This document shows positions 1 through 64,000 of a stretch of 64,000 nt of DNA, one piece after another; position 1 is the stretch's first letter, and the number at the start of each line of letters is the position of its first letter. The notes under the pieces were generated by a model. The model did not search any database. It saw only the letters and a list, made by a program, of their open reading frames with translations, and was not told the origin of the DNA. Origin of the DNA: Tubulanus polymorphus (taxonomy: Eukaryota > Animalia > Nemertea); the NCBI RefSeq assembly GCF_964204645.1, contig NC_134033.1, forward strand, positions 11,602,655 through 11,666,654. The letters run 5' to 3'. The translations under genes were made by a program, and so were the position numbers.

Positions 1-13952: not shown

Positions 13953-16900
13953 TTATTCGGTTAAAACAATCTGTAGAACGCTTTGTTGTTCTTCATTCAG
14001 TTGATCCATGCACGCCTGAAATACTGCACCATTCGCCTGAAAAATACATCGATACCAAAAAGTGATAAACACAAAATTTATTTGAATCAGGACCCAGTTC
14101 CACAGATGATCAGGTACGAATTGGTTGTTGAATTCAGTTCCACATTTGTGTGGGTCTAATTTTACTCTGAACCTAGTTCCACAGTTGCTTGGGTTCGATT
14201 TGATTCTGAATTCAGTTCCACAGTTGTGTCCTGAGTTAAACAAAAGACTAAATTCAGAAGCCAGTTAAATCTAACTCACAACTCTGGCCACCTTGCCCAG
14301 GTAACACCATTTTAAGCACAACACACACAGCGGATTTGGGGATGGACTGATTCGCCCCTTCAAAATCAGATGGACACGGGAGCTGACGCTACATCGATGT
14401 AAGAGAATTGTCGAAAGTTTGATTTTGCGATTTTGTCGCCATGACAACCACGGTAAGCATTGATCCGATACGAGCACGGGATTTAAAAAGAAACGCGAAA
14501 CGCTTGAAACATCGTTAATATGGATTAAATTGTCGAATGTTTCAGAGATGCGATATCTCGACGAAAGTAAAAATGTAAGTAGAAAACGATATCAGGAGGA
14601 TAGAGAGAATTGTTAGGCAGGGTTTACTGTAAAGCAACGATACAGTAGAACCTGATTTTATGTGGAACCTCCAATCAATGATTCCACTTATAACAAGCAA
14701 GGATCACTTCTACGTTTCCGGCAATCAGGTACCGCTCATTGAGGCAAAAGGTCATGCTCACCCAGTAACAGACTCAGCTCATTGAAACAAGAGGTCGCGC
14801 TCACCCAGTAACAGACTCAGCTCATTGAGACAAGAGGTCGCTCACACCCAGTAACAGACTCAGCTCATTGAGACAAGAGGTCGCTCTCACCCAGTAACAG
14901 ACTCAGCTCATTGAGACAAGAGGTCGCTCTCACCCAGTAACAGACTCAGCTCATTGAGACAAGAGGTCGTGCTCACCTAGTAACAGACTCAGCTCATTGA
15001 GACAAAAGGTCGCGCTCACCTAGTAACAGACTCAGCTCATTGAGACAAGAGGTCGCTCTCACCTAGTAACAGACTCAGCTCATTGAGACAAGAGGTCGTG
15101 CTCACCTAGTAACAGACTCAGCTCATTGAGACAAGAGGTCGCTCTCGCCTAGTAACAGACTCAGCTCATTGAGACAAGAGGTCGCTCTCACCCAGAAACA
15201 GACTCAGCTCATTGAGACAGGAGGTCGCTCACACCTAGTAACAGACTCAGCTCATTGAGACAAGACAAGAGGTCGCTCTCACCTAGTAACAGACTCAGCT
15301 CATTGAGACAAAAGGTCGCGCTCACCTAGTAACAGACTCAGCTCATTGAGACAGGAGGTCGCTCACACCTAGTAACAGACTCAGCTCATTGAGACAAGAG
15401 GTCGCTCTCACCTAGTAACAGACTCAGCTCATTGAGACAAGAGGTCGCTCTCACCTAGTAACAGGCTCAGCTCATTGAGACAAGAGGTCGCTCTCACCTA
15501 GTAACAGACTCAGCTCATTGAGACAAGAGGTCGCTCTCACCTAGTAACAGACTCAGCTCATTGAGACAAGAGGTCGCTCTCACCTAGTAACAGACTCAGC
15601 TCATTGAGACAAGAGGTCGCTCTCACCTAGTAACAGGCTCAGCTCATTGAGACAAGAGGTCGCTCTCACTTAGTAACAGACTCAGCTCATTGAGACAAGA
15701 GGTCGCTCTCACCCAGAAACAGACTCAGCTCATTGAGACAGGAGGTCGCTCACACCTAGTAACAGACTCAGCTCATTGAGACAAGACAAGAGGTCGCTCT
15801 CACCTAGTAACAGACTCAGCTCATTGAGACAAAAGGTCGCGCTCACCTAGTAACAGACTCAGCTCATTGAGACAGGAGGTCGCTCACACCTAGTAACAGA
15901 CTCAGCTCATTGAGACAAGAGGTCGCTCTCACCTAGTAACAGACTCAGCTCATTGAGACAAGAGGTCGCTCTCACTTAGTAACAGACTCAGCTCATTGAG
16001 ACAAGAGGTCGCTCTCACCTAGTAACAGACTCAGCTCATTGAGACAAGAGGTCGCTCTCACCTAGTAACAGGCTCAGCTCATTGAGACAAGAGGTCGCTC
16101 TCACTTAGTAACAGACTCAGCTCATTGAGACAAGAGGTCGCTCTCACCCAGAAACAGACTCAGCTCATTGAGACAGGAGGTCGCTCACACCTAGTAACAG
16201 ACTCAGCTCATTGAGACAAGAGGTCGTGCTCACCTAGTAACAGACTCAGCTCATTGAGACAAGAGGTCGCTCTCACCTAGTAACAGACTCAGCTCATTGA
16301 GACAGGAGGTCGCTGACACCTAGTAACAGACTCAGCTCATTGAGACAAGAGGTCGCTCTCACCTAGTAACAGACTCAGCTCATTGAGACAAGAGGTCGCT
16401 CTCACCTAGTAACAGGCTCAGCTCATTGAGACAAGAGGTCGCTCTCACTTAGTAACAGACTCAGCTCATTGAGACAAGAGGTCGTGCTCACCTAGTAACA
16501 GACTCAGCTCATTGAGACAAGAGGTCGCTCTCACCCAGTAACAGACTCAGCTCATTGAGACAAGAGGTCGCGCTCACCTAGTAACAGACTCAGCTCTTTG
16601 AGACAAGAGGTCGCGCTCACCTAGTAACAGACTCAGCTCATTGAGACAAGAGGTCGCGCTCACCTAGTAACAGACTCACCTCATTGAGACAAGAGGTCGC
16701 GCTCACCTAGTAACAGACTCAGCTCATTGAGACAAAAGGTCGCGCTCACCTAGTAACAGACTCAGCTCATTGAGACAAGAGGTCGCGCTCACCTAGTAAC
16801 AGACTCAGCTCATTGAGACAAGAGGTCGCTCTCACCCAGTAACAGACTCAGCTCATTGAGACAAGAGGTCGCTCTCACCTAGTAACAGACTCAGCTCATT

Positions 16901-19900
16901 GAGACAAGAGGTCGCTCTCACCTAGTAACAGACTCAGCTCATTGAGACAAGAGGTCGCGCTCACCTAGTAACAGACTCAGCTCATTGAGACAAAAGGTCG
17001 CTCTCACCTAGTAACAGACTCAGCTCATTGAGACAGGAGGTCGCTCACACCTAGTAACAGACTCAGCTCATTGAGACAAGAGGTCGCTCTCACCTAGTAA
17101 CAGACTCAGCTCATTGAGACAAGAGGTCGTGTTCACCTAGTAACAGACTCAGCTCATTGAAACAAAAGGTCGCGCTCACCTAGTAACAGACTCAGCTCAT
17201 TGAGACAAGAGGTCGCTCTCACCTAGTAACAGACTCAGCTCATTGAGACAAGAGGTCGCTCTCACCTAGTAACAGGCTCAGCTCATTGAGACAAGAGGTC
17301 GCTCTCACCTAGTAACAGACTCAGCTCATTGAGACAAGAGGTCGTGCTCACCTAGTAACAGACTCAGCTCATTGAGACAAGAGGTCGCTCTCACCTAGTA
17401 ACAGACTCAGCTCATTGAGACAAAAGGTCGCGCTCACCTAGTAACAGACTCAGCTCATTGAGACAAAAGGTCGCGCTCACCTAGTAACAGACTCAGCTCA
17501 TTGAGACAAGAGGTCGCTCTCACCTAGTAACAGACTCAGCTCATTGAGACAAGAGGTCGCTCTCACCCAGTAACAGACTCAGCTCATTGAGACAGGAGGT
17601 CGCTCACACCTAGTAACAGACTCAGCTCATTGAGACAAGAGGTCGCTCTCACCTAGTAACAGACTCAGCTCATTGAGACAAGAGGTCGCTCTCACCCAGT
17701 AACAGACTCAGCTCATTGAGACAAGAGGTCGCTCTCGCCTAGTAACAGACTCAGCTCATTGAGACAAGAGGTCGCTCTCACCTAGTTACAGGCTCAGCTC
17801 ATTGAGACAAGAGGTCGCTCTCACCTAGTAACAGACTCAGCTCATTGAGACAAGAGGTCGCTCTCACCTAGTAACAGACTCAGCTCATTGAGACAAGAGG
17901 TCGCTCTCACCTAGTAACAGACTCAGCTCATTGAGACAAAAGGTCGTGCTCACCTAATAACAGACTCAGCTCATTGAGACAAAAGGTCGTGCTCACCTAG
18001 CAACAGACTCAGCTCATTGAGACAAAAGGTCGCGCTCACCTAGTAACAGACTCAGCTCATTGAGACAAGAGGTCGTGCTCACCTAGTAACAGACTCAGCT
18101 CATTGAGACAAGAGGTCGTGCTCACCTAGTAACAGACTCAGCTCATTGAGACAAGAGGTGGACAAGAGAGCTGCATTTTACTGGATTTACCTCCGTAAAG
18201 GTCTATATACTATCGCACAACTAACAAGCAATTGGCGAGATAATTCACCTGCCTAAGTTTTTTCTCATAATTTTGAATACCGAGGAATAAATGTTGTCAA
18301 ATGCCAAATGTTTCTTCCATGTTATTACGAGTGAGTGACCCGAGCTTTCGTACCGGTTTATAAGTACACGAGAAGCAATGTAAGGTCAGACTAGAGCAGT
18401 TGAAGTAAAATACTCACCCCCATTTGTCGTACTATGTTGAGTAATCGTTTTCCGGTGTCGTCTGATTTATCGATAGCTTCGTTGACGAACGCATCGGCGA
18501 TTATACTCAGCAGTCGAGGCAAATTTCCATTCTCCTGGCCGAGCACGGTCGGGTGATTACTGCAATATCAACACAAAATACAATGTTACTATTCATCAAA
18601 TCCAATTTCCCTGAATTCTCCAGGTTTTTTTTAGTGCAAAATTCGTCAAATTCTCAGAGTTTTCCCTGATTTTTCTGGTTCTCCAAGTTTTCCAGGCAAA
18701 TGACCTAAGCTTATTGAACGTGTTATTTCTTTAGCCTAAACTAAATAATAATAGAGGACCGTTGACATTTTGCTCATTTTCTCCCAGCACTTCCCAACGG
18801 CTAAAAGGCTGATGGACGAAACAAACCGCATATATTCCAACACCTAATAACCTCATATTGTCAAAATATTAGCCGTGTATCCATTGGTTACAGTTTGAAC
18901 TATTGGTGAAGAATTATCACCAACCTTTCTATCAAATCACATAAATAGCTATAAATATGCACAGCCTCTTCGGTATCCTCCCAGGTCGGTAACCATGACA
19001 GCCAGATCGGCAACAGTTGTTCGACGTCTATATTTCCGTGGTTGTATTTGCAGATTTTAGTAACCGCCGAGATGGCGTTTTCGGTCGGGTTCACATTCTC
19101 GACCGCGCGCGAGTCCGGATGCTGGATCACCTGGACTAACAGCGGAACGGCCTCTGCAAGACAGAAATATTCAAAATCAAATACAGCCTGATGGATGAGA
19201 TGACATTTTTTGCCATTTTCCCCTTTTCTCACATTTCTTCACACCCAAAATCTGGGTTTTTCATATTTCTTCATACCAAAAACGGAATTTTTCAAATTCG
19301 TTCACGCAATTTTACAAACCGGACATTCAGCAAACACCATTTTTTAATTTTCGGCGAGTTTATTCGCATATTTTTCGCACAAAAACTGAAAAAAGGAATG
19401 GCGGATGCTACTACTCACCTGCCAGGGCCGGTGCATAGTCGGGTCCGCCGTTTACAGCCATTATACCGACACCGTAAGCCGCCGCCTGGCGAACCTCGGC
19501 TTGCTTATCACAGATTGACGAAAGTAAGTGCGGCAGGAAATAATTGTGGTATTTGTACGAATGCTGAAAAATAAAAACAGAACATATACAGGACCACGGG
19601 TCTAGTAGGATCAATCAACTGAGTACACATGTATTGTTCTTTTGAGCACACAAATCGAATAGTTCTGGGATTTATTTGCAATAGCGTATAAGTTGATGAA
19701 ATCTTGAACACACCACTGTAGTAGTAAACAAGTTAATAATACTTACTGGTCCAGCATATTCCACAACATCATCCCATATACACAGACCCCACTGTCGGTC
19801 CGGCCAAGGACGACTTGGATGCTGGAAATGGAATAGAAAAAACAATGTCAACTGAGCTTTTATAATAGGGCTTTGCGCAAAAAAAAAAAAATGAGAACAT

Positions 19901-22900
19901 TCCAGGTTTGGTACTAGTAACTCCAGTCTTCCACACTGTGATTAATGTCTTCGTGACAAGTTCTCGTCAATTCATTCGAATCATTCGCCTCAGTGTTTTA
20001 CTAATCATCAATTTCACTCAGATGGTGGTAGTAAACATTATCATCACTGGCAAATACTGTTACGAAAGGCCCGGGTTAATAGCATCACTGACCACCTCAA
20101 TTCTAAGACCAACTACACAAGCATTTTCAAAGATTGGATAAGAAAAACAAATTACCAATAAATCGACAAAATGCTGCATTAACTGTTGAATGTACGGTAA
20201 ACAGGTTTCTTTATACGTTCCTAGTAAAGCGTGCACCAAATCCGATATTTTACTTAGTATATATACATCCTCATCATCTTCATTTAACAAAGTTTCCTCT
20301 AATACATCATCGTAATCTTCATCCTTTCGTTGTTCTAGAAGAAATTAAGATGCCGTTCATGAATTTCATTAACATACTTAGTCGATTCATACAATTCCAT
20401 ACAGTATCTCCCCAGGACATGACCCCCGATGTCAGTATATCGCGCCATAGTTCCCACCAGTTAAACGGGATGGACCGTAAGATAACGATTACTATCTTAC
20501 CTTGTCTGTCAGCCTGTTTCTTGAAGTGATCCGTCATGAGCTTATCTATAACTTTGATCACATCGTTCATCCATTCATCGGTCAAACCTCCTTTACCCAT
20601 ATTCTCAATACACTGTTCAACAAAGAAAGAAACTGCCATTAAGTGAATGTTAACATATCTTGAATAGGCTAGAAGTAAGACTACAAGAATATCAGAATTT
20701 CACAACAAAATTGTGCCTTTGTTTGTCGGAAAGAAGTGCATATCAATTCGTATTTGAAGGGGTATTTGGAAGTTTGCGGGTCCAATGGAAGTCTAACGAG
20801 ACCTCTTCAGCATAAGTCATCCTCAAAATTAACTTCATGTTATAGCAATTGAGACCTGAACGATACATACCTTCGCTAGCGAATGCATAACTTCGCCGAG
20901 TATATCATTTTCCGGTTCTGATTCGACGGCTTTGATCAAACTCGGACAGATATAAAGCCACATTTCGGCGAGGTATTGTTCGCCTTTGATGCGAGCGCAT
21001 TCTATCAGATACGGCAGACTTTCAGCAGCAGCGATTCGCACCAGTAATCACCGGGCAGTTAAAGAAATAACCATACGATGAACGTTGCTTCGTGACATTA
21101 ATCACAAGTTGACAAGGTCGAGCTCAGAGTCAAACTCCGAAATTACCGTGAGTTAGTTCCCATTGCATTTTGGATATGTTGTATCAAAACAACTTCTTGA
21201 ATTTCGACCCAGTTCCTCGGTTATGAGGTCATATTCAAGGTCAAGTCACTGAAAAATAGCCTTTAGGGACTAGTTCTACCACTAGATGGCGCACTGAGCC
21301 CATTCTTTTCACTGCACAACTAGACCTAAGATTGTACCCAAGATTCATCAAGATTGACAGACTATTAACGAAGCTATTGCCAAGTAGCTGTTGACGCCGT
21401 CGGAAATAGGCAAATCATAAATTTGATCATCTGCTAAAAGGATATCATCGTGGAAGTAGAATTTAAGTAACGGCACCATCAATTTCACGACATCGCCCGT
21501 ATAATCGGCGAAGCCCTCTTTCAGTTCCCGCGCGTAACAAACTAACATCTGACAAGCCGTGGCCTTCTCGTCGAGACCAGCCGTTTTGATGCCGAATTTC
21601 TGTTGGTCGCCGAGCGTAACGAACTGCCAATCGGTGTCGTTCTCCATCGCTTTCACATCTTCCTCTGAAATCAGTAGAATGGGGAAAAAATTCATCGAAA
21701 TTTTGCTCATTTTCTCTCAGTATTTCTGAACTGCTAACAGCTAGCTGACTGACAAAATATTCAGTAACGATTCCAATGCCTATTTCCCTCCTAATGAGAA
21801 AATATCAGCTGTATATATCCAGTTGTTATAATTTCTTATTCTCAGTTACTACAAGGACCAACGCAGTTGATCCTAAAACCCCGGGGCCAGTTGCGCAGTT
21901 GTGGCTCGAGTCCAAAAGTGGTCGAAAACCTTAAGACTGGTCTTAAGTAGTAGAAGATTGGCTATACAACTAAGTTGGTCTTAGACTGGCCTTAGTCTAA
22001 GCCATGACTATGCAACTGGTCCCTGTTGATAAATTCCTTTAGAACAAAAATGTTTCCATCTACAAATGAGGACTGATGATGACTATACAAGTTGTGCTAA
22101 TCGAAACCAACTTACGATCGACTAAAGCAACTTCTGGTTTTGTGGATGCAGCTTTCATTACCGGACCCATGACTAGAGGCAGATATTGCGCGAACTCTTT
22201 GCCGAGTATTTTACACATTCGCGCCCAAGCGGAGATCATGTACGACGCTTGTGGGTCGTCTTCGGGCACGTCGGCTTCGTCCGTCTGTGTTTTCAGTAAA
22301 AGCTGCATTACCTGCAATGAACAATAAACGGGCGGTTCAGAATACTGCGAATTGGATATTGTGGGAGCCATCCCTTTTGGATACATTGAGAAAATGAATT
22401 TTACTAATTCCTTAATTTTTTACTTTTTTAACAGAATTTCCCGACCTTTCTAAAAAAAAGAAATCTCCCCGACTTGACCTCTAATTTCCAGGGACCAGTC
22501 TTTACTAAGCTCTAGAGCCAATCTAACAATTTAAGACCAGTCTTAAGATTTAAGCCCGCTTTTGGACTTAAGTCGCAACTGTGCAACTGGGCCCAGGTAA
22601 GTTGCCACCCTGATGAACTAAACTGCACGAAAATCCACGAGAGTCCTATTTTGAGGCTACTGTAAGAACTTACCTCGCTACAATCTTGCATGAATTTCTC
22701 TTTACCGACAGCGAGTCCGATCAAACTGATACATTCTATCGTTTTACCGCGTAGCAGACGCACGTCGTCGCCGGTGGCGTTCTGCACGATGTATTTCAAA
22801 CTTGGCATGAAACGATCGTAATAGTTGATGAACTTCTCTTCGGCCGTGTCGGCGACCGACGCCAGCGTCGTGACGAGTTGCTCCAATACCAGTTTACTGC

Positions 22901-25900
22901 CGCGTTGCAGAAGCTGAAAACGCACAAAAAAAAATTGTTGGTCATTCTCAACCAAACAGTGATTATTATTGTTACTTATCATTATACCCTTTTGGTGGTG
23001 TATAAATCGGTGATAGACTTTGCTAGTACATCGCATTAAGGTGTATTAATTAGTAATTAGTTTTTATCTCTATTATTGAAAGACACTTTTCAATAAGTGT
23101 CTTTCAATATTAGAAAGACACTTATTCTTCTAAAGCAGTAACTTAGTAACTAACAATACACCGCACCGTGGCGTAGACGCATTATAGCCGTTTGCTCATA
23201 ATACAACACACTGGCGTAGAATTTTTTTTCAGAATTTTCAAATCATCTCCAGGAATATCGGGGATTAATTCATCAACACTGAATAAAGGGTTAAAACCAT
23301 TGTTCTGTTTTCACACTAACCTCTTGTATTTTCAAGTTCAACACTTGTTCCAGTTTTGAGATGATGTTATCGAGATACGGTCCGAGGATATGCTTCGGAC
23401 AGTCCTCGCTGAAGTTGACAAGAGCGGCGGCCGCGTGGGCTTGAACGCGAGGATTAGCGTGATCGTCCATAACCGTCAATAATCCGACTACAACCTGAAA
23501 TATATGAAGTATCATCTCGATGAACTTCCTTTTCATTTCATACCATATTAATTTCTGTGAAAATTATACAGGTTTAACGTCGAGGATGTGAAGGTCCAAG
23601 GGGAAACGTATGTAAATCTGAAGATTTCAATATTCAATGCTCCCCGGTGAACAATTCAGTAGATCAATGACCATGAAACTCACTACAACATAGTAATGAG
23701 CTGATTGTGGTTACAGAATATGTAATAGAAATGCCACATTTATTCCCCTATTCACGCCCCCTGGTGAACAAACTTAAGAGAGGTCATGTTTCCTTCCAGC
23801 GCTTGCCGGGTATTCAGAATGTCGATAGTTCAATGTCTCCCACGATTTTACTTTTCTTCGGTTAAAATTTTTCGCCTCAGTCAAGAATCTTCTAATCAAA
23901 TCTACAGATCAGGAGTAGCTGATGGTCATCATAGGCAAAACGTGATAATACGATGGAACCTCGATACAACCTAAATTCAAGAGACTAGCTTATCCATTGA
24001 TAAGTAGACCTGGTAAAACTTAACACAGAAACAAGAGACATGTGTTTCCGAGTGTTTTCCTTAGTCAAAGTGTGTTAACAAGAAACATGGTTAAATAGTA
24101 ATATCACAGATAAATAGTAATACATTTAACTACAATGTACTGACTGGACAATGGAACTCAAAACATTCACTTGCATTGCCTCAGCATTTACTAATCATCA
24201 AACGTCAAAGTCAGATGGTGGTAGTAAAAATCTTTCATCACTGACAATACTGATACAAAACGACCAAAATCTACACTTCAAGAGTCTAGTACCATCACTG
24301 GTCCCCATTGAATAACCCTTGTTTACATTTCCTGTGGCGCTGACAGTTGTTCCGGTCCCCCAGAGTGTTTCTTTGTTATACATTTAATTTAACGAATGGT
24401 CCATGGACCACATAGTGACTTGATTGCCTCTCAGCATTTACTAATCATCACTATCAAATTCAGATGGTGGTAGTAAAAATCTTTCATCACTGGCAAAACA
24501 GATAAACCATGTTTACATTAGACACTTCAAGAGGCTATCGCCATCCCGGTTCCTACCCCCATTTAACAAGTGTTCAAAATCTCGATATTTTCACATTTCC
24601 CCCCTCGTTTGACGGACTTTTCATCAAATTTTTGCCTCAGTCTAAAAGTATTCTAATCAAATCTACTGATCAGGAGTAGCTGATGATCATCATAGGCAAA
24701 ATCATCAAAATCAAGTGGAACTTTGTTACAAAAATCTCCGTTGAGACCTCGAGAATCAATTTGTTATAAACAAGTAACCGATATGATCTAATTATATTTC
24801 CTCAATTCCGATGAAACCTTTCATCTTTGTTAGATGTATATCTGATAAATCGCCATATCGCAGTGCATCGTAATACGTACACTTATCGACAATGTACATG
24901 TACTGACTGGACAATGGAACTCATATTCACTTGCATTGCCTCAGCATCTACTAATCGTCATTCGTCAAATTCAGATGGTGGTAGTAAAAATCTTTCGTCA
25001 TCAGCAAAACTGATACAAAAAGACAGATATTTACACTTCAAGGAAAACCTCACTTCAATCAAAGAAATTGCCTCAGCACTTACTAATCATCAATTAATAT
25101 CAGATGGTGGTAGTAATATTTTTTCATCACAGGCAAATCTAATGTACATCCTGAAGATTCGTAGAGAAGCCGTTTTAACCCGGGATAAGTTGCTCAAAAC
25201 CGTAATAACAATGAGCTTTTAATTGTCGCTATGTTATTAAAGGCCGAGGAGTATGGATGCTAGTTAACCGGGTGGCAAACACTTGAGATCGGCCGTCCCA
25301 CTTTTACAGTATCTTGTTTAAAATGTTTAGAGTGAGCGAGGTTGGCTCACAACAGAAAAGCAGGTCACACAGAGTAAAATTTGACAAATTCATAAAAGTT
25401 TTCATATCAAGTTCTAAACTAATTTTAAATAATCTAGTCATAGCGGGAATGAAAATCTGATGCTAGCGATCTTTTTTTGTAGAGATAGGGCCAAGATTAA
25501 AAATTTTAGAGACATTTCAAATTTTTTGAAAATCATCAATTTTTATCCGATTTCGATGAAATTTGGACACAACATTGATGGTAGATAGCTAAACAAGTGT
25601 GAACTATGAATGAGGCTATGTTTTGTTTATGTATACTGATGACTATAGGTATCAAATTACTGTTAATGTGCTCTGTGAGCTACACTAATTCACTGGATAA
25701 CTCCTACCTCTATGTCATTCAAAGATTCAAATTTTGAAGGAAATACCAACTAAAAAGCTTAATTTCTTGTAGAGGAGGGCCTAAAACACATTTTTGACTG
25801 CAGAAATGAATATATTACACATTAATACATATGTCTGACAAAAAGGAGGGTCCAAATCGGATAACTGACAGAGAAAATAGGAGATTTCCAGTTTCAACCA

Positions 25901-28900
25901 TTGGAGCTCTCCACTGCACTATTGCTTCGTGGGTACTGCCATCTTTGACATTGATCGGGCTTTTATACTGCTCCTCGGCCTTTAACTCTAACCCTAACAT
26001 TTAAGCAACTTCTTCAATACATACATTTCAGTGTAATTAGTATAATCATCCATGGGCTGTTGAAATGATGTGCGAACTGAACTGATCGCGATTAAGATTG
26101 GCCCACCACAATTGTGCGAATAGTTTTCCTACCTGGGCGTGGAATTTCTTCTGGAAATTTGGCCCGAAATCCGTCGACATTTGTCCGAGAGCGTTACAAG
26201 CGGCGTAACGAACGCGTGGATGCTGAAAAAAATTACGGAATTAAATACAAAATCAGTCGAAAATTGAAAATTCTACAGCATTTCACTGTGTAACGAATGT
26301 ATAACTATATTGCATCTCCCAACAAAGTAGTGCAATGATTTATAAATAGTTCATTCAAATATCTTTAACTCAATACAGTCACATCTTCATCCACAACTGC
26401 CGAACTGGGTCTAAATGTTTACATCTTACCACATCTTTGAGGAACGGTATAACAGTGCCGACAATGTCGCCTAATATACCTTCCATTTGTTTGTGGCATC
26501 CCTCGCCGCAAGCCGATATCGCCATTAATCCAGCGTGGCGGTACCTCCAATCACCTGAAAATACGCATATTATTAGAATCAAATATCGGTTCAGGTCTGA
26601 GTTACGTACGACTGAACTTACAGCCACGTAACAGGGCTTACTAACGCTTCACTACTCACTGTGGCCTAACATGCTCGGTATATTTGCTGTTATATGCGGC
26701 AACATCGTTTTACCACCTAGACCACAAGCCAGTCGATCCAAAGCACTTTCACCGGTCATAGAATTACTACAAACAAAGCAAGATTGCAACAATTGAACTT
26801 CGGAAATTTCGAAATCTGGTATGGCAAATTCATCATTCACTACAGGGCAACTGTAACTCTACAGCGTAGTATAGATAATGATTTCTAACGGTAAAACGGG
26901 ACAGTTGCAAAGTCCTGACTGAGGTCCATAAGTGGTCTTAAATCTCATGACCTGGGCCAAGTTGTATAGTCGTGAAAGGCTAAAACTGGTCTTAAATCTT
27001 AAGACATGTCTACAAGGTTAAGAATTTAACTGTAGGATCTACAAGGAACTAAACAAAGAACTAAACCGTACCTATCGTTGTCTTCCTCTTCAACCTCATC
27101 CGACAACGACCATTCCGGATCATCTTCAAGGTCGACCATAAACGCTAAAATTTCCGGCACTGAAAATAATGATAAAAATATTCCGACGGTTTTCTAATGC
27201 ACTGCGATTTATCATTACAAGAATTGAGACAATGTCAGTTAATTTTCGAATAATCTGCCTCAGTGAATGTTAAATTCTAATCAATGTAGATATCAGGAGT
27301 AGCTGATAGTCATCATTAGCAGATTTATAAATAAGAGATTTTGCTTATCATTTAATCGAGAGCCATAAATCAGTCGTTGAATCCTCTTGAGAAAATTCTA
27401 TAATCAATTTTTCTCTATTTACCTAATTGAGAAATGAATTGTCCTTTTTTTCGAATCATGGCCGGTGCTGTCTCTGACATGGTAACGATCACTTCTAACG
27501 CTAGATGGCGCAAACTGTCGTCGAGGGAGGAGTTGGACACAACCTTCGGATAAATGAGAAATATGAGCAGATATTGATGATAATGTGAAACAGACATTGG
27601 GTTTATGACAAGTTTTAAGTTCTTAACATCTTCAGCACTTTTGAGAATTAATAAGCCAGCAGTGAGAGGGTTAAACGTCAATAGGAACTTCTTAGCCACT
27701 GATGGAGATGCAATAAATATGCATCATGAAGAATATTTCATTAAACGACGTCAACATTATTATAACAAATTAATCGAAGTACCTTCATACACAGTGTGAT
27801 CACGCTTTCTAAATGGGGACGCAAGAATTTGGGAACTGTTTCAGCGAGCTCAACGAGGCATTGCAGCAATGAATTTTCTTCAGTCTGCGCGACATTTTGT
27901 TCGACAATCTGCAAAAAGTAACCAATAGTTATTAGACCAGAGATTTGAGTGTAATTTTTTCGTAAAACTGGACCCATGAGTCCGTTCAACTGGTCAGAAT
28001 TAGATTTAACTCATTTAACTGTGTTTAAATCTGTTCATTTCCGATGTTATCGAAATAAACCCAGACCTGCGGGGACAGGAAGGAAGGTTCTTATGTGACA
28101 ACGAATTCCATTTTCCATACGCCGCTTACACTACCTTCCAACTGGTTACTTCGTCGATGTACGCTAGACTTTATTATAGCGATATAACATACTTACAGCG
28201 AGGATAGTCGGCACGAAGTCTTTAAAACTAGCGAGAACGTGTTTATCATCTTCGTTGGCCAACATGAACGCAGAGACGGTTCGTACGGCCTCGAAACGCA
28301 CGTTAATCGAGTTCTGATCCAATAAACAACTGTACAACATCTGTTTGATGACCTCGAGATTTTGCGATTGTTGATTACCGAATACGCTCGGGATAGCGCT
28401 GTAACGAATAGAGATAATAGTGTAGGGTTCTTACTGATCAGGATGTCCAAAAAACCCCAATCATTGTTGCCACTTCTGCAGAGTTTCCTGATTTTTCCAA
28501 GTCATAACACAAAATACTGCAAGTGAATATGCTGCAGGTGAATGGAGAAATTCCCCGAATGAATCTGCGGCAAGTGAATGGAGAAATTCCCCGAATGAAT
28601 CTGTGGCAAGTGAATAGAGAAATTCCCCGAATGAATCTGTGGCAGGTGAATGGAGAAATTCCCCGAATGAATCTGTGGCAAGTGAGAATAAGAGAAATTC
28701 CCTGAATGAATCTGTGGCAGGTGAATAGAGAAATTCCCTGAATGAATCTGCAGCAGGTGAATGGAGAAATTCTTAGGTTTAAGTGTTCAAATCAATTCAT
28801 TGTCATTCAGGAATCCATTCACATTTCGATGAAGATACAGCATACGGTGAAAAATAGCGTAGTTAACTTACCCAAATATGTGCAGCGCGCTTTCGCGGAG

Positions 28901-31438
28901 GTCTGCATTCTCTGAGTTAACGCATGCGAACAGGAATTTCAGAATGTCCGGCCATTTATTGTTACAGTCATCATCTGCAGTAAAAAAATCCAGGTTGAAA
29001 CAAAATGTTCTCAGTACAAATAAGTCGAAGTTGGTTATAACACGGTCTTTTATGCTATCAATAATGTGGCCTGGACCCTTAACACTTTCAGTTGCATCTA
29101 CAGAATTCTCACTGCCATTGTGAATGAAAATGCTGAAAGGTTGTGTTGACCGTAGATTGATATCTGGATCAGGAAATCCGTGACAACACCACGGTTTAAA
29201 TCATTATAACGAACCTATCATGATGCGCGCGAGTTCGGCTACGCAGTCGCAGACCTTCTTGCGCAACGACATCAGCGATTCTTGCTGAACGACCTCCAAC
29301 AGCTTGTCGCGTATAAACGACTGAGCCTGCTCGTCTAATTCGTTCCATTTCTCATCCGTAGTAACCGTGATCAGACGACGAAGTAAAACAGCCGCCAAAC
29401 TTCGAATCTGAAAAGAGGGTGCAATTTATTGATTAAACAGTAATTATCATCATTTCAATAGTTTTCAACCAGCTGAACACTGTTAGGGGTATTGCGACAG
29501 TATTCATTCCCTTTCAACCGACCTAACTTCATTCTTAGGGTTGAAATTTCTTTTCCTCCTCTCCTGGCATAATAAGATTAATCAATTTCTACCACCTCGA
29601 CCTACTGACCAACACTGTGGCTCCATTTCTATGAAACACTTTCAAGGACTTTTTTGAACCCCGCTTCAAGGACTATATAAATGTCATGCTTAAGCCAGGA
29701 ATCTTGAAATTCACATTTTCCAGGCATTCTTTTGATCAGATTTGGGGAGCTGTAACAGTGAACTTGCAGTTGATAACTAATGACTGATGCCATTCAAGAA
29801 CCATAACAATGATTTTAGGATTTTACAGCCCATTCCATGATACTAAGGGCCTTGAATTGATTGATCCATTCAAGGAATACTATTTTAACCCGGCAATAAT
29901 ATCAATTTAATATTTCATAGTTAACTCGATCGCAGGTATGATTAGTTCAGTAAATTCAAGGTTTTCTGAAATGATGCGATAGGCCTATAAGATGAATATA
30001 CCTCAGCTGGTTGTCGAGTAGAGTCTGCAATCACTTTCATCAAAAATTCATAACGCCGCTCTTGTGGTAACTTATCGTAAACTTCCTGAAAAAGAAAAAT
30101 GAGTATGACAAAGATGAATAATTGGGCTTCAATTACATAATTAATTACAGGGTCCGATCTAAGGAATAAAAGCCACTTGCCCGGGGGAAGGGGGGGGCAA
30201 GCATATCTGAAATTTCACTTGCCCCCTCCAAAAGCTACTTGCCCTACACAGGCAGTCTGATTGGGGGCACTATCATCCATTGTATTGAGTGGGAAAAAAG
30301 CTTAGTGACATAAAATTGCACAAGCCTAATGGACAAGTGATAATGATAACCTACTTGCCCTGATGAGAATATACCTGTCCCGGGCAATCAGACAAGTGCT
30401 TAGATCAGACCCTGAATTATGTGCAATGCGCAAAACAAGCGCATAATTAACCGCAAATCCAGAAGGTTACGTTAAGGGTCTGTTATAGAGTTAGGATTAG
30501 AGTTAAGGGTTAGGGGACCAAACCAAAGGTTTGGAGACCCAACTAGTGCAGCAGGTTATTCCAGGAAAAATAAGTATGAATTAATCGTTGTAGTGAGGCG
30601 GTTGATGCCTCGGGGCGTGTTTGTGTCGAGTCGTCGTATCCAGTCTTGATCGGCTGCTTTGGGGATCGGTCTCGTCAGGCCTAGGGTTAGGTTTAGTGCT
30701 AGGCCTACTAACATGTAGTGAAACATTCAGTGGGATTCCATTAACCTCGACGGTCTAGTAGAAACACACTGCGCTAGCAGTATACTGGCTCAGGTTCGAA
30801 TTCCGCTCTATTTTCTCTAACTCGGTTCTCCACTCTTTCTTCGTTGAAGTCCAAGTCGCCATGCATACACACTCACAGTGTAAATTAGCATTCATTGGAT
30901 CAAAATCTGGACAGATTCAAATTAAATTTCTTAATTTGAAACAAAGTTTGGGTTTAATCTGGTAAATAAATTTTGAGCTGGCTGCACAATATATGCCCAA
31001 GGCGTGCTCAAGTCAGTGAGAGGATCCAAATACTTTTTTGACAACAGCAGCTGCCTGCATTACTTTCATTAGAAATTTTGACAAGATACAAGATTGACAC
31101 AATCATTTAAATCATTTTTGTAAGTTCTTCAGCAGCAGATTTCACATGAATTTGACCCGGTTTTCAGAGACAGTTTTCCCAGAGTTTTTTTTCAGACTAT
31201 CAAAGACTGGCGGCCGCGCCGTGTGTAGGCTACGGCATCCGCCGGCACCACATGTGTGCAACGGCGCAAATGAAGCCGATTATTCACGATTTAGTGCGCT
31301 CTCTTTCGCCGAACGACTATTTTCCAGAATTGAATAAACAGCTGAATAAAGATTTACCTCGGCCGGAGTGCGAACATCGTGGTCGGGACTCAACAGGCTG
31401 TGCAGTAACTGCTCAAACATTACCACGTCGTCGGCCAT
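13953..31438 (-). CDS. IPO5: Importin-5 (karyopherin beta-3 / RanBP5), 23 coding exons, ~1095 aa
   Basis: Exons assembled by hand with consistent phases: 31438-31358, 30085-30002, 29407-29215, 28974-28872, 28398-28197, 27908-27783, 27543-27423, 27159-27072, 26766-26660, 26554-26430, 26222-26133, 23494-23321, 22913-22674, 22311-22116, 21664-21446, 21043-20871, 20612-20501, 20334-20156, 19821-19747, 19563-19419, 19153-18925, 18559-18418, 14036-13953 (3288 nt). Motifs [80 protein letters not shown] and EVRQAAAYG are characteristic of IPO5/Kap121. Confidence 0.96.
14734..18159. repeat. 43-bp tandem satellite, ~80 copies, in the last IPO5 intron
   Basis: Consensus AGTAACAGACTCAGCTCATTGAGACAAGAGGTCGCTCTCACCT repeated head to tail with few substitutions. 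Confidence 0.98.
19984..20054 (-). ncRNA. Box C/D snoRNA candidate, family A copy 1 (IPO5 intron 18)
   Basis: Terminal stem TTGCC/GGCGAA; box C GTGATGA; guide TTTACTACCACCAT; D' CTGA; C' TGATGA; D CTGA; sense to host gene. Confidence 0.8.
21044..21445 (-). other. U12-type (minor spliceosome) AT-AC intron, IPO5 intron 15
   Basis: 5' end ATATCCTTTT (21445-21436), branch site TTCTTTAAC (21066-21058), 3' end AC (21045-21044). Splicing restores the frame [16 protein letters not shown]. Confidence 0.92.
21883..22023. mobile_element. Short palindromic MITE (GGGGCCAGTTGC...GCAACTGGTCCC)
   Basis: Terminal inverted repeats read directly; same family as 22491-22594. Confidence 0.7.
23871..23939 (-). 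ncRNA. Box C/D snoRNA candidate, family B copy 1 (IPO5 intron 11)
   Basis: TTGCCT-ATGATGA-CCATCAGCTACTC-CTGA...TTGATTA...CTGA-GGCGAA on the minus strand. Confidence 0.75.
24176..24247 (-). ncRNA. Box C/D snoRNA candidate, family A copy 2
   Basis: TTGTCA-GTGATGA-AAGATTTTTACTACCACCAT-CTGA...TGATGA-TTAGTAAATG-CTGA-GGCAA. Confidence 0.8.
24424..24496 (-). ncRNA. Box C/D snoRNA candidate, family A copy 3
   Basis: Same boxes and guide as copy 2; terminal stem TTGCC/GGCAA. Confidence 0.78.
24631..24700 (-). ncRNA. Box C/D snoRNA candidate, family B copy 2
   Basis: TTTGCCT-ATGATGA-TCATCAGCTACTC-CTGA...TTGATTA...CTGA-GGCAAA. Confidence 0.75.
24936..25007 (-). ncRNA. Box C/D snoRNA candidate, family A copy 4 (C and C' boxes read TGACGA; possibly decaying)
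   Basis: Guide, D' and D boxes intact; both C-type boxes carry a T>C change. Confidence 0.6.
25068..25136 (-). ncRNA. Box C/D snoRNA candidate, family A copy 5
   Basis: TTGCCT-GTGATGA-AAAAATATTACTACCACCAT-CTGA...TGATGA...CTGA-GGCAA. Confidence 0.78.
25241..25981. mobile_element. Non-autonomous DNA transposon with TTAA target duplication (Kolobok-like), 741 bp
   Basis: TTAA|AGGCCGAGGAG ... CTCCTCGGCCT|TTAA; no transposase ORF. Confidence 0.8.
27252..27325 (-). ncRNA. Box C/D snoRNA candidate, family B copy 3 (IPO5 intron 7)
   Basis: 7-bp terminal stem AATCTGC/GCAGATT; ATGATGA; guide CTATCAGCTACTC; CTGA; C' TTGATTA; D CTGA about 100 nt upstream of the 3' splice site. Confidence 0.78.
28521..28772. 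repeat. 33-bp minisatellite, ~7-8 copies, IPO5 intron 4
   Basis: Unit GAATCTGTGGCAGGTGAATGGAGAAATTCCCCGAAT-like; accounts for the spurious 11-aa-periodic ORF at 28523-28705. Confidence 0.92.
30148..30414. mobile_element. MITE with 16-bp TIRs CAGGGTC(C/T)GATCTAAG, IPO5 intron 1
   Basis: CAGGGTCCGATCTAAG ... CTTAGATCAGACCCTG with AATTA on both flanks; internal ACTTGCCC sub-repeats. Confidence 0.75.
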
Positions 31439-31450
31439 TTTACACCCGAG

Positions 31451-31463
31451 AATGGCGGAAAGG
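31451..31463 (-). promoter_or_regulatory. TCT/5'TOP-like initiator (CCTTTCC) overlapping a YY1-like CCGCCATT motif, ~25 nt upstream of the IPO5 ATG
   Basis: Minus strand reads GCTGCCTTTCCGCCATTCTCGGGTGTAAAATG. Confidence 0.45.
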
Positions 31464-32785
31464 CAGCGACTAGATCACAGACGCCGTCGTCGATGACATC
31501 ATATCAAACCAATTCAAATCTTCTTCGGCAGGGTTCAGATCTTCAGATCGTGCGCACGTCAAGCGAGGCGAAAGCAATGGCGAAGGTCGCTAGGGCAAAA
31601 TGTTATGTACCGTGTTCAGGGGGCCCGAACGCGCCATCCTCCTTTTTCAGTAGAGTGGTGCCCTTTTTGAAAATTGAAGAAGATAAAATCTAATTTGACC
31701 AGCCCGCGGGGCAAGATTTGAAACGTGCCTACTCAGCCCTTGCCGACTCAATCAATGACCGAATGAACCAATGATGAATGTGTAGCCTATCGATAGTTGA
31801 TTTCATGGCCTACCGTTGGAAGATTCCTCAGTTTATCAGAAAACTTTGAAAGTTTCCTAGTTTCCATAGCTCGCTGACGAGATACGGTACTCAAAAGGAT
31901 TTTTACTTCTTGAAAAATCCGGGGGGGTTTCGCCGGTTTTCCTCACAGCGGGGAAATTGTGCATAGCAAAAAAAAAAACTTTTTACAAATCGATACCATT
32001 TCGACATGACACGATTAATCGCATCACTTTCATCCTTTTTGATGAAAATGATCAACTTTTTTCGTTTCCAGTGGCACCACATTAACATTTTAAGTTTTGT
32101 CCTAGGAAACGTTTCACGTTCACTAGGCTCAATTCAGTGGGGAAGGATACTGTACTAAATAGAATGAAATTCGTTGCTATTTTGAGGAGGATTTGGCTGC
32201 CTGCTTTTACTGAAGTGTGCGATTGGAACACAGAGATCTACGTCTAATAAATTTTTAGTTCAAAGAGTGGGAACAGCAACTATAAAGCTTGACCAAAACT
32301 GCGACTTGTTTTTTGTTTTCCGACACTTAGTGTTCCGGGAGAAGTGTCCTTCTGCGCGGCGGCCTGGTCGTCTTCCCGGCCACTGAGAATACTTCAGTCA
32401 ACTCGGTCAGGACGGGCCTCCCCTTTGGTTGAAGCAGAAAAACCTAAAGGTAGGGACACACGAGCCCCTACCTTAACATATGAGGAATTCAATATTGCTC
32501 TCTGTGAAGTACGAGAAAGTCCTTATTATTTACATCTACCCACCGCCGGACCAGTCTCTCACGGGCGCCAACAAAAGAACGTCAATAAATTTAATTTATT
32601 CCATTGTTTCACCCTATTCCGTATTTTAGTTAATGGTCGGTTCCATATTTTATTGTTTATCTTTTAATATTACAGCGCTGTGTAAACAAATTTGTCAATT
32701 TTTGTCAAAGGCGTCAATTTTCTATTTCCGGGTTTGCGGAGCAGTTTTTTCTATTTCTTGCCTTCGAAGGTTACCCGTGAAAAAC

Positions 32786-35700
32786 ATGCTTTTAGTGCTC
32801 GACGATGTACATAAGAAACATTTACAGTACATCACAAGTGTCGATGTGAATGGTGTGTATAAAAGATAAAGCGAGCAAATGAAGTCAATTCATTCAATCC
32901 CATTCCCAGACTCAGAGACAGTGTTTATGGAAATCAATCTGGTTTCAGTTCACCTTTCCACTCTGAGGTGTTGCTGTAATTAAAGTTGAAGAATATGTAA
33001 TAGATGAAATCTAAGTGACGGACGCTTCGTCACCGCAGCTTGATTTAATTTTCACGACTAAGATTAAGAAATCATAACGATTCGAAAACAACCTCGTTCA
33101 CGTATGGAGTATAACAAAAACACTCAAAATAGTGTCAGTGACTAAAGGAACACCGAGAAAATTAATTGTTGTCAATGAAACTGGAAAGAAACTCTTACTA
33201 ACTCTTAAAGTCTATCAATTTTATTTCGATGTTGAAATTGTTCTGTAGATTTGGGCCCCGAGCATTAAATTATTGAAGAAATTAAATCAATTCTCATTGT
33301 TAAGCTTGGAAAAATGAAAACTGATGCCATGTAGTTAAGTGGTGGGGGAAAGAAGATGAAACTTCAACTTTAAGGTTCGATTAATTTCTGGTTATTAAAA
33401 ATTTTGGCTTATATTTTGATTAGGAAAATTATGACGAACCTGTTCATTTCATCTGTAGATCAAATGAAATTCAATTTTCTATGAAAATAACTTGACCCAT
33501 TCCTTAACTAAATATAAACTGGTGTTTGGCTACCCGGGACATGTCGGTTTACCACTGCTAAAAAGATTACTATTTCGATTTGTATCAGGAATTTTTCAAT
33601 GGTTTATAAACCACTTTGTAAAACCCGAAATGTAAAAACCGACATTATGGTGAAACTGAGACGGTTTGCAAGATCGAAGAATTTGACCTGGTGTTAATTT
33701 AGAAATGAGCTCCATTTGAAAAGTAAAGGAAGACGAGAAAAAATGAAAGACACGTTGAAACGCTTCGATCGCATAATTTTTTTCTGCCAGAAAAAAAAAA
33801 TCGAATAAATTATCAGCAGTAAAATTTAAATGTCAATACAAAAATTGATTTCTCTCGCAAAAAATATTTATTTGTTTCTAATTCTCGGGGGTATGTCGAG
33901 TACCAGGAATCTACGGCTCAAAATTAATAGTGCACGTGGCCAGCGGTACCGAATTCCTTATTTGGTGAAAGAAGGGGCGGAGACTAATGTTTTTGCCGAC
34001 CGCGATGTCGCTGATGTCGCTGCTCCGCGGAGCGAGACCGTGCCGCCTTGAAATTTTAAGCAAATCGTACGACAACGCGACTCATCGCAGTTTTAGGGTC
34101 ATTAAACTTGATAAATGATCACATATTTCAGCGCTGCGGCTGGGGTTGACTGTCGCACGCGCGTGCGAGAGCGTAATTCTCAGGGATTCGAACCTGCGAT
34201 GGCTGAACCGGGCCCCGGCGCGTGGTTTGTTTATTATGAATTCGCTCCCCGTTGCTAAGGGAATTTCAGCTATTTTCGAACTCGTTCGATCAACGCGGTT
34301 CATTGTTAAACTATTCATCGACCCAATCTTGTTCGAAATTTCATGAAATAAATAAATTCTGAAATAACCCGATCCATAAATTGCCTTATTTTAGTTATTT
34401 CGCTGCCGGATTTTAGCGTGACGTAATTCTACTTCCGATTTCCCCATGAACTTCAAACCGGATGTCAAGTGACGTCATTTTTTTCTGACTTTGTCAGCTA
34501 GTCAGAATCGGTTAAGAAGACACTTCGAAGTATCCACATATACGCGTTTACCAAAGGGACGTCCTCCGGGCGCCTATGGCGCCCGACGTCCGTCTAATAT
34601 TTTTATGGTTAAGTTACGTACATGAACAACAGTAGGGACACCTAAACTGCAGCCAGTCGCTCCCACTTTTGTACTGAAATCTCGACTATTGTACCGGTAA
34701 TTCTTGTTTTATGATACATTTCAGTGCTGCAGGAGTTTTGTCGTATGTCCCTTGAATTCATACGCAAAGGTATAAATTCAAAGGTCTACCAGGCAGCAGC
34801 ACGTAAGTAAAAGTGATTAAAAACTAAAAGTGATTTAAAAGCGATTTTCAGAAAGTTCATTTCGATGATTGGCTGATTGTTTATGATTTATTTCCTCGTT
34901 TAGAAAAATTGAATGTCGATGTTGAGACTGTGCAGCATGGAATTGAAGGTTTAATGTACCTGTTATCGGAAAGTTCGAAACTTATGGTGAGTTTATGCGG
35001 GTACCTTGTATCTATATGGTCCGTTTAGACCCTGCACTTCCACACACTTAATTATCATTCTTCTAAGTTTTGATAGTCCAGGTTTCACTTGTGTTGAGGA
35101 CCTCACCTCAGAAAGCTTCACTCGTTTTCAGAACTTCATCAGAGATTTTTTTTTATTGAAAATGAACTACGAATGCCTGACATTAACTGACCAGTCACTA
35201 AACCACAGTCGGGTTACTGACGGTTGGCTATGATTTCCATACACACCCATCACATCTGCTGGGAATGAAACCATCAACTATCTTCAACGTGTTACATACC
35301 ATCCGAGAAAGTGTTAGGCCTAGGGCCTACCGGTATATACATAAAGCCCTTTAGTTCTGTTTTTAAATGTTTTTTTCTTCATGAAATCCAGGTGAATGAA
35401 ATAGACTTCCACGATTCGATCCTGACGCTTGGATTCGACGATGAACTCAAAAAAGTTCTACAACAAGTCTACGAAACGAATCGCGATGAAATTCGTCGAA
35501 TATTGTCGAATATGATCTTGGAGCTGCCGCATTATACAAACCTCGAATGGCGATTAGAAGTTGAAGTAAGAAGCATTTACATGTTGTACATTATTAACCG
35601 TCGGTATAATTGCTGCTTTATCCAAAGAGTATTCTGCCTTATCCATGCAGGCCAAGTGCCCTCAAAAATATCACCCCACAAAATTTTTTTGTGACCAAGG

Positions 35701-36121
35701 TTTTCTAGCTATAATATTTTTTCAACGCATGAAATGACCAAAAGCACCCCCTAAAATGTTGTGGAAGTATCCAGAGTATGTGGTGTTTCGTAAAAAGTGC
35801 CCCTTTCTCTCATTGGACACCCCTCCCCCCATGGAAAATCGTAGATCCGCCCCTGCCATGTGGATTCCACCTTCCAATTTTCCACGAAATCGTCCCTAAA
35901 TGTGATATATTTTCACCTTTCAGTTGGCCAGTCGATCGTTGAGACATCAAACCAATCCGATCGTTACGCTGAAGTTGACGACGGAAGAATACGGCGAAAC
36001 GAAAACGCAAATATTGCAAACGGATCCGGTGAATTTAGTCCACCTGACGAATACATTAGACGCGGCTTTGCAAGAAATGAAAACGGCGCATTGTCGCCGA
36101 ATAGTTCGAAATATCAAATGA
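32786..36121 (+). CDS. COMMD2: COMM domain-containing protein 2, 5 exons
   Basis: Exons 32786-32852, 34725-34802, 34904-34986, 35392-35565, 35924-36121 with GT-AG boundaries. Protein MLLVLDDVHKKHL...TVQHGIEGLMYLLSESSKLM...YTNLEWRLEVE-LASRSLR...LQTDP...EMKTAHCRRIVRNIK matches COMMD2. Confidence 0.95.
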
Positions 36122-36243
36122 GAAGTGTCTTCAGTTCGTACGCGGCTCGCGTGTCAATGTTCGTGTTAATACAGTAGAATCCGCTTAATTCCGATCATTT
36201 TACACGAATAAAATTAATCTGGTTTACGAGAAATCCAGATTAA

Positions 36244-36772
36244 GGCCACACCAAAAGAAAACCCTGTTTCTCGGGCCCGACCGACCCGATATTTTGTCAT
36301 TTCAAATAATTATTTTCGAAATAAAATAAAATTTCCTACCGACCCTATTTCAAAATTGTGGATGAAATAACTATTTTCAAAAATATATATGTGGCCAACC
36401 GACTACAAAGCTCTCCATTCTCGTAAATATTTTTTTTTTTTTCGTGAAATCGTGATGTCGGCACAGAGACGACATGATAAAAAATATCTTATTACATCGG
36501 ATTTAACAATTTTATTCTGGATATGGTACTTGTGTGCTCAGACAACGTTGCTAATCAGATATTGATGGCAACCTTGGATTGTAAAATTCCAGGAATTCCG
36601 TATATAATATATTATACGCCTATTCAGGATTTTGATGTTATGTTGAAATTATTTACGGCGACCTACCCACTGTCAGAAGAATACCCCAAATTTTTTTTTC
36701 TATAAAAAAAAAAAAAATTCCCTACCGACCTACCCATTTTGGTGATTGCCCCGCCCGGTTTTTGGTGTGGCC
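36244..36772. mobile_element. PIF/Harbinger (Tourist-like) MITE with TAA target duplication
   Basis: TAA|GGCCACACCAAAA ... TTTTGGTGTGGCC|TAA; internal CCGACC sub-repeats. Confidence 0.8.
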
Positions 36773-38635
36773 TAAGCATCGTATTTTCATACATTTATGT
36801 ACAGATGAACTGTAAATGATATCTGGATAAGATCAAAGCCTGATCGAAATGATCCGAATATTAAGTGGGTTTGACTGTATTGTTAAAGTGCTAGCATAAG
36901 AACAATCATGGAAATATTTCATAGGGAAAATACATTCAAAGCTGTTGGGACCAAAACATAAACGCGATGATGTTGTCAATTCAGCATCAGAAGAAAGAAT
37001 GATATTTCTATCGCATTGAGTTAGAGGTTTGGCGATATGTTCTCAGAATAATATTAAGTCAATTAAAACAAATTTCTTTGGAAAATTCATTGTAAATAGA
37101 CAAATTAATGATGTGTTTCTAAATTTTATATATTTTATTTCTATGTAATATAATTTTGATTTTGAAAATGATGATCGTGCATAATGTGTAATTGTGTTGA
37201 ATTGTGGTTGTTGTGTGGCAGGATGGATCATCAATGGTTTTTTTCACAAAAGATACATCTGAAATAGGCCATCTTCACTCGTCAAGGGATTCGAACTCAC
37301 TAAAAGCTAAAGCCGTTCCTGGAACAGCTGGTGGAAACGAATCGGGAGCGATACCGTATCCCTGGCAAGCGGTGGATGGAAATAGGCGTGAGGCCTAGTG
37401 TAGACTCGTTGCCGGTCTCTATTCTGACTGCGAATGTTTCGTGCAAAATTAGACAGGCAACCAGTCTGAGGTAGTGTTCTTCAATAATGCACGTGACCTC
37501 ATACATGCAGTTGGTGTCAGACATAATGACAAAAGGGTAACTTTGAGGACTGTCTGTTTGAATTGTCATGTAAATCATTTATTGTGTTTGACCACCAATA
37601 ACAGAGGTCGAATAGAGATCGTGGACATGGAGTCTATTTTTTTGCATCCATCGATGTAATAACCCCAATTGTTATAATTGCTCACTCTCCTGAACCCTCT
37701 AGCTTCTCATATAAACTATCCTGAAATTATCAAAAATCATCAACTCTCATTTCCTTCCCCTTTGTTTCTTCATTTCCCTTTCGTTTTTTCCCTGGGTGCT
37801 AGCGACAGTGGCCTAAAGGCTTTGCTTGGCCCACACTGAAAGCTACTGTTCTCTATCTCTTTTTATAATTGTGCTTTTTTTTAAATTGTAAGTTTTATTG
37901 TTCGTTTTCTCTCAACCTGTGTACATAGCCTGTCATGCTTTCTGTGAAATAAATTTGAACTTGAACTTGAACTTGCAATGGCCGAGTTTGGTCGCCCGTT
38001 AGTGTTAGTAACACAATAACAGCAGAAGATGATATGGTTATTAACAAATTCCGTTATATGCCACGCGTAAATCATGATCGGTTATAAAAAGGATGCGATC
38101 AAACTGGTCGTGTTAAACGTAGATATGTTTATGAGTTGCAAAACATATCAAAGGACAAAGCAATAATTTGACCCGTGCTAAAATTTGGCTCGGGCCTGGT
38201 CGGACGTTGATTGAAAATAATGGTCGTGCATAATGTGTAATTGTGTTGGTACTGGTACGGGCCAAAACGCTGGTGTGCGTTCGCGGCTTATATGGCGTAG
38301 ACACATGGTAATGCACAAGACATGACATGATTTAAATAATTACCGTTACCGGGTATTTCACACACTATGATAAATAGTCAGATTATACATGTATATTACC
38401 CCGCGTTGATCTAAAATGTTTCATTAGGAAACGTTTAACGCCTGACACAGCAATAAATGCAACAATATTTTAAGAGATCTTAAAACGTGCTGCGAACGAT
38501 GCGTTAAATTGATGTTTGGTGATAAATACGACACTTAGACATATGTGTCAGTGACGGCAATGTCTTAAAGATCGACAACAACTGGCATATACTGTAACCG
38601 TGATCTATGCGACTATTTCTGTACAATAGAAAGCG

Positions 38636-39649
38636 ATGTTTAACGTATCCGGCTATACGAACTGTCCACCCGTAAGATTTAAATACGTGTTCGTACATAA
38701 CTTGTACATCTACGGAGTTGGGGCCGTTTGCATTTTTGGCATAGTTGGTAACGCGCTCAGTTTATTAGCGTTCGGTCTCGAACGACAAGCGGCGGTATCG
38801 ATTAAGATCTTGAAGGTTTTGGCGTGTTGCGATATGTCGTTTCTGTGCGTTTGTTTCGTGTACTTTTTCATCAGGCACGTCCGGTACGAGATACGATTCG
38901 GAGATCTGGTGTTCAGGTACAGGGACAACGATATCGACGCCGAGTTGGCGTATATTACTTTCGTATTATACTTTATCACGCAACAAATCAGAAACTGGAT
39001 CACCGCCTACATTTCCGTGAATCGCTTCCTGAATATAAAATACCCTCTCTGGTCCAGGCGAGTCCTGACGTGGAAATGTTGCAAAATCAACATCGTTTTC
39101 ACGTTTCTAATATCCATAGTTAGTCACGTTCCGCGATACTGGCTGTCCAGTCTGGAATATGAAAATATTCACCATTGCTCTTTAGATATTTATGCGTCAT
39201 CTATAATAACTGTACCAGTATCGTACGCTCGATTTGATATGATCGTCTATTTCGGATTTCTGGTCGGTTTTCCGTTGGGCGTTCTTTACGCTACGAACCT
39301 AGGCCTGCTCAATTCCATTCATATCGCTCGTGCGCGGCGTTCAGTAGTCCTGGCGGCCCACGCGTCCTCAACCAAGTCCAGTCGTAGAACCAGACAGGCC
39401 GATAAGATGGTGATGGCAATTCTACTGATATTTACAATTTGTGAGACGCCAGCTTGCGCAGATCGAGTCGCGAGTGCGGCGGGTTTCGCGTTCAAATCAA
39501 ACGATTTCAAACAGTACGCCAGAAAGGCCGGTCTGTTTCTGGTAGTTCTCGATTCGGCGTTAAATTTCGTCGTTTACCTTTCTTTAAATTTGAAATTCAG
39601 ACAAAATCTCAAACGACTTTTTGAAACATGGAAATCACAAGTAACATGA
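38636..39649 (+). CDS. Intronless rhodopsin-class (class A) GPCR, FMRFamide/peptide-receptor-like, 337 aa
   Basis: Seven hydrophobic segments; TM1 GIVGNALS, TM2 LACCD, TM3 SVNRF..I.YP, TM6 FTICETP, TM7 DSALNFVVY, helix 8 KFRQNL. Confidence 0.88.
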   Translation: MFNVSGYTNCPPVRFKYVFVHNLYIYGVGAVCIFGIVGNALSLLAFGLERQAAVSIKILKVLACCDMSFLCVCFVYFFIRHVRYEIRFGDLVFRYRDNDIDAELAYITFVLYFITQQIRNWITAYISVNRFLNIKYPLWSRRVLTWKCCKINIVFTFLISIVSHVPRYWLSSLEYENIHHCSLDIYASSIITVPVSYARFDMIVYFGFLVGFPLGVLYATNLGLLNSIHIARARRSVVLAAHASSTKSSRRTRQADKMVMAILLIFTICETPACADRVASAAGFAFKSNDFKQYARKAGLFLVVLDSALNFVVYLSLNLKFRQNLKRLFETWKSQVT

Positions 39650-40945
39650 AATACGAATCCAGTGTAACGCTATATCAGTTTATGCTTATGCGTGTAAAAT
39701 ATCTCGTAGCCAATGTGAAAAGGGCAGTTCTTATTCCAATTTTGGATTTTTCCATTTTCTATTAAACAGACAAAAATCTGAAACTTTTATAGATTTGAAA
39801 CTGGGAACATCCAGCTTGCCAGCTCAGTGTATTAAACCGCTAGAATACTTAGCTCTAGTTGTTTGATGTTGTTGATCGTTTATTTGGAGTGACCAGTCTT
39901 CACGCGTCTATCCCTATTCACTACACTCGGGGAGTTTTTGATCAGGCCTGATTGTCTGGAATTTTCACTTCACTTTTACTTACAAAAGACAATTCGGGTT
40001 TAAAATATATCATATATGCGACGTTCAATAGATAGATACGTATAGTTGAATATTATTGGCGTGAGCACAGGGAGTTACTGTAGGGATTCAAGTGAATCTC
40101 ATAGTTCTGGTTTCATAGTTCGGAGATCGACAATGTGTAATACCCGACTTTCAGGTTGTTGTAGCATTAGAAACATTAATCAATACTTAATACCTGGTAT
40201 GTTAAAACCGCTTATATGAGAAAAAAATTATGTTATGAGTCGCAACAATTTTACTACAGCTTTATTGCTGCGAACTTAGCTTTCGCCAGACACTTTTATG
40301 ACTGACTATAAGCCGCTTGCGAGACGTGTGTATGAAATCGATGGGTTTTATATACAAATTTGGCTCTGCTGTGGTCATGTTTCTCACAAATATCACATAT
40401 CATTATTATTTTAAACATACTGTCAACCTGAATAGGAATTTTAATTAGAAATATTTGAATCAGCTACGCGCTTCTATATTTATATGATGGATGCTCGTAG
40501 TTTGTAAATCCCGGTGAAGCTACTATACATTAGTAGCTGAAACTCGCAGGGGCGGATCCAAGCTACATTCCACTGTATTCCAGAAAATGGTAGAAAAAAA
40601 TTGTGAGTAACATATTTTCTATAAGTACCTAATCTCACAGGTCCAGAATGCCTTCAAATACAAGGGAAAAGAGGATTTTCAAACCCCCTTTAATGAGCTT
40701 CGCCGCCGGTATATCACTGAGCAATAATTTCTAGGAGTCAAATATAGTCAAATTCACCAGTTGGATCCTGAACTCGTGCATCTAATAAACTATTGTCACA
40801 CCAATAAAGTGCTCTCCGTCTACTTGCAGTTACAATCCTGATGCGGGCGGATGATCTCGTTTTCTTACGATGTTTGAGGTAAACGTTTTCACTCGTGCGG
40901 TAATGAGAAACGAAGATATCTTTTTTTCACTCTTTATCACCCGAA

Positions 40946-41290
40946 TGACGTCACGCACATCAGCGCCACTGATTAATTCACGACGAAATAAGTAAACTCA
41001 CCCGTCGATATCTTTCATCGGAACAATACATTACCGCTTACAAACCGTCAACTGATTTTCGAATCATCGGAAGCAATAGATACAATTCCTAGATTGAATA
41101 GATCGAAAAGTTCAAATTAAGAATGTTATCTGAAACAGAAATCAGAATGCGCCAATAAAACTTGAAATGACGGCGTCGATTATTATTTTGTAAGCCGCTT
41201 ATTGTTTTCTCTCATAAGCGGTTTAACATAGTATTAAATCTTGCTTGATCGTATAAATAACCGATAGTTTTCTAGCTTTGTCAACTGTTG
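40946..41290 (+). promoter_or_regulatory. Promoter of the peptide gene: CRE (TGACGTCA 40946), CCAAT (41152), TATA box (41252), Inr-like TCAACT (41281)
   Basis: Motifs read directly; TATA-to-Inr spacing of ~30 nt is canonical. Confidence 0.6.
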
Positions 41291-41587
41291 GGAATCGTCT
41301 ACAACAAGCCGAAAAAACCAGGTAAGTGAGCTAGTCAGTTTGTAGGTACAAATCGTTGATTCTGAATTCAGGTAAGTGACACCACAGAGAGCTAGTTTCT
41401 CAGTTGTAGGTATAAATCGTCGATTCTGAATTCAAAGTCGATTAAAATTCGTTGTTTTAGAGCTTTATAATACGAAATTCGCGTGGTTCCAAAGCAAATA
41501 TGCCGGAATTGATACTTAATACGTATATCATACCAGGCTATATTTATATAGTAAATCAATTCCAATAATGTTCATCCACATTTCAGA

Positions 41588-42030
41588 ATGTACAAAACTC
41601 TGTTTATCGCCTTGGCCTTGTTTATGGTCATCGGAGCCATTGCCGCAGAAGGTAAATACATTCAATCTGTCCAATACACGCCTACAACGCTTTATTTAGT
41701 AACGATGATTTCAATTTCTGACTGAAATTTTACTAAACTTACTAAACCTATGTCACATACGTAGACTGGTAACGTAGGCCTCTGAATCAGACTGGTTACG
41801 AAAGCCTCTGAATCGAGTGAACTTAACTAGTCGGCTAGTTCTGAAGTGTAGTGCGCCCCAGAGGTTTGAATAATTGACGTATATCACACATCTTATGATT
41901 TGCAGAAGTAGAGATTGAAGAGAGAGGACTTCCATGTTTCTGCAACGGTAAACACGGAACCTACTGGTTGATCGGTGGACCTAGCAGCGGCTGTTGCTCA
42001 CGATTGATGGGCAGATGTTGTCCACATTAA
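41588..42030 (+). CDS. Secreted cysteine-rich peptide precursor (62 aa), BDS/APETx-like defensin-fold toxin candidate; 2 coding exons (41588-41651, 41906-42030)
   Basis: Spliced translation MYKTLFIALALFMVIGAIAAE-EVEIEER-GLPCFCNGKHGTYWLIGGPSSGCCSRLMGRCCPH*; phase-1 GT-AG intron 41652-41905; upstream TATAAATA 41252, non-coding exon with donor GTAAGT at 41322, acceptor TTTCAG at 41586, AATAAA at 42102. Confidence 0.88.
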
Positions 42031-42656
42031 ATATCCCGATAAACATCGACCGACGCGTCATCGATATTTGACTGATTGCATATAATTTGCATACCAGTTA
42101 GAATAAAAAAGATGATCTAACTGAAATTATTCTTACGCTTTTTCCATATGATTCAGGGGATAATGGACTGGAATAGGTAATCGGTTCAAGACTGTTCTAT
42201 CACAATAGCAGCGACATATGACAATTCAAGAAAGCCGCTTGTTGTTGACAGCCATTGACGCGCTCTCCAAATCCAATCTGTCCAATCTTAATGATAATTT
42301 TCGTTCATCATTAAGTATCATCCAAGGCATCCACGTTATCGCATGTTTGAAGACAATGGTGCGTAATGCGAGGAAATTGCCGTAACTTGACCGAGGCATG
42401 GTACATTTATGTGCATGACTGCGAGATATTACGATTTTGAGGGATAAATCAAATCGTCTACTGGAATGGTTAGAATATCTGTCCGAAGTTGTCATGCTTG
42501 AATGAAGAAACTATTTATGATAAATAGTACGGATTGTACTCCACATTTTCTTTCAAAGATGAACAATTAAGACTAACACAGTTTCAAATTAGACATTTTA
42601 CTCGTTATAACAACAAACTAGTTGTTGATGGTTTACAACGAGTTTGACCGCACACT

Positions 42657-44144
42657 TTATTCACTGACTCCGCTACAATCATATTTTCCATCATTATCTA
42701 GCGAGCAATCCTTACACTTCAAATACCATATCAGCATTTTATTCACTGCTTTGTCGTAGATTTCACAATCCATATCGTCGATATTCGTCGATTCATATCC
42801 TAAAAAAATGCATTAAGATCTTCTTTTACAATTAATTTTCAAATAAAACTATAGCCTATTCCGAATAAACTTTACTCGAAATAATCACTCAAAATAATCC
42901 TCCGAAATCCCTGTATATGAGAAAGGTAGTTTATTTCGAGTTAGTTACTCGGACTAAACCTCGCATATTTTCTTTCACAAAATCCCCAGGACGCTTTCGT
43001 ACATTTCCGTAGGTCCCGATACAAAGGTCATTTACGTGACGTCTCAGCTGACAATTTCATATTCCATATTCGTACGCAATAAATTCAAACATAGCCAATT
43101 TATTTCAATAAGGTTCATAGGTGCGGGTTCCTCCTCAAACCCTGTCGGTCGTAACGTCCATTGCATTGGCCATGATTTATTTTTGATAATTATTAAGCAA
43201 TTAATATTACTGTTACTAGGGTTACATTATTAGAGCAAGTCCGATGAAATCTCGACCAAGCCTTCATTAAAGTATTTATTTGCTCGCAGGGCTCTCCCAA
43301 TATATTACGTAGTTTAGAATATATGAACTCACCCATATCATTTAGACGGTCATGATGGTCGTCATAAATGCATTTCCATCTATTACACCTGGCAGTTAAA
43401 GTCGAGTTTGTATTATGCCAGCAAGTTGATACTAATCGTTTCATTTCGGAATACGCTTTCATACACTTTTTTAGTGCGTTGCGAATCAGCGGGATCCTAC
43501 GATTAGTGTTACACTCAATAAGGCCAGCAATGCACAATTCGCAATCTATGGAATCCGGATCTGCACACTTAGTTTGACAAACTGCATGATTTTCGGCTTG
43601 GATTTTTTCCATTTCAGCCCACCATAAGCTAATATTTCTTTGCGCTCTATCGTAATTTGGACATCGGACTGAAATTATGAAATGCTGACGGCGTTAGCAT
43701 GGCTTTTTAAATCGACCCGCAAAACGCAAACTTGAACGCAAACTTCGAATGGAATTTGGTTTAAACAATTGTAATTTCTAAAATATATTTCCTGCAAAAG
43801 TTGATTTGCTTTCGAATAGTTTCTATCGGGGTTAATTTGTAATCGAGGTGTATTGATGATTTGGGAACTCTTTAGTCGTTTCTAGTTTCTCTTTTAGTCA
43901 AACCGCCAGTTGGTGTTGGTCAATTCATGGAGCCCGTAATGCACATGGCTTACATTGACGACCAGCCTAACATAGCTTTATTCTACCTAGTAAATCTAAC
44001 AACTTAAGACTGGTCTCATGATTTAGAACCGCTTTTGGACTTCAGTCAGTATTGTGCGACTGGCCCTATAGGAGTGTTTACCGTCTCTACGTACATTTGC
44101 TCCTGCAGCGGTGGCGCAGTCGTATAACAGAATACATCATAATT
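42657..44144 (-). CDS. Cysteine-rich orphan gene or frameshifted pseudogene; 5' structure uncertain
   Basis: Phase-compatible exons 43668-43226 (RCPNYDRAQRN...VCQTKCADPDSIDCELC...RTCSNN), 43047-42960 (LRRHVNDLC...ENMR), 42799-42657 (GYESTNIDDMDCEIY...KCKDC...YDCSGVSE*); possible upstream exon 44144-44082. Confidence 0.5.
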
Positions 44145-45119
44145 CTAGATTTTGTTCGAAGAATTACATCTTACGTTTTACGATAATGCGATAATGCACA
44201 ATGCATTTCCCTGTACAATTTCAACGAGAGCTATTATCCATTGGACAGCAAAAAACTACAAATTATGTCCATGTTACAACTTACCTCCTGTTGAGGGTGA
44301 CACTTACATTTTTACCCAACTTCATATATGAAACTAAGATCACCAACAAGAATGATCATACTTATCTAACTTACATTCAGCACAAAATACATCGACCAAA
44401 TTTCCAACAAACAGAAGACCACAAAAACACAAGCAAATCTACTGCCATAACTTACATTCTTCAGTGGAAAGCGACGCGAGCAGGAAAACCTCAGCAATAA
44501 CCAATAAGCGAGCGGCAATCATTGTTTAATCAGCCAGCTAGTCGAAAGAAAGCAAATTTCTGAATGACGACATCACGTTAGACAAAATCGCTCCGTTCAA
44601 ATAGGAGAAAATCGACGTCTGAAACCACCCGATTGGCTGGCGCTTTGACAGATCTGACACCACACCTGCCAGTGATTAGAAAAGGCAGACCGAACAAAGC
44701 ATAAAATTTGCTGAAAAAATAATACTGCTTAGGCGAGATGATTTTGCAATATCCCGGGATTATTTTTTTGATTCATCCAAAGCAGCAGGGGATGCAGGGG
44801 ATGAATGGGGCGATCTAATTCTTGGTGTTAGGTTCGAACGCGCCTCTTCGATCAACAAGCTGTTTCCACATGACGGGGTTTAATAAAAAATGTCGATGGA
44901 ATATTATTCGGTAGAAAACTTAGCCGCGTGATATGGTATGGTGAACAAAATAGAAATAAGAGTAAACTTGTGTAAAGAGTCAAATGAAATTTTAATTATC
45001 GAACGTTAGATAGACAAGGTTCAAAGAGATAGAGTACTAGAATATCATATACAATAACGTTTATCGTGCGTTTACGGTCATTCTAACAACTATCATTTAC
45101 CTAATTTTACCTTTTTGCG

Positions 45120-45780
45120 AGTGGGATCGCAGAATATGAAACTGATCCTCTGGCTCCCCATACTCCCGATTGTCTATGGCAGGAGGTGGATGGAAGTGGA
45201 TGTGGTATATCTGGTGAAGTGCCGTTTGTGGGTCCCTTCAGGTCACTTGTTTAGCGGACCGATCATAGCCAGCCTCTAGTCCCAACATGCGCTGGCTTCC
45301 CAGTATTCTTGTAGCTTCTGGATATATGTCATTTTGTACGCAGCCATCAGCTTCAGATCGGCAGGATACAGTTCCTGGGGTGTAGGCGAGTCAGTCAAGC
45401 CAGCTACTCTGGCGGCTTTTTCGTTGACCATGACACCAGCATGCCCAGGCACATGGACCCAGCAGACTTTACACACAGGATGTTGCTGTGATGCTGCATG
45501 CAAATTGCAGGGCACATTCCCAGCAGTGATTCTGCTTAGTACTGCCATAGAATCAGCGGCAAACAACCTATCATTGAGATCGGAAATTTGCGTTAGATAT
45601 TCCAAAAGATCCCAAATCTGCCAATCTGCCATCCCATGTTTAATGATGCTATAATGGCAAGTCAGTACAAGCCAACTAGCTGTACACAAGTAGTCAGTGT
45701 AAAACACATTGGCTAGCACTGGGTCTCTCCATAGACGTATAAACTAGATATCTCTGATAATCTAGTTTATACATTCATGG
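45120..45780 (-). mobile_element. Degenerate non-LTR retrotransposon fragment (RNase H domain)
   Basis: ORF 45276-45719 contains F(A)ADSMAVL and WVHVPGHAGVMVNEKAARVA, matching the RNase H DS and WVPGHxGxxGNExAD motifs, with catalytic residues eroded. Confidence 0.7.
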
Positions 45781-45816
45781 TAAACAGATCGTAATGTTTC
45801 AAATTCTGCATTCTGA

Positions 45817-45957
45817 GGGGCTGCAGTTGCTCAACAGTTGGTTAGAGTTAATCAGTTGATAGTTGACATAGTGCCAATTGAAAGTCCATTGTTATTATGG
45901 TATTTTATTTATCCACCGACCAACTTATCTTAGACCAACTTTTGAGCAACTGGCCCC
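45817..45957. mobile_element. Short palindromic MITE (GGGGC..CAGTTGCTCAA / TTGAGCAACTGGCCCC)
   Basis: Inverted ends read directly. Confidence 0.65.
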
Positions 45958-48234
45958 TGATTGATAAAAACACGACCAGGAGTCTCTACGATCAATTTGT
46001 TTTCGATCCCCAAATAAGATCGTAAGGGAAAGCAAACATTGACTCATTCTGAGTACTGTTGAACGTAGTTAATACGATTCGGTTTAGGACGACACGTGTT
46101 GCGATGATTTTCCGGTATGTCCCGGCAAATCAAGATTTGGATGATACGAAACATGTTTAAATATAATTTCACTTTGCCCACAAGATTCATATTAATTAAA
46201 GAGAAACCACTGTAGAAAAACCGCGCGCAATCATAAAAGTACATAAGCTTTGCCTATGTGTACGATAGATATTCTGTAAAGCCAGACGACTGAGATGTGA
46301 CAGTGATAAAAATTGACATTGTCTACCAGGTGGCAAAAACTGTTATTGCATTAGCCGAGTCTCCTTGAATTATTTTCCGAATCAACCAAAGATGTAGGAG
46401 ATGCACTGGATGGGATTGTCTTCCATTGCTCCATTGAAGAACAGTTCCTTCGATAAAATTCGATCAAAATGTCGACGGAACATTAAACCTAAGTCATACG
46501 GAAATAAAAATTCAACTTGTGTAAATAGTAATATGAAATACAAATTATCGAAATCAAATGTTTACAATGTTGACGAAGTTAAAAGAGGTGTTTTTGATTG
46601 CATTTGCTTTATACAATATAAGGTTTACTAAAGATTTTGCCTCGACAAAAAAAAACTCGGTATGCATCAGATTTTACGTTCTGGTCAAAGAGTCAGAGGT
46701 TTCTTCGATCCATATCTGTTTTTACTCTCCTAAGAGATCGCCAAGCCCAACGCACACGACACAGGGAAACAGGAGGCAGGAGACAGAAACATGTTTCTGT
46801 CGTGCGCGTCCACAAGAAATACGGTTTCCGAGATCATACATATATATTTGTTTCCGAAATTTCGTGTTTCTCCGTTTCCCTTTATCGTGTGCGTTCGGCT
46901 TAAGGGTTGCCAACATAGGCTCGGTTTGAGTAGATAGAAACTTATAACTTATTATCTAAAATACATGAAGATACATATATAACACATAAAGATACATACA
47001 TAAATACATAGAAATAAAGCCTACGTGTGCGATAGATATTCGCGCATAGCAATAAAAATCTATCGAGTACTGAAATGTGACATTGACACACCCAGGTGGC
47101 AGAACACTGTATGCATGTAATACATGATATCACATCATGGTTCTTTGTTATAGAACTTTTCCGTGTGGTTTCATTCTAATCACCGAACGTCGCTCGAACA
47201 AATTGTATTTTATCACTCAAACATGTATCCCAGCCATACATTTATGAAACAAGTGGCAGTGAATTGAAATAGAGCGCTGATGTACTTTATGACGTCACCC
47301 TTCGCCAATATTGTTTGAGTACATTGATAACTATAGGGGGTTGTGTTAGTCGATGTAGTTACGGTACGTCTTCAATACTGGCCTTTCAAAACAACGTTGA
47401 TTCAATTTATCTCATCATCCATATCTTATTCTATATTTGATAGATATTGATATCATTTTAGGCAAAATGTACCATGTTGATAGAGAATTTCTCAGTTTTT
47501 GGTACAGTACATAGCTAATATACAAAACAATATAACGGCATTTTAAGGGTCCAGAGGGCAAGGTCCAGCGGGTCAAGAGGGTCAGGGTTAGGGTCTAGAG
47601 GGTTTAGGATAAGGTGAAGGGTTAGGGTAAGGTGAGGCATTATAATAGGGTATGTTAAGGTAAGGCTATAAGTAGTCTAAACGTTCCTTTACCGACCGGT
47701 CGTAAGATGTGCACTACGTCATCAATATACCGGAACTAGACTGGTCACCGGACAATTCAATTCAATTATCGATATATTCAAATTCAAAATCACTTTATTG
47801 ATCCATAATATTATATAATTTTTTATTTTGTTATATATTGTCGTAAATATCAAGCGATATATGCGTTATTTTTCGAGGCGTAGATCTATAACAATGAAAT
47901 TAGTTTTCGCGTTATTGAATAGGGCCTATCCCGGTAAGGTACCATCTCGTAGGCTACTAAGCCGGGAGATGATAAAGCTATTTGGTCCTCATATACCGAT
48001 AGTTCACAGAACTAATCTGTAAAATATTGATCGTTACACAGCTTGCAAATGCCGTACATAGCCTGTGCGTGTAGTGCACGAACAACCATTTACTAGCTCG
48101 TGTGTATTTTGCGTCGTTTCTTTAGGAACAACGCGCCGCCGACCTGGAAATCATGAAGCCGACCTCATCATGACATATAAACTAGTTTACACGACAACGA
48201 TATCATATACATGTACTGCATAGACCGGAGTACT

Positions 48235-50033
48235 ATGGAGACTAAAACAGATCTGGCAAGTTTGACAATGCTTCCTTTGTCGGAGATAATGACGGCGAAA
48301 AAGACTATGGAAGGAGTTATCATGCGGACGCCTTTGGTACCGCTAAACCTAACCGATGAAAATAGCGACAAAAAGGTAGTATAGATCTTATTTACACGTG
48401 ACATCAACGGCACACTCGGGTAAAAGTGATTTATTTTCTTTTGTTTTCAAGATTTATCTTAAACTTGAGAATCTACACTCGAGTGGGTCATTCAAGATGA
48501 GGGGAGCCTACAACGCTTTATGTTCGATACCAGATGAAAAACTGCGCGATGGAGTTTACACCGCAAGTACCGGAAACTTTGCTCTGGTAAATGTGAATGT
48601 TTGATAGATATTTGATATTATTGATAAAATAGAACAACAACGTCTACGTGCATACTAGCATCGTCAGCCGGTTCAGAATACGTCCGCTTTGTCTCTTATC
48701 GAACTTCGGGATGTTTTTACTAAAATGAGATGCCCTGCATCTGTTACAAAATCCACATTTCATAACCGACTAAGGTCTAAAAACATTCATAATGAACTAA
48801 TATAAGCTTTGGTTGTATTACACTATGAGTTTTGCTATAGTATGCTTGTTTTTACCGTAACTTAACGATGCCCATTATTCCCGAATAATTCTTTCAATTC
48901 TTAAAGTTTGTTTACTGTAATTATAGGGATTGGCGTGGTCCTGTCGCAAAAGAGGCATCAAATGTACGGTTATAGCGCGTTGTGACTCGGCAAAAATGAA
49001 GTTAGAAACGCTGGGTCGACTCGGCGCTGAAGTGACGATTGTCAGTCGTGAAACGTGGTATCAGGTGATCGCAGATCGCACGTACAAAGATATAAAGGGA
49101 ACGTTTATCCATCCGGCTGTTGAGCGAACGGTGATTGCAGGTGGGTTGTTGTCATTCCCAGTCAGTATCGTACTCAAGAACGGCAGATTTATTTTTTTAA
49201 TGGACTAAACTTGGGCTCATTGCGATTTTAGATGCAGCCTAATCTACTTTGCCTTTTACTCAGTGGACCTGCATTTGTCAAAGAATGTACAATATGTCTT
49301 TCGCACCTTTCCAATTCGGATTTTATAAAGCAAGGTCTATTAGTATCTTCCAGACATTTACTATATAAAGGTCTAGTAGTGTTTTCCATACATGTATCTA
49401 CAGTTGCTTCCTTTTACTTTCGACTCAACGGCCAAAAGTTTGTATGGGATACTAAATCAAAACAACTAACAGGGTCAATCTCTATTCTAAGATAAACACT
49501 TCAATCTGATTAAAACATGTTTTTTGTTTTAAGGTAATGGTACTATCGGAGTTGAGATTTTTGAGGACTTGCCTCAGGTCGACGCAGTTGTTGTACCATA
49601 CGGAGGAGGTGGGTTGACATGTGGTGTCGGCTCGGCGTTGAAGGCATTGAAACCATCCGCTAAAATTTACGCATGCGAAGTAGAAACAGCTACACCGCTG
49701 AAATCGGCATTTCTCGCAGGAGAACCTGTTGTTTGTGAGAGTCAGAGTGGCTTCGTCGACGGGATGGGTGGTAATACGGTGCTTCCAGATATGTGGAATT
49801 TGGTAAACAATCTAGTCGACGAAACTCTGGTCGTTTCTTTAGAGGAAATCTGTTCTGCGATCCGATTTGTGCTCGAGCGTAATCACGTGGTTGCCGAAGG
49901 GGCAGGTGGCGCCCCGGTCGCTGCCGCACTAAGCGGAAAGATCAAAGAGAAGAACATCGTTTGCATAATTTCCGGCGGAAATATCGACACCGACAGACTG
50001 CAGACGATTCTTAATGGCAGCGTTCCTATATAG
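48235..50033 (+). CDS. PLP-dependent (fold type II) serine/threonine dehydratase / serine racemase-family protein, 4 coding exons
   Basis: Exons ~48235(or 48211)-48375, 48452-48586, 48927-49140, 49534-50033; motifs RTPL, KLENLHSSGSFKMRGA (PLP lysine), STGN, VPYGGGGL, EGAGG, ISGGN; AATAAA just after the stop. Confidence 0.9.
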
Positions 50034-50079
50034 CTAACATTCAATCAATAAAGCACTTATCACTTATTGCTTCGTTAAC

Positions 50080-50152
50080 AGGGAAATAGCTAAGATGGTA
50101 GAGCGATCGCTATGCATGCGAGAGGTACCGGGATCGATGGCCGGGTTCTCCA
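50080..50152 (+). pseudogene. Degenerate tRNA-Ala (TGC) gene
   Basis: AGGGAAATAGCTAAGATGGTAGAGCGATCGCTATGCATGCGAGAGGTACCGGGATCGATGGCCGGGTTCTCCA resembles invertebrate tRNA-Ala, but has mismatches in the acceptor, D and T stems and U33>A; T run downstream. Confidence 0.75.
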
Positions 50153-50861
50153 AAAACTTTTTCACACTACTACTGTACTGAGCTTAAGGACCCCCGATCA
50201 ACGTTAGTTTGTTCATGGACCAGAACTTCAAGGTAAACCGGTAGATATCCCACTATCCTACTAAACAAATTTTCTTATAAACATTACATGAAAAATATAG
50301 CTGCAAACCAGCCTGTGACATTTTTAGAATATTATATTGTATACTCGTTTTACCCACCAGCAATACTGCCGAACAGCTTTGAGTCGTTTTCGTTTCACGT
50401 CCATGCGTTTAAGAGGCCATGTCGAGCCTCTACTGATGCCTGTTGCTCCTCTGATGATATTTCATTTGAAGTTATTGTAGGATTTCAGAAGTTACAGTGA
50501 TTATAGTACCTGCTTCAATTGTAGTTCAGGACTACAATAACACCGGATCCTACGATAAATAGACTTCTCTTCTTTTGACAGCATCAACCACAGCTCCACC
50601 AGGAAAAAGGAAAAGATATTAACAAAATAAAAGTCTGCATGATTTTTCTTACAGCATGTATTCAAAGACATATAACAGATAACATGCTAAAATAAAATTC
50701 TGCATGTTTTTATAACACGTATTTCAAAGACTAAGAAACAGATAAAATGACCGAACCTGTGTCCCTCATAGCATGCTTACTAGACTAATTGCGTTAATCT
50801 GTTTAAAAGCATTCGTTGTACAGCTTGGTGCGTAACGACATGTATTATCACAACAACTGTA

Positions 50862-52175
50862 TCATATATCACACACACATAACGAAGTAAACGAGTAAAT
50901 GAAATTCAAAATACCGAAACCTATAAATATTGATGGATAGCCGACATATGGCTGTATGACACCGGCACATATCGATACTATGATAGCTGCTAACCGACAG
51001 AGCACCACGTCTAAAGCAAATATTGTCTCGTAATTTTGGTCGAATTTCTTATCCGCGATATCTGACAACCAAGGATGGAGAAATGCACCCAGCAAACTGA
51101 ATGCTAGTATAGATATACTATCCGGACCGAACGCCTGCCAACTATTTTGAATGAACGGAAAAGAGACCATCGAAATTATCACCAATATATAATAAATTAT
51201 AGCGTAAATCCATCGGCGATTTCTAGTTTTCGAAACAAATAATCCAAAAATGTTTGTACTTGAAAGAAAAAGCACGGCTGTTGACAGTCTTATTGTCGCC
51301 AGTTGCCAGTTCGCAACATCCAAATATTCCATCATCCAATACGGTACAAAACTAATATAGATAAAGCATAAAATAACATCCATGGCGTCAAGCCCGAATA
51401 GCACTAACGTTTGTCCGTCGGTGAGCATCGATTTAACCACGCTGAGTTGAAACGGCTTTTTATTTCTCGATTCTTCGTCGCAATTATTTTGTATTTTCAC
51501 GAACGCTCGGACGACGATGGTCATCGCTAATGCCGCGAAAAGTATCCAAAACGGAGCCGCGCGCCCGATCCATCGAACAACGTACAAACAGCCCGCATAA
51601 CCAAGCATACTTCCACCGTGTCGACAACTGTATATGACCGCTAGTGCAATATCTCTTGCCGAACCAGTTTCGAAAGTGACGGCGACCATCGTTAAGCCAG
51701 CATTGAGGGTAAACGCAATGGATAGTCCAACCAACGAATCTGCAATCGCTAGAGCCCACCACACTGACGCTAAGGCTGACACGAAGATACCACCGAGTCC
51801 GGTCATCAGACCGAACCAAAACGGTTTAACATGTCCATATCTATATGTAAGACTGCCACTTAGAACATTTCCTAAGATCGTCCCGAAACTATAAGTCGAT
51901 TCGGTAATTGTGGCCTTGACGGTAACCCACTGATCGTCTGAGGAATTGTGTTGTTTTTCGCGTAGAAGATCATACGTTACGGCCATTATAGTACCTGCCG
52001 ATAGTTCAATTATCAATGATGCCATACTTACAATACAGACAATAACTACAGGACTACACTGATACCGGGTCATCCAAGGACTAGATTTCTCCTCTTCCGA
52101 TTTGGAAACAACAGCATTAGATATTGCTCCGTAAACCTTGTTATCAACAAGATCCTCACTTTCCTCGTTCATCAT
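50862..52175 (-). CDS. Intronless MFS transporter, divergent SLC18 (vesicular amine transporter)-like
   Basis: About 12 hydrophobic segments; VPYWMMEYLDVANWQL and YETIFALD resemble VMAT PIWMMETM..WQLG and YGSVYAIAD. First in-frame ATG at 52175; the ORF is open to 52220. Confidence 0.8.
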   Translation of the reverse strand: MMNEESEDLVDNKVYGAISNAVVSKSEEEKSSPWMTRYQCSPVVIVCIVSMASLIIELSAGTIMAVTYDLLREKQHNSSDDQWVTVKATITESTYSFGTILGNVLSGSLTYRYGHVKPFWFGLMTGLGGIFVSALASVWWALAIADSLVGLSIAFTLNAGLTMVAVTFETGSARDIALAVIYSCRHGGSMLGYAGCLYVVRWIGRAAPFWILFAALAMTIVVRAFVKIQNNCDEESRNKKPFQLSVVKSMLTDGQTLVLFGLDAMDVILCFIYISFVPYWMMEYLDVANWQLATIRLSTAVLFLSSTNIFGLFVSKTRNRRWIYAIIYYILVIISMVSFPFIQNSWQAFGPDSISILAFSLLGAFLHPWLSDIADKKFDQNYETIFALDVVLCRLAAIIVSICAGVIQPYVGYPSIFIGFGILNFIYSFTSLCVCDI

Positions 52176-53397
52176 TTTGGATTCGTTTACCCGATGTCTA
52201 CCACCGTATCCACTTGTCACACCTTAAATGTTGCTTAGTAGAACGAAGACTCGTGGACGTTGAGCAGCATTTCGATGTAAAACGCGTAACTTCTTTAAAG
52301 CTTGTCGAGGAGTCTATTCAATAATAGTTTATTTTTCGCGCATGTCGAGGAGTGTATACATTTCTATTCAATCGCTGTTTATTCTCATGACGATCGATCT
52401 AATCCCGAAATAACGTTGTACTGTATAGAAAACATCGGGTCTGTGAAGTGAAACAGTGACTATAAGGTATTAATACGCGACATTTACGAATAAAACTCAT
52501 GAATGAAAACTCATTTATGAATAAGACTCATGAATAAAATATAAGTGTATAAATACTAAGCGAATGATAAGGCTTTCAAAGTGGAATGAATTAACGTAAA
52601 TAATGCAATTCGATCAGTATTTAGATCAAATAAAACGTGTTGGATAATCTTGAATAAGCTTGAATATTAAACGGCTCGTAATCTAACCACATTTGTATAG
52701 TCCGTCGACAATTTGGATGCGCGTTCGTTCCTTTCATTTCAAAGTACACTATGAAAATATGATACAGGTCTACACAACAGAAATAATATCAATGAATAAA
52801 TATAGCTGCAAAGCAGCGATAACGGATTTTCATATATCCCGTATAGTGGTCAATATATGACGTTGAAATAATAGATAGCAATGTATTACAGATTTCCGAC
52901 TTCAGTGGCTCGGATAGGACAATACTGGTATTCAATACTTTACTTTAAATTATGTAAAACATTGGAAAATTAGATTTCTGACATTGTTTCGATTGACTGC
53001 ATTTCGTCAGTATAATGAATGTAAATCACCTCTACTTCAATGTAATGGATGTCCTGATATGTAAACGGTTTGGCTAAATATGCAAAACGTGATCAGTGCA
53101 GAATTCTAGAGGGGTATACGGTGCCCTGGTGACGGCTAATATAAAAAAACCTCCATGATTCGCCACAACTTGTCGACCATGAATAATATTCCTTGTCACG
53201 CAATGCATGGGGGATGATGGTAAAGAACAATATGCTGTATATGCTAGTTATTAGAAAGCCTCGTGGAAACAAAACATCTGTCTCCATAATTCTAATCGAC
53301 GGATAAACTCTTATCGTGTTTAAAAAGCTCCTCAGTCGTTAATGACATTATAAAAACTGGTGCCTTCCAAACTGGACACGATAGTACATGTCAGAAG

Positions 53398-56300
53398 ATG
53401 GTGCCATCCTCGACAATCTTGCTTGTAGCAGTACTGTTCTCTGCTGCTGGGGCTGCAGTTCGATATGATGGGTAAGGCATGTTCACGATCAGAAAGGCAA
53501 ATATACCCATAGATATTTCCAAGCAAAGTTCGTATCCCAGTTTGTCCGTCTTTTATGGCTTATCATTTTATTCAGTCCCGGTCGAAGTCGGTGATTCATT
53601 TGGAACAACTTTTGAGATTTTCATCTTTTCATCGTCGACAGGTATAAAGTGGTACGAATTCAACCTACATCTCAAGGCCAGTTGGATTACATTCGAGGAT
53701 TTATAAAGAGCGAACAGGTTTTTTTCACGAATGAATTTCACACATGTCAGTTTTACTAGTTGTGTAGAAAGATGTTGCTACAAATGCGTGTTCATGAATT
53801 TCAGATATTTGTGAATACATTAGTAACAATTTCGAATTTCTGATATTTTGTAAATAGAAAAAAGAGCTTTGTATATAGACGGACTTGTCGATATATTTCA
53901 GTTGGACGAATGGAAGATGGCTGTCGGGCAGCCTGGAATGATTAGTATTCCTCCGAAATCGTTCGAATACATTGTAAAGATGTTGAACAACAGAGGAATC
54001 AAATTCGTTGTGACCATTGACGATCTCCAAAAGTAGGATATAGAATATAGTCGAAACCTCATTACACCGTAGGCTTTTCTTCATAATCGCTGGTGTTTTC
54101 TTAAAATGATGACCATTTTGAAATACACATGCTCTGTGTTGGTTTGCATAGACAAGGTACTGTCTTATTCACTTCAAGTGAAAAAATACCAACAATACAA
54201 AGTAAAACTAAGCTAAGAGGATTTTTGACGCTATCTTGCAAAACCAAACGTTTTTCTTCAAACACAACTATGTTGATATAAATGATAATTTCAGATCTCT
54301 CGAAGAGCAGCGAAATACACCGCCTGGTATCCACAGGTCTGCTCTGAGTTTATCACAGTACCATTCATATAAAGAAGTAAGCGAATTTGCAATGTCTCGT
54401 TTGGTGCATTTCTGACGGGTTTATGAGAATCTACTAAGGCCAATGTAATTCGGCAATGTTTCGCCTAAAATTACCGTAGGCTTGTCGAGGGTGTTATACA
54501 TATACCACAAATCCTATTACACATTTTTGACAGGAAGTAGACCATTTGGCCAAAGATATGGTAACCTCAAGAACCTGGTTCACCCGTCGAGTAACATCCG
54601 AGTCAATAGTCTACGTAGGTTAGCGACTGGCTTTGATTGTTGATAACTTGTTCTTTACAGATTGTTAGCTATATGGAAAGTGCTGTAATGAACAATTTGG
54701 ACTTGCCAATCAGTAGGTTTTCTATCGGTAAAACTGTTGAAGGTAGGACCATAGAAGGAATAAAGGTAAAAAGCAATCCTCATCTATCGATCTGAACAAT
54801 GCAAGACGTTTAGTAAAACATGATTCGAACCCAAGACGTCTGAGAACTACGTGAGAAATTCCTCGGTGATCTCCGTGAACGACTCATCGGAGATCTCCGT
54901 GAGATACTATTACTAACGGAACATTATTACAGCTCTTTATTGTGAATGATATATTTATCTTTCCGGCATTTTTTACATCATCGGAAACATTTCAAACAAT
55001 ACGATTTTTTCGACATTTGTCATTTATCTTTTTTTTGTTTCGTTATCTTTTTGTGACAACGTCAAGTTCGGAAAAGACACGGCGGCGAAAGCGGTTTGGA
55101 TCGACGGTGGAATCCACGCCAGAGAATGGATTTCACCGGCTACCCTACTTTACACGATCAACAAAGTACGTGTGCTATTCGTGGTATCATATTACGGACC
55201 ATGATGCAAATTTATCAGAGAATATGCTAGCTTTTTCAACAGGAACATCATAATTTTACATCCATGATTAAATATGCCAAGTCAAACCACTGACTCCAAA
55301 ACGAATGGTTATGCTAGACGTAGATATCAAAGGCGGCGTTTTCGTTTCACGTCTCTTCGTTTCAGAGTCTATGTCAAACTTAACTTACTATACATTTCAA
55401 ATCAAATCATATTCAAATCTTGATTTATGATTAACTCATTTTCAAATATTTCACTCAGATTCAAATTTCAACTCTGAACCGAGATTGTATGGGTCTTTGT
55501 TTTCAAACTTAAGCTTTCAGTTTGTTGACATACATTTAACTGTGATAAGTAATGCAAGTTAAAAGCAGAATTGCAATTATCTGCGGAAAAGCCTAACACT
55601 GTTTACAAGAGCTCAATTCCAGAATCGCGGGTCAAATTTGACTTCGAATTTAAATTCGATTTATTTCCAATTGGTTAACCCTTATACGTTATCTTCACAC
55701 CCGTGACAGTGTTACTGGCTCCAGATTTCATTACCAGCTAGGCCTTTTTAAAATATCCCATAATTGAAAATAATGAAAATGCCGAATTCGTTTACCATTA
55801 AATTAGACTTATACAACATTTCTCTTCCAGGTGATTACTTTATATCGTCAGAAAGATCCGTTTATTACGGCTTTACTGTCTAATGTGCAAGTATATTTTG
55901 TTCCCGTTTTAAACCCGGACGGTTACGTATACACGTGGACTACGGTGAGTTTTAGAAAACTGTCGTATATTCTATTCACATAAGGCGAGGGTAGCAGTTG
56001 ATAACCTTAACACAGGAGTGGGTCAAGCTTTTTGGAAAAGGTGCATGGGTGCTTGTCCCCCGAAAAAGAAACGATCCCTGCCTTATCTCTGATTTGAAAA
56101 GTGAGAAACCGACGAAAAGAAACGCCCGACACACCGCTTTATTATGCCATGTAACGGAATGGTTATCAATCAAGTCTACCCTGGAACCACCACCCAGCTA
56201 GAGAAAATGGCACCTGGAAACGGTAAAATGCGTTCGTTATTCTTTCAAAATATCTGATTTCACTCGTAGGATCGGATGTGGCGTAAGAACAGACGCAGAG

Positions 56301-57650
56301 GGCGCTACTGTACGGGAGTCGATTTAAACAGGAACTGGAAGTATCATTGGATGGGTAACTTCTTCTTTATTGATTACTCTAATCCATGTATGAATGTTTA
56401 TGTTATATAATTCAAACCAATGTTGATGCAATTATATTAACTCTCAAAGACCGGTTCCACAAAAGGGTTAGATATTTTACATTAATTAAATCGAATAAAT
56501 AAAGATGGAAGTTAACTTTTTCGCAAAACGGGATACATGGCCAATATCGTACAGGTTTTGTGGTACGCAGATTCTTTCTACATTGGAACTGATATTCATT
56601 ATCATATCTATGGAACTCCCTTCAAAACGACAAACTTCTATTTGTATCAATGTAGAGCAGGGAGCCAGCAGCTACGAATGTTCGGAAACCTACGCCGGTC
56701 CGTCTGCTATGTCGGAACCGGAGACGCAAGCCGTTGCGAATTTCATCGAGACCAATAAACAACGGATTAGGATGTATTTGTCGTTTCATTCGTTCGGTCA
56801 GTATTTTCTGACGCCATGGGGCTATGGTAGAGTGCTGCCCGATGACTATAAACAACTCGTAAGTGTACATAGAGAAAATAGATCCCTCGAGTAATGGCGA
56901 TAAAGGGCGAAAGAAACGATTTAGTTGAAATATATAGAAACGACCGTTCCTCAATTTTTAACTGACGATTTAAGATTACAGGTACGGACCTTGAATCCCA
57001 TAAACCGAGTGGGGTTTTTTATTTTCAGGAAAGCCTAGCTAAAAATGCAGTTGGTGCTATCCGAGCAGCGAATGGACCACGCTACACGGTCGGAACTTCT
57101 GCCTTTGCCCTATGTAAGTAATCTAAGACCGGGAGTCAATTCAATCGAGGGGAGAGAACTCGCTAGCGCTCCGTTTATCGCCTGAGATGGCGTAACGCTT
57201 AAAATGATACCTTGTTTTCCCGAATCGGCCGGGATTTTGTAAATCGTACCGGATCTGGGTTAGCTTGATCTTCATTAAAAAGGTAATGTACAGGGTACGT
57301 AGATCGGCGGCCGGCCGCGTTAAATTTTAAGCTCAGCGGATAAGAGAAAAATGAATTTCTTAGCCTAAACTGCCAAAAAATCGTAAACTCCCATCGTTTA
57401 TAGATTTTTTTTTTTTTAATTTCTTACACGAATATCGGAGTTTTACTTTTTTCTGTTTATGACAGATCCAGCAGCTGGCGGATCGGACGACTGGGCGAAA
57501 GGGGTCGCCGGAATTAAGTACTCGTACACGATCGAATTACCGGACAACGGAAGATACGGTTTCGCGTTACCAGCTAGATTCATTGAGCCAACAGGTAGAC
57601 ACACGTGGCACGCCTTTGTCGTATTGTTACGACATGTCCTCGACAATTGA
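53398..57650 (+). CDS. Secreted M14A zinc metallocarboxypeptidase, carboxypeptidase B-like, 11 exons
   Basis: Exons 53398-53471, 53642-53717, 53902-54032, 54295-54376, 54661-54765, 55067-55165, 55831-55943, 56270-56354, 56656-56858, 57029-57113, 57466-57650. Signal peptide MVPSSTILLVAVLFSAAGA, prodomain, GIHAREW, NPDGY, RMWRKNR, GVDLNRN, HSFGQ, GGSDDW (Asp at the CPB specificity position), YTIEL; TATAAAA at 53349. Confidence 0.93.
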
Positions 57651-60221
57651 AATCTGAGAGAATGAATAAAGATCGCATATACAGGTTCTTCAATTAAAAT
57701 CGGCTCACGTTTTGTTTTCGATTACGCATTTTACAGGTTCTAGTCATTATCTTTACGATTACCGATTGTTGAGTTTGATTATATTCAAAACCTCTGTTTG
57801 TATCATAAACGAATTCACGATAGCGATTTTATAACAACTACAATTGCTATAAAGTCAAGACTGGAATTAAACTTTAGTCCTAACCAATTACGACCTTTAT
57901 GTAGATCTTTGTGGGTAAGGAAATTTTTTCCTTTTTCCTTATTCCGGGCCTTAAAGAATCAAATAAAGCGAACATTAACTGCAGTGGAGATGAGATGGAC
58001 GACAACCGTTGTGGTGGGGAAAGGATGTCCTGATCGTCGACAGGGGGCGTATTTCTGAATATCAAGTCGCTTAGGTCAAAGCGTATTTGCGAAAACAATG
58101 ATAGCCTATATTCTCATAATACATACTCTTCACAATAATAACATTATTGACCAGTTGTGGAAGATCCAATAAATGAGATTCTTTTTTTTCTATCTGAAAG
58201 ATAACTCATATACACGGTACACAACGACATTGTGTGATTTTCTTGTAACGAATTATTGTTTGTCCTATGAGAATCGTTCGTATAGTGTAGCGCCCTACTG
58301 TGCAACAACAACCGCGACCGAGTTCCGTGAATCCGGCCGTCTGTCCTTCGAAACCGAGCGTCGGCCTGGAAAGAAAATTGAAAGATTATAAACAGGATTC
58401 CTGCATAGTAGTAAAGTATTGTTTACTAAGCACCTTTTTTAAGGCAGAAGTGACACTATTCTTATCATGTAAGATCGCAGCCCCCGTTTTGAAGCCCACA
58501 TAATTATCCAAAATTAATTTGGGAGACCAAAATTCCATAGTAAGCACTTAAGCACTTGTTGAAATTGTTGTGAAAGGTAAAATACTTTTTGAATACCATA
58601 GTAGTTTTTTCAATCAAAAGTAAGAATTTTCAAGCACTTCCGAGACTTTCTACATTCCTTCGCGTTCGTATCATCGGGATTTGCAAATATATCTTCCGAA
58701 TTTCCTACTCAAAATTTGTCTTTTAATCCCATAACAACAAACTCAGCGGCGAATATACTGACCACCGAGCTATGCAACACTGTTTATCGATTACATATCC
58801 GACCGTCGATCATCAATCAAAAGTTCAAGGTCGAATAGCACTTGTCTCTTATCATCGAAGAAATGACCGGATCAATTAGGTTTGAAGTTTTCGAGAGTTT
58901 ACATTTTTGCGTAACGTGGGGTTGTTCAGGGGCTTCGTAGAAATTCGAGAAAAACACTTATAATTTTCGATGTTGGCCACGCGCTATAGTTCGTTAAAAT
59001 TCCATATGATTTATCGAAGATATATCATCGGCGCGATTATATTCTTATAGCTTGTGAGAGAAAAGAATCATGGATAAGAAATATAGATAAGATTACCTGA
59101 TAAAATATGACGCTACTACTGCGCATTGTCCCAAATCGATGTATTGATTAATTCCGTTAATTATTACTTTATGCGTGTATTCCTGCGCTATGCACAAATC
59201 CCCGGTGTGCACGCCCGTAAAGATGGCCGACACCATTGCAACACCGAGCAACCAAGCGACCGCCATAAGCACAAAACTAAAAGATACAATTCATATACAT
59301 CCGTACGGTTAGAGCAGTTTGATATCAGGTAGTAGTGAGTTTGATTGGTGGGAACGGTGTGCGTGTCATCAGTGGTGTTCTACGATAAAGAGCAAAGTCA
59401 ACCTAAGCAATTAATCGTTAAGTCGGAATGGCCTGGGTTTATTTAAGACGTGTGGAGATTATCGTGATTAGTTTCAAGTAGTTCAAATCATTAAGAACGA
59501 GGAGTCCGTGTTACTATTGGCGCGAGATTCTCGCGAGATTCTCGTAATCCCATCATCTGATGTACATAATACATACATGCAATATACATTGATACACTGT
59601 ACATAGGAAATGAGCAACATCAATTGACACGAAATATACGACTTTTTAAAACCACCTTAGTTGAAAATTTATACAATTTTAAGCATTATATACATAGGGA
59701 GGTTTTCACACCGATGCGACGTTCATAGCACCACTCCAGAACGATTTAGGTTTTCACGATTTAGAGGAGATATCCGATTTGAATTCCCAAAATCTTGCCG
59801 CGTCGCTCATCGTTAAAAGTTTTCGAAAACGCGCACCATCCCGTTTGCGTGAAATCATGGACTCTTAAACGGAAAACTCTGAAACTCTATGGTCAGCTGC
59901 GGGGTAACAAAAATTCGATTTCTGGTGAATGAAATAAAAACCACTTACACAAATCTTGTAACCGGCGACATCCTGGTTTAAGGTGTAAACGCTGGAAATT
60001 GAAGAATGACTTCTATGATATATCATTGTCCATCGCTACTGACTTAAACTCTTACCCAGTCAATCCATCAAGCCGCAACTTGAAATGTATTATGAACTAA
60101 TTGCGAATCATGCAACGACGTAATACAGAAATTCTAGTTCATACACGTCCTCGTCGTTCTAATAGAAACCATCACGAAATCTACAGATGCTTTCATTAGT
60201 CCAGCGTCGGTCAACATTTTA

Positions 60222-60455
<234 letters not shown>

Positions 60456-63400
60456 ATATGATAATTTATTTCCACAATTTACGACATGCCATAAAGATAT
60501 ACAAAACTATATACAAAGTTATACGTAAATATATACAAGTATGGGACATTTTGATGAAATGTGAAGGAGATTAGATTAAGCCAACAAAGGCGAGGAATCA
60601 TTGATGTATTTTTAAAATCTTTCTTTAAAATCCGCTATGAAGTTTTCTAATATCAGTCGGAACGATATTGTACTACTGTTAGAAATAATGGCGATAATAA
60701 CACTCTAGAATCCATCAGTAATTTCTGCGTAAACGAACAAATATTTTGTTGACAAAACTGCGATGAGAATCCATCGTTACGTATCATAGTTCTAGATGTA
60801 TCAATGAATCATTACGCGAATTCAAATCGATAAGAATTCTTCATAATATGATTAATTGATTACCATTAAATTTAAATCGTTCAATTCGAAATAAAAGAAA
60901 CGTAGCTTTATATATTGACCGTTCCTGCTGTCAGTGCAGAGAAGTGAAGGTTTACGAGGACTTATATCGGATTAGTCTTAACACTTAATACTTGTACTTT
61001 GTTGATTGAGTCAATGCTAAATAAATGCGTATAATATGTGTTATCAATCGCCAGTTAAGTATGCCCCTGCGTTTGTTTTAAATCCGGCCCTTTATGCCAT
61101 ATAAGCTAAAAAAGAGATTGAAACAGAAAAGCACATTTTACTCTATTCTAACTGTTATTCGGTTTACGAGCTAACTTTTTCAGTAGGATCAAGGTAAATC
61201 TGAATATTCTAGATTGAGCTACATCGAATAGAATATCACTTCTAAATGAACGCCGAGTAAGTAGGCTCGTTTAATATACAGCCTTGTAAGTACGCAATGC
61301 CATCATTTGATATCGAATTGATGTAAGCTGTATTATCGAATGAAATTAATTTGTTTTGTTGTATGAATATCAAATGTTTCGTAAGGCTCTATAAGATGAT
61401 GTCTTTTCGTTAAAAGATGACATGTAAATTAAGAAATGACATTCGCCATCCGTCGTTCACAATGCCGTCTGCCATGCATTCAGACGACACACCCCTCTCT
61501 GCGGACGTCGCCCATTACTATCACTTGAAGTAGAACTTGTATCCGATGTGTACAATTACGCGTATATACATATCCCGATGAAAGTGGAAATAATTAATTT
61601 TATATACTCTAAATTTAGTAAAATGGCGTGGTTCGTCAGCAGTACAGTTTCACCTACACGCAACCTTACAAAACGCACAGATTTTCTATTCACCTGCGGG
61701 TACCACCTACACAAATCGTGAGAGGGTGCAACTACAAACTCCAGCCAGTCAATTTTAAAGCATCAGTGAATTTTTAAGAGCTTGTCGTTTCCGAAAGTTG
61801 TCCTATATAGAATTACCGCGTTGCTTCATTCATTTACACAATATTCTATTCTCAATCTAAAAAACGTATTTTCTGCATCGGTTTTTGTGTTGTTTGTGGC
61901 ATTGATTCTGATAGTTCTTTTCAGTAAAGCAATGTATTCCCAATTATGGATATAGAAATATCAAACCACAAAGACTGTAGCTGAGGTCACAAAGACGGTA
62001 ACTGGTTTGTGATACGGAATATCTTCAGTCCCTATTTGTCTTAGTCTCCCCGGCAATTTCAGTTAGCTTGTAGACAAAAAATTGACGCCGCCGTTCAAGT
62101 CATAAACTTTAATTTTTGAGATAGTTGTTCCTGTATTAGTCGGTAATCGGTGTAACGCGCGACGTTTAGGGTCGATGCCACGGGTTAATAAGTAAGTTCT
62201 CGGAAATAAATGAATTTTCTCCGTCGACTGTTCGATAAATTAGACTTAGGTAACGCGTATGCGTGTTAATGCCAGGTTTATGACCGGATCTGAGTATTTT
62301 TGGCGTGGCTTCAGACGTGACTGAGTTTAAGTCGTGTAAATATACAGTACGGTGTCGTATATGCGCACCGATATCATCGCGGAATGGCTTCGTGTGTCAT
62401 GTCGTTCCAATCCTAGCAACATCGACGCTAATTTTAAGAGTGCACCTGGTCCAGGGAAATGTCTCTCCATTGAAACTTAATATATACAACTAGAAATTTA
62501 CCGACCTCAATTAGCTTATTAAGATTACCTACTTCTGTGTCACGCGTAATTGCTGATTATCTATTTTTACTTTCTAGATATTGTAAGGTTTTAACCGTAT
62601 TTAATTCCATGTCGATGGAACAGGTACGTTGATCGACTTCTTATTCAGTAATATACTAGTATTAATTGTAGGTGCCTACGTAGCTTGACTTGAGAAGAAG
62701 TTGTTCAAGTTTTGTGAAACGAATTTCGACGAAATTTAATCAAATCAAAGACGTCTCAGGTTTTGTTGTCAGTGAAGTATACAAAAACGTATATCAAACG
62801 GTACAATTTACAACGAAAAGCCGAAGAAAAGTTTCGAGTCATGAAAGGATTATCTTATTATCTTGACGACCACGCAACGTAGCGGCTTTTGTTGGATGGC
62901 GGACGAACAAAGTTCGGTAGAAATCGCAGTTTCACGGATGACCGCACTTTGACGACATTCAATTGGAAAATGAAATGATTTCAGACGGTTGGTCATTTTT
63001 GACACCGATTGATGTTTAACGACGTCGTTGTTCAAAGGCTGCAGACGTCACGATTACTCGTTGAAACTCTAACTCACTTGATGTCGGTAGAATTATGAAA
63101 TTGAATCTTAAACTTTCAAGGAAGTTTTAACGTGAGTAAAGACTTTCAGCGAGCGAGTTAATGAATATTTGAATAGCGGATCCACGGGTCGCCTAGCTTC
63201 CTCTCCACACGAACCGGACCCAGGGCACCAGTTGCCAATTTCTGGTTAACGTTCCCTGGATCAGAATCTAACTCACAACTGGAAAACTGTGCGTTATCCA
63301 CAGCGATAGCTTGTTGACACATCTGTAAACAGCTTTATCAAAATTGTAAATAGTTGAGATTATCGAAAATAGTATACAGTGAAAATTGAACTAAATTTTC

Positions 63401-64000
63401 ACTCGATTATTATTTTACGATTATCAATATTGAGTGGAACTCAGTCCTGCTATCAGTTTCGTGGTGAATCTAGATGCGCCGAAGGTATAGACTACTATTT
63501 GTATCAAAATTATCAAAATATATCTCTAAAAACTCTTTTTGAATTCCAATGAATACAGCACATGCATTGACCGCCGATGACATCACCGAATATATCTGTA
63601 CTGCAATTTCCGATTAAAACCCCCTGTTTCGCTCCCGGCAGGTGTGGTGGGTTTGCAAGGGACACCGATTCAAATCCAAAATCAAACGAAATCTACCAAT
63701 TGAATAAATAACAGGGTCAATCCTCAATTTTAAGATAGGATGGTTACCAAAATACAGAATTCCCAGTTTCTGATGCGTATATATTCTACTTCAGAATTGG
63801 GTATCTAACCTCGAAATTGGATTAAGTTTGTTCGCGAATTGAGTAGAAACCCTGTGCGACCGATACAGTTAGAAGATAACTTATATCCGCAAGGCCGCAA
63901 GCTCACACTCTCGCATTCATGCACATTCTTAGTCCGTTCACACATACATGTTAGGTCTACTTTTACCTAAATGGTTTCACCTAACCGACCCTGAAAAACA

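What the first reader, a model, noticed from the sequence alone, without database searches (positions are those of the whole stretch)
23871..25136. Six box C/D snoRNA-like units packed in one IPO5 intron, built by duplication of a B-A-A cassette
Seen: intron 11 (23495-26132) contains, sense to IPO5, units B1 (23871), A2 (24176), A3 (24424), B2 (24631), A4 (24936) and A5 (25068). B1->B2 and A2->A4 are both 760 nt apart and their flanks are alignable (e.g. TACTGACTGGACAATGGAACTCA). Boxes, terminal stems and guides are conserved while spacers diverge, which suggests selection on the RNA. Established: vertebrate C/D snoRNAs usually occur one per intron and are released by debranching and exonucleolytic trimming; polycistronic clusters need endonucleolytic cleavage, as in plants and yeast. 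Inference: a polycistronic intronic C/D cluster in an animal, implying endonucleolytic or alternative-splicing-based release.
Basis: partly seen in the sequence, partly recalled or inferred. Interest (0 to 1): 0.8.

Follow-up and report, generated by a model that had tools for sequence, protein, structure and literature searches.

The report
Six snoRNA genes in one intron
One intron of this invertebrate's importin-5 gene carries six well-kept genes for two types of small guide RNA that should direct methylation of two conserved spots in large-subunit ribosomal RNA; several per intron is unusual for an animal, but the layout is known from plants and flies and recurs in this genome.

Summary
Six canonical box C/D units lie on the minus strand at the stated coordinates. 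All sit inside one 2638-nt intron (23495-26132) of an importin-5 orthologue, sense to the gene, in the transcript order A5-A4-B2-A3-A2-B1.

An RNA contig shows that the intron is removed in one piece. Two more copies sit alone in other introns of the same gene: A1 at 19987-20053 and B0 at 27254-27323. Genome-wide model searches found no A or B copy outside this gene.

Boxes and D' guides are almost invariant among copies, while loops and D guides vary (p about 1e-7). The A guide fits 28S at the equivalent of yeast U1442, which is not methylated in Arabidopsis. The B guide fits the site equivalent to Arabidopsis 25S Am945.

The B-A part of the proposed cassette duplication holds. The A3/A5 part does not.

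No small-RNA data exist, so release of all six RNAs, and endonucleolytic cleavage between them, remain inferences. Release by alternative or recursive splicing has no support.

Earlier notes of this scan report similar intronic C/D arrays on other DNA of this genome, and I partly verified one. I rate this a new member of a known kind, of moderate interest.

The parts
23495..26132 (-). Host intron of the importin-5 gene (2638 nt; GT at 26132-26131, AG at 23496-23495) holding the six-unit array
   Evidence: Sequence. RNA contig X2 record 9 joins 26133 to 23494 and skips 2638 nt.
25068..25136 (-). A5, box C/D unit, first in the transcript; 996 nt from the 5' splice site
   Evidence: model R1 96 bits
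24936..25007 (-). A4, box C/D unit. Read in register, its C and C' boxes are UGACGA; a perfect UGAUGA lies 3 nt upstream. It is 60 nt after A5.
   Evidence: R1 95.9 bits
24631..24700 (-). B2, box C/D unit, 235 nt after A4
   Evidence: model R2 101.5 bits
24424..24496 (-). A3, box C/D unit (2-nt insertion between box D and the stem), 134 nt after B2
   Evidence: R1 98.2 bits
24176..24247 (-). A2, box C/D unit, 176 nt after A3
   Evidence: R1 102 bits
23871..23940 (-). B1, box C/D unit, 235 nt after A2 and 376 nt before the 3' splice site
   Evidence: R2 100.4 bits
19987..20053 (-). A1, fifth A copy, alone in a 334-nt downstream intron (20155-19822), 165 nt from its 3' splice site
   Evidence: R1 82.8 bits
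27254..27323 (-). B0, third B copy, alone in a 263-nt upstream intron (27422-27160), 94 nt from its 3' splice site. Its terminal stem carries two compensatory changes.
   Evidence: R2 92.4 bits
26133..26222 (-). Importin-5 exon upstream of the host intron
   Evidence: Joints 26222/26430 and 23492/26131 in the RNA contig
23321..23494 (-). Importin-5 exon downstream of the host intron
   Evidence: Joints 22913/23321 and 23492/26131; ORF translation
25140..26070 (.). Repeated element filling the 5' third of the intron; not part of the snoRNA array
   Evidence: Summed contig depth is 1100-2100 in the DNA-like run X1, against about 25 for single-copy sequence.

Best explanation
The stretch is a cluster of six functional box C/D snoRNA genes of two paralogous families, A and B, in one intron of the importin-5 gene. 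It arose by local tandem duplication from single-copy intronic ancestors of the kind still seen as A1 and B0 in two other introns of the gene.

[quoted passage not shown] By the D'+5 rule, family A should direct 2'-O-methylation of the U in UGGU*GG of 28S rRNA. That is LSU nt 1822 here and corresponds to yeast U1442, five nt after the U24 site C1437. Family B should direct methylation of the A in UAGUA*GC. That is LSU nt 1241 and is the site equivalent to Arabidopsis 25S Am945, which SnoR12/Z44 guides there.

Shown:
- the anatomy of the units;
- the constraint pattern among copies;
- the fit of both guides to rRNA;
- restriction of both families to this one gene;
- removal of the intron in one piece.

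Inferred: the units are transcribed with the host pre-mRNA and each assembles into a snoRNP. After splicing and debranching, or directly on the pre-mRNA, an endonuclease cuts the 60-235-nt spacers, and exonucleases then trim each piece back to its snoRNP. Exonucleases alone could free only the outer ends of the array.
For: Anatomy and chance control:
- Boxes, stems and unit sizes of 67-73 nt.
- 10 minus-strand candidates, 8 of them these units, against 2.1 per shuffled window.
- All units are recognised as C/D-like by many Rfam models, though below threshold.

Selection:
- In family A, 2 of 33 columns in the boxes and D' guide vary, against 21 of 30 in the other internal segments (Fisher p 1.5e-7).
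- In family B the figures are 0 of 31 against 16 of 29 (p 4.5e-7).
- The invariant guide block ends exactly where the rRNA duplex ends.
- In the B terminal stem 21 of 21 cells pair, with two compensatory pairs.

Targets:
- The A guide gives 11 Watson-Crick pairs plus 1 G.U, and the B guide 9 plus 1 G.U.
- Both targets lie in invariant stretches of the Rfam eukaryotic LSU consensus.
- The A site is anchored by this genome's own U24, a SNORD24 match at 41.8 bits whose D guide points to the C five nt upstream. Yeast U24 guides C1437 (PMC8053127).
- The context of the B site is identical to Arabidopsis 25S nt 938-954 around Am945 (supplementary table).

Copy number and host:
- BLAST and covariance-model searches of the whole genome find 5 A and 3 B copies, all in this gene and all sense to it.
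- Two exon translations match human importin-5 at E 5e-37 and 8e-33.
- The intron is spliced as one unit.
Against: No small-RNA or total-RNA library of this organism was available. No mature 70-nt RNA, no processing intermediate and no methylation has been seen.

The B duplex is short, at 10 bp with one G.U. The A site is not a known methylated position in Arabidopsis or, as far as I recall, in yeast or human.

No Rfam family reaches its threshold. A4 has altered C and C' boxes and may be decaying.

Folding the units with their flanks shows no structure better than shuffles (z from -0.6 to +1.4). There is therefore no visible RNase III-type cleavage signal in the spacers.

The genome searches score only the best candidates, so the copy counts are lower bounds.
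Confidence: 0.8

Rival explanations
1. Only part of the array matures. Exonucleases stop at the outermost snoRNPs, so the intron yields mainly a sno-lncRNA-like molecule bounded by A5 and B1, or one or two snoRNAs per transcript. The inner copies would then be redundant or on the way to decay.
For: In mammals, introns with two snoRNAs give sno-lncRNAs because trimming is purely exonucleolytic (PMC10557570). No cleavage-signal structure is seen in the spacers. A4 has altered C and C' boxes.
Against: The inner copies A4, B2, A3 and A2 keep their boxes and their D' guide as strictly as the outer ones, which is not expected of useless copies. Similar multi-copy introns recur in this genome (partly checked), which suggests that the organism can use them. 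The available RNA contigs cannot detect non-polyadenylated species.
Confidence: 0.12
2. The units are transcribed independently from their own promoters inside the intron, so no cleavage of a polycistronic precursor is needed.
For: A short upstream motif (CTTGAAGTGT, 35-45 nt before the unit) is shared by A2, A3 and A4.
Against: The motif is missing upstream of A5, A1, B0, B1 and B2, so it is better explained by shared descent of the A2/A3/A4 duplicon. All 8 copies are intronic and sense to the host. B0 sits 94 nt from its 3' splice site, a position that I recall as typical of splicing-dependent snoRNAs.
Confidence: 0.04
3. Release is by alternative or recursive splicing, which divides the intron into sub-introns with one snoRNA each, as in the SNORD115/116 host genes.
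For: One GTAAGT lies inside the D guide of A5.
Against: The only spliced contig joins 26133 directly to 23494. The intron has no AG|GTRA ratchet site. Between A5 and B1 there is no polypyrimidine-AG 3' splice-site-like motif, and the only two lie in the repeat at 25835-25865. The duplicated blocks contain no exon-like conserved segment with splice signals.
Confidence: 0.02
4. The units are non-functional relics, either snoRNA-like repeats or pseudogenes, that merely look like C/D snoRNAs.
For: No Rfam family reaches its threshold, and there are no expression data.
Against: Variation is strongly partitioned, with boxes and D' guides invariant and the rest variable. The stem shows compensatory changes. 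The guides match invariant rRNA segments in the correct register. There are only 8 copies, all in one gene.
Confidence: 0.02

Closest known systems
Intronic snoRNA gene clusters of rice (Liang et al. 2002, Nucleic Acids Res 30:3262; listed among the references of PMC3089462)
   Same: Several snoRNA genes, sense to the host, lie in a single intron of a protein-coding gene and are built by local duplication. The presumed route is excision from the intron followed by cutting between the units.
   Different: That case is in plants. Here the host is an animal importin-5 gene. I did not read the rice paper, and processing has not been examined here.
[quoted passage not shown] 2004, J Mol Biol 341:669; cited in PMC5932544 and PMC3089462)
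   Same: An animal precedent for many snoRNAs in one intron.
   Different: The fly clusters are H/ACA. Fly C/D snoRNAs are reported to follow one snoRNA per intron (PMC3089462). Here the cluster is C/D.
Mammalian sno-lncRNA introns (two C/D snoRNAs in one intron, as in the SNORD116 region; PMC10557570)
   Same: More than one C/D snoRNA lies in one excised intron, and the same question arises of what happens to the sequence between them.
   Different: The mammalian cases depend on alternative splicing of an array that is otherwise one snoRNA per intron, and they yield a long RNA capped by snoRNPs. Here six units lie in a constitutive intron, and the product is unknown.
Arabidopsis SnoR12/Z44, guide for 25S Am945 (PMC8053127)
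   Same: Family B is predicted to methylate the same nucleotide, in an identical 17-nt rRNA context.
   Different: Sequence relatedness beyond the guide was not shown, and no Rfam match of that kind appeared. It is unknown whether the site is methylated in any animal.
U24 / SNORD24 (yeast C1437, A1449, G1450)
   Same: Family A binds the same rRNA helix. Its duplex overlaps that of the U24 D guide, and its target lies 5 nt after the U24 C site.
   Different: The guide register and the target differ (U1442 equivalent). A5 scores only 21.9 bits against SNORD24, whose threshold is 41. A separate U24 match just above the threshold lies on another contig.
SNORD115/SNORD116-type tandem arrays
   Same: Tandemly duplicated C/D snoRNA units lie in a host transcript.
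   Different: As I recall, those arrays repeat an exon with every unit, giving one snoRNA per intron. Here there are no internal exons.

Membership tests
Box C/D snoRNA (2'-O-methylation guide) | Box C (RUGAUGA) near the 5' end and box D (CUGA) near the 3' end | tested here: met
   All 8 units have both boxes. A4 meets the rule only through a UGAUGA shifted by 3 nt; in register it reads UGACGA.
Box C/D snoRNA (2'-O-methylation guide) | A short terminal stem that brings boxes C and D together | tested here: met
   Stems are 4-7 bp in every unit. In family B, 21 of 21 cells pair, with 2 compensatory pairs, while slid controls pair in 43-62% of cells. With only 3 sequences, the shuffle control is not significant (60 of 500).
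Box C/D snoRNA (2'-O-methylation guide) | Internal C' and D' boxes | tested here: met
   D' is CUGA in all units. C' is UGAUGA in A1, A2, A3 and A5, UGACGA in A4, and UGAUUA in family B.
Box C/D snoRNA (2'-O-methylation guide) | At least 10 nt of complementarity to rRNA or snRNA ending next to box D or D', which places a target nucleotide opposite position 5 | tested here: met
   The A guide gives 12 bp (11 Watson-Crick plus G.U) on 28S, and the B guide 10 bp (9 plus G.U) on 28S, both starting at position 2. The D guides have no conserved target. snRNAs of this genome were not searched.
Box C/D snoRNA (2'-O-methylation guide) | A stable 60-100-nt RNA bound by fibrillarin, Nop56, Nop58 and 15.5K, with the target actually methylated | not testable with these tools
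   No small-RNA run was found. Contigs of one mRNA-type run show only the spliced mRNA and thin intron coverage.
Any curated Rfam snoRNA family | A score at or above the family's gathering threshold | tested here: not met
   The best scores are snoR21 at 33.0 (threshold 45) and snoR53Y at 32.9 (threshold 43). The aligned guides differ from those of the matched families.
U24 / SNORD24 | Guides for the equivalents of yeast C1437 and A1449/G1450, and a match to the Rfam model | tested here: not met
   The A guide points to the U 5 nt after the C site. A5 scores 21.9 bits against a threshold of 41. A U24 match with the canonical D guide lies at G000:C7:106345-106428.
Plant SnoR12/Z44 | Guides methylation of the A in CUAGUA*GCUGG (Arabidopsis 25S A945) | tested here: met
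   The predicted B target has the same nucleotide and context as Arabidopsis rows 938-954.
Plant SnoR12/Z44 | Sequence homology of the snoRNA body | not tested
   No SnoR12 sequence or model was at hand, and no such Rfam match appeared at E up to 10.
Intronic snoRNA gene cluster | Two or more snoRNA genes in a single intron, on the host's sense strand | tested here: met
   Six units lie in intron 23495-26132. The intron is validated by the spliced contig.
Intronic snoRNA gene cluster | All members are processed from the host intron rather than from their own promoters | not testable with these tools
   There are no RNA-end data. All 8 copies share the host's orientation and all are intronic.
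SNORD115/116-type array (one snoRNA per intron of a repeated exon-intron unit) | An exon between successive snoRNA copies | tested here: not met
   The flanking exons are joined directly, and no splice-site-like signals lie between the units.
sno-lncRNA | Accumulation of a long RNA bounded by two snoRNPs | not testable with these tools
   The precondition, two or more snoRNAs in one intron, is met. No non-polyadenylated RNA data are available.

The most novel reading that the evidence does not exclude
This invertebrate routinely matures many box C/D snoRNAs from single spliced introns. That would require an endonucleolytic, plant- or yeast-like step that cuts between tandem snoRNPs, a step not described for C/D snoRNAs in animals. 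The importin-5 intron is one instance: six genes, including a guide for a 28S position (yeast U1442 equivalent) that is not methylated in the model organisms checked. It could serve as a compact substrate for finding that nuclease.
Probability: 0.4. Interest if true: 0.55.

Novelty: new member of a known kind. Interest (0 to 1): 0.4.

Why it matters
The textbook rule for animals is one C/D snoRNA per intron, freed by debranching and exonucleolytic trimming. That route cannot free the inner members of an array.

This intron holds six conserved C/D genes, and the same genome appears to have further arrays of this kind. Together they suggest that the rule is a lineage habit rather than a constraint of animal snoRNA biogenesis. 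They also suggest that at least one spiralian lineage has a way to cut between snoRNPs.

The locus is small, at 1.27 kb, and the copies can be told apart by single-base differences, so it would be a practical reporter for that step.

The locus also shows a gene outside the translation apparatus serving as the only host found for two rRNA guide families. It predicts one methylation site that is not methylated in Arabidopsis and, as far as I recall, not in yeast.

None of this is a new kind of system.

Tried and rejected
- Rfam at gathering thresholds found only a tRNA in the window. With permissive E-values all units hit many C/D families, but below threshold and with different guides, so no family assignment was possible.
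- BLAST with B1 missed the diverged copy B0. B0 was found by a box-plus-stem scan and confirmed with a covariance model.
- The weak genome hit of model R1 on contig C4 (28.8 bits) has no boxes and was discarded.
- I first tried to place the target sites in yeast and human numbering from memory, using U18 as the anchor. That gave inconsistent offsets and was dropped. The placement now rests on this genome's own U24 and on the Arabidopsis table. Human numbers were not verified.
- Folding each unit with about 40 nt of flank gave no structure better than shuffles. The hairpin between box D plus the stem and the conserved downstream flank of A2 and A4 is not significant, and I do not claim it as a signal.
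- The scan for recursive or internal splice signals was negative.
- The search for RNA runs found no run on record as RNA. One run (X2) turned out to hold a spliced mRNA contig. Its thin intron contigs (depth 2-11, against 465 for the exons) say nothing about mature snoRNAs.
- Polymorphisms listed for X1 to X3 spare the boxes, D' guides and stems. The list is truncated and the count is too small to be a test.
- Paper searches found no study of nemertean or spiralian snoRNA organisation and no genome note to verify the species named in an earlier scan note. The species identity is therefore unverified.
- No cross-species comparison was possible, because the genome has no relatives in the genome tool.
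- The exons were searched one by one by reference. 
Full report
**What is there**

The plus strand of 23871-25136 reads as the reverse complement of six units of 67-73 nt. On the minus strand each unit has the following parts:
- a 5' stem half;
- UGAUGA (box C);
- a 13-20-nt spacer ending in CUGA (D');
- a 9-10-nt loop;
- UGAUGA (family A) or UGAUUA (family B) as C';
- a 10-13-nt spacer;
- CUGA (box D);
- a 3' stem half.

The order in the transcript is A5, A4, B2, A3, A2, B1. The spacers between them are 60, 235, 134, 176 and 235 nt. The array starts 996 nt after the 5' splice site and ends 376 nt before the 3' splice site.

A plain scan for UGAUGA, then CUGA 45-115 nt later, plus a terminal stem of at least 4 bp, found 10 candidates on the minus strand of the whole window. 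Eight of them are A/B units. Shuffled windows gave 2.1 over both strands, with a maximum of 6. Rfam recognises every unit as C/D-like with dozens of models, but none reaches its threshold and the aligned guides differ.

**The host**

Two exon translations, searched separately by reference, match human importin-5 at E 5e-37 (residues 499-579) and 8e-33 (residues 646-716). I built no joined coding sequence.

Of three public runs that hold this DNA, X2 contains a 2574-nt spliced contig. It joins the importin-5 exons and skips exactly 2638 nt between 23494 and 26133, with GT..AG on the minus strand. The six units therefore share one intron that is removed in one piece, sense to the gene. X1 has even depth of about 25 across exons and introns and looks like DNA.

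The 5' third of the intron (about 25140-26070) is a repeated element, with depth of 1100-2100 in X1.

**More copies, all in this gene**

BLAST of the whole assembly found a fifth A copy, A1 (19987-20053). It lies alone in a 334-nt intron. The box scan found a third, more diverged B copy, B0 (27254-27323). It lies alone in a 263-nt intron, 94 nt from the 3' splice site.

Covariance models built from the A and B alignments found 5 A and 3 B copies in the 268-Mb assembly, and none outside this gene. The one weak outside hit has no boxes. Only the best candidates are scored, so these counts are lower bounds.

**Evidence for selection**

Among the five A copies, 2 of 33 columns in the boxes and D' guide vary, and both changes are in A4. 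In the remaining internal segments 21 of 30 columns vary (Fisher p 1.5e-7). Among the three B copies the figures are 0 of 31 against 16 of 29 (p 4.5e-7).

The D guides differ between copies, so only the D' guide is constrained.

The B terminal stem pairs in 21 of 21 cells. It has two compensatory changes in B0 (U-A to C-G, and U-A to A-U), while slid controls pair in 43-62% of cells. With three sequences this is suggestive rather than significant.

A and B cross-hit each other's models at 16-24 bits and share the stem and the C' region, so they are probably old paralogues.

**Targets**

I took the rDNA from the same assembly.

The invariant A block UUACUACCACCAU pairs from position 2 with UGGUGGUAGUA(G) of 28S, giving 11 Watson-Crick pairs and one G.U. 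Position 5 falls on the second U of UGGU*GG (LSU nt 1822).

The invariant B block AUCAGCUACUC pairs with AGUAGCUGGU, giving 9 Watson-Crick pairs and one G.U. Position 5 falls on the A of UAGUA*GC (LSU nt 1241).

In both families, variation among copies begins exactly where the duplex ends. That agreement is independent of how the duplex was found. Both sites lie in stretches that are upper-case (invariant) in the Rfam eukaryotic LSU consensus.

*Placing the A site.* The genome has a SNORD24 match just above threshold on another contig. Its D guide points to the C five nt upstream of the A site. Yeast U24 guides C1437 with its D guide (PMC8053127). The A site therefore corresponds to yeast U1442 and Arabidopsis U1452. 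That position is absent from the Arabidopsis list of 111 Nm sites.

*Placing the B site.* The Arabidopsis per-nucleotide table reads ...AUCUAGUA(945, Nm)GCUGGUUCC. This is the same nucleotide in the same context, and SnoR12/Z44 guides it there.

**How the array arose**

The two halves share two homologous blocks at a fixed offset of 760 +/- 3 nt. One block is A2/A4 with about 60 nt downstream and 40 nt upstream of flank (units 88% identical, flanks 70-80%). The other is B1/B2 with about 90 nt of downstream flank (89% and 63%).

About 130 nt between the two blocks shows no similarity at any offset tested, although its length is the same. I cannot explain equal length without similarity.

A3 carries diverged versions of the A2/A4 flanks. 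A5 does not, and the A-A spacers differ (176 against 60 nt). The history is therefore a duplication of an A-B segment plus separate A duplications, not a clean triple cassette.

**Release**

This part is inference. Reviews describe intronic snoRNAs as freed by splicing, debranching and exonucleolytic trimming. Polycistronic yeast precursors need Rnt1 cuts between units, and mammalian introns with two snoRNAs give sno-lncRNAs (PMC10557570).

With six snoRNPs on one intron, exonucleases alone would stop at A5 and B1. The inner units are as strictly conserved as the outer ones, so I think cuts in the spacers are the most likely route.

Nothing in the sequence identifies the cut sites. Folding of the units with their flanks is no better than shuffles.

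Release through sub-introns is unsupported. The flanking exons are joined directly. The intron has no AG|GTRA site and no strong 3' splice-site-like motif between the units.

Independent promoters are unlikely. All eight copies are intronic and sense, and the one shared upstream motif is confined to the A2/A3/A4 duplicon.

**Context and novelty**

Several snoRNAs per intron are described for rice and for Drosophila H/ACA snoRNAs. Drosophila and silkworm C/D snoRNAs are reported as one per intron (PMC3089462, PMC5932544). I found no paper on snoRNA organisation in nemerteans or other spiralians.

Earlier notes of this scan report similar C/D arrays in other genes of this genome (PSMD3, RPS18, EF1-beta, RPL8, PRRC2, DDX6), and one of them names the species as a ribbon worm. 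I checked one of these. The stretch 3.3 Mb downstream on the same contig does hold six tandem copies of another C/D-like unit and further C/D candidates. I did not confirm that it is RPL8, and I could not verify the species name.

The locus is therefore a real and well-preserved example of a layout that is unusual for animals but known elsewhere. It carries one predicted new methylation site and one site shared with plants.

Noticed in passing
window 21894-22092 and 22491-22689: Two intronic stretches of the importin-5 gene have summed contig depths of 38,000-100,000 in a DNA-like run whose single-copy depth is about 25. They belong to a very high-copy short repeat (thousands of copies), with an opposite-strand joint between the two places.
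   Followed up: no
window 25140-26070: The 5' third of the host intron is a moderately repeated element (depth 1100-2100 against about 25). It accounts for most of the intron's length outside the snoRNA array.
   Followed up: partly
window 11708-11779 (+): A tRNA gene (Rfam 55.4 bits). The anticodon loop reads as AGG, so it is probably tRNA-Pro.
   Followed up: no
window 25078-25083 (A5, D guide): The D guide of A5 contains GTAAGT, a 5' splice-site-like hexamer. Public runs carry an A>G variant at 25078 that changes it, and a 1-nt deletion at 25119. Both lie in unconstrained parts of A5.
   Followed up: partly
window 23955-24085 against 24715-24845: The middle of the A-B spacer has the same length in both halves of the array but no detectable similarity at any offset tested, while the blocks on both sides are 63-89% identical. 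This is unexplained.
   Followed up: partly
window 28500-28710: A tandem repeat with a 36-nt period, seen as a repeated 12-residue peptide in ORFs on both strands, lies in an upstream intron of the same gene.
   Followed up: no
L027 (G000:C7:106345-106428, +): A U24/SNORD24 match (41.8 bits, just above the 41-bit threshold). Its D guide fits the equivalent of yeast 25S C1437, and its D' guide fits the A1449/G1450 region.
   Followed up: partly
L015 and L016 (G000:C5:3407495-3407566 and 3405596-3405667, +): Two SNORD18-like C/D units lie 1.9 kb apart (40.9 and 39 bits, just under the 41-bit threshold). They are probably U18 copies in neighbouring introns.
   Followed up: no
L014 (G000:C12:3555102-3555174, -): A SNORD38-like unit (35 bits) whose D' guide fits GGUAAGCAGAACUGG of 28S. 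The D' box reads CUGC.
   Followed up: partly
L017 1765-3240 (G000:C9, about 3.3 Mb beyond the window): Six tandem copies of a 96-nt repeat read on the minus strand as a C/D-like unit with a variant C box. Two further C/D candidates lie 139 nt apart. This supports the earlier scan note of an intronic array there.
   Followed up: partly
window 31971-32077 (-): A weak U6atac-like match (19.7 bits, threshold 33). It is probably noise.
   Followed up: no
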